A stretch of 64,000 nt of DNA. Source: Eledone cirrhosa. Its lineage: Eukaryota. The DNA lies in the NCBI GenBank assembly GCA_964016885.1, contig OZ024740.1, positions 109,554,001-109,618,000 on the forward strand. Reading direction: 5' to 3'. Of this stretch, positions 1-64,000 are shown piece after piece. The position numbers and the translations under genes were made by a program. The notes below the pieces were generated by a model. It saw only the letters and a list, made by a program, of their open reading frames with translations, was not told the DNA's origin and did not search any database. The number at the start of each line of letters is the position of its first letter. Position 1 is the first letter of the stretch.

Positions 1-152
1 TGGAACCAACCAACCAACTGGAAATTTATAAATTCTTAAATTTATAAATTTAATTTATAATAAATTGGAGTGAAAGCAACTGGTGCGTGTGTATCTTATT
101 GGCAACATGTCCCTCCCAAAGCATAACAATATATATATATATATATATATAT

Positions 153-1292
153 GAGAGTATTGAACTTTGCTTGAAGCATTGTGGAATAATAAGGTAAATT
201 TCTTTAAGTCGTTTGAAAGCCTCGACAATGCAAATGGGTAAATCTCCGGGTAACAAGATCCGGTGGTGGAGAGAGAGATGTAAGTGGGTGTACGTTGAGA
301 TGCGTGGTGTGTATAAGACGTGTAGAGGGATGAAGGAAAGAGCGTAAAGGATAAAAATAAAAATAAACAACACGAGAGAGAGTTACCTTGGGAGAGATTT
401 AATTGTCCCTATATATTTCGGATTCACATCCATCAACTGGGGTTTTTTTCCGGGGGGCGGGGGAAAGGTTGTCTGTCGGAAAGGTGCAAAACGTGTCCTC
501 CGTTGTTCGTTGTTTTGAATATCTGAGGTATTCAGCAGAGCGCGCGTGAAATGGGGTCGGTCAGGCAGAGGTCAGCGGCCGAAGTAGTTCTTTCAATTGT
601 GGGAGTGGGGTGGCGCTAGCTGTCAGTCCATTCTGCCTGTTTGTTAAATGTTACTGTGTGTGTGTGTGTGTGTGCGTGTGTTGTTGTCTCACTTGAGTGT
701 GCGTGTGTTGTTGCCTTGTTCCTCTGTATTGGCAGTGTAGTATGTTCGTATGGTGGAATGCTACTGTGTGTGTGTGTGCGTGTGTGTGTGTAGTTGTCTC
801 ATTTGTGTGTGTGTGTGCGTGTGTTGTTGCATCGTTTGTTAGCTTAAACCAGCCATCTTATTTCGATTCTCGGATCGGTTGTTTATTTGCGGTTGCAGGC
901 GTTTGATCCAAAGTGCTTCCTTGATACGTAACGTGCCGACGTTTCTTTCTGTCGCTAGAATTGTGACAATGGGCCTTTCATCTTTGTTTCCGCATTTGGC
1001 TATGTGTTTCCGGAAAGACGAGGTCCTAGTTTTAGTGTGTTCCTTGATCCGGATGTGCAACGGCCGGATTGTGCTACCTATATAGTATTGGTTGCACTTG
1101 TTACATTCTATCTTATACACGACGTATGTGCGTAGGCAACAGTTCGCATGGCGCATCGGGCAGTCTCTGAAGGATCACGCGTCAGTTGATTTCCCGGGTT
1201 TCCTGGAGAGGCATCTTCGCAGGGAGGAGCCCGAGTGGGCCAGGTGGATGTCGAGGCCCTCTCTCCGTATAACCTTGCGGATAGCGTTGGTG
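153..1292 (-). mobile_element. 5'-truncated Penelope-like retroelement: GIY-YIG endonuclease end plus 3' pseudo-LTR
   Basis: ORF 839-1156 reads VVYKIECNKCNQYYIGST...RIKEH...EALWIKRLQPQIN, a PLE-type GIY-YIG domain. The upstream frameshifted linker is at 1175-1292. (TA)n tracts flank both ends (129-152 and 1294-1311). Confidence 0.85.
407..442 (-). ncRNA. Variant minimal hammerhead-like motif in the Penelope 3' region
   Basis: Minus strand reads CCCC-AG-TTGATG-GAT-GTGA-ATC-C-GAAA-TATATA-GGG. The core deviates from CUGANGA. A related motif at 26995-27028 has compensatory stem changes. Confidence 0.55.
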
Positions 1293-1293
1293 G

Positions 1294-1324
<31 letters not shown>

Positions 1325-1514
1325 GTATATTTGTATGTATGTGTGCGTATAAACACATACACACACAAGCATATTCTTACTTTGTGAATTTCTGTGTATG
1401 GTTGTTAATTTCAAATAGTTAACTTTAGTCTTTAAATTTCTAGAACAAATTACTTTAAATGCTTCCAGCTGTTACACACACACACATGATTACTGGTACA
1501 TTGATATCTGCTAC

Positions 1515-1925
1515 TGATGATGGTGGCATTGGTGTGACATTGATAATGATGATGGTGGTGGTGGTGGTAGCATTGACGGTGATGATGGTGATCGGGACAT
1601 TGATGTTGGTAGTGGTGGTGGTATTTTAGGTGGTAGTTGTGATGGGGGTGATGTTGATGGTGACATTCATGGTGATAGTGTTGGCTCAGGTGATGTCATT
1701 GAAGTGAAGGTGGTGATTGTGACATTGATGGTGCTGGTCGTGGTAGCATTGGAAGTGGTAGCTGTAATGGAGGTGATGTTGATGGTGACATTGATGTTGG
1801 TGGTGTTGGCTCTGGTGGTGATGATGATGGAGAATGGTATTGGAGGTGATGGTGGCAATGGTAGCTGTGATAGTGATGATGTTGATGATGATTGTGGAAG
1901 TAGTAGTAATGGTGATATTGGTGCT
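1515..1925. repeat. Degenerate (GGT/GAT)n trinucleotide low-complexity tract
   Basis: Continuous ggt/gat/gtt triplets. The ORFs here are compositional artefacts. Confidence 0.85.
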
Positions 1926-2092
1926 ACAATGTTAACATTTGAACTTAATTAGATTAATGAAATTAATTATAAACCATAATTAAAAGGTGAAGTTTACATA
2001 AATATTTGATTTCATCTAAGAACCTTTTTACTGTTCACCATAATTTCCTATCAACAGGATAAAATATGTAGTTTTTTCTCTAACCCATATCA

Positions 2093-2712
2093 ATCTCTCC
2101 CTGTCCTTCTCTCTCCCTGTCCCTCTCTCTCCCTGTCCCTCTCTCTCCCTGTCCCTCTCTCTCCCTGTCCCTCTCTCTCCCTGTCCCTCTCTCTCCCTGT
2201 CCTTCTCTCCCCCTGTCCTTCTCTCTCCCTGTCCCTCTCTCTCCCTGTCCCTCTCTCTCCCTGTCCTTCTCTCCCCCTGTCCTTCTCTCCCCCTGTCCTT
2301 CTCTCCCCCTGTCCTTCTCTCCCCCTGTCCTTCTCTCCCCCTGTCTCTTTCTCTCCCCCTGTCTCTTTCTCTCCTTGTCTGTCTCTTTCTCTCCTTGTCT
2401 GTCTCTTTCTCTCCTTGTCTGTCTCTCTCTCCTTGTCCGTCTCTTTCTCTCCTTGTCCGTCTCTTTCTCTCCTTGTCCGTCTCTTTCTCTCCTTGTCCAT
2501 CTCTTTCTCTCCTTGTCCGTCTCTTTCTCTCCTTGTCCGTCTCTTTCTCTCCTTGTCCGTCTCTTTCTCTCCTTGTCTGTTGCCTCTCTCTCTCTCTCTG
2601 TCTTTTTCTCTCCTTGTCTGTCTCCTCTCTCTCTGTCTTTTTCTCTTCTTGTCTGTTTCCTTCTCTCTCTCTCCATGTCTCTTTCTCGCCTTGTCTGTCT
2701 CCCCCCCCCTCG
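2093..2712. repeat. Polypyrimidine minisatellite (16-20 bp units)
   Basis: Units drift from ctctctctccctgtcc to ctctttctctccttgtccgt along the array. Confidence 0.95.
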
Positions 2713-2759
2713 CTCTAATCTCGGGGATCTGACTGTCCTCCCACTTTCTCCTTTTGAAA

Positions 2760-3600
2760 GCACACTGTAAGTCCGCCTCAGTCGACCAACTTGAATTGGA
2801 ATCACTTTCTTTCTCATTCTATTAGTCCAAAGATAATGTAGAGGGAGTAGTGACTTCAGTGGATGACATCTGAAAGTGAAAGTTGTCCAGAATATTAAAG
2901 TCTATAGAGTGTTCTTCAGTGACTGGTTGTTGGGCGTAGTTGATTAACATGTTTCCATTTCAGTGAACCCACCTAGACTTTGTAGATAACTTGTATGATT
3001 CTTTTAAAGATGATCCAACAACCCACTTTCAGTGACCAGGCTGGTAATCTGACTACCAGGCTGGAACATTGTTTTTTTTTTCCCTTAAGTTGTGGATATA
3101 TACATGTTGAGTGAATTACATTGCGAGTTAATCATGACTGTCTGTTTATCATTGTTTTGTCAAGAGAGCAGTTGCCTCGGCACTGAGGGTTTTGTGTAGC
3201 TCGGTAGTTTAGTAGAAACATGTCTAAGATTTCTACCATCATCCCTTCCTCCTTTGACTTTGTTAATGCTCATTTGAAAGTATCAACGAAGCATTCTGTC
3301 TGTCCATTAGACTGAAGGGGAAAAAAGATGTTGAGGTGATATGTATGTAATGGCTGGACTGATGTGAACTGGGTGCTGCTAACTGATACTATTATCTCTT
3401 GGAAGCCAAACATCGAGAATAAGTGCCACAATCATGGGTGCTGCCCTGAGGAAGACTTTTAACCACTTACTGTAGACATCAACAAGGAAAAAGTTTTGAC
3501 AGCTAACTAAAGAATTTGACCTTCCTGACAAGTGGTGGTGGTTCTGTTAATAGTGGTGGTATTGGTGGTGATGACAAAGATTTTTAGTGATTTACTTTCA
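2760..3600 (-). pseudogene. Degraded Gypsy/Ty3 (K02A2.6-like) integrase fragment
   Basis: Manual minus-strand translation gives VDVYSKWLKVF, FSMFGFQEIIVSVSSTQFTS and LQSNGQTECFVDTFK*AL, which match the rve integrase core, with stops and frameshifts. Confidence 0.75.
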
Positions 3601-4499
3601 GGTCTCAAATAATTGTCCCCAACCCCTGCTTAATAATGTTTCAGATTTTTTCCAGACCATCCCTGCTTATTAAATTTTGCTAATCTATCTCTGGCGAAAT
3701 TTTATTTTAAGTAGTAGCATTCCCATGACAATTAATTTTCTTTATACATTAAAAAGCTTTATACATGACCAAAAACTTACATTACTAGAAATCCCATACG
3801 TTATAAAATAAATAGGGTGGGTTGGAGTCTCAATATGTAAACTAAACTACTAATTCTGTTTTTTTTTTTGTTTTTTTAAAAAATCAACTAGAAAAAATGG
3901 CCGATTTTCCAACTTCTCCGCAAGAGTAAGTACTGATCACAAGATATTATTTCATATTAAGGTTCAGTAATATGTCTTTCTGAATTTTGTGTTTTAGACA
4001 GCTGACTAATTGGCTTAAGTAACATTGGCCCTGCTCAACTAGACTAATATCTTGTCAGTAAGATTTGGTAGTTACCTGTTGAAGTTTAGCCCAAGTCAGC
4101 TCAGACTAAGCACATCTATCTTTCTTTTAGTCACAGTGCACCTAGGACATTATCCAAAATGCCTGATATATGCAAACACATATATAAATGAACACAGACA
4201 CAGAAACTCTCTTTTCTTTCTTTCCCTCGCGCTCTCTCTATCTTTCTTTCTTACCCACACATAATCATTTGAATGTATGCTGATGTAGTCACATATACAC
4301 ACATACATATACATTCTTTCAAATACACATGTATACACTAAAATACATGCTGATGTAGTCAAACACACACATACACATTGCATACCAATCAAAATCTGCA
4401 GCTCATATATACGCAGGTTTAGCTGGCCTCTTATGAAGTTTCATCCCATAGGATGTTTCTCAGGTGTTTTAATGATACGGGCCAGAGTCCTATCATGAA

Positions 4500-4615
4500 A
4501 AGCAACATGAAACGAAGTGTCTTTCTCAAGAACACAATGCACCACCTGGTCAAGGAATTGAACCTACAACCTTATTGTGAGTCCAACATCCTAACCACTA
4601 AGCCATATGCCTTCA
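4500..4615 (-). mobile_element. tRNA-derived SINE head (cephalopod-type)
   Basis: Minus strand has an A-box TGGCTTAGTGG, a B-box GGTTCAATTCC and a TTCTTGAGAAAGACACTT core. Homologous to 38400-38545 and 63816-63955. Confidence 0.8.
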
Positions 4616-4779
4616 CTTGAAACATCAAAACAACCACACACTCACAACCACACACACATACACATACACACACATACACATACACACAGAGCCACACGCA
4701 CACAACCACACACAGCCACACAGTTACACACACACACAGCCACACACACACACACAGCCACACACACAGCCACACACAG

Positions 4780-4820
<41 letters not shown>

Positions 4821-4870
4821 AACATGATGACTGCAAACTCTGCTACGAATATTGCAATCGCTTGTCAGAT

Positions 4871-6560
4871 TCAGATGTGTGACACCCGGATATGGCTTTT
4901 CAAGCCTGTTAGTAGAGACTTGCACTCCTTCGCACACAGACAACTATAGATCTCCCTAGCCTGAGGTCTTCCATAAGGTTGCCCATGAACCCTCACAACA
5001 CCATGGAGATCATAGTTCACTGGTTCTCTTCGAACATGGTTGCGACTGTGGCTCCTGAGACCAGATTTGCTCAAGCAAATTTTTCCACACTCAGGGCACA
5101 CCAATTCAATGAAGACACTGTTCATTTCGAGAGATACACCAGGGCATTGCTTATGCACATCCCGTTTGATCTTCTTGTGCTCTATGCCTCTGTCCTCAAA
5201 ATTATGGACCCCACCATTCCATGCCAAGTTTCTTTTTCAAGAGCTTCTATCTCCCAGTCAGCCATCATCAAACCAGTTTTTTTCAATGAGTCCTTTACAC
5301 AAACCTTGAATCGGAGCCTTGGCTTGTAAAGTGGTCTCTTACCTTCACAAAGCTCGCCATACAAAAGTTGTTTTGGGATTCGATCATCCTCCATTCTGTA
5401 GCGGTGTCCAGTCCATTGCAAACACCGTTGGTCGATGATACTCTCAATGCTCCAACACTCACTTCTCTCAAGGACCTCAACATCACTCATGCATCTGCCA
5501 CTTGATACCGGCATCTTTCTGAGACACTGCTGGTGAAATCGTTCCAATCTTTGGATATGCCGTTTGTAGGCAACCCATGTCTTACATGCATACAGCAAAT
5601 CTGACAGTACACATGCAGCATACACTCTCACCTTGGTCCTCATTGTGATTCCTCACCTGTACCAAAGATGGTTACTGACCCTTCCAAATGACTCATTTAC
5701 CTTACTAACACGTAGACCAACTTCTGCATCCAGAGAGCAGGTCACACTCAGAGTACTCCCCAAATACACAAATCTGTCAGCAACCTGCAGCTTTTGACTG
5801 TATACGTATATGGAGGGTTCATTGAAAACTTTATACGGAGTATGTTGGTACATGATGACAGTCTTCTTCAGACTGATTGTCAGTCCCAAAGCACTGCACG
5901 TATTGGAAAAAGAGTCCATAAGGTGTTGCATGTCACTCTGGGAGTGTGCAAAGAGATCACAATCATCTGCATACAGAAATTCTCTGATCGAGGTATTCAG
6001 TACCTTAGTGTTGGCAGTGAGACGCCTGAGGTTAAACAGCTTGCCGGAAGTGCGATATCTGAGATAGATACCATGTTGACAATCCTTGAAGTCCATGAAC
6101 ACCACCATTGCGAAATACAAGGCAAAGAAAATTGGTGCAGGTATATCACCTTGCTTGACACCATTTTCAACTGAGATTGGCTCAGACAATTTACCTCCAA
6201 TATTTACCCATGCTTGCATATCATCATGGAAGAGTTTCAGTATGTTCACAAACTTTTCAGGACAGCCCAATCTCTCCAAAATAACCCACAAAGCCTTCCA
6301 ATTAACGGGTGTCAAATGCTTTGGTCAGATCAACAAAAACTTGGTATAAGTCCATGCGCTGCCTGCTAAATGCATTTCTCTTGAAGTTGTTTGGCTGAGA
6401 AGACCATGTCAACTGTGCCTTTGCCATTCCTAAAACCACATTGGGACTCAGGAAGTACCTCAATAGCAATGTGCTGTATCGGTCTGTCTAACAAAATCTT
6501 GCACAAGATCTTCCAGCCACAGATAGCAGTGAAATACCTCTGTAGTTGCCACAATCATCT
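4871..6560 (-). mobile_element. RTE/BovB-like LINE, degraded RT through C-terminal C2H2 zinc finger
   Basis: Frameshifted ORFs show LPESQCGFR, GVKQGD, YRTSGKLFNLRRL, LYADD, FVYLGS, RIPKQLLYGEL and CPECGKICLSKSGLRSHSRNH. Confidence 0.92.
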
Positions 6561-7225
6561 TTGGCTCCCTTTCATCCGATGACTTGATTAAACGTCTCCA
6601 CTTCACACGCTCCTCAGCCATTTTCTTCCATTCGTCAGATGAAATTCCAGCACAAGCCAAGGTGCCTCTGACACAGTCCCGGTGTCACATTTTTGGTTTG
6701 TGTGGTGGTCGCCTTCCTTCACACAGTTTTCAGCAGAGAGTTGCTTTGGAATGCAATCATCAGACATCCGGCCCGCGTGTCCGCACCAGCTGAGCCGTTC
6801 GAGAACTTCCAAATCACTGATGAACATTTTCCATCACACTCCAAGTAACTTACGAAGAGATTGGTGGTGAAATCTCTCCAGTTCCTTGAGGTGCTTTCGA
6901 TATGTCACCCATGTTTCACAAACATAAAGTAAAGAGGAGACGACACAAGTCAGATACACTTTCACCTTGGTTTCGATAGTGATACCTCGTCAGGACCATA
7001 AACGTTCATGCAGCCGTCCAAAAGCATCACTGGCTTTCTTGATTCTTAAGGACATCTCATCATCGAGTGTGCATGAATTGTTCAACGTACTACCAAAGTA
7101 AACAAAATTGTCAGCAACTGTTAGCCTCTTTCCGTACACGTACACACTTGGTGCAGTGTATTCTTTTCCAGGGGCTGGCTGATACATTACAACAGTCTTT
7201 TCCAAGCTTATTATGAGGGTGGAGG
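6560..7225 (-). mobile_element. Second RTE/BovB-like LINE 3' fragment, abutting or nested in the first
   Basis: ISLEKTVVMYQPAPGK, FVYFGSTL, AFGRLHERLW and WCGHAGRMSDDCIPKQL repeat the region already present at 5182-5900. Confidence 0.85.
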
Positions 7226-7429
7226 AACTCAATAGAGTCAATGGCCATCCAAATACCGTGTACATGTCTGTATGTGGGTGTATGAGTGCTCTATTTGTAT
7301 ATATTTATGTATATGCATTTTTTTTTTGTGTATATGTATATTTGATATATCCTCGGGTGTAAATTTTAAATTTTTTTTTTTAATACTTTTAATTCTTTGA
7401 ACTTTTTTAATCTTTTGTCTCTCTTTTAT

Positions 7430-8968
7430 ATCCTCGGATGTATGGTTGCACGCATCATCAATCAGGCTATATATGGTGGTGTCATACCCAAAGACTGGTG
7501 CAGCAGTATTCTCATAAATTGCCACAAAGGTAAAGGGGATGCTCTGGAGAGGAGGAATTATAAGGGTATAAAACTGATGGATCAGGTTATGAAAGTGGCA
7601 GAAAGGATATTAGTGCAACTAATTAGAGAAAGGGTCAAACTAGATGAGATTCAGTTTGGTTTTGTGCCTGGGAAAAGTACAACAGATGCCCTCTTCTTGG
7701 TGAGATAATTACAAGAGAGGTTCTTAGAGAAGAATAAGCCACTATACTTAGCCTTTGTTGACTCAGAGAAGGCCTTTGATAGGGTACCCTGATCTGTCAT
7801 CTGGTGGTCCCTAAGGAAACTAGGTATTGAGGACTGGCTTGTGAGGACAGTGCAAACTTTGTACAGAGGTGCTGTCAGTAAAGTGAGGGTAGGAATGGAG
7901 TTTAGTGAGGAATTCCAGATACAAGTAGGAGTACATCAAGGTTCGGTCCTCAGCCCGCTCTTGTTCATTATAGTCCTCCAAGCCATAACAGAGGAGTTTA
8001 AGACTGGATGCCCATGGGAACTTCTCTATGCTGACAATCTGGTTCTTATAGCAGAATCAGTTGAGGAGATGGAGAATATATTCTGGCTATGGAAACAGCA
8101 GTTGGAATCAAGAGGACTGAGTGAACCTAGCTAAAACAAAAGTGTTGATGAGTAGAAAAAGGGACAAAACTCTGATTCCATCAGGGAAATGGCCATGTTC
8201 GATATGCAGAAAAGGAACTGGCATAAATTCTATAAAATGCACACAATGCAGATCCTGGGTACACGAGATGTAGTGGGATAGCAGATAAACTAACAGGTAG
8301 AGAGAAATATGTATGCAGTAGATGTACAGGGAAATTAGACAGTAGAAGTCGCATTGATAGACACATATTTCAAATGCAGGCGGGTGCTAGAGAAGTGGTG
8401 GATAGCTTCCGGTACCTAGGAGATCAGATTAGCATGGGAGGGGGCTGTTCCGAGACCATAGTATCTAGAATGACGGGTTGGAAGAATTTTAGGGAGCTGG
8501 TTTCTCCCTGCATACGAAAGGCTGGTTATATGATGCCTATGTGAGTAGCGCGATGCTGCATGGTAGTGGGACATGAGCAGCAACAGCAGAGAAATGAGGC
8601 AAGCATGCTCCATTGGATGTGCAATGTCAATGTGCGTGAACGACCCAGCATGAATGTGTTGAGATAGAAACTGTGTCTGAGAGGGATAGAATGTAGTGTA
8701 CGGGCGAGGAGACTGCAGTTGTATGGACATGTGATGTGTATGGAGGATGACAAGATGGGTGAAGAAGTGTCAGGAAATGCCAGTTGAAGGAAGATGTGGT
8801 AGAGGTAGACCACGAAAAACATGGGTGGAGGTGGTGAGAACAGACCTCAGATTGCTGAAGCTCACGGTGGAGATGACGAAGGACTGTGACAAGTGGAGAG
8901 ATGCTGTGCTGAATAGGACCCGTCTCACCCTTGCAAGCAGGGAAAAGCAGACGTAAAATGATGATGAT
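7430..8968 (+). mobile_element. RTE LINE (PHD-containing family), older 5'-truncated copy
   Basis: KGKGDALERRNYKGIKL, QFGFVPGKSTTDA, GVHQGSVLSPLLF, LLYADN, Cys-rich insert and RGRPRKTW, ending in a (GAT)n tail. Several stops. Confidence 0.93.
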
Positions 8969-10014
8969 ACATATATACACTTACTGAAACATTTAAACAC
9001 AAACATATATATATATATACACATTACTCCAATCACTGCCAGCTCTATTTCATCTCTCATTTCATTTTATTTCATGTAAAGATAAGACATTCCTCCTCCT
9101 CTCATCACCACCACCACTACCACCAACACCACTATCGTCATCACTACCACTGCTGCTACTACTACTACTACAACACAACCACACAACAACAACAACAATA
9201 ATACCAATAATCCTGTGAAACAAACCATATCTATGATTTTTTTTCACACATGATTCCTGATAAGTTTGTTGTCTCACACCATTCTGCAGTTCGCTAGATA
9301 TCTTTGTCTAGTATAACCCTCCACTCCACCCCCGCTTGTTGTTTGGTATAGCCCTCCCCCACTTCTTGTCTGGTATACCCCCTGTTCTATGTGGGAAAAC
9401 ATGTGGAAATCTTCTCTTTTATCTACACTTGCATACCAACCAACCTACAACTCTAGTTCTGTATTAACATAGAAATCTGTGTGTCTATAGAAATTTTAGT
9501 TTTCACTCTATAACGACCACCACTAGATATCACCACAGAGCACATCCTGAGAACCTCAGAGGTGGTCGTTAGTTGTTGTTACTTGACCAGCTAAAAATAG
9601 CAGTCAAATGCCTGTCAAATCATTTCTTTATTTCTAGTGAAAGGACACATTAGATAATGTATGTGGTCTTAAGTTAAAGTCTATCTCTATCAAATCATAA
9701 GTGTATTTCTCATGACAATAATTTCCGTTGAAGCAGTTCTATATCGTAGAACCAGAAGGTGGGGGCGGGTTTCATGCCGTTTGGTAAAGAAAGGGTGAAA
9801 GATTAACCCCCAAAAAAAGAAAAGTAGCATTAAATATGCTGGAATGGCTGTGTGGTTAAAGAGTTCGCTCGTCTTCAGTTGAGTAATGCCTTGTGAATAG
9901 AATTTCATATATAGAAACTGCAGAAACCTGTCATGCATGTGTGTGTATGTATATATATATATATATGAGTGTATTTGTGTGACAGATATATATAATGCTT
10001 CCCAATGTATAGGA

Positions 10015-10900
10015 CTATTCAACAGAATTCGTAAAATAATCGGCTTGTATCTCCACAACCTCGGCAGGCAGAATGGAGAAGCCGTTTCCCCGGAGGATGG
10101 CAAGGGAGACGCGCTGGAAAAGCCACTCCAACTCGCGGGGCTCACACCTGCGGATGGCCAGCTCAGCGCCTATGGTAGTGAGTAGGGAGGTAGCCCTAGG
10201 GCCGAGGACACCAGAAGTCTCCACTGCCAAGAGTACAACCGCAAACTTCTCGGGGAGCGACAGGTATTTGAGGAATTTGGTCTACTCAGCCCGACTCGCA
10301 GACTGCATCAGGTTGTGCCTGCAGAAAGTGTCGGTGCAAGTGGCATCCCAGACGAGGGGTTTGCCACTGCGGAACGGGAAAATGGTCATGCCATCTGGCC
10401 TTTTGCTGTCCCCTCGATCCAGCCCCACCGGCTCGAGCTGGGAAGGGAAGCCTGCAGCGTCCAAGCCATGCTTTATCAGCTCATTGAGGGCAGCATGGCA
10501 TAGAAGGCAGCCGGCACTGTGGCGACAGGAAAGCAGGTGGAGGCCGAAAGAGTCCATGGTGGATCCACAGCGACATTGATGTGGCTCGCAGATCCGGATG
10601 CCGAGCCTCAAGGAAACGCCGAGGCGCAGGCTATTGTTGTCTAGCTGCGTGCCAGTGGAGAAGGAGGGCAGGGCATGGAGCCAGGCAGCACTGTGAGGTT
10701 TGGAGGCTGCATGAAAACAGGCAAGGCGGTGCTGGTCGAGCTGGCGCGTGAGCCTGTCTGAAGCATTGGACGGCATCCCAAGTGCTTGGGGGGGGGGGGG
10801 TTGACGTCAGCAGGGGGAGAAGGAGGAGGGACATCTACTGAGCTAAGTACCAGCCGGTCCCACGTCTCATAGGCAGCCTCACATTCTCTGAATACAAAGG
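10015..10900 (-). mobile_element. CRE-like non-LTR retrotransposon 3' part (zinc knuckle plus restriction-like endonuclease)
   Basis: CEPHQCRCG...HLLSC, KRPDGMTIFPFRSGKPLVWDATCTDT, AVETSGVLG and FQRVSLAILRGN are RLE-type PD-(D/E)xK features. Confidence 0.85.
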
Positions 10901-11782
10901 GTTATATTGTTTTTTGGAGAACCCTGCTGACGAGAACGCGGCCTCTTCTGTCTATTCGTGGTGTTGCAAGTGCTGCAGGTGTTGGCTTGTGGGGATGAAG
11001 GATGGGGCATGGGGCACCGAGTGGCATCAGGGGTGAGTGGCTGGCATGTGTGAGTGGAAGGGAAAGTGCTGATAAGAGGGCCTCATAGCTCACCTACATC
11101 AGATATGGAGGCGTCAGAAGATGAGAGAAAAGAAGGGGGTGTATGGAGGGGGACACACAAGAAGGTAGAATATTATCGAATGAATGAATGAATGTACAAA
11201 AAAAAAAAATGCAGGAAAACAAGGGGTTGTTCCCAGTGGAAAGACCCAGAGTTCAGCACGCACACATGCGAGCATGTTAGCAGTTTCTCATAGGACCTTA
11301 TGGCTGAAGGTGAGTCATTCAATCCTGAAAACGTGTTGTTATTGTCACTGATGCTAGAGTTGGCTTCCTCTTGTTAATGGTAGTGGTAGTGATTGCTGGT
11401 AAGATGTTGATGTATACACGTGTTGTTGTTAATGTCACTGTTGCTGTCATTGCCTTCCTCTTGTTAATGGTGGTAGTAGTTAAAACTGCTACCAATTCGG
11501 GCTGCCAGGCTGTTTGCTGAGGCTTGAGTGCCTTCTTTCACTGAAGATGCGGGGTCGTTGTTATTGTCCTGTTGCTTGTTAATGGTAGTGACAATTGTTG
11601 GTGCTGCCTATAACAGTTGCCAAGGTGGCTGCTGTATCAGCCTCTGTGAGTGACGCTCCAATGGCTTTCTTGACCGAAGATGCAGGTCAGTGGCTTTCAG
11701 CATCATCATTTGGCAGCACAACGGCAAATAAATATATTCTCTTCTAGGAAAAGGACACAGTGGATAATGTAAGTGGTCTTAA

Positions 11783-12001
11783 CCCTTTAACATTTACATT
11801 ACTCTATATTTACTATTGTATTTTTGTGGTAAAGGCTTTACCTCACATAATTATCTCATAATATCAAATCTCGTAGATTTGATGTTATCTATTTTGAAAT
11901 CAATACCTTAACGTCATTATGAGTGGCTGGTTACAGCCAGTTTGAAACAGAAAGTGGTGAGAGAATTCTGGCTGGATACGGCTGGTTTAAATGTTAAAGG
12001 G
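11783..12001. mobile_element. piggyBac-type MITE
   Basis: 14-bp TIR CCCTTTAACATTTA at both ends, with TTAA duplication at 11779-11782 and 12002-12005. Empty paralogous site at 9641-9682. Confidence 0.9.
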
Positions 12002-13279
12002 TTAAGTTAAAGTCTCCCAAGTCTAAAGGTTCATCAGGTGGAAATTTATCTTGGTTTCATGAGGCATTAAGCAACTAAGAGTACAAGATTGCTCTCTTGG
12101 ACATGATGCCATCTTTCACAAGGTTATCCCTTAATTACTGTCTAATACTCATGAATGCACTGGAAGGTGCTGACAATCCCATTACTATCTTTAATGGCAC
12201 AGCCTCAGATTTAGAACAATTTATGTTAAGCTTATTCCAAAACTCTGTCATTAAATTATTGTAAATTAGTGTGGTCACAAGAATGTTCTGAAATGCCACC
12301 CCATCCAGCACCAAAACCTTGCGACTGGCCTGTTTTGATTAAAGCTGTAATGTACTGCCTGGTCCTGGGATTGAACCTCTTACTTTACTTATTTGAGACA
12401 AGTGCCTTAACTACTTTGCTGCACACCTTCATGATGTGATCATAGCTGGAATGCTTTTGTTCATACACACATAAACATAAATAGATAATCCTGTAACAAT
12501 ATATATGAACCACTGGGATCCAGAAGCCTTAGAACTAGTGTTGTTGTTTAGCCCTAGATCAATGCAAAGATAGAATATATTTATATATATGTTTACTTAT
12601 TTGGTTTGCAAGATTCTTAATGTGAAATCATGTGTTGAAACAGATATTGTTATATTTGGAAATGGTCATTCTGCCAATAAAACCACATGTACTATTTGAC
12701 TTTTACTTCAGCTTTATTATTATTAGTTATTGGTTATTTCATCAAAGCTCTTTTGTCACACATTTTGTAACCTCCTCAATGAATATTTGTTGTTACTCTC
12801 TGTGTCTCCTCTTCTTCCTGGTCCTATTTTGTTTACTCCATCTTGTCTGCACATGCATTTGTATATGTACCTGTGTGTCTGTGTTCGGCATGTTTATGTA
12901 TGTATGTGTATGAGGGGTGGGGGGTTTGTATATTGCACTGTTTGTGTCTTCCAATGTTTTTCTTTTTGTTTCCTGTTCAATCTTCACTCGTTAGGTTGTG
13001 AGTGTGGGGTTGTTCAGAGCCAGACTTTTACCTGCTGAGGTCCTAAGCTATAGGAAATTTGAGCCTCTTCTCTAAAAAATTTCGAATAAAAATGTTTTGA
13101 ATAATTATACATGATTAATATACAAAATTAAATCAGTTCCAAAATGTTCTTTTTATCTATCTAATTGATTTATTCCATTTACTGCATAGAAAATAATTAG
13201 TGCCCTTAACAATTAGTAAGTATTCAGTACAAATATTTAAACAAAACTAAATTTAATAATCAATCCTTTTTATTAAAAC

Positions 13280-13700
13280 ATCCTTTTCCATGATTTATCT
13301 CTAGCAAAAGCAATTATTTTGTCGAAAGGAGTGCAACATAACTTGTGACTTTCTATACACGGAAGACTAAGTGCAGCCTGTTGATCTTGTGACATGTTTG
13401 TTTGAAGTTCATTTTTTTAATTCCTTTTATCTGTAAAAAGGATCTTTCTCCTTTGTAATCTGTAACCATCAAACATAGGAATAATTGTAAACTGACTTCT
13501 AAGTTTGGAAAAGCTTGATGAATGTTTTCTTTGTAGATTACTTGATATAGAAACTTGTAATCAACATGTTCATCTTTCCTATAATTTTGCTTCACATAAA
13601 CATGAAAATGTTTCAATTCACCAACAAAGTTCATATGAACATTGTTAGGTTATTCTTTAATAATTGCTGTTACTGCATCACATAGTTGCTCCTCTGAAGA
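13280..13700 (-). pseudogene. hAT transposase C-terminal dimerisation domain remnant
   Basis: AFPNLEVSLQLFLCLMVTDYKGERSF matches the hAT FPN...ERSFS motif. A hAT-like end (CAGAGCCAGAC...GAGGTCCTAAGC) lies near 13015. Confidence 0.75.
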
Positions 13701-14039
13701 ATGTTAATTTTTGTCCTATCATTAAAGGTAAGACAAAAATTGACAGGTAACCAATTGAAAAATAAATATCGTAAGTTAAAAGGGGATGAAAAGAAATATA
13801 AAAATGCATAAAAGATATGAATTAATTTTGCACTGAGTAAATTTGAATAGTATCAATAGTCTGTGACACTACTGAGTCTGGTTTTTAACACAATGCTTTG
13901 ATGTTATTGGAAGATAAATATAGCTTTGACAAGTAGAATAAACTATAGTTTAGTAGTTTTGAAATTCTGGTTCGAAAGTTATGAACGCGTTTCAATTTTG
14001 AGATAAAATAAACCAGGGTCATAAGTAGTGTATTTTATC

Positions 14040-14950
14040 ATTTATTGAAGTTATCTTCATCACTACTGCTTGAAGTATCACGTTCACCATCATTGACTTC
14101 ATCTTCGGACTCTTCATCATCTTCACTGGCTCTAATATGCTCATAAAGCTTTCATCCATCTACACAATTCGTCACTTCGTCGCTGCATTGAGAGAAACTA
14201 GTCTGACTGTATAGAGATCCTGCTTATGAATGTTCTTGGCTCGGAGCTTGTAGCACATCATTCCTTCGTCTTTCTACAACGGTATCCTTTTCGCATAAGG
14301 AATCTTTGAACAGATCACAGAGCTGCTTGGACTTGCTTCAGTTGATCACGGTCAACAGCAATGAAACCATTTTTGATATAGCTGTCCATCACATCCCAAG
14401 CAACAGTCCTAGTGTGAGTCGTCCGACAATCTCTGACAAATTTCTGGATTACAGAAGTCACAAAATGAAGATCAGGAACTACCGAAGCCTTTGAATTTCG
14501 ATTTCCAGTCATCTGCTCCGAAATTTCTTCAGTCTCAACAAATTTGATCCAGATTTCGCTGCATAGCTTATTACTTTGACCAAGGACATTTACAGTAAGG
14601 TTCGTGGCATCTATATTCTTCTCCATTCACCCAGGTCTCTTATCACTGTGCAGCACGACATGTTTATAACAAAATTTGGCTTGTACAGAGAGAATATCCA
14701 GCTTCTCCTTGGTAAGGCTCCTAGGTTGATTTTTTTTTTTTTCACAAAACTCTCGACAGATTCGAGAAATAGTTTAGCCACAACATTATGCTTCTTCTTG
14801 GGAGTGAAAGAAACATTTCCCTGTATTTTGTTTCTTCTCAGCTTCAAAACACGATCTTCAACCTGGTCCTTTTCTTCATTTCTTTCCATAACTTTTGATC
14901 TGGAGAGAAGAGAAAAAAATAATGGTACAAAAGAAAGATCTCAATGAGTT
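14040..14950 (-). pseudogene. Degraded coding remnant, possibly a Tc1/IS630-like transposase (HTH region and acidic tail)
   Basis: Broken ORFs 14315-14889, SVQRFLMRKGYR after a stop, and an acidic DEESEDE tail. No catalytic DDE residues were seen. Confidence 0.3.
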
Positions 14951-15367
14951 CTATTCAACGATATAATGGGTTTAAACTAACATTAAAAACTGACTGAGTA
15001 AAATACAAAATAGGCTTCAATGGTGTCGCAGACTGTAAATATCAATTAAATATATTATAAAAAATGAACAGAAAAGATTGTGTTGACATATATTAGAAAT
15101 ACAAAAATTTATGAAGTATGTGGGTGGTACCTGTTAGAACTATCTTTTGAATTTCATAGAAGCTAGGTTTAAAAAAACTTTTAAACACCTTTCTTTATGA
15201 TACCTAGAGCCCCTATCACAATCAGAATAGTTGGGGGTTTTAAGGTGCCACATTCTGTTTATCTCAATTACAAGATCTTTGTATTTTGCAAGTTTCTCAT
15301 ACTCTTTTGCTAACAGACAATACAGTCATGTCAATGAGTAAGCAGGTCTTGTTACTTTTTGATCTTT

Positions 15368-15480
15368 AATAATTGTTTCTACTTTTGGCACAAGGCCAGC
15401 AATTATCCCAATGTATTACTGCTACTTTATTTTATCGACCCCGTAAGGATGAAAGGCAAAGTTAACCTCGGCGGGATTCA
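15368..15480 (+). mobile_element. SINE-like repeat fragment (TTTATCGACCCC..GGATGAAAGGCAAAGT family)
   Basis: An inverted partner lies at 15618-15725. Further copies are near 49545-49620 and 62255-62330. Confidence 0.75.
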
Positions 15481-15617
15481 GGGCAGTTTGAATTAATGGT
15501 AAGATCTGTGTGGGTGGTAAAGGCCCAAAGGATTGTTATTCCTGCAGTTTCAGTTAGTGATTGTGGTGTGTGTTCATGCCAGTTTTCTGTATGTTCTGTA
15601 TTATATTTTTGGCCATT

Positions 15618-15725
15618 CTGAGGTTAACTTTGCCTTTCATCCTTACAGGGTCGATAAAATAAAGTACCAGTAATGCACTGGATAATTGCTGGCCTTGTGC
15701 CTTGTGCCAAAAGTAGAAACAATTA
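15618..15725 (-). mobile_element. SINE-like repeat fragment, inverted relative to 15368-15480
   Basis: Reverse-complement match over ~100 bp, with a small extra ggcacaa duplication. Confidence 0.75.
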
Positions 15726-15900
15726 TATTTTTTGCATATTATCCAGTGGATGTATTGGCTCACCCTATCATGTCTAATTTTATATTCAGTTGGTGTTAGT
15801 GTGGGGCATTCTGATATTATATGATCAATAGTTTCAAGTTGTCCATCACATATCCTGCATTTGGGGTCTGCTCCATTTCTGAGAATATTTGGCTGATAAG
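15726..15900 (-). pseudogene. R4/Dong-like non-LTR fragment (CCHC region)
   Basis: Minus strand reads HIISECPTLTPTEYKIRHDRVSQYIHWIICKKY. Confidence 0.65.
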
Positions 15901-15959
15901 TCCTAGTAAAGAGATTTTGGTCCTGGGCAGTGAAAATAAAGAAATGTGTTTACTGCTCG

Positions 15960-16450
15960 TTTTTGTTTTTGCATATGCACGATCCATGTCTCACAGCCAT
16001 AAAGAAACACTGGCAGACATAGTGTATTATACATCTGTAACTTCAGATAAATACTGATGCTTGCTTTCCAAATCTGTTGAAGGTCATTCATTTCCTTGTA
16101 AGCTAATGCTCTCCTGTGAACTATGACTTCCTCACCAGTGTGATTACAGCTGACGTCCTTTGAGCCGAAGTAGATAAAGCTAACAGTTCTTCTGAGTTTA
16201 GCATTATTTGCAAATATTCCATTATCGTTATCAATCTTTAAACACATCCTCAGTTTTTGCGACATTTAGTTCCAGGCGCTTCGTATATTATATGATCTTG
16301 TACTTTCTGTATTGAAGTCGCAATTAAATCGTCATCTGTGAATGCCAGGTTTGATTACTTGATACGACATGTGAACTCAATGCTGTCTTTGGGATGGGCT
16401 GCTGCCATACATATACCACAACAAAGATGATAAATACAGAAAGGTTGAAA
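15960..16450 (-). pseudogene. Old RTE-like RT fragment
   Basis: SFIYFGS and LKLQMYNTLCLPVFLYGCETW motifs. Confidence 0.7.
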
Positions 16451-17788
16451 TCTAACCTGGACCTTCTCATATTGATTAAAATCGATATAATCAATTAAAA
16501 TCTCAGATAGGTTTCTGGTACATCTGGAAGTTATACAAGTTGCATTATGTCCATGCAATACATGTGTGCTCTTCTACAATGGAATCGGAGATCCCTTCAT
16601 TGGCAGACTTTGTTCCTTGTATCCTACGTTTGGTCTGACAACAGAGGCATTCTAGCCATAGTAGTAATCCTGAGGAAGGTCATGTTGGTCGAAGTTTTGG
16701 CAGTTGTTTAGAGGGTATGAAAACAAAGGGATTTTCATTGCCTAAGTACAAAAGCTTTCAACTAGTGTGTTTAGCAAAAAACAACTGAACTGTTAGATGC
16801 ATATATGAAACCAGGAAAATATTCCTCTCCCCATTCTTCTGTGACACTAGAGTCCTTGCCTTTCCCTTCCTTTTCCATTTTTTTATATTTTCTTATTTCG
16901 CATTTCATTTTTTCTTTTGAATCTCTTTTTTCCTTTTTCTGTTAAATTGTTTTTAATACCCATGTTGATTTCAAAAGCCTCAGTGTTTTTTTAATTTTAT
17001 TATTAAAGTGATAAATTATTGTGTTAACTGTATAGTTAAGTATGTGTCAACACTCTCTAACAGGCCACACAGGCAGGGAATGATGGTGGTAGTGGTGTAT
17101 GATTTTATCTTTTTATAATAATTTAATAATAAAGGTGATAATTGTTGGGTATATGATGAATGACATGTATCATTTTCGGTAGATTCATATTTTCATAGAC
17201 ACAACATACACATGCATACACACACTCACACATAGACAGACACATGCATAGACATACATATAGATGTACACATGCACATAGATATTCACATGCATATAGA
17301 TGCACACATGCACATAAACAGACTTGCACTAGATACATAAATAGTAAAACACATGCAAGGCCATATTAACACATGGTAGGGTGGGTGGGGGGGACTTCTG
17401 GCACTTCATTTTTTACTCCTCTGCAGCAAAAAATGTTGACCTCATGTGGAAGAGTGCAAAGATTAAGGGACCCCTAGGTTGCAGCCTAGCCAGCCTTATG
17501 AATAAGACAGTGGGCGGGTAGGTTGATTCATGTACATTTCTATACCTATTCCTGTTTGAATGTATGACATGTTCTTTTGTTTTATTTGGGTTATTACTTT
17601 TCAGGGTGGGGGTGGAGGGTCAGGCCATCCCCCCACCCTGCTTTAGCAGGGGTAGCTTTGTATGTCTCATGACAGGTTTCATACATATTATGGGGTCCTT
17701 TTTGAGGCAATGTTTTATGGCTAGATGTTCTTCCTGTCAGCAACCCTTTCAGTCACCTCTTGTGACAGACAGGAATACAGTGTATCTA

Positions 17789-17887
17789 TGCTAAACTAGA
17801 CACAGTAACTTTTGCTAAACTAGACACAGTAACTTTTGCTAAACTACACACAGTAACTCTATGTTAAACTATACATAGTAACTTTTC
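17789..17887 (+). repeat. Tandem repeat, ~25-bp unit x4
   Basis: TGCTAAACTAGACACAGTAACTTT repeated head to tail with no spacers. Confidence 0.9.
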
Positions 17888-19817
17888 ACAATTAATGTCT
17901 GACAGTTGAAATGTGCTTCATCAAAGAGAATATAATGTCTGTCCACCACTGACCATCAATGGAATGGAGGACGCACACAGTTGATGGAAGACCTAGGAAA
18001 GCTTGGGATGAAATGATAAAAGCTGACTTTGCCCAATTAGATATCTCAAAGGAGATGACACAGGATCAGGTCCTCTGGCATTATGCTGTACTGCAGAAGA
18101 TCCGCCCTCCCATGTGCACATGATGAAACAAACATGTAGAGGTCTGCACCAATCTTCTCCCTACCCCTCCTCCACTCACCTTTATAATACTCCCCATTAG
18201 CTAAATATCCATGTCCATGTCTAACTTGTGAACTGGTCTCTCCCATCTCTTACTTCTGATACACTTATTTCTGATACACTTCTAATGCCCAACCCATAGA
18301 TACAAGAATGGAAAGCTGGACACTCCACATACAATCTCCCTCAAACTATCCACTAAGATGAAATGATGCTGTAAGTTCTCACAACATAACTTAAAAATCA
18401 AGAAAATATTAAACTATTAAAGAAATAAGTGAAATGAATACAAGATGAAGAACACAAGAGGTCTAGTTCCTAAAACAATAATAATAAAGAAAATACCCAA
18501 TCTATTTAAGAAATAAGCGAAATGAATCCATGATCATAATCATCGTCATCATCATCATCATCATTTAATGTCCATCTTCCACACTAGTATGGGTTAGACG
18601 GGTTTGTCTCACTTGAGGCAAGATTGGTCAGGTGACTGTGTCTCGCTCATATAGAACTGTTTCTGGCTGGTTTCCTATGGCTGGATGCACTTCCTAACAC
18701 CAAGCACATTTACAGTGTGAAGTGGGAGCCTTTCTACTGTGTCTCCTACATGACCACTTTACAGTGTGCACTGGGTGCTTTTTGTCATGACACCTACATG
18801 ACCACTTTACAGAAAAATATAAATAAAGGCAATGCAAAAGGTATAAATCTCAGTGTTATTAACACAAAATAAATGATATATACACATGAATGTAAAACGT
18901 AATTAAGATTAAATATGTATCCTATGTACAATTAAGATTACATAATATATACACGAACCTACAACTATAAAAATTCAACCAAATAATCAGATTATCAAAA
19001 TAAAAGAAAGTATGACTTACCTACTGGATCATTAAAAAAAATATGACCATTCTTCAAGGCAAACACAGAAAAAGTGAGGAAATAAGCACTGTGGCACCAC
19101 TATCTGATGAGCCCCAGTCAAGTATTGGTTAAACCAAAAGACTAACAAAGATTTTTAGAATTTTATTACCTATAAACAAAGCTAAATACCAAAGTAGGTC
19201 ATATCATACAGTCATGCAAACGGTTTAAATTTTTAGTTTCAATGTAAAATTACACACCCTTTATTTTGTTTACAAAAATTTACTTAGATCTCAAGCAAAT
19301 AAATAAAAATTAATATAAAATAAAATTAAATTCCAAGCCATATCAAACATTTCACTGATCCAAACATTTTGCTGAATTAAACATTTCTCCTTGAATCCTT
19401 GTCCTGCCATATGTTTTAAAAGTTTATTCACTGCCTCCACATTCATCTGGCTATTAATTCTACCTTGGCTAGAAAACACATTGAATCCTAAAGATACTGG
19501 CATACAGCTAGATGCAAAGGACATCCACCACCTCAAAGCTAAACTCCTTAGTCTTATTGTAGACCTTTGTAACTATCATCTCGCCTATTTTGATAGTGAT
19601 GTCTAAATAACACAGTGTAACATATCTTATGTTCCCCGGTTATAAGTGTCATTTCATGGTTTGTTATATCCAATTATTATAAAAAAAACACTATTATTTA
19701 ATCAGAAGTTTGGGTTTGTGGTCAGGAGTTTGATATTTCGAAATTTTCATATTTTTCAAGAAAAAACACATTTAAAAAATTTTTATCAGTTCATATAATT
19801 AAATTAACAGAGTATAT

Positions 19818-20273
19818 CATCATCACCGTTATACGTCCGTTCTTCCACGCTAGCATGGGTTAGACGGGTTGTCCTGTTGTGGGCAGTGTCTGGTCGGCTG
19901 ACCATGCCTTGCTCATACAGGAACTGATTTGGCTTGATTTGTACAGCTGGATGCCCTTCCTAACACCACCCTCATTTACAGTGAGTGCTGGGTGCTTTTA
20001 TGTGGCGCCTACACGTCCACTTTACAGTGTGGGCTGGGTGCTTTTTTGCCGTGGCACCTCCACGACCACCTTGCAGTAGGGGGTGTGGGGGCATATTGTC
20101 TATATGCTTCAGCTTGTATCCATGGGAGGTCGGGTACTCTGTATTACTGCGTGGCGCCAGAGGTCACGGTCGTGTGTCGTCACCTTTGAGAGTGTAATTG
20201 GGTAAGGTCGACTTTTATCACCTCATCCCAGGTCATCTTGGGTCTCCCCACTCCGCGGTTTCCATCGACTGCT
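19818..20273 (-). mobile_element. RTE 3'-end fragment nested in the Chapaev3 element
   Basis: (CAT)n tail and GGATGCCCTTCCTAACACC motif. AGTATAT is duplicated at 19811-19817 and 20274-20280 as a probable TSD. Confidence 0.85.
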
Positions 20274-20290
20274 AGTATATATTTATTTTA

Positions 20291-21400
20291 TTACACAAGC
20301 TTATCAAAAGCATACAAGTAAAAACAAATAACACTTATAAAGCAACTTATACACGTCTGAAATGACTGGATTTCCTGGATTTGCGGTTGTAATCCAGGTC
20401 GCATTCCCACACTAGCCCCCAGATATAGTCCCCCCATCATTTTTTCATTGTAGTGGCCCTGGTACCTCCGCTCTATCTCTTTCACATCTTGGTGGAATCG
20501 TTCGCCTTGTTCTTCTGAGTAGGCGCCCATATTGTCCTTGAATTTTTCCAGGTGAGCGTCCAGGATATGGAGTTTAAGTGACATCCTGCATCCCATGGCG
20601 CCAAAAGCCTTTATCAGATCCTGCACCAGTTGCTGGTAGTTTTCAGCTCTGTAGTTGCCCAGGAAGCCCTTAAAAACTGCCTTGAAACAGTTCCATGCTG
20701 TTCTCTCAATCCTATTGAGCTTATTGGAAAACTCGGTAGACTCAAACACCTTCTTTATCTGAGGTCCAACAAAAATTCCACCTTTGATTTTGGCCTCAGA
20801 TAACTTGGGGAAGAACTCAAGAAGGTACTTAAAAGCGGCTGATTCTTGGTTGACAGCCTTCACAGACTGCTTCATCAACCCCAACTTAATGTCCAGTGGC
20901 GGCATGAGCACAATCCTGGGATCAACCAGTGGCTCCCACATGACGTTCCGGGTCCCAACTACAAATTCTGTTCGCTGCTCCCAGTTCTTTCTTTTGTCGT
21001 GGTCAGAGGTGGCTCTGCTGTCCCAAAGGCAGAGGAAGCATTGGAATTTGATAAAGTATCTTTGGAGTCCAAGCAGGAAAGCCACCATCTTGAAGTCTTC
21101 AATGATTTCCCAATTGTACTGGTTGTATTGCAGAGCTTCCAAGAGGACTTTCACACTGTAGTAATCTTCCTTCAGGCACACTGAATGAGCTAGGGGTAGT
21201 GTCGGGAATTTTTTTCCATTGTGGAGGAGGACAGCCTTCAAACTTGTGGTGGAGCTGTCTATAAACGGCACCCCAATAACGTCAAACAGTCCAGGCACGT
21301 CATGGCAGAAGCAGAGGCCATACCAAAGAGTGTAAAAGCCTGAGAAAGGTTCGCGTCGACTTCTCTTGTCACCTGCACTTCTTCCTTGACCAAGTCCCAC
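20291..21400 (-). CDS. Chapaev3-like transposase (N-terminally truncated, probably inactive)
   Basis: FIDSS..SLKAVLLHNG, CFLCLWDSRA, PPLxIKLGLMKQ, KLSEAKIKGGIFVGPQI, MSLKLH and SEEQGERFHQD. The C-terminus is frameshifted after ERRYQG. Confidence 0.85.
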   Translation of the reverse strand: MGLGQGRSAGDKRSRREPFSGFYTLWYGLCFCHDVPGLFDVIGVPFIDSSTTSLKAVLLHNGKKFPTLPLAHSVCLKEDYYSVKVLLEALQYNQYNWEIIEDFKMVAFLLGLQRYFIKFQCFLCLWDSRATSDHDKRKNWEQRTEFVVGTRNVMWEPLVDPRIVLMPPLDIKLGLMKQSVKAVNQESAAFKYLLEFFPKLSEAKIKGGIFVGPQIKKVFESTEFSNKLNRIERTAWNCFKAVFKGFLGNYRAENYQQLVQDLIKAFGAMGCRMSLKLHILDAHLEKFKDNMGAYSEEQGERFHQDVKEIERRYQGHYNEKMMGGLYLGASVGMRPGLQPQIQEIQSFQTCISCFISVICFYLYAFDKLV

Positions 21401-21981
21401 TGCTTCATCCTGGAGACGAATGCTTAAAACACAACTTACCCTTTATTCAGGGTGCTAAAATCCAGTGTCAATAAATCTCTTTAATCCACTTTTTAATAAT
21501 TTTATACTTTATTGCACTTTTATAATTTTCTTAGGTATTACTCTTTATTTTATAATTTTAATTTAACCTGAAACATATATAAAAAAAATCATTTAACATA
21601 AGCAAATTAAACTTACATACAACGTAAAATCCAGCATACAAATAATTCTAGTGAATAGCTTAGAATTTTTACAAACCCAAACTTTTAACTGTTTAATAGC
21701 ACTTTTTTATTTATTTGGGACCTAAGCAACACAAAAAAAGTGATTACAAGCCAGGAACAGATAATTTTTTTTTTGTTATTAGGTGTAATTAACCTTGTTA
21801 ATGTCACATCCATTCCTATTCACCTCTAAACTCTTTGGTTATATCTTGTGCAACAAACCCTCGAAATGTCTATAATTAGGAACAACTACATCATCAATAT
21901 ACCTACAACATCCACCCAACTGCCCTAATTCTGTTCTCTTAAGCTTCCTTAAACCCTATGTATATCTATATATGCATATAT

Positions 21982-22669
21982 CATCATCATCATCATCATC
22001 AACGTTTAACGTCCGTGTTCCACGCTTGCATGGGTTTGGACGGGGGTAGTCCCACTTGAGGCAAGAGTGATTGTCTTGCTCGCATAGGACTGTCTGGCAG
22101 GTTTTCTACAGTTGGATGCCCTTCCTAACACCAACCACATTTACAGTGTGGGTCTGGGAGGTTTTTACCGTGTTGCCTACACGGCCACATTACAGCGTGG
22201 ACTGTGTGTTTTTTTGTCGTGACACCTACACGATCTCATTTGTTTCGGCCTCGATGGCGCGGCACCAACATAACTTTACATAGAACGGGGTGGTGTGGAT
22301 CGGGTGGGGGTGGTGGGACGGGGTGTATTGTTAGAGATGCCTACTGGCTGGAGTAGGTTTTACTATATATTTAGGTAAGGCGGGTCTTCTCTGTTACTGA
22401 GTACCGCCAAAGGTCTCGGTCCAGTGACATTGTCTTGGAGAGGTGTAAGTGTGTGATGTCGGAGTTTATCAGCTCGTCCCAGGTTTTTCTAGGTCTGCCT
22501 ATTCCGTGACTACCGTCTATCTTTATTGCCCTGCACTTTGTTATACAGCTATCGACTTTCATGCGCATCACGTGTCCATACCAACGTAGCCTTCTCTCGA
22601 GTAAACAACATCTGATCCCTCTTATCTCTAATTTATTCCTTAGTTCGTTTATGCTTTGCCGTTCACGTA
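21982..22669 (-). mobile_element. Young RTE 3' fragment
   Basis: Nearly identical to 42187-42877. It has a (CAT)n tail and its 5' end abuts (TA)n. Confidence 0.95.
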
Positions 22670-22736
22670 TATATATATATATATAAAATAAAGTTAAATA
22701 AAAAGTCAAATGTTTAAAATTTAGCTTCGTTTATTG

Positions 22737-22791
22737 CTGCTATATATATATTTCAGTGACAGCCATCTTTGGCTGTGACCTCTTCAGGCAG
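22737..22791 (-). ncRNA. Type I hammerhead ribozyme (left-arm copy)
   Basis: Exact reverse complement of 25629-25683. Confidence 0.85.
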
Positions 22792-23700
22792 TCCGAATTA
22801 GTGTGGTATAGACAAGTACATATGTTGTTGAGGTGTATAATATTGTCAATACTCTGATATGCCCAGTTCCTGGTTGGGTTGTTATTTCACTGAGGAACTG
22901 GAATCATGAATTCAAACAAACGAATTTCAGTGTCAAAGGGCCTCTTCTCCTCTCATTGGTCAGTTGTTAGAACATTCCTCATTCTAAGTGTTGTTATTGT
23001 TGGAGTTAGCTTAAAAAATTGATAAAGTGGTAGAAGGGACAAGGTGTTAAAGGAACAAAATAACAAAAAAAGTGTCAAACTTCTCATTGGTCAGCTCTGA
23101 GAGCATTCCTCAGTCAGAAGTCTATAGAATTCTTTCTGTAGTGTTTGTGTTTGCTATTGTTAAGTACATTTGACCTCTACCATTATTTTGGTAGTGTTGT
23201 TGGTGTTGTGGTCAGCTTATGTCTTGCTTTTGTTGACAATTTAGAAGTATCTGTGTGTGTTTTTTCTTCATCTCTCCTGCCACCATCTCTCATAGTGGTG
23301 GTGGTGGTGGGGGGGGGGGGTTCTTCCATGTATATGAAGAAATATAGGGCAATAAATGAAGAAAACAGAAAATAAATAATATAATTTGTATAATTTGAAA
23401 ATAGAGAATAAAGAATAAAGAATAAATGAAAAATTGGTGAAAAAGTAATGAAAATGAATATGGAGAAGTGAAAAATAAAATGAAGATTCAAATAAAGTAG
23501 GATAAAGTGTGTGTGTGCTATAACCAATCTCAAGGTTAGAAATATGTTGGATAGATTGGTATGAGGAAACAAGATGTTAAAATAAGATAATCAAACAAAA
23601 TGTGTTTGTGTAATAATCAATCTCAACTTAAAAATAAATATAAGGTGATACAGTGAAGAGGGCAGAAAACAAATAACAAATTAATAAAGAGAAATCAGGA

Positions 23701-24447
23701 GCACTTGATAAATGCTTCCCGAGGGACCACAGATACCACAGGATCTTCAACAGACACACTGTGAAGCTCTCGTATTCCACCACGAGAGATCTGGCCCAAC
23801 ATATAGCTAGCATCAACAGGAGTAGGCTTAAAAACCACACACAACCAGAAGATGGCAATACAAACACTCAGCAGAACCATGTGAAAGGAGGGAAGGGGGG
23901 ATCCAGAGCCCACCCAAGAAACCCAAACAGACCCGGGGACCCCTCACCGTGCCTGGGGGAAGACCAATATGTAACTCATAATGGAAACCCTAATCTAGGC
24001 ACGCAGAGGTCGACCACCCTCTGCAACTGCAGAAACTCCGAATCATGCCCCCTTGGTAATGAATGCCTCAAGAAGAACCTAGTATACGGTTGTAGGGTTA
24101 AAACCCCCAACTCCGAACACCTCTACATAGGAGCCACATCAACGAGCTTTAAAGACTGCTGGTACAACCATTGCCATTCATTCAATAAGGAGGCCAAAAG
24201 GAAAAGCACGGCTCTCTCCGACCTGATCTGGAAGCTTAAGCTGGAGAGAACCCCGTACTCTCTGGCCTGGTACATAATCAGGAAAGTACCACCCGATAAA
24301 GGGGGATCTTGCATATGCAAACTATGCCTGAACGAGACCCTCGAGATACTAAGAGGTGGAAGCGGCCTGATAAACCTCAGAACCGACTTCTTCGGGACAT
24401 GCAGACACCTGAGAGCCGGGACCTTCCTTAAGATATATGGACAGTAG
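23701..24447 (+). CDS. Penelope-like ORF C-terminus (linker plus GIY-YIG endonuclease), 5'-truncated
   Basis: Open from the inversion junction: ALDKCFP..HRIFNRHTVKLSYS, CNCRNSESCPLGNECL, LVY..LYIG, FKDCWYNH, CKLCLNE and CRH. Confidence 0.88.
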   Translation, partial: ALDKCFPRDHRYHRIFNRHTVKLSYSTTRDLAQHIASINRSRLKNHTQPEDGNTNTQQNHVKGGKGGSRAHPRNPNRPGDPSPCLGEDQYVTHNGNPNLGTQRSTTLCNCRNSESCPLGNECLKKNLVYGCRVKTPNSEHLYIGATSTSFKDCWYNHCHSFNKEAKRKSTALSDLIWKLKLERTPYSLAWYIIRKVPPDKGGSCICKLCLNETLEILRGGSGLINLRTDFFGTCRHLRAGTFLKIYGQ

Positions 24448-25628
24448 CAACACAAGAAGATGTGAACTCCCCTCAAGCTATAGGGACTTCTACTGAACAT
24501 GTAAACACCTCTCAGCCAGACCTCCCTCAAGCTATATGGGCAGTAACAACACCCTAGGTTGTGAACTCCCCTCAAGCCATAGGGAACAACCCAGGCTGAG
24601 CAGACACCATGATAGCCTAGAGATTGAATTGGACACAGCCATTATAATTTGGCCAACATCTATATAACACAAACACTTTTAATTTACTTGATTTCTGACT
24701 TTCAAGTCCCAATTTTAAATCCTGATTTCTCTTTATTAATTTGTTATTTGTTTTCTGCCCTCTTCATTGTATCACCTTATATTTATTTTTAAGTTGAGAT
24801 TGATTATTACACAAACACATTTTGTTTGATTATCTAATTTTAACATCTTGTTTCCTCATACCAATCTATCCAACATATTTCTGACCTTGAGATTGGTTAT
24901 AGCACACACACACTTTATCCTACTTTATTTGAATCTTCATTTTATTTTTCACTTCTCCATATTCATTTTCATTACTTTTTCACCAATTTTTCATTTATTC
25001 TTTATTCTTTATTCTCTATTTATTTTCAAATTATACAAATTATATTATTTATTTTCTGTTTTCTTCATTTATTGCCCTATATTTCTTCATATACATGGAA
25101 GAACCCCCCCCCCCCCCCCCCACTATGAGAGATGGTGGCAGGAGAGATGAAGAAAAAACACACACAGATACTTCTAAATTGTCAACAAAAGCAAGACATA
25201 AGCTGACCACAACACCAACAACACTACCAAAATAATGGTAGAGGTCAAATGTACTTAACAATAGCAAACACAAACACTACAGAAAGAATTCTATAGACTT
25301 CTGACTGAGGAATGCTCTCAGAACTGACCAATGGGAAGTTTGACACTTTTTTTGTTATTTTGTTCCTTTAACACCTTGTCCCTTCTACCACTTTATCAAT
25401 TTTTTAAGCTAACTCCAACAATAACAACACTTAGAATGAGGAATGTTCTAACAACTGACCAATGAGAGGAGAAGAGGCCCTTTGACACAGAAATTCATTT
25501 GTTTGAATTCATATGATTCCAGTTCCTCAGTGAAATAACAACCCAACCAGGAACTGGGCATATCAGAGTATTGACAATATTATACACCTCAACAACATAT
25601 GTACTTGTCTATACCACACTAATTCGGA

Positions 25629-25683
25629 CTGCCTGAAGAGGTCACAGCCAAAGATGGCTGTCACTGAAATATATATATAGCAG
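25629..25683 (+). ncRNA. Type I hammerhead ribozyme (right-arm copy)
   Basis: Stem I CTGC/GCAG; CTGAAGA; stem II GGTCACAGCCA-AAGA-TGGCTGTCACT; GAAA; self-complementary (TA)5 stem III; predicted AUA cleavage after 25679. Confidence 0.88.
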
Positions 25684-26943
25684 CAATAAACGAAGCTAAA
25701 TTTTAAACATTTGACTTTTTATTTAACTTTATTTTACATTACTCCGGAGTAACCAAACCAACCTGCGCACTTCGTCGAGTGCTCCAGCCTGCATACTGAG
25801 GTGTTGGTATACAACCAACATATACTCAAAATCTATATATATATATTGGAAAATGTGTGAATACACCTGTAGTTCTAAACAATTTAATTTGATTTTATAA
25901 TATTTTACAATTTGGTTTTGTAGATCTAGTAAGTTCTTTGCTGACTTCGGTGGGGAGATTTTTAAAGATTGCTGGTTAAATTTTGTTTAGAACTTTCTCG
26001 CATTATTTGGTGGCAATTGTCAAACTGATCTCGAGTTGCGTTGTGATGTGTGACTCTATATATGAGATTTGAGTGGATCGGGGGTTAATGAGTGTGAGAG
26101 TGATGGAGTCTTGATGAAGATTTAAGAAAATTAAAGCATATAAATATATATATATATATATATCTCGTATGGTTGCTAGGATGCGTCCATAGGTGGTATG
26201 CCGGTTGAGCACTCTATGCTCCTTTGGAACAGAGTGATCGATCGGAACACAATTTATTACCTATTACAATTGTTTCTCTGGCGAACAGCTCGAGGTGCGA
26301 TCTGTTTGTGGATCGAACCTGACTCTGCATTCGCAAGTTCCTCAGATACCCCTAGTGATTTCGAACCAAATTCTCTTTCTGCTGGACTCCGACCCTTTGA
26401 ATGTTTATCATCTGCCATCATCCTGTTTGTGTGGCACTTAGATTGGTTGATAGTGCGTGATGTCATCATAGTGCTTGACTATTGAAATCTGCCCACTGAC
26501 CATTTCCATTCAGGCGTGAGCTGTCACTCACCCCAATCCCGTCGCCAAAATTACTGCTGTGTGTAGTAGAGTTTTTATGAATTCCCATGCCAATCCCTTG
26601 CTTGCCTGCCTCCCCGCACATGTGCTCACACCTATATACAGGCACTCCAAGCCATTAATCATACACTTATCTGTGTGGACCTACACATACACATAGAGCT
26701 TGTGTGTGTGTGTTCACACATGTACATATATATATTCACCACTCATATATAGGTACATTCATATGCAGACACATGCCCACACGTACACATAGGGGACCCA
26801 TGTATATACAAATATCTATTCATACACAGTCACCACCCTCCACTCTGAAGCGTGAAACTAATACTAATATCATTTGTACTGCCTCTTCGTTTTTCTGTTT
26901 TTTGTTCTCTGTTTATTTATTAAACTATATATATATATATATA

Positions 26944-27149
26944 ACGACATCACAACTTTCTCCGCTTGGCCTGTTCCCCCCCTTTTGGAACTTTCCCCCG
27001 TTGATGGGCGTGAGCCCGAAATATTGGGATTAAATCTCCACTACGGTAACCCTTCTACCTTTGTTTTGTTTTCATCTTTGTCTCTCTCAATTTTCACTTT
27101 CACCTGTTTCTCCTATCTATCATTCACTTCCTACCTCGAGATTTCCCTC

Positions 27150-27154
<5 letters not shown>
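26944..27154 (+). mobile_element. Solo Penelope pseudo-LTR fragment with variant HHR (26995-27028)
   Basis: CCCCCG-TTGATG-GGC-GTGA-GCC-C-GAAA-TATT-GGG. Downstream TTAAATCTC..GGTAAC and GAGATTT.CC..TGCAT blocks resemble the 3' region of the 153-1292 element. (TA)n on both sides. Confidence 0.65.
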
Positions 27155-27199
<45 letters not shown>

Positions 27200-27387
27200 A
27201 ATGGAAGTACAGCATATTCAAAGCTCGAGCCGCAGCTAAGCCGACGAATGCAATCAGAAATGCAGCTAAGCACTCAATAAGGTATAAAAATTAACATACC
27301 GTTTAAAGGGCTTTGCAAATTGAAGTTAACGACTGGTAATTCAGCTGCGGGGACTGTAGCAACGAAAGAACTGACTCACGAGAAAAA

Positions 27388-27426
<39 letters not shown>

Positions 27427-27589
27427 GAGGTTATATTTAATTTGTTGGGATTCAACAAGCTTAAAAATTTATATATACACACACACACACACAATTTTCT
27501 TTTTTATACACATGTACATACACACACGTATATGCTCACCCATAGATACACACACGTGCTTACACATGCATTCATTTAAGCCTACTCTT

Positions 27590-27624
<35 letters not shown>

Positions 27625-27625
27625 G

Positions 27626-28888
27626 TTTAATAATTGAGCAAAGAACAAAAACAGAGGCAGTACAAATATGGTTTTTAGTTTCACGCTTGAAAGTCGGGGG
27701 GTGGGGGACGACGTTTCGGGCATAAGCCTTTCATCAGGAGAGCAGTGGGTAGGAAGAGAGTTCCGAGGGTGTGTGGGGGAGTGGTGGAAAGACATTTAAA
27801 AAGGGGGGGGGAGAAAAGGGAAGAAAAACAATTTTTTTAGAGAGTAAAGGAAATTTTTTAAAAGTGAAAATAAAAATAAACAAGGGGTGGAGGTGAAGTC
27901 GAGGTAGGAGTGGGAGTTGGTGGGTTTGAAGAAGGCGGAGGGGTCGATGGCGACGGAGATGTCCAAGAAGTGGACGTGGGTGGTGGAGACAGAGGTGGTG
28001 AAGTGGAAGGAGCAGAAGGAGAGAAAGGGGCCGAGCTGTTCTTGGGTGGCTCCGATACAGTCGTTATTGTAACGACCGTACAGTTCAGGCGTGCAGCCGG
28101 TGTACTGGGCAACGATTTGGGCCTCAACATAGCCAACGAAAAGGTTGGCATAGTTTGGACCCATTCTTGTGCCTATGGCTACCCCAGTGACCTGTTGGTA
28201 AAACTCACCCGAGAAGGAAAAGCAGTTGAGGGTGAGGACCAGGAGGGTGCGGCTGGAGGGGATAGAGGAGGAGCGAAGGTCGAGGTAGTACCGGAGGGCA
28301 CGTAGACCATCGGCATGAGGGATAACTGTGTAGAGGGACTTAATATCTAGGGTGAAGGGGGGGGCGCAGGTGGGAAAGTGAGGGAGTCGAACAGGCGAAG
28401 AGCGTGGTTGGTGCTGATGTGGGAGGGGAGGGTGGTGACAAGGGGGGGGCGAGGATGGAGTCGAGAAAGGCGGAGATGAGTTCTGTGGGGCAGTTGCAAG
28501 CGGAGACGATGGGGCGGCCTGGGTTGTCGGGTTTGGGGAGGGAGTAGAGGGGTTGCTGGGGGTGCAGACGAAGCGGTGGGAGGAGGAGATAAGGTGTTGG
28601 ATGGTGGAAGAAACTTGTTGGTAGTGGGGTGTGGGCTCAGACGGTAGAGGGCGGTAGAAGAGGGGGTTCGGAGCTGCCTGAGGGCTTCAGCAGAGTAGAG
28701 GTTAGCGCGCCATACGACCATGGTGCCTCCCTTGTCCGCCGGTTTGATGACAATGTCATCTCGGCTATGGAGGCAGCGGAGAGCGAGGAGTTCGCCCAGT
28801 GTGATGTTATGCCGTTTGGAACGGCGGCGGAATCGAAGCGATTTATTGCGCTACGGCAGGCGTCGACGAACGTGTCCAGGGTGCTAAA
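27626..28888 (-). mobile_element. Degraded, internally deleted Penelope-like element (RT remnants plus pLTR)
   Basis: DKGGTMVVW, PGRPIVSAC, GTRMGPNYANLFVGYVE, YGRYNND (YxDD position) and FLDISV. HHR core at 27707-27740. Confidence 0.85.
27707..27740 (-). ncRNA. Hammerhead core, stem I not evident
   Basis: Minus strand reads CTGATGA-AA-GGC-TTAT-GCC-C-GAAAC-GTC-GTC. Confidence 0.6.
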
Positions 28889-28934
28889 TTGCCCATGTGT
28901 GTGTATACATATATATATATATATGTGTGTATAC

Positions 28935-28974
<40 letters not shown>

Positions 28975-29499
28975 ATGCACAGGCACACATATACATGTGT
29001 GTATTTATACATACACACACACACATATACATATATACCCCCCCCCCCCACACACACACACGTACGCACATATATGAATATAAACTGCATAACAATATTT
29101 GGAAAGTGCATACAAGCATGCACATGATGCTGTACATCATTTAGTGCACAAAATATGTGGGGAAATACGTGAAAAGTAGAAAGTACATATGGGGGATACG
29201 TCAGTGAATGCATGCAGCATCTCACAATGGTATATACGTATATGCAGACACACTTTGATGCACATGTTGACTGAGTTAGCATTACGGTGTTAACGTGAAT
29301 TAATCCACATATAGAAACAAAATTACATATGGGAAACTCATAGGAATAATCTAAAGGGTATACCCAAAACATATATAAAAATATATAAGAAATACACATG
29401 GGGTTGTACATGAAAAAATACATAGTGTTACATAATGGAATACGTAGAGAAAGTACACACACTACTTAAAAAATACATTTGTAGGGAGTGCGGGAGAAC

Positions 29500-32240
29500 A
29501 GCTTATAATGGGGTATGTTACTGTGGCTGAAATAGAGTGCCTTAGTGATGTATGATATGGGATTGATTATACCCATGGAAACTGAGCCGCCGTGTCCTGG
29601 CTACTGCGACGGCGGTGTTTAAGATGAGGTGCAGAGTCAAATGGGCAGCATTGATTGTGTTGACTTACCCCACAGGGCATACATAGTAATCAAGGTATGG
29701 TGTTGGTTCCCATGTACCCGCGCTGCCACCCCAACTGACGACCGCTTCCCCGTATGGCTTTAGTTGGGGCCATCCTGGAGTATCCATGCGGAGAGTGTGC
29801 ACCTTCTCTGGTGTCTGCATGTCATGATAATCTCCGATTTCAGGTGGACTGCGTCATCCTTTAATCTCACTATCTCCATGGTCTCGGACAGGCATAGCCT
29901 ACACTTCCTCTCGCCGGCCAAATATGCACTGGCACGTTGAATGATACTCCAGTTGAGATCATACGATCTGCCGGTGTCCTTCAAGTCCAATATTAGGTCC
30001 GCCAGCCTAGTGGAGTGTCTCTTGCTCCGGTCCTTGAAAGAGTTTGTGTGATTGTACATCCTTGATTTAAAGGTTGTGGATGCTGCGTTGATGTAGGTGC
30101 GCTTGGTGTTGTGCATGCTAACCCCACATTTATAGACAACGCCCTTCATTAGGCATCTTCCCTGCAGAGGGTATTGTGTGCCTACTCAGTAGTTGCAGGC
30201 TCGGTCGGTATGTTGCTCAATCCTTGCACTGGGTCCAGGCCTTATTACGGCATTCCCTCGATTCTCTGGGTTTTGTTCTGTTGGTGCGGTGGGCTCCTTT
30301 CCATCTTTCAGTGCCACCTGGTAGTCGAGTACCTCGTCTTCCGTGGGTGTGTCAGCTACTGTGGGGACTGGGCCATAGTTGGTAACCCTGCCTCCATGTG
30401 GTCCTTCAGGTGCCCCAGGATCGTGGGCCGCCTGCCATAGTTGGCGGTCGAGTTTCCCCAACTTCACCGCATTGGTTTTGGCCATATAGTCTGCCATGTT
30501 AGGTGTAGTGAAGAAGGAGAACTTCACTGTGTGGCAGTTGAATATCCTGTAGTACCTGTTCGATGCCGGGAAGCACTCGTCCAACGCCGGGAAGCACTCG
30601 TCCAACGCTCTGAAGAAGAGGCCTGGTACATTGTTGCATACATGCTTCGAATCTTGGTTGTCCATCATAAACAATGATGAAATCTTCTTCATTGTTGTTC
30701 CCGTCTGCTGTGGGCGCAAAGGTGACTGTGGAGGCTGATCCTTGACTTGCAGGTCAGGGTCAGGAAGAATGACTTGTGCATCTAGGTCGCCCACGTGTGG
30801 GTTTGAGACTGGCAACTCCCAGAGGTTACCTCCGCCTGTTACCTCCACCTCTCGCCCATCGCCGCAGGGCTTTGGGAGTGCACGCTAAAGAAGAAATCTG
30901 TGCGGGAAAGGTTTATAGTGGGAGGGCCAGTGCACAGTGACGGTCCCATTCACTCGGCTGCAGAAGCCAGAATCCGGGGGTACGGAGGACCGTCACGACC
31001 AGGGACTTCCTTGGCTGCAGTGGATGGCCACGACGTCTGTAGTGCCTTGCCGTGCCCTAGCGCTCCACACCGCTTGTTGTCGCCGCCTTTGTGACCGTTG
31101 GGACGATGTTCTCCTCCACTCACTCCGCCAAGTCCAGTCTTCGCATGCAGGGGCAGGCATCCCCTACCTAACTCACCGGGGGGTTTCAGACCTGTTCGGC
31201 CCGCAACCAAGGCGGTTTACCGGGGTGTGGCCGCGTTAAACCACGTAATAGTCTTAGACCTTGTCCTATTCCGTCGTCTGTGTGTAGTAGTAGTAGTAAT
31301 GTGTGGTGGGTCAGGTGTCCCTCCCGGGTTGTGTCTACCCATTAGTTCATCCCCTATGTTACCGCTATCTATATATCCACCATGTGCGTCCAGATTACAC
31401 TATTCGCTTACTAAAATATTCTGTTCTATATTGTCGGCTGTACTGGTAGTCCCATTATTGCTATCTGGTGCTACTGTCGGGGTTATGTCTATGCTGTTGA
31501 TCCGGGTATTCCCTCTATCTGGTTCCACGTCCAGAGTTGCCTTTACTCTGTCACTAGTTCTAGTTTCCCCGTTGTGTATTGTGTTTGTGTTGAGATTCTG
31601 TCAGCGTGTACTGTCTACCTATGGAAGTACTATTGCTATCCTCATATGCGTGTTTCTCACAGCTGGGCCCTTCCCTGTCTGGGGTGTACACTATGGCTTC
31701 TGTGTAACCGGCCCTGCGCAGTGCCTCATTATAATAATCGACGTGCTGGTTAAACACGTCTGCGTTAGCCGACAGGGTGGATACATGGTTGAATACCCCT
31801 TTTACTATGGCGTCTATTATAGACTTGGGGTGGTTTGAGTGCCTGTTTACATATTGCAGGTTCTCGTTGGGCTTGTGGTAAGGCAGGTGTATGTCCGTAT
31901 TCAGTTCTAGAGTTACATGAAGGAAATTCACCATCTTCGTGCTAGGATCTATCAGCACGGATAAGCCGTGCTGTTTAAAAAAATGCGCTTTCTCATATGC
32001 GCTTCCTCATATGCTCCAGCTGGCTGGGGTTTAGGGAGCGGATGGTAAATAGTGTGTTGGCTCTATATATTCCTCCGCTGATGCCTGGGATCTCCTCCGC
32101 TAGCCTTTGGAGATATATTCCTACCAGGTCCTTCACCTGCGCAGAGTCACTCAACCCCATCATAATATCGAAACTATTGGGTCTGTCCCTCCTTTCCCAT
32201 ATGCTTATCCTAATTGATACAGAGCGCAAAGTAAACAACC
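29500..32240 (-). mobile_element. Degraded Penelope-like element (RT, thumb, GIY-YIG), same lineage as 23701-24447
   Basis: FDIMMGLSDSAQV, VNFLHVTLEL..PYHKPNENLQYVNRHSNHP, ITWFN, FRALDECFP..RIFNCHTVK, VVY..YIN, CRLCLSE and CRH. Contains a 21-bp in-frame duplication at ~30566-30607. Confidence 0.88.
30660..31234 (-). mobile_element. GC-rich insertion splitting the Penelope WFN...SKHV motif, resembling an RTE 5' UTR
   Basis: It separates ITWFN from SKHVCNNV, which are normally adjacent. GCGGCCACACCCCGG..CCGGTGAGTTAGG..GCATGCGAAGACT resembles RTE-clade 5' UTRs as I recall them; no search was run. Confidence 0.55.
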
Positions 32241-33599
32241 GTCTGAAGGCTTGTAGCGATGTATCAACAAGTGGGTGTGACTGGGTCCGTGGAAGTGAGG
32301 GAGAGAGGGTGTGTTAGTATATATACTGCGATGTATGTATGTGGGGGTGTGTGTGTCTGCGCATGTAGGCGTACGAGTGTGAATGCATAGATAGGTACGT
32401 GTCTGAATGTGTGTGTGTTTTTATGTGTGTATTCTAGTATGTGTAGGTGCTTACTCTGAAGTGTGAGCAGACGTGTGAAGTACTAAACCCAGCATGACTC
32501 CATTGAAATGTGTCGGACGGAAAATGGTTGATGAACCGTGTGGCAGCAGATACTGACCAGAACTTGTGATGACGTGGAGTAAAAACAGCCAATGGCCTGA
32601 CAAGAGTGGATAGAGGATTTTTTGAGGGTGTTGTTTTGATGGTAACACCCCAGTGATAAAATTTGCTCCGGACATAACACCCATGTCTGAAAGAACCCGC
32701 AGAAGTAGAATCAGCCAGATCCATACAAGGACCATGACTCGAGCTAGATGCCGGCGAAACATTTGTAACACGAAATAAACTAAGTCCAGATGCAGCACTG
32801 ACTTTTCGTTTTCTTTATAATATCTACACTCTACTCTGATGCATACCGCCTATGGAAGCACCATCGCTACCACTATACACAACTATATATATATACACAC
32901 ACACATATAGAAAATAGTGAATGGTAACAGCAAGATAATTGATTGGGAAGTGTTGGGGTGTTTGAGGAGTGTTTTAGAAAGGGGTTGTAAAAGTGCCCAC
33001 CTGCTGGTTCCATTTCAATAAATGACCTTTGATGAATATAATGGCAGGATGTTTTTCAAATAGCTGAATCAACTATCTTAAATTTATGAACAATTTTGTA
33101 CATTAAGGATGAATTTGGGGTTTAAGGTCTTTTGATAAAAATGGGATGACAGTAAAGAGAAAAATAAGGATATGTTGATAGAAATGTATGTTGTTGATAT
33201 TAGTTTGGTGGTGGTGATGGGGATCATACTAGCTCACATATTTACTTCCCTACATGTAAACATACATACAGCCCCCCCCCCCCATATTTATATATACATA
33301 TATATACACATACACATATCCACACATATGTGTATATAAATATATGTATACACATATACATGCATACATACATACACACATGCATACACATACCTGTACT
33401 CCTACAGACATAATGCATATACATACATACACATATATGTACACATCTTCTCAAGTATTTAAGTTCACATATACATTGGGGGTGATGGTGGGAGGGGTAT
33501 TAGTGAAATGGTAGTGTACCTCCGAGGGTTGTTCTCTTCAATGATTGAATGTTTGAAAGTGTGAGTATCATCCACTTCTATTTGGATATTTTCCTTTTT

Positions 33600-34985
33600 G
33601 CAATATGCGATTTTTTTTTTTTTTTTTTTTTTTGTAAAGGAGAGAATTCTGTTATTTGAAGATGGAATATCGTTTTTTTGTGTTCAGTAGCGGTTTGTAC
33701 TTTTTAATGAAGAATCCTTTATATTTCCGGAAATGTTCATTGTCCGACCATATCTTAAAGAAGGCGAAGATTGTGAATTTTCCCTTTCCGCATATTGCAA
33801 AGTGTTCACTGCATGTGGTGTTTCTGACAGAGGGGGTCTCTAATTTGTTGTTTATGTACATGAACTCTGTCATGTAGACCTGTTCCGGTTTCACCAATGT
33901 TTCTTTACATTGTGGGCAGGTTGCACAGTAAATTAAGTTTTTTGTTTTGAAATTCATGTTTGCATTAACTTTGAAAGTCTGATTGTATTTAAAGGAAATT
34001 TGACCACCCTCTTCAATGTATTCGTAAGTTCCATATCGAGGGTCGCTGCATTTCTTAACTTGCATTGTTGCATTATCAGATGTAAATTTCGCCTTGGTAA
34101 GTAGTTTTTTTAAGGCTGGGTGCTTGGCATCTACTATATATTATTTGTGCATCTTTTATGAGTGCATTCATTTTGGGGGACTACTGGAGAATCGGGAGAT
34201 ATTGTTTAGCGGCTTTCACAATGTTGAAGTTCCTTGGATTGTGAGTGATGACAAAAAGATAACTGTTTTTTCCTTTATATTTTGTTGGTTTGTTTTTCTG
34301 TGTTGTCACTGGGATGTTCTGGGCCTTGGAGATGGCCGTATTTATGAGGTTCACCGGATATTCTTGTCTTTTAAGGAACTCTTTTAGTTCATATAATCTT
34401 TTTTCCTGTAGTGTGGTGTGTTACTATGGTGCAAATGCATCTTGCAATGTAAAGGGAATGTTCCTTTTGGTATATGAAGGGGTGCTGATCAGAAATTTAA
34501 GAATTGGTGTGTGTCTGTTGGTTTGTAAAATAGGTCTGTTTTGATATTTTCCCCTTCTTTAATGATAAGGATATCCAGTAGTTCCTTTTTATTACATTCC
34601 ATGGTAAATTTTATTGCTCCGTGAAGACTGTTTATGGTGGAATGGAATCTTTGCAGGTCTTCTTGGCTTCTATTCCAGAAGATGAAGCAGTCATCTAGGT
34701 AATGTTTTCAGTTGTGGTTCAACTCGGTTGGCTGAATACAGTTTTTCATAGAACTTGCATGTCCTTTTGATGATTCGATCCACTGTTAGGGAACTGTCAT
34801 CTTCCTGTGAATTGCAGTTTTCTTTTGCATAATTTCTTCTTTGCTATTTTGAAAATTGTTTGGATGGCTGTTGTTCTGAGGTTGCGAAGGTCTTCTTGTT
34901 TCTTTTGGTTGGGTTTGTTAAGTTCTGCTGCTTCAATCTTTTCCTTGAGATTCTTTGTTTCCTCTGAGAACTTATGTTTTTTTTT
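33600..34985 (-). mobile_element. Degraded Penelope-like element (Neptune-like RT and GIY-YIG)
   Basis: HYLDDCFIFW..IKFTME at 34590-34710; NLIYCATCPQCKE..IGET, EHFAIC and FIKKYKPLLN. Confidence 0.82.
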
Positions 34986-34994
34986 TGTTTTTGG

Positions 34995-35680
34995 TCTACC
35001 GCTTTTAGCTAGGTACTTCTGTAGTTGTCGTACAAGGAAAAGAGTGTCTGTGGTACTTTTATCAGACACAAACCCAAACTGCATTTCCTCTAGATCAATT
35101 CGCTCTCTGATTAGTTTCTGTTGTATTCCTCTCAGTACTCGCAGAGAAAACACGAGTTATATCAAATAATTTGTGTATTGTACGAAACAACCAAAACGCC
35201 CCTCCTCACAGTAGCAGAATAACATAAAGTAAGTGACAGCAGCAGTCTGTGACCGAGTTTTTAATACCAACGCTGACTGACTGCCCAGGTCACGTGATTC
35301 ATATGCAAATGTGTGAGCATGTATAAATTGAATAAAACGAATTTAACAGTCCATACAACAATGAGGTTGTGAGTTCGATTCCCAGTCCATACAACAGTTT
35401 CGCTATAACTCTTTCTGTGACCTTCATGACCTGGTCAACTAACTTAATGCCTCTATAGTTTCCCCTATCTAGAGCATCCCCTTTACCCTTGTAGCAGTTA
35501 ATGATGATGCTGTTACGCCAGTCTTTTGGTATGACCCCATTCTGTATTACTTGGTTTACTATACGAGTGACCATAGTATGTCCCACCATTCCAGATGCCT
35601 TCAACATCTCAGCAACTATCTCCGAAGGCCCAGCTGCCTTGCCTGTCTTCATATCTTTGATTGCCTTACTTATTATACTA
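34995..35680 (-). mobile_element. RTE (PHD family) internal RT fragment interrupted by a ~280-bp insertion
   Basis: MKTGKAAGPSEIVAEMLK...TERVIAKL continues as LIRERIDLEEMQFGFV after an insertion at ~35117-35395. Confidence 0.85.
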
Positions 35681-35699
35681 CCTTTACAACCCAAACCCT

Positions 35700-37010
35700 T
35701 TATTTAAACCACAGCAGTAGATTGCTCCTAAAACTGATTTACTTCAGACCAGTGTCCACATCTGTGTTATTATAATCACATTTTCGCTATTGCTGCACTA
35801 TATGGCCTTCTTCAGTTGCTAGTCTTTGGAGTCCTGTTGGAAATGTATCTGACCTTATATTGGAAAAAAAAATGATGTACTTGGAGTTCAATTGTTAGTC
35901 CCTTTTGAAGTAGATTCCTTGTGCCTCCACTTAGATAAACTATGAGCATTTAAGGACAATAATTTGTATCTGGATTTCAGATATAAAGGGATGGCAGTTT
36001 GTTCTTAAGTTTCCCACAGTTTTTTCATTGTGGGTACAATGTGCTCAGACCAGCTAGTAAAATTTTCCATGTCTCACCAGACTTAACAAATTTCCATATC
36101 TGCCCATCCTCGTGTAGGCTAAAACTTTCATGTGGTGCTGAGTTGCAATTTAAGGAAGCTACAACACGTAGCTTTAGGCATGTATCAGGTGGTAAGCCAG
36201 GTAGAGTTCAAAAGATAATTCGATTTTAATGCCTAGCCTTATCAGAGGTTAAATCCTCACCAGAGTTTAAATGGTATGCATGTGCTTCAGTAGAGCTTGC
36301 GAATGACAGCCTAATTAGTCTGGGTTTGGGACCTGGTCGACCAAGGTGGAGAGCACTTTTTGGAGGAACAGTCTAGGTCTTTGGATGAATTGCCAGCAAA
36401 TGCCTGAAGGACAGTTATGTCACCAATGGCAATTACTTCATGGGTGGCAGATTCAGTGGCTTTCTCGATGTCTAGATTCAGCAAGAGCTACAGGCAAGTT
36501 CCTAAACAAGTCATTGTGATATTCTTCACGAATGCTTGTTTTAATTCCTGCTATTTCTAGGCTTAGATCAGAAATCAGTTGTCGAATTTCCGCAACTTCC
36601 GTATTGATGGTCAGGTTGTTGTTGTTGTGAAGACACAGTTGGATTTTGTTGTTGTTGATGTTCTTCAACAGGAATAGTAGGGGAAGACATGGGCATCGAT
36701 TTTTGTTGTTGTTCAACAGCAATGGTAGAGGAAGACACACAGGCCAGGCACTGAAAGGACCAATTTGGTAGCTGGACCATTTCCTAGAGTCCATCCATCA
36801 TAGAAATATGGGGTCCCTTTTTTTTATCTAGGATCTTTGGAAATTTTGTGGCACATTGAAGGCAGACAGAAACACGGCATTTATCACATTCAACCTATCG
36901 ATTTCGAAAAGAGTTCTCAGGTTCTGTGCATAGATGACAGACATGAAATTCTATTTTGGAACTGCAACCAGTTTTGTTGCATACTTCATCCACGGATGTC
37001 ACTGTAGCAA
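35700..37010 (-). pseudogene. CR1/L2-like LINE 5' part: ORF1 remnant and start of the endonuclease
   Basis: Coiled-coil AEIRQLISDLSLEIAGIKTSI, then RLGRPGPKPRLIRLSF (ORF1 RRM-like), then KLLSLNAHSL (APE motif I-like). Confidence 0.5.
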
Positions 37011-37451
37011 TTTTGTTCTGTCTGTCCATCCATACAATAAAACAAAAGGTAAACAAATAAATATGAGTATAGCATTCTTGTTAATTTTAAAGAAATAAAC
37101 AAAATGTTTTTATTTCCGTTTTCCTAAGTATTTAAAATGATATGCATACATATATATAATTAAGAGATATATATAGGCTAGAAATGAAGTCTATATCCAG
37201 AGTGTATGCAGTGTAAAGTTTTTATAATGCATGTACAATTGTCACTATAGTGTCTCACACATGAAATAGCAGGATTTCCTTTTGCTTTATGTGTACATAT
37301 ATATATTCATATATATGCATGTGTGGTGTGTATCTACATATAAATCAGTGTGTATGTTGTTGTTGTTTTGAAGAATTGGGATGTACTAACAGTGATCCCT
37401 ATAGTCTCTCACATGTGACATAGGGACTTATTTTCGTTCATTATGTCTACA

Positions 37452-37980
37452 TGTGGTTTGTTGTAAATGGGTTACATATGAATAAATTTAGTCGCAACCA
37501 CGCAGCACGCCATGTTTTCATATTTTTCAGATATTTATATATTTCCTCCGCTGTGACCCGTCTGTTTCTTTCTTAGTGCTTCCCCTTTCTCTGTATCTCT
37601 CACTCTCTGCTACTCCCTCTCCTACTTCCTCCCGTTTGACCTGGGCAAAATTCTTTCCTTACTCACATTTCGACCAGGTTTGATGGTCTTTATTCTCTCT
37701 CGTCTACGATTTCACAGAACTTATGTTCATCAATTTCAGGGACTTGACTCCTTCTTCCTCACTTTTCGTTGCATTACCATCTTTGTTTGTTTACTGTCTC
37801 GCACGTTCCCCCTATTTACGTGGCCCAACGACTTTCTTTAGCCGTTGCTCGCACCAACCAGAGGTATATGGTCTTTAAAGCGATGAAATACAAGTGAAGG
37901 CTGGAAGATCACTGATGAAGGACTAAATTTATTCATATGTAACCCATTTGCAACCACGCAGCACGCCATGTTTTCATATA
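37452..37980 (+). mobile_element. Non-coding element with terminal inverted and direct repeats and a CTGATGA half-core
   Basis: 37460-37493 is inverted at 37921-37954. GCAACCACGCAGCACGCCATGTTTTCATAT is directly repeated at 37494 and 37950. Followed by (TA)n. Confidence 0.55.
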
Positions 37981-37995
37981 TATATATATATATAT

Positions 37996-38065
37996 AGCTG
38001 ATGGATCATCAGCATGTGTTAAGCTGATATGTCCCAGCTTGACACATACTGATGATCCATAAGCT
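37996..38065. repeat. Palindrome with degenerate hammerhead core
   Basis: Arms 37996-38026 and 38035-38065. CTGATGA-T-CC-ATAA-GC-T-GAAT starts at 38049. Confidence 0.75.
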
Positions 38066-38158
38066 GAATTGATTCCTTCACTAATTTATTTATATATCCA
38101 CACACAATCACCTGAAATTATGAAATCATAACAATCTTACACTTCATTTCAATAATTA

Positions 38159-38210
<52 letters not shown>

Positions 38211-38213
<3 letters not shown>

Positions 38214-38543
38214 TCATCGTCGTTTTTTTTTACGTCCGCTTTTCCCTGCTTGCAAGGGTGGGACGGGAACTGATTCTGGCTTGATTTCTACAGCTGGATG
38301 CCCTTCCTAACACCAACCTCATTTACATTGAGTGCTGGGTGCTTTTTGCCGTGGCACCTCCACGACCACTTTGCAGTGGAATGATATGGACCCCGTCCCT
38401 ATCATTACATTTCTACAGCTGAGTAAACTGGAGCAATGTGAAATAAAGTGTCTTGCTCAAGGAAAAAACACATCACCCGGTCTGAGAATTGAACTCACAA
38501 CCTTTCGATTGCAAGGCCAATGCTCTAACCACTAAGCCATGTG

Positions 38544-38545
<2 letters not shown>
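38211..38545 (-). mobile_element. Full-length tRNA-derived SINE with RTE-derived 3' tail
   Basis: A-box TGGCTTAGTGG, B-box GAGTTCAATTC, central CTTGAGCAAGACACTT, and a tail CCCTTGCAAGCAGGGAAAAGCGGACGTAAAA matching the RTE end at 8928-8958. Confidence 0.88.
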
Positions 38546-38588
<43 letters not shown>

Positions 38589-39385
38589 TGATGATGATGG
38601 CTGCAACTCGATTTCAAATAATGCCATCGATTGATACTTAAGCATGAGCATCACGGATGTGGCTTTTTAGTCCTCTTGCCTATGGCCAGCAATACCATGC
38701 ATCACAAAAAATGTCACATTTCAAGCGATGCCTGTGCTTGAAATCTTTTCAAATTAGGAAAGGCTTTGCATAGGGCCAATCCCACTCTCTGAACATTGAA
38801 TGCATTTTCTCCAAAAAGAACTGGTCCACATCATTGGATCCAAATGAAGTCACAGGTTTTGTGTATCAGAGTGACCTTCCCCTAGAGAGAGATGTCTTAA
38901 TGAAGACTAGGAGTCTCTTGCTCCACAAAATAAAAAAAATAAATACATATATATATATATACACACACAGTTGGTCTATACACACACACATTAAAGATCG
39001 TGGGTGTTGATCTTTCTCCTCCCACTTAGCCATAAAAATAAATGTAAGAATGTGAAGAAATAACAAAAATCAGATTTGTAATATCAAATTTTAATAGACT
39101 AATATTTTTTAAAAATAATTAATCTTTATTATAAAACTTATAAAATATGAATTATCAGCTTTGAATGAATAAAATTTACTATGGTTTAGTTACTAGGGTT
39201 TTGAGCTAAAGATCATAAGGTTATAAGATTGATCCCAGGACCAAGATAAGCATTATGTCCTTTAGTAAAGCATATTACATGTTACTACAGTTCACTCAGC
39301 AGAAAATAAAAGTAGCTACTTTAGCTGCTACCTAACTCGTCCCATGGACTGAGTGCTCTACCACTACAGATATTAACTAGTTAGG

Positions 39386-39532
39386 TAGAAGTGGTTACAC
39401 AACAGTTAGTTCACCATACCGAGAACAATTGTTTCACCTTAGCGGATCCTCAGCTAGTACCATTACGAGCTGAGGATCCGCTAAGGTGAAACAATTGTTC
39501 TCGGTATGGTGAACTAACTGATGTGTAACCAC

Positions 39533-39537
<5 letters not shown>
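39386..39537. repeat. Palindromic mini-element with 70-bp arms
   Basis: Arms 39386-39455 and 39468-39537 with one mismatch and a 12-nt loop. Abuts (TA)n. Confidence 0.95.
39459..39510 (+). ncRNA. Minimal type I hammerhead ribozyme
   Basis: Stem I ACCATTACGAG/CTCGGTATGGT; CTGAGGA; T-CC-GCTAA-GG-T; GAAAC-AATT-GT-T. Predicted GUU cleavage after 39499. Stem III is self-complementary (ACAATTGT). Confidence 0.85.
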
Positions 39538-39569
<32 letters not shown>

Positions 39570-42053
39570 TATTCCATAGAATCTGAAGTAGTTAGATTTA
39601 AATATCAATGAAACCACTGGTAAATCTAACTGGATATATATATATCGGAAAAGCTTTTTTCTTAGAGCTATTTAATTGTAAGAGACTACCCTGAGTTCTT
39701 AACTCAATATATATTTGTTGGCTCCATCATGTAGTTAAATTTTGTCCTGTCAGCCAGGCTGCTATTTTTAGCGGCAGGGAATTTCGAGACAAGCTGGGTT
39801 CCGAATGATACGTGCGATAATTCATATCGTACACAATTCATTCTCTAATTATTTTTAGAAGTGAAAGGATCACTAATTTCTCAACACCTACCGAGGAGCA
39901 GAGAAACGTGAGAACTTCACTTAATAAGTCGTGGCGAAACAGTCTCCAACACTGTCTAGTTGTTACCAGGCATTTTTGCCCAATAAAGGTCTGTTATTTT
40001 TCTTAATTTTCTTAATTTAATATTTAAAGTGAAGGATAACATTCTATATTGCTGTAGTTAGTATTTTATCACCCTAGCAAATTTTGGTCCTTACAATTCG
40101 AACACATGTATGTTTATATTAGTGTTCATCTCTCTTGTTTATTCAATTATATATATAGTAATTAGCTATATATCAAAGGTTAAATATTTTCAAAGTATAG
40201 CAGACCAATTATACTTAAATTTTCCTACTAATCAATGATTCTTGTTTTTGCTTTATTTTTTTTTCTTTAGTTAAATGTCTTTTTTAAGAAATTCATTCAT
40301 TTAAGAAATGAAAATTGATTGAATTTTTAAAACTGTAAGGGCTTTTTTTTATCAAATCAAATTCAATTTTCAGGCCCTTTTTTTTCATTACATTTTAAAA
40401 TTTCAACTTAAAAAAAGCAGAAGTCTTTTTTTATAAACTCAAATTGAATAAATCTCTCAAACTAAAATTCAGATAATAAACTGAATTTCATTTTTACTGA
40501 TTGAATTTCATTTTTACTGAAGTAAATAAAAAGAAAATCGAATTCCAGACTTTAATAAAATAATTCAATTTTTTTTTTCATTTCTGATTCTAATTTATGA
40601 AAATATGGCAGTTTTTGAAATTTCAAAATAAACATGAAAAAAAATTGAATTTCCATATATTACAGATCTTAAAAAAAAAAAAAAAATATTAAGGAGGAAG
40701 TTTGGTGATAAAGCTGATATTTCATTTAAAAATCATGTATTATTATTGCTGTTCTAATGGCTTAAATGATATTTGTTAGTTTTGCATTGTTGTTATTACT
40801 ATTTATTACAATTATTAATATTTCTACTGTTTTCCCTTTACTTGATGTAAACCCCACTCTGTGTTGTTTTCCCTTCTTTTAATGTCTCTTTATCTTGGGC
40901 CTTTGTGGCCAATAAAAGAAATTATTATTATTAAGGTTTTTTTATCCTAGCTCCTTGAAATTGTGTGAAATACACATGATTATAATAGTAATTGTTAACA
41001 CTGTTGTATCTATTGGTATCCAATCTTGTCATTTCCAACATAATTTCTCAAAGTAAAAGAAATCAAACTTTGTTTTCCATTTAATTCTGGTTTCTACAAA
41101 ATTATCATGAGTTCTCTGGAAAATAATGTAGGAAATAAGATACTGAAATTGAAAACCCAATCCAGATATTTACGTTGTTGATGTAATATGCCAGCGTTAG
41201 TTTTTATCAAGCATCATTCCTATTCAGTTTGCCATAATGTATTCAAGTCTTGCTATCCGAGGTTTCCACAAGGCTGTCAAAATTCAGCGATATAATAGGA
41301 ATGTTGTTGGATATTTCCAATCAATAACACTGGTTGTTTGATCAACCAAAGACGTGTGTATATATCTGAAAAGAAAAAAAAAAATGTTTATAAACCATCA
41401 TCCCCATGATGATATCTGCTTTCCATGGTAGCATGAATTACACAGGTCATCACGGTCTGAGTCAGTTGATATTTGGAGTTACAGCCCTCCTAAATTCTAT
41501 TGTTGAATGACCCCTTTTTATTGCCACCTCTGTCACAGAATGTATTGGGTGTATTTTATCATAACAATGACACTAGGTAGGTTTTCCCTTCAGTAAGACT
41601 AAGAGCTCTCTCTACTCTGTTGTCTCAGTTTGGTAGATAGATACTGTAGAAGTGCCTTTAAGGGACCATTCCTGTTCTTGCATGGCAGACCTAATCTAAT
41701 GCTTAGTTTAACACTGCCAGCTGGCCCTTGAATTGCTTTAACAGAGTCTGATTTGAAAATAACATCCTTTTGTTTTGCAAGTTGTTGAGTCTCTGAAAAA
41801 AGGGTTATAGGTGCTGCCTTTTCTCAACTGACTGACATTAAAAAAAACAAAATAAAATGACGGAAGTTGAAGATCTCTTAAGAACCTGGCTAGGACAACA
41901 TAGAGACATTATACCCAACGGCCTGGCTCTAACAATATAAAGATATATATATATAATAATAATAATAGTAATAAATTTGAAGACTAAAATCCAAATAGGG
42001 CTCGATAAGGATAAATATATATCAGATATATAAGAACCGTAGAGCAAATATTT

Positions 42054-42186
42054 ATTAAAATAACAGATTAAAGTTTAAGCAAAGAATCGCTGCTTTCACT
42101 CTTAACGGGATCTTCTGAAACTCAGAAGATCCCGTTAAGGGTGAAAGCAGCGATTCTTTGCTTAAACTTTAATCTGTTATTTTAAT
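42054..42186. repeat. Palindromic mini-element with variant hammerhead core
   Basis: Arms 42054-42118 and 42122-42186 with one mismatch. CAGAAGA-T-CCC-GTTAA-GGG-T-GAAA starts at 42123. An unpaired tail extends left to (TA)n at ~41945. Confidence 0.9.
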
Positions 42187-45100
42187 CATCATCATCATCA
42201 TCATCATCAACGTTTAACGTCCGTGTTCCACGCTTGCATGGGTTTGGACGGGGGTAGTCCCACTTGAGGCAAGAGTGATTGTCTTGCTCGCATAGGACTG
42301 TCTGGCAGGTTTTCTACAGTTGGATGCCCTTCCTAACACCAACCACATTTACAGTGTGGGTCTGGGAGGTTTTTACCGTGTTGCCTACACGGCCACATTA
42401 CAGCGTGGACTGTGTGTTTTTTTGTCGTGACACCTACACGATCTCATTTGTTTCGGCCTCGATGGCGCGGCACCAACATAACTTTACATAGAACGGGGTG
42501 GTGTGGATGGGGTGGGGGTGGGACGGGGTGTATTTTGTTAGAGATGCCTACTGGCTGGAGTAGGTTTTACTATATATTTAGGTAAGGCGGGTCTTCTCTG
42601 TTACTGAGTACCGCCAAAGGTCTCGGTCCAGTGACATTGTCTTGGAGAGGTGTAAGTGTGTGATGTCGGAGTTTATCAGTTCGTCCCAGGTTTTTCTAGG
42701 TCTGCCTATTCCGTGACTACCGTCTATCTTTATTGCCCTGCACTTTGTTATACAGCTATCGACTTTCATGCGCATCACGTGTCCATACCAATGTAGCCTT
42801 CTCTCGAGTAAACAACATCTGATCCCTCTTATCTCTAATTTTTTCCTTAGTTCGTTTATGCTTTGCCGTTCACGTATATTACTGTTACACATCCAGCGGA
42901 GCATGCAAGCTTCGTTCCTCTCTAGTCTGCGTATATCCTCTGCACACAATGCCCAGGTCTCACTGCCATGCAGCATTGCTGTTCGTATGCAGGCATCGTA
43001 CAACCTGCCTTTCATTTTTAGGGAGAACCCTTTAGCAGCTAATAGTGGTATAAGCTCTCTGAACTTTTTCCAACCAGTTCTGACTCTAGCTAGTACTTTC
43101 AGAGCACCCTCCCCCACTGCTGATTTTATCGCCCAGGTAACGGAAGCTGTCCACTATTTCTATAGAACCCTCTGCGCAATTGAAAGAGCTAGTATTTTGT
43201 GGGCACTTGCTGCTACTTATTGCACCAGAACACCGGCCACATGTAAAATCTATGTTCTTAGTTAGCTTACCTGTGATCCCACTACATCTTTTATGCACCC
43301 ATACTTTGCATTTAGGACATAAAATGGAGTTTCTACCTACGCCTTTCCTACACACCGAGCACGACCATTTCCCAGAAGGGACCGCCGCCTTGTTTTCTTT
43401 CCTACAAACTAGTACTTTGGTCTTAGCCAGGTTAATTTTAAGTCCTTTTGACTCTAGGCCGTGCTTCCATGTTTGGAATTTCTTCTCTAGCTCGGCCATT
43501 GATTCCGCTATGAGTGTCAGGTCGTCTGCGTATAGGAGTTCCCATGGGCAGCCTGTCTTGAACTCCTCTGTTATAGCCTGAAGGGCAATAATAAATAGTA
43601 GGGGGCTGAGAACAGAGCCCTGATGGACGCCAACTTTTACGCTAAACTCTTCACTATATTCGTTGTTAATTCTAACCTTGCTGACTGTTTCTTTATACAT
43701 GGCTTGTATAGCCCTCACAAGCCATTCGTCAACGCCTAGTTTTCTAAGAGCCCACCAGATAATGGAGCGGGGGACTCTGTCGAAGGCTTTCTCCAAGTCG
43801 ACAAAAGCTAAGTAGAGGGGTTTACCTTTAGCTAGGTACTTCTCCTGTAGTTGTCGTACTATGAAAAGAACATCTGTGGTACTTTTGCCTGACACAAACC
43901 CGAACTGCATTTCATCTAGGTCAATTCTCTCTCTGATTAGTTGCGCTATTACTTTTGCCGTGACCTTCATGACCTGGTCGATTAATTTAATGCCTCTATA
44001 GTTACTCCTATCTAGGGCGTCTCCTTTACCCTTATAACAGTTAACGATGATGCTGCTATGCCAGTCCTTCGGAACAACCCCATTCTGTACGACTTGGTTA
44101 ACTATGCGGGTGACCATGGTGTGTCCCACCGTGCCAGATGCCTTCAGCATCTCAGCAACTATTTCTGAAGGCCCAGCCGCCTTACCCGTCTTCATATCCT
44201 TGATTGCCTTACTTATTATACTCCCCTCGACTAACACTGCTGGTCCCTCTATTGGGTCGATATGGGGGAGACTGTCTTTCTCCCATTTATTCTCCTCATT
44301 TAGTAGCCTTTCATAGTGACACTTCCAAGCTACCTTCTTATCAGCGTCGGTGATGGCAAGTGTGCCATCGTCGTTTAGTACACACTTCTCCCCGACAATA
44401 TCACGGTTTTCCTTGACGCATTGCCTAGCAATCCTGAACACCTCACGTTTTTGGTCATCGCGTTGTAGAACATGCTTGAACTTTCTTTCCTCAGCTTCCC
44501 TTCTTGCTAAGTACACTTGTCTCCTAGCTTCCCTCCTGGCCACTTGATAGTCTTCTCTACTTCCCCCATCCCGCCATACTTTCCAAGCCTGCTTTTTGGC
44601 CTTAATTGACCCCTCCACCTTACTGTTCCACCACCATGTTACTCTCCTCCTGCCTACAGGCCTGCTCCAGCCACAGACTTCGTCTGTCGCCAACAGCAGG
44701 TTTGCTTTCAGAAATTCCCACTCTCCCTCTATATTGTCCGACTCTAAATGTTCTTCCTTACTGTCGAAAGCATCAAGTAATATGCTTTGAAATTTATTCC
44801 TGGCTGTGGGGTCCTTTAGCTTCCATATTTTTCTCCTGAGGATAGTCCTCTTTTGTTGTCGAGTACGTCTCGTCCTGACTATGAGGTCGCTAATTATCAG
44901 TCTATGTTGGGAGGTGCATTCTTCATGGGGGAGGGATTTAGTGTTTACAACAGACACTCTGTCACGTCTTCTGGTAAGGATATAATCTACCTGGCTTGTG
45001 TGTTCCCCGGATCTATAGGTGATCAGGTGATTGTCACGTTTTTTGAAGTTAGTGTTACAGATAGTTAGGTTATTTGCATCACAGAATTCCAGGATTCTGG

Positions 45101-45205
45101 AGCCTTCCTCATTTCTAGTACCAAACCCATAGCCTCCATGGATTTCGTCGTAGCCGTCACAATGTTGACCAACGTGACCGTTTAGGTCGCCTGCGATAAT
45201 TATAT
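42187..45205 (-). mobile_element. Young RTE LINE, 5'-truncated (APE C-half, RT, PHD insert, 3' UTR, (GAT)n tail)
   Basis: ORF 43086-45205 has GDLNGHVG, QVDYIL, SQHRL, FVDLEKAFDRV, QGSVLSP and YADD. It continues in 42578-43117 after a single 2-bp deletion near 43093. Confidence 0.97.
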
Positions 45206-45624
45206 AGTTAATATATATATATATATATACACACACACATATTGAAATTACTGAAACTCTCAAAATAGAATATTTTACTCATTTATAATTTGATATTTTT
45301 CATATAGTATAGTTTAATAAAAGAAGATTTCACTCCACCCCTCTCTCTCACCACCTTTCCATAAAGAGGTGACATAAAAATTCAGCATTTGCTGCTGTTG
45401 CCATCCCTCTCTCTCTCTATTGAACATATATTCTTACTATTCCTTTTCCACAGCTGGGCCACATTTTTACACTACAACTCTCAAAAATAAAAAAGAAATT
45501 TACAATTTTTATTCACATATTTTAAAAATAACGAATAAAAAGAAAAGGAAGAAATTTGAATAGTGGAAGTAAAGGAAAGTGAAGGAGGAATCGACCCTCT
45601 ACACCCAGATTCAAGCAGTATGTC

Positions 45625-45830
45625 TTAACTACTCCCAGCAGACAAAATGACGAAGGTATTACTGCAGAGAAGAGTCAGCGACACCTGCTGCATCAGCCAC
45701 TCCACCACACGTGGCACCCTTCCTCGGGTTGGGTGCGCTATTCTTAATTCTGTGGTGGGACTGAGAATACCTAAGGTCTCGATGGTGACTGGCCTGAAAA
45801 AGAAGCCGTCAGTCAAGTCCTTGACTAATA
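45625..45830 (-). pseudogene. CRE-like RLE 3' fragment
   Basis: PVTIETLGIL..EWLMQQVSLTLLCSN parallels 10015-10230. Confidence 0.7.
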
Positions 45831-46160
45831 TTTAGCTTTCTATTGATCAATATTAGTATTTTGATATGATAGGCTTGGTATTGTATGGTTCAATACCATC
45901 TAGGTGTCACCATATGCAAGCACTGTTGGGGTTTTTATTTTTTTTGAGACACATGTAAAGTATAATATTCATGAATAATATCTGATGTGGGAGTGGAGAG
46001 TTCCAGCACACACACACAATATCATTGAAAATTCAGCCTATCTTCAGCAACAACCACCCTGAACTGCCCTAATATGCTGGTTTGTGTGTGGTGGCAGCAT
46101 ATTTAACAATCAATAATGATTCTGCGCACACACACATTAGGTTCTTTATATATATATTAT

Positions 46161-46206
46161 ATTAGGTGTCCGATTTCAAATTGAAATCGGACATTTCATA
46201 CTTAAT
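46161..46206. repeat. Perfect 13-bp hairpin, possibly a collapsed mariner-type MITE
   Basis: TGTCCGATTTCAA-A-TTGAAATCGGACA lies within ATTAGGT...ACTTAAT. Confidence 0.55.
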
Positions 46207-46365
46207 GATCTGAAACAATCCATTGTTGATTACAGTGGGATTTAGATTGATGTGAAGTTATAGAGCAGTGAAGGTGGTTGAGATAGGGAATAGGACATAT
46301 GTAGAGATGGTATGTTCGTTTCTATTACCAGAACATATTTTGTTTATATATGATAGTTTCCATGG

Positions 46366-46650
46366 GACTTAGTGGTTAGAGTGAGGTGAGTTTGATTCCC
46401 AGACCGAGTGGTGTGTTGTATCTTTATTTCAAATTGCTCTGTTGATTCAGCTGGCAAAAATGGATGTAATGTCATGGGTGCCAAACTGTATGTCATTGCC
46501 CTTTCCATAGACAACATTAGTTGTGTGTAGAGGGGAGATTGGCATGTGTTGGAGACTGCTGCTCTTCCACATAAACAATTTGCTCAGCTTGTGCCTTAGT
46601 GAGGAACCTTCTAGGTGCAGACCCATATCTACTCATTACCAAAGGGGGTC
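46366..46650 (+). mobile_element. Degraded tRNA-derived SINE
   Basis: ACTTAGTGGTTAGAG and GAGTTTGATTCCCAGACC head homologous to the other SINE copies. Confidence 0.65.
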
Positions 46651-46819
46651 TCATCTTCCAGTATGTTGTAGTATGATGGTATGATATTGTAGTGTATTAT
46701 AGTATAGGAGTTAGTAAAGTAGTACTATGATGAAGAGGGAAGTGATATGTTTATTGTGCTAGTGGTGGTATATTGTTGTGCTGCACTATAGTGTTATGAT
46801 AAAAACGTAGTATGTTATT

Positions 46820-47230
46820 GTTGTTGACGTTTAGCCCTTGGTCAGTTGTGTCTTATGATCAAAAGTGTTCCAGTCGTGACCATCCAGACATTTTTTTTAG
46901 GGCTATAGAGAACTACATCATCCAATGTGTCTTTTTCTTATGTTAGACAGTAGGATGTGATTTAAAGGATATTTGGCTGCTGTTTCCAGCAGGTGAAGGC
47001 ACTATATAGAGGCTGCCTTCTTGTCTCATGAGGTGTGGTGTATATAATACTTAGTTGGTGGTGTGGTGGGGTGGTGGTGTTTAGCCCCAGGTCAGCTCCG
47101 ATTATGCCATGACTACCGTTTTTTTTTTATTCTCGTGCATAGTTTATCTTGGACTACATTATCCAATGTGTCCTTTCTATGTTTCCAGATGGTAGTGTTA
47201 TGAGTGAAATCTGACTGCAATTTCTTGGTA
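46820..47230 (+). repeat. Two tandem copies of a ~200-bp dispersed repeat
   Basis: TTTAGCCC..GGTCAG..ACTACATTATCCAATGTGTC..TTTGGCTGCT recurs at ~56520-56740, 59500-59660, 59715-59930 and inverted at ~9575-9680. Confidence 0.7.
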
Positions 47231-50189
47231 GTGTAGGTGTAGTGGTAGTTGTGGTGGTGTAATAGATTCAGCGTGTCTGGTGGAGTAGTGGGGTGTCTGC
47301 TGGGCTAGTGTAATATTTAGGTGTTGTGACTAGCGTCTGATGAGGTGTGGAATATTGTAGTAGTATTTGGGTGTGGTGTCTGGTTGGGTAGTGTAGTATC
47401 TGGGTGTGGTGTAGTAGTGTATTGCAGTTGGTGTGAGATGTGAGTTATACCATGACAGATGACCTGTGGTGGGTGACATCTGGTAAGTGACCTGCGATAG
47501 GTCATCTGTACTAGATGCGGGTGTTGCATAACAGTTTAAGTAACAGTAGAAATACAATGTCATAGGGAAGAGATTGGTAGTAGACAGAGGGGGCGTGTTG
47601 TAGCGATGAGGTGTGGTGTTTTATCTAAATTAGGTGTGCTGTCATAGTGATGATGATGGTGGTGGTGGTGGTGAGGAGTAGCCAGAGGAGATGAGTGAGG
47701 GTCAGGTGGGGATGATTTAACTGATTTAGCCAGCCAACCAGCAATATGATGGTAGCATTGATGGTGGTTGTGTTAATGGTAGTGATTGTGGTAGTTGTGT
47801 TAATGGTTGTGGTGGCGGTTGTGTTAATGGCAGTTGTGATGTTAGCAGTGATGATGATGATGAAAGTTTCCTCTCCAATGAACACACATTAAAAATAAAA
47901 ACAAACACACAAACAAATAAAACTGAGAAGTGAACCGAAGCCAAACTTACTTGATAAATCAGGTTTGTTTGTCTTATAGTTGTCCCAGAGATTGGTTTTA
48001 AATATATTCTCTCCCACTTCCTTCATCTCCTACCTACCTCTGAGATTGATAAGCTAACAACTCACTACACCAAGTCATTGCCACAACCTTTACACCACCG
48101 TCACTCTATCACCCTTACATCAGCACCACCACCCTGTTACCATTACACCACCACTACCATCCTCTTACCTTTACATCAACACCACCACCACCCTCTTACT
48201 TTACACCACCACCACCACCACCACCACATCAACACCACCAAACCATGTAAGAAGAGCTCCACCAATCACAGCTTCTTCTTCTGCTGGACAAGTGTGCAGG
48301 GATACATCACTATCAAGCAATAACAAGTGAGACATTTATGTTGTTATTGTGATGATGTTGCTGTTGATGTGATGCTGCAATGCCCAGGAATGTATAAGTG
48401 TAGCCATCACATCTTCCCAGTGCTAAGTTACATCACAGAGTGCAGCAACAGATGCGGTAGTTGTTGAAAGATGTGATTTAACATAATCTATATATATATT
48501 ACATAACACAATTCTCCACTGATTGCTCCGGCTTCTTTTTTTCTTTTTTCTAGAAAGTCAACTAAATCTTAACCCTTTCATTACCATATTTCTATTACGA
48601 CACTTCATTTCATGCTGCTTTTAGCAATAGGACTATGAGCCCCACCGTTAAAATATCCCCCAAACCTCCTCTCATATCAACCTCATAGGAAGACAGCTAA
48701 ACATACATGTGTGTGTAAATTGCATTTTTTTTCATATTTCTACTGAAAGAGACTGACTATAATTTTTAAATTGTTTAGAAAAATAATTAAGAAATTTAGA
48801 GGTATTTAATGATATAAATAACTTTCTCATTATTTATCTGGAGTTTGGAGCATAACTTAACAAAAGATGTTACATAAAAATTATGATTTTTTAAAATAAA
48901 TATAAAACTCTATAATAAATAGTTTTTTTTTCTCTTATAGAGTTAATGTTAGTTTGAGGCAGTTTCATATCAAAATTGCTGAACATATATTTAGTCTCAC
49001 TGTGAAATTAAGGACCCTTTAATTATCTATTACTTTCAAATCATTTTGAAAATAATCAAGAATTTGGAGAGATTTAGTATTGTAAGTAACTTTCTAATTA
49101 TTAAGTTGGTGTTTGGAACTTGGAACATAGCTTAACAAAAGTTCTTACATAGAATTATGATGAAAGGGTTTTAGAAAAAATGTAAACATAAAATAAAGTT
49201 TTGTATTATAGAACTAAGAGTTATGAATTAATCCTATAGAAATTGTTTTTATTTTTGCATTACACTATGATGTTAAGAGTTCAAATCTTGTAATCAGCAA
49301 TGTATTTTATTTTAATACTACTTTTAGTTAGAGCCTCTAAGACTGATGGAAGGGAGGAAGTTATCCTCAAACAGGAAACCTGACACAAATGCTTGCATCA
49401 GTGGACTCTACTAAAGGGAGTCAAGGGCCATGTGAGGGTGTGACAGATTAAGTCAACCATCCAAGAAGGCAAGGGTGGGATTTAAACTCATAATGCATGG
49501 CCTATCATCTGACACACTAACAACTCTACCAGTCCATTGTCCAAGATTGGTACTTTATTTTATTGACACTGAAAGGATGGAAGACAAAGTTGTCTTCAGC
49601 AAGATTTGAACTCATAATACAGAGAATACCCTGTTAATTTACTACCTGTTATTTAGCCTCAAGTAAGACATACTTGAGCAAACAAAGGCTTGTATAGGTT
49701 AGCCATTTTCTTTCCAGCACAGCTTCCTTCCACTTTTTTCTTTCCTGTGTCTTCTTTGTGAGTTTCACCATTCTGAGTTTGACTTTCACCACTTTTGATC
49801 ATATCTTCCTTGCACCTCTTCAACCAATGTTCATCATCTATATACATTACATGACTGTACCTAATATACTATGACTGGCTATGAAAGCATAACTGAACAC
49901 CAGCACTAATCTTGGCTTATTTGAATATGACCATGGATAAAATTCTGTAAAAGTTGTATTCCCTGTGTACCAGAATAACCATATATAAGCAAAGCAATGA
50001 TAATAAACCAAATTAGTTAATGAAATAAGCTTTTGCTGGCCTTTTTATTATCTGAAAAATTATGAAAATCAATTTTCTGAGACTGCTGGTTTCAAACCCC
50101 AGTCTTGTTAAATCAACAAGTCAGGTTTGAAGCATGCTAGACTGTAAAAAGTGCAATTCACATTCCTGCTGCTGACTAACATCTAGAAG

Positions 50190-50600
50190 TGAGACTCATC
50201 ACCAGGAACATTAAGATTTCACATCTTCAATCAAAACATGAAGACAATTCTATTGTATAAGGGAGAGGTAACTTTAAAAATAATTATGACCTTCATCAAC
50301 ATAGCTTTGTGGGAAGTAAACCCAGCAGACACCTTGTCATGGAAATCAATTGAATGAAATGGTGTTGGGTTTAGATACACCCTCTGAAAGTCACCAGCAC
50401 AATATTAATAGGTAGTCTCTCTGGTGACCCCCACACCACCCCAGGGTAAAAGGAAGAGACGAAGGCCAAAGTACTCCTGGCAACGCAACCTGGAGAACAA
50501 AATGAGAAGATCTGGTTAAAGCTGGGGGAAATTGAAGAAGAAAACTCAAGATAGGGATGAGAAGAGAAAGGAGTGTGTGTGGTCAATACAGAAGAAGTAA
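50190..50600 (+). pseudogene. Old RTE 3' coding fragment
   Basis: IFNQNMKTILLY and PQGKRKRRRPKYSW motifs in broken frames. Confidence 0.6.
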
Positions 50601-50962
50601 ACATTCAGTAGATTTGAACAAAAATATTCTTCAGTCATATTGTCTTAGTGTAGTGGTCTATGCAGTTGTCTGGTCTAAAACAGATGCATATTCTGATTCC
50701 TGCAAACAGTTGTATCACATTGTGATTAGAGAGGATTCTTCAGTTTGGCTGAGCATGTGACAACATTACTAGTGCTGGTGACATAATATACACCCAATTA
50801 ATTCTGTAAAGTGGTTGGCATTAGGAAGAGCATCTAACTGTAGAAACTATGCTGAATATAGAACATATGAGCAAGATGAGGTCTCTCTGACCCTCTAATC
50901 TCAGGCTGTGACAACTGATACAAACCATGTCAACAGAGAAAGTGGATATAAAAATCATCTTC

Positions 50963-51115
50963 TGCCTGACCAAGATATCACCTGACCCTTACACTAATAT
51001 CTAACGATGGTGATATTATGCCTGACCAAAATATCATCTGACCCTTACGCTAATGTTTAATGATGGTAGTGTTATGTCTGACCAAGATGTTATCTGACCC
51101 TTACACTAATGTCTA
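50963..51115 (+). repeat. Tandem repeat, ~56-bp unit x2.7
   Basis: TGCCTGACCAAGATATCACCTGACCCTTACACTAAT... repeated. Confidence 0.88.
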
Positions 51116-51412
51116 TTTTATGAGATTGATTAAATAAGCACCAAAGTACTTGTGGGTGGTGGTGGTAGATGTAATTAATTAATAAAACCTGGCCACAGCT
51201 ATCCAATGACTGAAATGAGTATGAGGAGAATAAGAGAATGTGACAATGTGAGGTGAAGGTGGAAATCATTTTGGATTGGTATTGCTAGATAGTTGCTGCT
51301 ATTCTGTCTGTTATTACCTGAAATGATTTGAAACACACACAAATATGGATGGATAACAACTCACAAGTGAACACATGCATACGCACAGATTTTCTGTTTA
51401 GCTGAAATTTCA

Positions 51413-51484
<72 letters not shown>

Positions 51485-51629
51485 TTTTCATTGTAGCTAT
51501 TAGCAGACTGTTGAATCCTAGCAAACTTAGAGAGAGAGGGAGGGAGAGATCAATAGACAGAGATAGATAAGTGTGTGTGTGCATATGTAATATATACACA
51601 CACACATATATATATATACATATATCATC

Positions 51630-51669
<40 letters not shown>

Positions 51670-52112
51670 AGAGGGGGGAGAGAAGATATACTGCAAGATA
51701 TGGATAGATAGAGAGATAAATAGCTAAAGATAGGTAGAGAGAGTGAAAGAGATAGCAGGGAGCTAGATATATGATGAGTTACTTGATGAGGAGGTCCTGT
51801 GTGACTGCTGTAAAAGCAGCAACAGTTTAATATTATTCTGGGACAATATATAGCAGACAATCTATGTGTTGTTCATAATTGTTATACTTGGTTGTGTGAC
51901 TTGCTGCAGAGTAACCAAGGCAATATATATAATATATGCACCACCATAATACATAGATGAACATTCAATAATATACTATATATCCACTCATATATATTTA
52001 TTCTTACTATATACACTCTGCTATAGCATTGAGTGCTGGTAATGGTACCTTCCTCAGTAAACCACAAATCTACTGAATCACCTAATCTATATCTATCTAT
52101 CTCTATATATAT

Positions 52113-52318
52113 GTGAGTCCTGGGTTCAATCGGGGGTAACCACAGTAAGTAAGGTACTCAATACATTAGTAGAGTATATACAGCAAAATTTAATATAGAA
52201 ATGGCTTCTACAAGACTAGAACTGTTTCATTTGAAGGAAATCATTAGGAAAGCTTTTCTGATGATTTCCTTCGAATGAAACAGTTCTAGTCCTGTAGAAG
52301 CCATTTCTATATTAAATT
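52113..52318 (-). mobile_element. Palindromic hammerhead mini-element, copy 1
   Basis: Arms 52187-52252 and 52253-52318, plus a 75-bp unpaired tail matching 60898-60970 in reverse. (TA)n lies next to the tail. Confidence 0.9.
52252..52301 (+). ncRNA. Type I hammerhead ribozyme
   Basis: GCTTTT/GAAGC stem I; CTGATGA; T-TTC-CTTC-GAA-T; GAA-ACAG-TTCTAGTC-CTGT-A. Predicted GUA cleavage after 52296. Confidence 0.8.
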
Positions 52319-52540
52319 CTCTCTCACTCTTTCTCTGTATGTATGAGCAAGACAAGGTCAGCTGACCGGGCACTGCCCACAACAGGACAACCCGTCTAAC
52401 CCATGCTAGCGTGCAAGAATGGACGTAAAACGGTGATGATGATGATATAAGAGAGAGAGGGGTCTTATTTTACAGATTACCTATCTGTCTTTATCTATCT
52501 ATTCATATCCCATTCATCTATCCCTATGTCTGTTCATCTA

Positions 52541-52645
52541 ATCTATCTATGCTTACCTACCTAGCTTCACATCTATCTATGCTTACCTACCTAGCTTCAC
52601 ATCTATCTATGCTTACCTACCTAGCTTCACATCTATCTACCTATC
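52541..52645 (+). repeat. Tandem repeat, 30-bp unit x3
   Basis: ATCTATCTATGCTTACCTACCTAGCTTCAC. It supplies a spurious N-terminus to the 522-aa ORF. Confidence 0.95.
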
Positions 52646-52656
52646 TAGAGATATAT

Positions 52657-54937
52657 TTCAAGCATGTTCTACAACGTGAGGACCAAAAACGTGAGGTGTT
52701 CAGGATTGCCAAGCAATGTGTCAAGGAAAACCGTTATATTGTCGGGGAGAAGTGTGTACTTAACGATGATGGCATACTTGCCATCACCAACGCTGATAAG
52801 AAGGTAGCTTGGAAGTGTCACTACGAAAGGCTTCTAAATGAGGAGAACAAATGGGAGAAAGACAGTCTCCCCCACATCGACCCAATAGAGGGACCAGCAA
52901 TGTTAGTCCAGGGTAGTACAATAAGCAAGGCAATCAGAGATATGAAGACGGGTAAGGCGGCTGGTCCTTCGGAAATAGTTGCTGAGATGCTGAAGGCATC
53001 TGGTTCGGTGGGACACACCATGGTCACCCGGATAGTTAACCAAGTCGTACAGAATGGGGTTGTTCCGAAGGACTGGCGTAGCAGCATCATCGTTAACTGC
53101 TATAAGGGAAAAGGAGATGCCCTAGATAGGAGTAACTATAGAGGCATTAAATTAATCGACCAGGTCATGAAGGTCACGGAAAAAGTAATAGCGCAACTAA
53201 TCAGAGAGAGAATTGATCTAGATGAAATGCAGTTCGGGTTTGTGTCAGGCAAAAGTACCACAGACGCTCTTTTCATTGTACGACAACTACAGGAGAAGTA
53301 CCTAGCTAAAAGTAAACCCCTATACTTAGCTTTCGTCGACTTGGAGAAAGCCTTCGACAGAGTCCCCCGTTCCATTATCTGGTGGTCTCTTAGAAAACTA
53401 GGTGTTGACGAATGGCTTGTGAGAGCTATACAAGCCATGTATAAAGAAACAGTCAGTAAGGTTAGAATTAACAACGAATATAGTGAAGAGTTTAGCGTAA
53501 AAGTTGGTGTCCATCAGGGCTCTGTTCTTAGCCCCCTACTATTTATTATTGCCCTTCAGGCTATAACAGAGGAGTTCAAGACCGGCTGCCCATGGGAACT
53601 CCTATACGCAGATGATCTAACGCTCATAGCTGAATCAATGACCGAACTAGAGAAGAAATTCCAAACATGGAAGCACGGCCTAGAATCAAAAGGCCTTAAA
53701 ATTAACCTGGCTAAGACTAAAGTTCTAGTTTGTAGGAAAGAAAATAAGGCGGCGGTCCCATCTGGGAAATGGCCATGCTCAGTGTGTAGGAAAGGCGTAG
53801 GTAGAAACTCCATTTTATGTCCCAAATGCAAAGTATGGGTGCATAACAGATGTAGTGGGATCACAGGTAAGCTAACTAAGAACATAGATTTTACATGTGG
53901 CCGGTGCTCTGGTGCAATAAGTAGCAGCAAGTGCCCACAAAATACTAGCTCCTTCAACTGCGCAGAGGGTTCTATAGAAATAGTGGACAGCTTCCGTTAC
54001 CTGGGTGACAAAATCAGCAGTGGGGGAGGGTGCTCTGAAAGTACAGTAGCTAGAGTCAGAACTGGATGGAAAAAGTTCAGAGAGCTTATACCACTATTAG
54101 CTGCTAAAGGGTTCTAAAAATGAAAGGCAGGTTGTACGATGCCTGCATACGAACAGCAATGCTGCATGGCAGTGAGACCTGGGCATTGTGTGCAGAGGAT
54201 ATACGCAGACTAGAGAGGAACGAAGCTTGTATGCTCCGCTGGATGTGCAATAGTAATATACGTGAACGGCAAAGCATAAACGAACTAAGGAAAAAATTAG
54301 AAATAAGAGGGATCAGATGTTGTTTACTCGAGAGAAGGCTACGTTGGTACGGTCACGTGATGCGCATGAAAGACGACAGCTGTATAACAAAGTGCAGGGC
54401 AATAAAGATAGACGGTAGCCACGGAGTAGGCAGACCCAGAAAAACATGGGACAAGCTGATAAATTCCGACCTCACACGCTTACACCTCTCCAAGACAATG
54501 TCACTGGACCGAGACCTTTGGCGGTACTCAGTAATAGAGAAGACCCGCCTTACCTAAATACAAAGTAAAAACCTACTACAGTCAGTAGGCATCTCTATCA
54601 AAACACACCACCTCCACCCCATCCACACCACCCCTTTCAATGTAAAGTTATGTTGGTCCCACAACATCCAGGCCGAAACAAATGAGATCGTGTAGGTGTC
54701 ACGACAAAAAACACACAGTCCACGCTGTAAATGTGGCCGTGTAGGCAACACGGTAAAAACCTCCCAGCCCCACACTGTAAATGTGGTTGGTGTTAGGAAG
54801 GGCATCCAGCTGTAGAAAACCCACCAGACAGTCCTATGCGAGCAAGACAACCACTCTTGCCTCAAGTGGGAAAACCCCCGTCCAAACCCATGCAAGTGTG
54901 GAACACGGACGCTAAACCTGATGATGATGATGATGAT
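52657..54937 (+). mobile_element. Young RTE LINE, 5'-truncated (RT, PHD insert, 3' UTR, (GAT)n tail)
   Basis: ORF runs to 54117 and resumes at 54120-54557 after a 4-bp deletion. The protein is nearly identical to the 42187-45205 copy. Confidence 0.97.
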
Positions 54938-55059
54938 ATTTAGATATCTGTCCCATATATTTTGCTCTCTGTCTATTAACTGTCACAGCTTCCCATTTTC
55001 CCTTCCAAATGTCTATTTACCTACTCAGCATAAACCTATTTTCTTATCTCTCTACCAAG

Positions 55060-55850
55060 CCATCTTCCACCAAACTATCCTTCCACCTAACCATCCTTCC
55101 ACCTAACCATGCTCCCACCAAACCATCTTCCCCCCTAACCATCCTTACATCAAACCATCCTCCCTCCTAACCATCCTTCCTCATAGCCATCCTTCCACCA
55201 AGCCATTTTTAATAATAATAATGAAATTATTGTGTACAGTGCTCAGGTGCACTACAACTCGTCAAAGGTGTATGTATAGTACATAGAATAATATACAAAT
55301 GTCAGGGAAGTGAATAGTGTATGAGTCATGATATACATGTGTGTATGTGTATGGAGGGGGAATATTAGGTGTAGTGTTGGCGAATCTCGGGAAGTATGGA
55401 GGTTTTAAAAGATGCAGTGTCTCGACAGCTAACAACTGATGCAGGTAGTTTGTTCCATGCTTCAGCAACTCTGAGTGTGAAAAAATGTTTCCGAAAGTCA
55501 TGGGAACTGTGCTGTTTTCTGACTTTGTGGGGATGTCCACGTGTGTTACACACATGGAAATCAAAAAGGTACTCAGGGTTGTTGTTGGCAAGATGGTTAA
55601 TAATTTTGTGGGTGTTTACCAAGTCAGTTGCCAGACGTCGGAGCTTCAATGTATCCATGTCCAGGGAAGCAAGGCGTTCAGAGTATGGTAGATGCCTGAT
55701 GGAGGGTATTCGCTTGGTTGCACGTCTCTGAACAGTTTCCTCCTAACCATCCTCCTACCAAGCCATCCTTCTAACAAACCATCCTTCTATTAAGCCATCC
55801 TTCCACCTAACCATCCTTTCACCCCTAGCTATCCTCCACCCCAAACCATC
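55060..55850 (+). repeat. CCATCCTTCCACCTAA minisatellite split by a CR1 insertion
   Basis: Units are present at 55060-55206 and 55740-55850. Confidence 0.85.
55209..55740 (-). mobile_element. CR1-clade LINE 3' fragment
   Basis: VQRRATK..LPYSERLASL..RRLATDL..TRGH..FFTLRVAEAWNKLP, ending in an (ATT)n tail. Confidence 0.9.
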
Positions 55851-58769
55851 CTTTTACATTTTCTTTTTCTACATAGCTATCTACATAGCCAACTTACTAT
55901 TTCCATCCATGGGTCCTGAACTCCTGAAACTGTCATAAGTGTATCACAGTGATACACAGTGTAGCATGTGTTGGGCAATTTTTACCTGGCAGATCCCCTC
56001 CTTCTCCAGGTACAACTCATTTTTGCCAGCTGGAGCAACATGAAATAACGTGTCTTGCTCAAGGACACAATGCACCACCAGGAACTAACTGATAGTGGCT
56101 CCCTGAATCTCCTAACCCCTATGCCACATACCTTCGCAGACATCATGTATAGGTAAGGTATCTACAGCAATTGTGACTTTCTACTGTTAAAGTTGACTTG
56201 GTTGTTATACTTGTAACACCTGTGTGTGTGGAGGGGGGGGGGGCTGTGTAAGAGTGTGTTTGGTTAGACACCACACTGATATGGTATTTGATAGATAGAA
56301 GAAAGAATGTAAGGAACATAATTTAATTAATGTGGTACACCAGAATTAACCATTTCCATACCAACTTATCCCCCCAAAATGGCCTCTGGTTCTATGAAAC
56401 AAAACCCCACCTTTTTTAATTTTTCGACAATATTATATAAGAACCATATGTTAAGTTACTATCTTAGTAATAAAATAATTAATAATTTTAGTAAAATTCT
56501 CCATAAATAAATAGACTGCTGCTGTTGTTGAGTCCTAGATGAACCCTGATTGAACAGACTTATGATCAAAGTAATTCCAAATATGACTAGCATATCTTTT
56601 TCTTTTGTGCAGGGAACCCAGTATGAAATTATCCAAGATATTTTTTTATATGATGATCCAGTAGTGTGTGATTTGAGGGAGATTTGGCTGCTATTTCTAG
56701 CAAGTCAAATGACCACGTAGCAGCTCGCTGTTGACTCAATTAAACAGTGTGTAGTGGTGCTAATGGTGTTGGTAAAGAGGGTGGTACAGGTAGTAATAAT
56801 GGTGAGGTGAATGAAGTAAGTAACTATTTACATTAGTGATAGTCATCAGGTATATCCCCAAGATGTACCTTTACACTACACCTGAAGCTATGTTCCTCTG
56901 ACTAATATCATCATCATCATTGTTTAATGTCCATCTTTTCATGCTAGCATGGGTTAGCTGAGTTGTCCCATTGTGAGACAAGCCACATCAGATGACTGTG
57001 TCTTGCTCATACAGAACTGTTTCTGGCTTGTTTTCTATGGCTGGATGCCCTTCCTAATGCCAACCACATTTACAGAGTGTACTGGGTACTTTTTGTCATG
57101 TCACCAGCATGGGCACTGTCTCTATAAGTGTGTCTTTCTCTATATATATTTGTATATGCATGTATAGGTATTTATGTGTGCAGAGGAGATAACAAAGGAC
57201 TGCGATTGGAAGGATGTGCTGTGCTGGTAAAGACCCATCAAACCCATGCAAGCATAGTAAAGCAGGCATAAAATGATAAAGATTATTATGTGTATAAGAA
57301 TATAAATGCATGTGTAAATATGTGTCAACATATATATATATATATATTTGTATATAGGTATATGTATGTTATTGTGTGTGTGTGTGTGTATATCTGTGTA
57401 ATATGTGTGTGTAACATATATATATATAGAGATATATGTAAAATGTGTATATATTTGTGTGTGTGTATATAATATGCACACACATAGGACACAGTCACAG
57501 AAAAGTAGTGGCTGTAAAGAATAAAGGAAGAAGACAGTATGGTTCATGTTAAGCGTTAACCATTGTCTCACACTTCAAAGGAGGAATTTGCCAAAGAATT
57601 CAATTTATTTTCATTGCTGCTATCTCTTCTATCTCTCCATCTCTGTTGGTTAATAAGATAGATAACAGTCCCATGAAGCCAATCATTTGAAGCTACAGGT
57701 AAATGTATTGGATACCCTATCATGTGGAAAACACCCTCACCAGTACCAGCACCATCAACACCAACACCACCACCAGCAGCACCTCCACCACCGCCACTAT
57801 TACTACTATAATGGTGGTGGCAACAAAGTGGGGGGAGCAGTGACAGGAGTATTTGCATGCTCATTGATTTGAGAGAAGCAGATTTAGAGACTTGAAGTCT
57901 TGGAAGATCCCAACCTGCTTCTGACTAACTGTTCTAGGTGAGCAGTTGTATATGATGGTGGGGCATAGTGGTGGTGGTGGGGCATAGCGGTGGTGGTAAG
58001 TGTTGTGGTGGTGATGGTGATGGGGAGTTGTGGTGGTGAGGGGTGCGGTGGAGTGTTATGGTGGAGGTGATGGTAGGGTGTTATAGAGGTGGGGCGTTAT
58101 AGTGGTGGTGGTGGGAGCTGTAATGGTATAGTGGCAATCGAGTGTGGTGGCAGAGTGTTATGGTAGTGGGGATATGATGTGGTGGGGTTGATGTTTGAGG
58201 CATGTATAAACAATAATGCAATAATGTGAATTCATGTTTTGGTGGATTCAAAGTTTATAAAATGCATCACTCAAAAACAGAAATTTGTTGAAGTTATCAT
58301 ATGTGCATGTACACACAGACACACAAACAAGCACCTGCACAGTCACGCACACACACACACAGATACACAGCTACAACTGTGTGCTACAGAAGTTCACTTT
58401 GGAACCTTGAGGTTTAGGGCTCTTGTGAAGGAATTTGATAGAAATTGTACGGATGTGTATGTGTATATATATACATACACGCACACACTCACACATACGC
58501 AAATATATATATATACTCACAAACACACAAATATATATATATATATATCATCGTTTTAACATCCACTTCCCCTGGTAGCAAATATATCTCCATCCTGTGA
58601 GGTAATCATGCTGGTGCCATGACAAAAAGCACCCAGTTTACCCTGTAAGTTGGTTGTGTTGGTGACACAACAAAAAACGCCCAGTTTACCCTGGATGGCA
58701 GTTGTTTTAGTGCCATGATAAAAAAGCACCCAGTCCACACTGTAAGTCAGTTGGTGTTGATGTGCTCTT

Positions 58770-59275
58770 TGTGCTCACTTCCTTTGTGCATCTGCCACAT
58801 GTAAAGTCTATATTTTCTGTTAGCCTACCTGCAATCTCACTACATCTCTTTTGCATCCATAATTTACATTTTGTGCACCTTATGGAATTTCTATTCCCTC
58901 ATTTCTAGCATATTGAGGAAGGCCACTTTTCCTATGGTACTAGACTCCTGCCTTTTTTCCTATTTAAGATTTTCATCTTTGCTAGATTTACTTTTAGGCC
59001 TTTCAACTCTAGGTTCTTCCATGCTTGAAATTTTGCTTCTATGGATTCAGCTATAAGGACTAGCTCATCAGCTTATATGAGCTCCCACGGAGTACTAGTT
59101 TTAAAATCCTCAGTGATGCCCTGAAGGACAATGATAAACATGAGTGGACTGGGGGATGATCCCAAGTGGACCCCCACCTGCACTTCAAATTCATGACTGT
59201 ACTAATTGCCAACTCTCACTCTACTGGTTGCTCCTCTATACATAGCCTGCATGATCTTCACAAGCTATTCATCAA
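58770..59275 (-). pseudogene. Degraded RTE (PHD family) RT fragment
   Basis: Homologous to 53410-53900: FEVQVGVHLG, PWELI, GKWP and WMQKRCS remnants. Confidence 0.75.
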
Positions 59276-60759
59276 GGAGATGAGACTGTTTGCTTTGCTT
59301 TTCATCCTTTTGAAGTCAAAATAATAAAATACCAGTTGTAGTTTAGGGAGTCTATTCTTTCTCTATCTCTCCTTTAAAAAAACCCCATTTGTTTTCTAAT
59401 CCAAAGCTCAGTAACTATGCATAGATGGATAGGTTGCTGTATCATTCTCATAATTGTAAAGCTTTCAGAAGACATTCAGAGATGAATAGGTAGAAATCTA
59501 CACTATGCTGACCCATGATCTAAGCGTTTCAGCCATAACCACCCACTCTTATTTTCAAACAATATATCCTTAATTACACTTACTAATGTGTCCCGCCTTT
59601 TTATGATGGTACAGTGATTTGAGATGAATTAGGCTGATATTTTTAGCAGTTCAAGTGACTATACAAAGACTTGCTATCATTGTTTTTGTTATAGTTTCTC
59701 TCATTAGAAACTAGATTTTGTTGTTTAGCCCTAGGTCGGTCCTGATCAAGCCTAATTCAAAGATGTTCAAGTTAAGATCATCATGTCTTTTGCTTAGTCA
59801 TAGTGTATCCAGGACTACATTAATTAATGCACCCTCCCTATTTTATGATAGTAAAGTGTAATTTAAGGGAGAGTCATATGCAACTATTTTTAGCAGGTTG
59901 AGTGACCATGTAAAGGCTCTATTGTTGTCTCAGTTAAAAACTAATGTTTATATGTGTGTAAGAAAGAGAGCAGAATGTTTCTGTGTTGTAGATGGAGAGA
60001 AAGTAAGATATGTATATATTCCATATACCGTATATTCTCGTCTATACGTTACACAGGTAGATAAGCTGCACTTCCATTTTACATACACTATTTACAATCA
60101 ACATCATCATATACCTGTTTTCCCTATATATTTTGAATTAGGGTTTTGTAAATCCAGCAGATTTGTTGCATGCTGGTATTTCACATATCTGTGAAAGGTG
60201 TGTAACTTATACGCAAGTACGTACAGCATAACACACACACACATATATATATGAGAGCAGGTGGGGGTAGCATGTTTCCTTGTTGTAGCTGAGAAGAGCA
60301 TGAAAGATAAGTATAGGTAGGTAGATAGACAGATAGATGTAGGTAGCTTGATACACTAACATAAATGGGTGAAGCTATATAGACAGACAGATAACTAGAC
60401 AAAGAAGGAAGGGGTGGATGGATGGATGGATGGATGGATGGATAGTGTTTCTGTTTGGTAGTTGAGAGAGAGAGAGAGAATTTTATGATGAAAAATTGAG
60501 GAAGGTTGTATGTGAAGCTAGAGACAGAAACAGATCAATAACCTATAACATAGCTACTAAATACAGTAGCTTCTAACATGTGGTGGAGAGAGAGAGAGAG
60601 AGAGATGTAGGAACAGGTACTCAATCCTGTTGCTGGCCTTTTCTTTTACACATTCACACACACATAACAGTCCAACTCATGCCAGCATGGAAAACACATA
60701 AAATGATGATGGTATGTGTATATGCATGGAAATATGCATGAGTTTGTGTGTGTGTGTGT

Positions 60760-60970
60760 GTATAACAAAATTTAATATAGAAATGACTTCTACAGGACTA
60801 GAACTGTTTCATTCGAAGGAAATCGACAGGGCTTTACTGATGATTTTCTTCGAATCAAACAGTTCTAGTCCTGTAGAAGCCATTTCTATATTAAATATTG
60901 TTGTATACCGTCTACTAATGTATTGAGTACCTTACTTACTGTGGTTACCCCCGATTGAACCTGGGACTCA
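60760..60970 (+). mobile_element. Palindromic hammerhead mini-element, copy 2
   Basis: Same family as 52113-52318 in the opposite orientation. The plus-arm core is CTGATGA..CAAAC and the minus-arm core is CTGTCGA..GAAAC. Flanked by (TG)n and (CA)n(TA)n. Confidence 0.9.
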
Positions 60971-60971
60971 G

Positions 60972-61050
<79 letters not shown>

Positions 61051-62398
61051 TAGTCTGTTTCCTGGTTCTTAGAATAAGCAAACCATATCCCTGCATGTTG
61101 TATGAAGTGAAAAAAGATATGGCATTTGGCCACAACACACTACCACAGAAAGTTCTAGTCTCATCCATGTAAGCATGGAAAAGTGGACATAAAAATACTA
61201 TATAGAGTAAATACACACACACATACATATGTACCTGTCATATTACATTATATGATTATATTATTTTATTGTACAAGTGAGCTCTGGAATGGGTTTTTTC
61301 AAATCTTTCATTGAGCTTTTACAGAACAATGAAATTAGCATGTTTTTATTTCAATTCATTTTTTATATAATATAATATATGTGTGTGTATATGTGTGTAG
61401 GAAAAAGAGGGTAAGCAGATTTAGTGTGAGTAATGCAGACGTCTATGGTGGATAACTTACTTAGACACACACACAATCACATCATAAACTACATATATGC
61501 ACACAGCCACATCAAATACAAGGTATATACACCTATATATACATACAAACACACATATGAATAGTTACATCCCATGAGATACTCTCACATATCCACCACT
61601 CCTCACACATACACACACACTCCTCACACTCCTCACACACACATGCAAGCACATACACATACCACCCCCACTAATCACACACACACACGCATTCATACAT
61701 GCCTCTACAAGCATAGACACACACAGATATGAACAGTCACATCCCTTACAAGACACACACACAGAAACAGGTAGCAGATGAAGTATAAAGTGAGTGAGGG
61801 CGGATGCCCTGTAGATCAGTAGTTCTACTGCATCTTCTACTATTATGGTTGCTATGGTAGCAACAACAGCAGCAGCAGGAGGCTATTTTAGGGAGTTTTC
61901 AAAGAAAAAAATATATAACATATATAATGAGAAATATCTTCATGAAAAGAATTAAATTGTTTAAACATTCACACATAATTATTTATATGCAGACACACAC
62001 ACACAGAGAAGCATATACACTCTCATACCTAAATATGCCCTTACTTCAAATATATATACACACACATCTCTATAGCAGGGAAAAACGGATGTTAGATGTG
62101 ATGATGGTATATATATATATACACACTCATCACTCATAATCGAGTATGACTTGGTAGTGTGTACTGTACTTTCTCTCAACCATCCCTTCCCTCAATCTAG
62201 CAGAACATTCAGGATGTGACAGTTAAAAGAAGAGAGGACTGAACCAGCACTGCACTGGGTTGGTACTTTCTTTATCAACCCTGAAAAGATGAAGGGAAAA
62301 ATGGTTTTCGGTGGAATTTGAACTTAGAAAAAAGAGACTAGAAACAAATATCCAACACTCTTTCAACTCTGCTATTACCTGCCTTATATATATATATA

Positions 62399-62874
62399 TC
62401 ATCATCATCATCATTGTCGTTTAATGTCCATCATCCATGCTAGCATGGGTTAGACGGTTTTGTTCCATTTGATGCGGGAATGGTCAGGAGACTGTGTCTC
62501 GCTTGTATGGAAGTGTCTGTGGCAGGTGTTTTACAGCTGGATGCCCTTCCTAACACCAACCTCATTTACAGTGTGGACTGGGAGCCTTTTTTACCATGTC
62601 TCCCACACGACCACCTTACAGTGTGGACTGTGGTGTCATCAACACAGTGGACGGAACGGGAAAGGGAGGATGGAGTAGGGTGTATGGGGTGGAGTGTACA
62701 TTGAGTTAAGAGGTGCCTACTGACTGTAGGTTTGTATGCAAGGGCAGTCGGGTTTTCTGTACAACTGCATGGCACCAAAGATCTCGATCCAGTGACATTA
62801 TTTTAGAGAGGTGTAAGTGAGCAAGGTCAGTTTTTATCACCTCATCCCAGGTTTTTCTTGGTCTACCCACTCCG
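62399..62874 (-). mobile_element. RTE 3' fragment
   Basis: GVGRPRKTWDEVIK..LHLSK, 3' UTR and (GAT)n tail. Confidence 0.88.
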
Positions 62875-62892
62875 TATATATAGATATATATA

Positions 62893-63425
62893 TATGGACA
62901 TGTAATGCGTATGAAGGATGACAGCTGCATAAAAAGGTGCAGAGCACTAAAAGTTGGTGGAAGCCATGGAGTGGGGAGACTCAAAAAGACCTGGGATGAA
63001 GTGATAAAAGCTGACCTTGCCCAATTGCACCTCTCAAAGGCAATGACACAGGACCGAGACCTCTGGTGTTACACAGTGATACAGAAGACCTGACTTCCCA
63101 CGGGTACAAGTCGAAGCTAAAACATATAGACAGTATGCCCCTCCGCCACCCACACTGCAAAGTGGTTGTGGAGGTGTCATGACAAAAAAGCACCCAGCCC
63201 ACACTGTAAAGTGGTCGTGTAGGCGCTACGGTAAAAAAGCACCCAGTACTCACTGTAAATGAGGTTGGTGTTAGGAAGGGCATCCAGCTGTAGAAATCAA
63301 GCCAAAATCAGTTCCTGTATGGGCAAGACATGGTCACCTGATCTGGCATTGCCCACAACAGGACAACCCAACTAACCCATGCTAGCGTGGAAGAATAGAT
63401 GTAAAACGGTGTTGATGATGATGAT
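62893..63425 (+). mobile_element. RTE 3' fragment, divergent from the previous one across a TA tract
   Basis: YGHVMRMKDDSCIKRC..GRLKKTWDEVIK, 3' UTR and (GAT)n tail. Confidence 0.9.
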
Positions 63426-63483
63426 ATATATATAAATGTAGGAGACAAAACATTAATTTATATAATATATACACACACACATA

Positions 63484-63635
63484 CATTTTATTAAAGCTAA
63501 ATAATGAGTCTAGTCACTCTGGAGTTTTGCCTGCTTCTCACAGTGAACTCCAGAGTAACAAGACTCACTACTTAATAAAATGAATACTTAAACTCTACTA
63601 CAGTATTGAATACTCTTTTCTCTTGGTGATCAACT
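63484..63635 (+). mobile_element. Degenerate palindromic mini-element
   Basis: Imperfect arms 63484-63526 and 63546-63582; GAA-CTC-CA-GAG-TA resembles stem III plus a cleavage triplet. The tail CTACTACAGTATTGAATACTC resembles CTACTAATGTATTGAGTACCT of 60912-60932. Confidence 0.6.
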
Positions 63636-63814
63636 ACACACACATATATCAACATCATCATTGTTTAATGTTCATCTTCCATGCTAGCATGGGTAGGACA
63701 GGCTGTCCCTTTGTGAGGGATCAGGCCGGGGGACTGTGATTTGCTCACACAGAACTGATTTGGCTTGGTTTCTATGGCTGGATGCCCTTCCTGACACCAA
63801 GTACATTATATATG

Positions 63815-64000
63815 AAGGTGCATGGCTTAGTGGTTAGAGCATTGGGCTTGCAATTGAAAGGTTGTGAGTTCAATTCTCAGACTGGGTGATGTGTTGTTTC
63901 CTTGAGCAAGACACTTTATTTCACATTGCTCCAGTTTACTCAGCTGTAGAAATGAGATGATTGGACTGGAAAGTGGTCGTGGAGGTGCCACGGCAAAAAA
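63815..64000 (+). mobile_element. tRNA-derived SINE, running off the window end
   Basis: Near-identical head to 38400-38545, followed by the start of the RTE-type tail. Confidence 0.88.

Follow-up and report, generated by a model that had tools for sequence, protein, structure and literature searches.

Among Penelope-like retroelements (PLEs), the Hydra clade as described by Craig et al. 2021 (PMC8557442) comes closest to the locus reported here. In that account, units are shorter than 3 kb, carry a reverse transcriptase (RT) with a C-terminal GIY-YIG and target (TA)n. The pseudo-LTR holds a hammerhead; of the 25 Hydra-clade hammerheads listed, 14 have U flanks on stem II and 10 a U at N17 (our hand count). 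The protein marks given for the clade are RW[KR], DKT, a CxCX5C linker, CxxC and CxH around E and N, and no CCHH. The same paper describes partial tandems with an inverted copy as a PLE layout, and PLE copies that are inverted, truncated and tailed on one side. Our family resembles the clade in unit size, domain order, target, pseudo-LTR hammerhead, the U flanks and frequent U at N17, and in its inverted 5'-truncated copies (there, Penelope-13_HM). It differs in stem II (2 bp, against at least 3 in the Hydra motifs listed) and in its tail (~70 nt, against 30-40 nt). The octopus element Hydra-1_Obim of the same paper is a different family, with another stem II, stem III and stem I.

The minimal dimeric type I hammerheads described from metazoan PLEs by Cervera and de la Pena 2014 (PMC4209133) are alike in the full core, the palindromic helix III, the short helix I and an extra base after A9. 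Most of the motifs described there lie in truncated copies, and opposite-strand pairs 100-700 bp apart occur, again as in our family. In contrast to them, our family lacks the G10.1-C11.1 pair, and its helix II is far shorter than the 7-8 bp given for Schistosoma. Published descriptions of minimal PLE hammerheads report weak cleavage, as multimers.

The Poseidon element PAc of the green anole (Frangieh et al. 2024, PMC11167929) belongs to another clade, and its ORF starts inside the hammerhead. It shares with our family two 3' ends that differ by the tail, an AT-rich target and the lack of any sign that cut RNA serves as template. According to the in vitro experiments in that paper, two RT start sites bound the tail, both target strands are cut and extended, uncut RNA is the main template and a dimer is predicted; the hammerhead was dispensable for insertion, and cut only once the element's protein was added. 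The PAc start sites were the same for both strands in those experiments, whereas the inverted insertions of our family use one each. Penelopes of Adineta vaga (Arkhipova et al. 2013, PMC3846280) likewise show head-to-head inverted pseudo-LTRs, one of them tailed, with junction palindromes; their copy number is low, and the passages on these junctions draw no link to a ribozyme stem. Non-LTR retrozymes, as portrayed in a preprint (bioRxiv 10.64898/2026.07.22.740005), and hammerhead viroids have a type I hammerhead and a rod fold that excludes the ribozyme. The hairpin studied here has both, but no tandem units, no sign of a circle and no propagation as a unit.

We analysed this hairpin within 64,000 nt of the Eledone cirrhosa genome (contig OZ024740.1, 109,554,001 to 109,618,000; "the window"). 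We consider it highly probable that it consists of two 5'-truncated 3' ends of one PLE, lying head to head at a TA repeat and likely the product of a single insertion, with the hammerhead as a passenger predicted to be shut.

Results and Discussion

A truncated Penelope-like element at a TA repeat

Of the 70 positions at which the two arms (39386-39455 and 39468-39537) face each other, 69 pair; the exception is A39402 opposite A39521. Of the 12 nt between them, 3 pair further and leave a 4-nt loop as RNA. An earlier note made from the letters of this DNA had recorded 70-bp arms with one mismatch and a 12-nt loop, and this description holds. The hairpin it placed at 39386..39537 is real, but the element extends left to 39328 (Table 1).

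Table 1. Features of the insertion, in window coordinates.
Feature	Position	Strand	Remarks
Piece of the element's 70-nt tail	39328..39375	+	Sense, opposite in orientation to the left arm; matches the tail of locus L047 at 92.6%
Left arm: inverted 5'-truncated copy of the element's 3' end, continuing into the start of the tail	39379..39455	-	
Junction bases, 3 nt, not native upstream element sequence	39456..39458	.	From column counts
Native element sequence upstream of the core; remaining stem I 5' strand	39459..39469	+	Native copy extends further upstream
Hammerhead core C3-A9 (CUGAGGA)	39470..39476	+	N7 is G or A by subfamily
Stem II: U, two C-G pairs with a 5-nt loop, U	39477..39487	+	U flanks as in published Hydra-clade hammerheads
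G12-A15.1 and palindromic stem III (2 bp + AAUU as monomer)	39488..39499	+	Predicted cleavage after U39499
Stem I 3' strand	39500..39510	+	
Remainder of the right arm, to the family's short 3' end	39511..39537	+	
(TA)15 microsatellite, the family's usual insertion target	39536..39565	.	Same flank at most loci inspected

The first 10 nt of the tail piece are an inverted repeat of 39379-39388, and contig depth changes from ~10 to over 100,000 at position 39328. Between these 10-bp repeats the left-arm tail (39328-39388) is flipped, and the joint carries a small palindrome. The flip could stem from a third template switch during insertion or from a later inversion.

In a search of the animal's own genome (3.0 Gb), the best 40 of 241 candidates were 97-100% identical. 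The 35-nt core has 3,107 exact matches genome-wide and its reversed control none, so the motif is not a chance occurrence; a 22-nt anchor 3' of the core has 6,905. Upstream, longer copies pass in sense orientation into a broken frame whose RT and GIY-YIG motifs end ~175 nt ahead of the core. With a 205-aa piece of the protein, the best 150 of 66,619 candidates matched at 85-100%. The family includes partial tandems and inverted 5'-truncated copies, and the hammerhead lies in the pseudo-LTR. At one locus (L047) an inverted copy precedes a partial tandem whose cores are 2,495 nt apart, which gives a unit below 3 kb with a single frame for RT and C-terminal GIY-YIG.

Open stretches reach 628 aa and contain YRDDG and GIY-YIG-like motifs. 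The frame also carries LRWR, SDKT (DKT instead of DKG), a CxCX5C linker (CSCRKPEAC), CGLC..E and CPH, with no cysteine pair (CCHH) in the stretch from GIY to YIG. Among 120 database homologs the RW motif occurs in 97, DK[TS] in 115 and DKG in none; the linker and the CxxC/CxH features occur in 114, 115 and 116, and over all the Hydra-clade motifs the counts range from 97 to 119. Searched with the element's own 628-aa frame, Pfam returned no family and the PDB no solved structure. One homolog (P0002) matches PF01541, and the RT/GIY-YIG assignment rests on the motifs together with this GIY-YIG match. Judged by its sequence, 39459-39537 is the 3' end of a PLE with Hydra-clade marks, for which a published entry may already exist. 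The window copy lies at (TA)15, and most arm ends inspected by eye likewise lie at TA. Non-LTR retrozymes have head-to-tail hammerhead units; here we find a single inverted pair in a family that is coding.

A minimal hammerhead with a probably shortened stem I

The plus strand reads CUGAGGA (39470-39476), GAAA (39488-39491), the palindrome ACAATTGT (39491-39498) and a GUU site ending at 39499. All elements of a minimal type I core (C3-A9, G12-A15.1, U16.1, H17) are present. The G10.1-C11.1 pair that opens stem II is absent, with U...U in its place. The order CTGAGGA, short stem II, GAAAC-AATT-GTT given in the earlier note is therefore right and the conserved core bases are all intact, but stem II has only 2 bp between two U's, and the palindrome measures 10 nt in all, A14 and U17 included. 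The minus strand of the antisense arm has the same core with 2 bp of stem I, again as the note had it. Its assignment to the PLE-type minimal hammerheads with self-complementary stem III also agrees with our results, the need for a dimer being a prediction.

This prediction comes from folding calculations. In the monomer, stem III has a probability of 0.03, and two strands fold together at -36.2 kcal/mol, against 2 x -14.2 kcal/mol apart, with stems I swapped and stem III intermolecular. In the same two-strand fold A14 is paired with U17 and G12 is drawn into another stem II, and given these contacts the dimer's hammerhead activity may be low.

The note had the hairpin loop supply most of the 5' strand of stem I. 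In that register 9 of 11 positions pair (4 bp, a 2x2 loop, 5 bp), and 9 of the 11 bases of the 5' strand do come from the loop. As a design the idea is not supported, as the loop is plain upstream element sequence. Across 31 arms from loci picked by protein match, the stem I 3' strand pairs at six positions in 30-31 of 31 arms with a strand 6 nt further upstream, one of the six pairs alternating between A-U and G-U; the note's register pairs at three positions in 0, 19 and 2 of the same 31. Within the window's own subfamily the shorter register is predicted to be lower in energy (-7.9 vs -4.3 kcal/mol). The native stem I likely includes a 6-nt bulge and a distal helix. The upstream strand whose pairing is best across the family is missing from the window copy, and with it this likely native helix, so that calling the copy's hammerhead "complete" is doubtful. 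"Best-preserved" is doubtful as well: the hairpin of another family in the window has a complete core at 52258 with a U-flanked 3-bp stem II, a 4-bp stem III and a GUA site.

Subfamilies, compared in 28 arms, differ at N7 (15 G, 13 A), in loop 2 (18 T, 10 G) and in the upstream stem I region, and core positions are altered in at most 3 of the 28. Selection may act on the motif in source elements, for which these sequences give weak support. The A at 39521 was considered as a subfamily marker and rejected, as 0 of 28 protein-selected arms have A there. Rfam matched no hammerhead family, either at the gathering threshold over the whole window or at E up to 10 over 39300-39620. A match to MIR6217 lay below threshold and reflects generic long-hairpin similarity.

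Two 3' ends, probably one insertion

Head-to-head arms are the rule in this family. Matches in genome order (30, less 3 repeats) gave 27 distinct loci, 19 of which have a divergent partner arm (sought within the 1.5 kb fetched per locus; loci L059 and L081 are multi-part). The window hairpin is the shortest form of this usual shape.

The element ends at one of two 3' positions, the short end (39537) or one ~70 nt further. Among 79 loci we found 52 pairs: 44 long with short, 1 short with short, 1 long with long and 6 with one cut end, the window copy being counted among these last. Thus 44 of the 46 pairs with two clean ends join a long-tail arm to a short-end arm, where one half would be expected (P ~1.5e-11). 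In the window copy the left arm is of the long kind and continues to 39379, beyond which comes the flipped 48-nt piece of tail, and the right arm stops at the short end in (TA)15.

The route that we think probable is an insertion primed twice, in which both target strands are cut, one cDNA is made from each start site and the free ends are joined. The element's protein would cut both strands. Reverse transcription would be primed twice, one cDNA starting at the long-tail site and the other at the short-end site, which lies 70 nt upstream. Each would stop within ~80 nt, and their free ends would be joined, often via short complementarity. The in vitro findings on PAc permit such a scheme. Any cutting by the pseudo-LTR hammerhead of the parent element would take a dimer or help from the protein. 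Arms in genome order (L055-L084) are very short: of 29, 10 extend no more than 16 nt upstream of C3 and 18 no more than 50 nt, as if reverse transcription often ended just after crossing the ribozyme.

Alternatively, the second arm could have come from the same element by snap-back of one cDNA, the uneven loop resulting from a small later deletion at the tip. We regard this as unlikely, though it is a fair rival for the origin of the second arm, if not for the identity of the element. It agrees with 14 perfectly palindromic loci, all of which turn at one CCATTACG point, and with 41 that are perfect palindromes centred on stem III; moreover, self-priming has been proposed for inverted PLE junctions (PMC3846280, in its treatment of these). 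The reach of the arms is informative here. Among 38 simple pairs, 15 are about equal, which snap-back explains equally well, and 2 more belong with them. In 12 the long-tail arm reaches further upstream than the short-end arm. In the remaining 9 the short-end arm lies more than 15 nt further upstream and, because of this reach, was not copied from the long-tail arm. As either arm may reach further, neither is always a copy of the other. Against snap-back, then, each arm often carries what the other lacks, the tail on one side and extra upstream sequence on the other. The window copy is a case in point: its left arm lacks 39459-39467 and its right arm the tail, an unequal reach in the same direction as in the 9 pairs, on a small scale.

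At three subfamily sites the two arms of an insertion match in 32, 35 and 32 of 36 pairs, where random pairing would give 0.58, 0.70 and 0.80. This agreement suits snap-back, and places both arms in the same source lineage; one template, two sister templates or later conversion would all fit.

The loop at 39459-39467 is native upstream element sequence, with 3 junction bases only. The window junction has 1 match in the genome, even when up to 1 mismatch is allowed, and because it occurs once the hairpin is not propagated as a unit. A MITE-like element would have the same arms and the same inside; here the junctions vary between loci and the window's is unique.

Junctions do recur at one point of the ribozyme. 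Among the first 50 of 104 tight hairpins, 18 have the exact spacer that centres on stem III, where 1.6 are expected (P ~1e-14). A hotspot at the start of stem I, hinted at by the best genome matches, proved modest (the 14 loci above). We see no pile-up of 5' ends at the cleavage site: of 76 truncated arms, a few of which are internal deletions, 8 start at 39499-39501 against 10.9 expected, and 2 at 39500. These 76 are the first 100 of 666 arms without G12/A13 in register, minus 23 that keep the core and 1 duplicate. The in vitro PLE study, as far as its published account goes (PMC11167929), agrees with the long/short rule, with the stem III hotspot and with the missing pile-up at the cleavage site, and these give countable predictions for it.

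The stem III palindrome could itself be a pairing signal for insertion: a dimeric RT-endonuclease would prime both strands, each at a different one of the start sites, which lie 70 nt apart, and the palindrome would hold the templates or nascent cDNAs together, much like the retroviral dimer link. We offer this as a speculation, somewhat less likely still than snap-back. If true, it would explain both the one-long-one-short rule and the junction hotspot, and would give PLE hammerheads a role without any need for cleavage. The literature covered, which leaves most subscription papers outside, held no printed link between PLE inversion junctions and the hammerhead. The one-sided tail and the junction palindromes have already been described qualitatively; the long/short rule and the stem III hotspot are worth noting.

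Why the hairpin persists and what its RNA would do

Another possibility is that the hairpin is retained as a source of 70-bp duplex RNA for silencing of the family by small RNAs. The duplex is near-perfect, and small RNAs from PLE copies were reported in a rotifer (PMC3846280, in the part concerned with such copies). But near-identity is expected of any young insertion, and nothing singles out the window copy among hundreds of similar hairpins; we hold this explanation to be very improbable.

Even less credit can be given, if by a small step, to the functional switch proposed in the earlier note, in which a transcript would be either an inert rod or an active ribozyme. The intact core, the 9 possible stem I pairs on the plus strand and the lower energy of the shorter register in the window's subfamily all speak for it. 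The folding predictions do not. For RNA of 39386-39537 the rod comes to -130.8 kcal/mol and the best fold that holds the hammerhead to -53.3, a gap of 77.5 kcal/mol. The note had proposed that the two folds be compared; run as an energy prediction, the comparison went to the rod, with an ensemble probability of 0.000 for every hammerhead helix. In a growing plus-strand transcript the core is predicted to be paired as soon as it emerges. The arms are divergent, so transcription of either strand reaches the antisense arm before the ribozyme. A viroid's ribozyme can fold while its complement is still to be synthesised; in the hairpin the order is the other way round. Together with the unique junction and the lost upstream strand, these points tell against a switch. 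Neither mark of a viroid-like RNA was found, that is, a ribozyme fold accessible in the full RNA or propagation of that RNA as a unit. We found no clear host gene or evident promoter in the window, only repeat-derived frames.

The hairpin is thus predicted to be a trap for the hammerhead and not a switch, with the ribozyme shut in read-through RNA, and it is likely an ordinary insertion leftover. The note had named a lack of Mg-dependent cleavage of the short construct, as monomer or dimer, as the result that would overturn its reading. This test is too weak because the PLE hammerhead assayed in the experiments described in PMC11167929 needed the element's protein.

Long palindromes are a known class of artefact, and among the listed contigs from three runs of one sample, which cover the element, none bridges the loop, yet an assembly or long-read fold-back error is scarcely credible given that the unequal arms obey the family-wide long/short rule and that in three runs of one sample the left junction is carried by a single contig with 0 differences.

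As one among thousands of fragments, the window locus matters little alone. The family, in turn, is young and large enough for the mechanism of PLE insertion to be read from the genome. It also calls for caution: "viroid-like" hammerhead rods in animal genomes can be ordinary products of PLE insertion.

Neighbouring repeats

A second hammerhead repeat family is represented in the window by hairpins at 52187-52318, which contains the complete core at 52258, and 60758-60908, with matches in 14 and 12 of 84 loci. In its copies loop 2 varies freely and stem I appears by eye to covary. A third family (hairpin 42054-42186, in 7 of 84 loci) has a hammerhead-like layout with a U-flanked 3-bp stem II and a longer stem III; every copy covering that part reads CAGAAGA (U4 to A), and the hairpin is possibly a core variant or a dead ribozyme.

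Further remnants of PLE-like frames lie at 23677-24444 (+), 32199-31680 (-) and 30170-29811 (-) and are 27-38% identical to the family protein. The frames 43089-45278, 5185-6324, 10285-10806 and 20294-21442 (all -) resemble what we take to be remnants of LINEs or other transposons. At 15408-15681, 62-bp inverted arms belong to a very common repeat (27 of 84 loci) in which our scans found no hammerhead; it is likely a SINE- or MITE-type element. Finally, a marginal tRNA match at 63821-63884 (+; 29.7 bits, threshold 29) is likely the tRNA-derived head of a SINE.

Follow-up and report, generated by a model that had tools for sequence, protein, structure and literature searches.

The two palindromic stretches in the window, i.e. 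the 64,000 nt of Eledone cirrhosa DNA analysed here, belong to a very large family, with 5,260 exact hairpins genome-wide, and are unexceptional within it. Its members are promoterless remnants of a Penelope-like retrotransposon (PLE) and occur in great abundance. Each hairpin was probably made afresh, as a short promoterless insertion of a Hydra-clade PLE, by the head-to-head joining of two cDNAs that had run off the RNA at its capped 5' end.

Two hairpins in the window

Both stretches are head-to-head hairpins of a single family with one tail apiece. Their features are given below, arms being numbered from the C of CTGATGA (position 0).

52110..52318, no strand: hairpin copy 1, whole insertion, flanked by (TA)n/(TCTA)n and (TC)n repeats
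52110..52253, minus: copy 1 tailed arm, spanning -6 to the tail end with the hammerhead in between
52247-52241, minus: mutated core of this arm, CTAATGA
52110..52187, minus: copy 1 tail, the stretch between two inferred reverse transcriptase (RT) start sites
52252..52318, plus: copy 1 untailed arm, core CTGATGA intact at 52258-52264
52294-52296, plus: predicted cut site GTA of the untailed arm
52250..52255, no strand: copy 1 junction AAGCTT, both arms reaching -6 and overlapping by 2 bases
60760..60970, no strand: hairpin copy 2, whole insertion, flanked by (TG)n and (AC)n(AT)n
60760..60830, minus: copy 2 untailed arm, extending to -1, with the mutated core CTGTCGA
60829..60970, plus: copy 2 tailed arm
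60829, plus: G of the tailed arm that is absent from the parent template
60830, plus: G(-7) of the tailed arm, predicted RNA start
60837-60843, plus: core of the tailed arm, with GTA at 60873-60875
60897..60970, plus: copy 2 tail

A preliminary description of this DNA had proposed one element inserted twice, in opposite orientations 8.5 kb apart. This is borne out by BLASTN, which aligns 52113-52318 with 60769-60970 in opposite orientation at 90.2% identity over 205 bases (E 1e-77) and also matches each copy to itself on the opposite strand. The match between the copies is limited to the extent of the element. The unrelated flanks and the differing junctions support independent insertions, as had been suggested, and one larger segmental duplication is excluded since similarity ends at the element ends. 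That the two loci are halves of one local inverted duplication can practically be dismissed: the opposite orientation and the short separation would fit, but the flanks are unrelated, the junctions unlike and the copies 10% divergent. The spacing is nothing special, because about 40 pairs this close are expected by chance given a rough estimate of 3,700 copies of the window subfamily.

The fold-back centres, described as shared, are near each other but not identical (-6/-6 in copy 1, -7 plus G against -1 in copy 2). Core mutations differ among the four arms in the way that had been noted; copy 1 has one altered and one intact core, and in copy 2 the tailed arm carries CAAAC in place of GAAAC while the untailed arm reads CTGTCGA. 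Copy 2 folds into a single long hairpin (z = -16.3) that none of 200 shuffles equals. Weak Rfam miRNA matches are also given by the hairpins.

Parent element and putative hammerhead

In longer copies the tail of the copy 2 type continues into the parental 5' UTR and the beginning of the ORF; by its motifs and architecture the parent is assigned to the Hydra clade of PLEs, and it resides in the same genome. Its order is CCAAT and TATA boxes, hammerhead, tail and an RT-GIY-YIG ORF of 713 codons (2.1 kb) that begins 175 bases past the hammerhead core and has 1,852 homologues at E<=1e-10. At three loci of subfamily B (L309, L304 and L312) hammerhead and tail lead into a YRDD-bearing ORF; none of the ORFs seen is intact, with one internal stop in L309 and frameshifts in L304 and L312. 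For the window subfamily a single copy (L063) joins the tail to the ORF start (79% over 131 bases).

Pseudo-LTRs occur in direct and inverted arrangement with a tail at one end, as is characteristic of EN+ Penelope-like elements. Typical of the Hydra clade are the change of DKG to DKT (SSDKTKN) and the insertion into (TA)n seen in the flanks. The CxCX5C linker reads CNCLNKEAC, with three invariant cysteines in the alignment. The GIY-YIG Pfam match is weak (E 0.009, below the cut-off), and no conserved CxxC was found in eight sequences between the VY and YIG strands, where we take the CCHH motif of the endonuclease to lie; lack of this motif is a Hydra-clade trait. Hydra-clade elements are short (under 3 kb); L309 spans 5.4 kb between its repeats and contains a long (TA/TG)n tract in its 3' UTR. 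(TA)n was rejected as the 5' boundary of long copies, being a microsatellite within the 3' UTR and not an element end. An ORF piece at L113, which resembled the parent, was discarded as it stems from a different Penelope family that has a hammerhead of its own and 24 other loci; L130 likewise represents another family. A further Hydra-clade family is represented in the window at 22681-25840.

The ribozyme is putative, its hammerhead fold being predicted from pairing within the sequence. In seven hand-picked arms the type I elements (CUGANGA, GAAA, NUH and three helices) are present and 96.7% of cells are paired, compared with 32-44% in slid controls. Two of the six helix I pairs are changed on both sides between the subfamilies in this set, and this covariation points to selection on the ribozyme fold, which would be buried in a full hairpin transcript. 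The Penelope-type hammerhead identity proposed earlier is supported. As to the intact consensus that had been claimed, the type I core and helices hold, but U-U stands in place of the G10.1-C11.1 closing pair (T-T at 10.1/11.1 in 107/109, 70/71 and 48/48 arms of the three main loop types) and an Rfam search of the window gave no hammerhead match. Single arms fold no better than shuffles. The minimal hammerheads of PLEs (Cervera and De la Pena 2014, PMC4209133) share the type I core, the short helix III and a palindromic loop suited to dimers, and occur as pairs on opposite strands 100-700 bases apart; they differ from the present ones, which have the U-U, 3 pairs in helix II and a helix I starting from the predicted RNA 5' end.

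Hairpins centred at the predicted ribozyme cut (gap of <=30 bases) number only 59 genome-wide. About half of the 50 listed have, by eye, one end at +37 to +39, in a pattern that is biased to short arms, blind to cut-plus-full pairs and hence neither for nor against cleavage. Among 30 tail-selected loci no tailed arm ends at +39. Arm ends at +37 to +40 are indicated only faintly.

Arm ends and the predicted transcription start

The arms stop exactly 30 bases past the TATA box of the parent in two subfamilies, at a position (the wall) that is the first base of hammerhead helix I in both. Arms and hairpins were sampled as the first rows on the largest contigs after filtering by exact patterns, so that a portion of every arm is set by the pattern. 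Subfamily A is star-like (~6% from the majority) and has the first T of TATA at -37. Of 141 arm ends in the first 100 of its 550 tail-bearing copies, 43 lie at -7 or -6, none at -8 to -14 and three further, among the matches listed. Subfamily B has its TATA box at -36 and its wall at -6; of 100 arms reaching -6, 3 continue in the template, again among the matches listed. CCAGATT, presumably an initiator-like motif, has its A at the B wall. We infer that TATA+30 is the predicted transcription start of the parent. Because the arms stop at the wall, the centre position is fixed. A position-specific inversion, one of two options in the preliminary description, is supported by this fixed wall; the shared breakpoint had been recognised there, but its cause, the predicted transcription start, and the parent element had been missed. 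This promoter type is not general, since D. virilis Penelope has an internal promoter without TATA (PMC2377424).

Beyond the wall a further base is usually found. In subfamily B the cDNA continues with C in 71, G in 23, A in 3 and T in 3 of 100 arms among the matches listed, where the template predicts G. After removal of rows explainable by the other arm, C accounts for 27/45 (p 7e-7 vs 1/4) and G for 13/45. Both arms bear the extra base at 8/86 loci, and by eye it was found in 0/100 promoter-bearing B copies (100 of 3,408, among the matches listed). In subfamily A, tailed arms at -7 are followed by G in 16/16 cases where the template has C; as this G is in most cases also part of the overlap with the other arm, it is subfamily B that provides the evidence for a cap. 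The extra base, usually one non-templated G in the sense strand, would be a copied cap, a mark for which L1 offers a precedent (PMC4859970), and, lying at the 5' end of the sense strand, it suggests that the template was capped sense RNA. The 13/45 B rows with G count against this reading.

Since helix I begins at the wall in A as in B, RT might instead stall or jump there without having met an RNA end, the match to TATA+30 then being due to the position of the ribozyme. We consider this improbable. Thousands of long arms cross the wall (3,408 promoter-bearing B arms extend past it), RT at -6 should already have opened helix I from the 3' side, a non-templated C is not predicted, and in B the A of the initiator-like CCAGATT falls on the wall.

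Formation of the hairpins

The two arms of a hairpin differ in their outer ends, which lie near +55 in one and near +130 in the other. One tail is found at 81/86 loci, two at 2/86 and none at 3/86, and an inverted arm is present in 21/30 tail-selected loci. The subfamily variant is always common to both arms, and among the matches listed mixed TAAA/TAAT hairpins were absent from 100 rows.

The preliminary description had also considered the hairpin as the propagated unit, for instance a master hairpin that is copied through its own transcript in the manner of a small non-autonomous element. Uniform ends and a few recurrent junctions (GATTCCT 10, CCT 9 and CT 9 per 100 rows listed in subfamily B) would agree with this. 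However, young subfamily B with its nearly identical copies shows 47 junction forms per 100 arms, and the recurrent junctions exist in both polarities and both loop variants, an identical junction being found with the tail on either side (all among the matches listed). Moreover no arm-specific variant was detected at 28 positions in 82 hairpins (smallest p 0.04), a hairpin has no promoter, and the helix I covariation (2/6 pairs) points to a ribozyme fold that a hairpin transcript would bury. Hence neither an inherited junction nor fixed polarity nor arm-specific variants, as expected of a self-propagating MITE-like or retrozyme-like hairpin, were found, and a master hairpin seems highly improbable.

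Alternatively, a single cDNA from the tail end could reach the cap, fold back or become hairpin-closed and copy itself, with the tip later trimmed on one side. The wall would still be the RNA start, with only one priming event. This accounts for the single tail at 81/86 loci, for the perfect variant agreement between arms and for the tailed arm being at the wall more often than the untailed one (41 vs 25), and self-priming has been proposed for Penelope inversions, there on an antisense template (PMC3846280). Nevertheless we regard it as unlikely. Where only one arm is at the wall, it is the untailed one at 25/70 loci, and at 18/70 the untailed arm bears the extra base while the tailed arm stops short. 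In 2/5 ORF-bearing long pairs the untailed arm is longer, by 1.0 and 2.15 kb, which would require large one-sided deletions, and in vitro, cutting and extension affect both strands of the target (PMC11167929).

In the favoured two-cDNA run-off, the element protein would cut a (TA)n target on both strands, one cDNA being primed at each of two internal start sites on uncut sense RNA. With the start sites near the RNA 5' end, both cDNAs would be short, cross the uncut ribozyme site and reach the cap. End joining would then link them, leaving small trims, overlaps or inserts. Use of the downstream repeat of the RNA would instead yield long inverted copies with scattered junctions. Both-strand cutting and priming at two internal sites were shown in vitro for the Anolis element Poseidon PAc (Frangieh et al. 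2024, PMC11167929). In the available text of that study, PAc resembles our element by two internal RT start sites defining the tail, an AT-rich target, a predicted dimer and uncut RNA as main template; it belongs to another clade, its ORF starts inside the hammerhead and not 175 bases past the core, and head-to-head products and 5' run-off are not treated there.

According to the available text on the Hydra clade (Craig et al. 2021, PMC8557442 / bioRxiv 2021.04.23.441226), those elements share the short single ORF with DKT, YRDD, CxCX5C as well as GIY-YIG at the C terminus, the hammerhead in the repeat, (TA)n insertion, an inverted 5'-truncated partner and a tail at one end, which measures 30-40 bases there and ~75 here. 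That description does not include ORF-less 200-base hairpins as main product, wall or cap base, and it names the origin of tandem and inverted PLE ends as open. The inverted pLTR junctions of Adineta Penelope (Arkhipova et al. 2013, PMC3846280) likewise form inverted repeats arranged head to head, with a single tail; there the authors favoured self-priming, with an antisense template, and left the choice between sense and antisense undecided, whereas the extra sense-5' G here points to a capped sense template. For the wall or the cap base in Penelope elements we found no description in the openly accessible main texts searched. In L1 twin priming the two cDNAs copy different RNA parts, whereas here both would copy the same 5' segment, giving a palindrome. 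The likeness to L1 lies in two primers on one RNA leading to inversion and in the extra G as copied cap (PMC4859970).

More tentatively, and with less than even confidence, these thousands of hairpins may be a fossil record of in vivo Penelope integration, in which one protein dimer holds one capped sense RNA, both target strands are primed from a fixed start-site pair and both cDNAs copy the cap before they are joined. The hammerhead would begin at the cap, and its cut would act as a decapping switch, turned off in the majority of inserted RNAs.

For annotation, such hairpins resemble MITEs or microRNA precursors, yet are retroelement debris. The shortest insertions yield countable answers, namely the stop at TATA+30, the cap-like sense base, the near-strict one-tail rule and arms from the same source. 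From them the transcription start can be predicted at single-base resolution, as can the products expected in vitro. If the two-cDNA run-off is true, they would represent a rare in-genome record of Penelope-like insertion.

The two hairpins and their family

The window contains the following elements.

52110-52318: hairpin with tail (copy 1)
60760-60970: hairpin with tail, in the opposite orientation (copy 2)
22681-25840: further Penelope insertion of Hydra type, from a different family
43089-45278 (-): LINE
52429-54114 (+): LINE
38482-38539: weak tRNA-like Rfam match
63821-63884: weak tRNA-like Rfam match

As stated in the preliminary description, copies 1 and 2 are one element in two orientations, each a hairpin with a tail. 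They match at 90%, and the tail is single-copy in each. Their flanks are unrelated. Positions are numbered from the C of CTGATGA (0), the predicted ribozyme cut lying between +38 and +39. The inversion points, described earlier as nearly identical, are close but not the same: the junctions differ by three bases. In copy 1 both arms, i.e. the hammerhead-bearing halves, reach -6 and overlap by 2 bases; in copy 2 the tailed arm reaches -7 followed by an extra G, and the untailed arm reaches -1. Both copies are ordinary family members.

Both belong to subfamily A (loop II CTTC). Subfamily B (loop II TAAA or TAAT), with 89% identity to the window arms, is a younger relative. Loop II variants are numerous in the family, the TTC/GAA stem being constant. 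Genome-wide (3.0 Gb, microsatellite-rich), one exact pattern yields 5,260 head-to-head hairpins and the control pattern 0. An exact arm-plus-tail pattern yields 550 subfamily A copies; automatic thresholds on the 100 listed assign 54 to short hairpins, 33 to short arms without clear inverted partner (several with a partner remnant by eye, two being a local tandem duplicate) and 13 to copies with upstream sequence. Hairpins are thus the main, though not the sole, class.

The insertion at 22681-25840 has long head-to-head arms and is tailed at a single end. Within it lie an ORF piece with CNCRNSESC (23677-24447) and, near 25652-25690, a hammerhead-like motif of its own (CTGAAGA ... GAAA). The two LINEs are 95% identical, carry RT and a PHD finger and are unrelated to the hairpins; one begins 330 bases from copy 1. 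The tRNA-like matches lie within a 94% inverted pair and are probably SINE heads. Elsewhere, a chimeric insertion (L113 / L132:5387-6208) contains both arms of the hairpin family, with common private variants, flanking a 200-base ORF piece from a different Penelope family. At least two further Hydra-type families (L136-L159 and L130) nest within the same (TA)n tracts. In one, the hammerhead combines a long helix II with a G-C closing pair; in the other, a simple pattern found no hammerhead.

Parent element and arm ends

The parent, found in the same genome, is a Penelope-like element of Hydra-clade type. Its B copies L309, L304 and L312 are ordered repeat, hammerhead, tail, ORF, 3' UTR and repeat again. 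The ORF starts at +175 and spans 713 codons with DKT, YRDD, CNCLNKEAC and a GIY-YIG-like end, interrupted by a stop or frameshift in every one. In L063, an A-type copy, the tail continues into the same ORF start. The 3' UTR of all three B copies includes a long (TA/TG)n tract, which in L309 (1300-3650) mixes (TA) and (TG) repeats over more than 2 kb; hence the element spreads microsatellites, which are also its own target. These features are those of the Hydra clade as defined in Craig et al. 2021, and the alignment agrees. The architecture is already known.

Upstream, the long copies have both CCAAT and TATAAATA. In subfamily B a TATA box is present in 3,408 arms, often as inverted pairs 150 bases to 9 kb apart. 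This box is located at -36, and the arms end on the A of CCAGATT (-6); among 100 listed of the 1,747 arms that get this far, 3 run on. The first T of the subfamily A TATA is at -37. With a search pattern that requires +5 to +25 in the tailed arm, 24 of 141 short-copy arm ends fall at -7 and 19 at -6 (100 copies listed of 550). The positions from -8 to -14 hold no ends, and beyond them there is one at -15 and a pair at -38. Judged by eye, one of 100 listed arms reaching -7 (of 246) extends at least 3 bases into upstream sequence. In each subfamily the stop falls at TATA+30, a distance typical of polymerase II, and coincides with the first helix I base.

The predicted ribozyme

Hammerhead core and helices are present in the arms. 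Helix I shows two of six pairs changed on both sides in seven hand-picked arms, which is weak covariation since these come from related sequences. Helix III has CTAG at its centre, and pairing between two copies of this segment gives -12.8 kcal/mol, resembling dimer-type PLE hammerheads as described in PMC4209133. Against a ribozyme count a U-U at positions 10.1-11.1, a fold of the arms with no advantage over shuffles and an Rfam search of the window returning no hammerhead match.

Most arms pass the predicted cut site; thus most templates were uncut. A nearly full-length arm (L304:3890-3910) begins at +40, one base past the predicted cut, behind a short templated insert. Moreover, two contig joints lie at +39 and +40, and the 59 deep-centred hairpins include a cluster near the predicted cut. 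These are hints of a cut-template minority, none decisive.

Extra bases and hairpin formation

Beyond the stop, arms may end in a non-templated, cap-like base. In subfamily B the template predicts G after -6, whereas in the 100 rows listed (86 loci) the cDNA letter is C 71 times, G 23 times, and A and T 3 times each. Removing the 34 rows that the other arm fully explains leaves C in 48 of 66; removing CTG/CCTG starts as well leaves C 27, G 13, A 3 and T 2 (n=45). Eight of the 86 loci have the extra base on both arms. By eye it is absent from all 100 promoter-bearing copies listed (of 3,408). Subfamily A shows the same trend, yet mostly overlapping the other arm: the extra base is G in 16/16 (100 copies listed of 550, most with overlap), and the first 30 rows of the 246 arms reaching -7 continue with C 18, T 7, G 3 and A 2. 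An untemplated 5'-end G in L1 and SVA is read as a copied cap in PMC4859970.

The hairpin as the propagated unit had been one of two proposed alternatives. It is contradicted by 47 junction forms in 100 listed rows of nearly identical B copies, the common forms having the tail on either side and both loop types. Nor are variants arm-specific: in 82 A hairpins, comparing tailed with untailed arms at 28 positions gave no difference exceeding chance (smallest p 0.04). Eleven variants are common to both arms of one copy versus 4.3 in shuffles, 4 of 2,000 being as high. A TAAA/TAAT mix within one B hairpin was never found among the arms compared; hence both arms stem from one source. Hairpins are probably made afresh at insertion, not inherited. 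Exactly one tail is present at 81 of 86 B loci. Untailed arms end between +53 and +66, tailed ones at ~+132.

For an Anolis element, Frangieh et al. 2024 (PMC11167929) demonstrated a protein that cuts and extends both target strands, two internal start sites bounding the tail, and uncut RNA as template. By analogy, start sites close to the RNA 5' end would yield two short cDNAs, both running to the cap and then end-joined into a hairpin. Such joining would account for the stop, the extra base, the single tail and the variable junction. As the main rival, a single cDNA might fold back on itself and be trimmed later, explaining the one-tail rule and the identical arms equally well; the arm at the stop is also the tailed one in 41 and the untailed one in 25 of 70 loci. 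However, 18 of these 70 have the extra base on the untailed arm alone, and in two of five long pairs the untailed arm exceeds the tailed one, by 1.0 and 2.15 kb. Arkhipova et al. 2013 (PMC3846280) preferred self-priming with an antisense template, whereas finding the cap-like base at the 5' end of the sense strand speaks for a sense template. The open-access texts searched, among them PMC13282606, PMC2377424 and PMC8969392, gave no account of the stop, of the cap-like base or of how often a single tail occurs. The hairpin junctions of this family make this mechanistic question testable.
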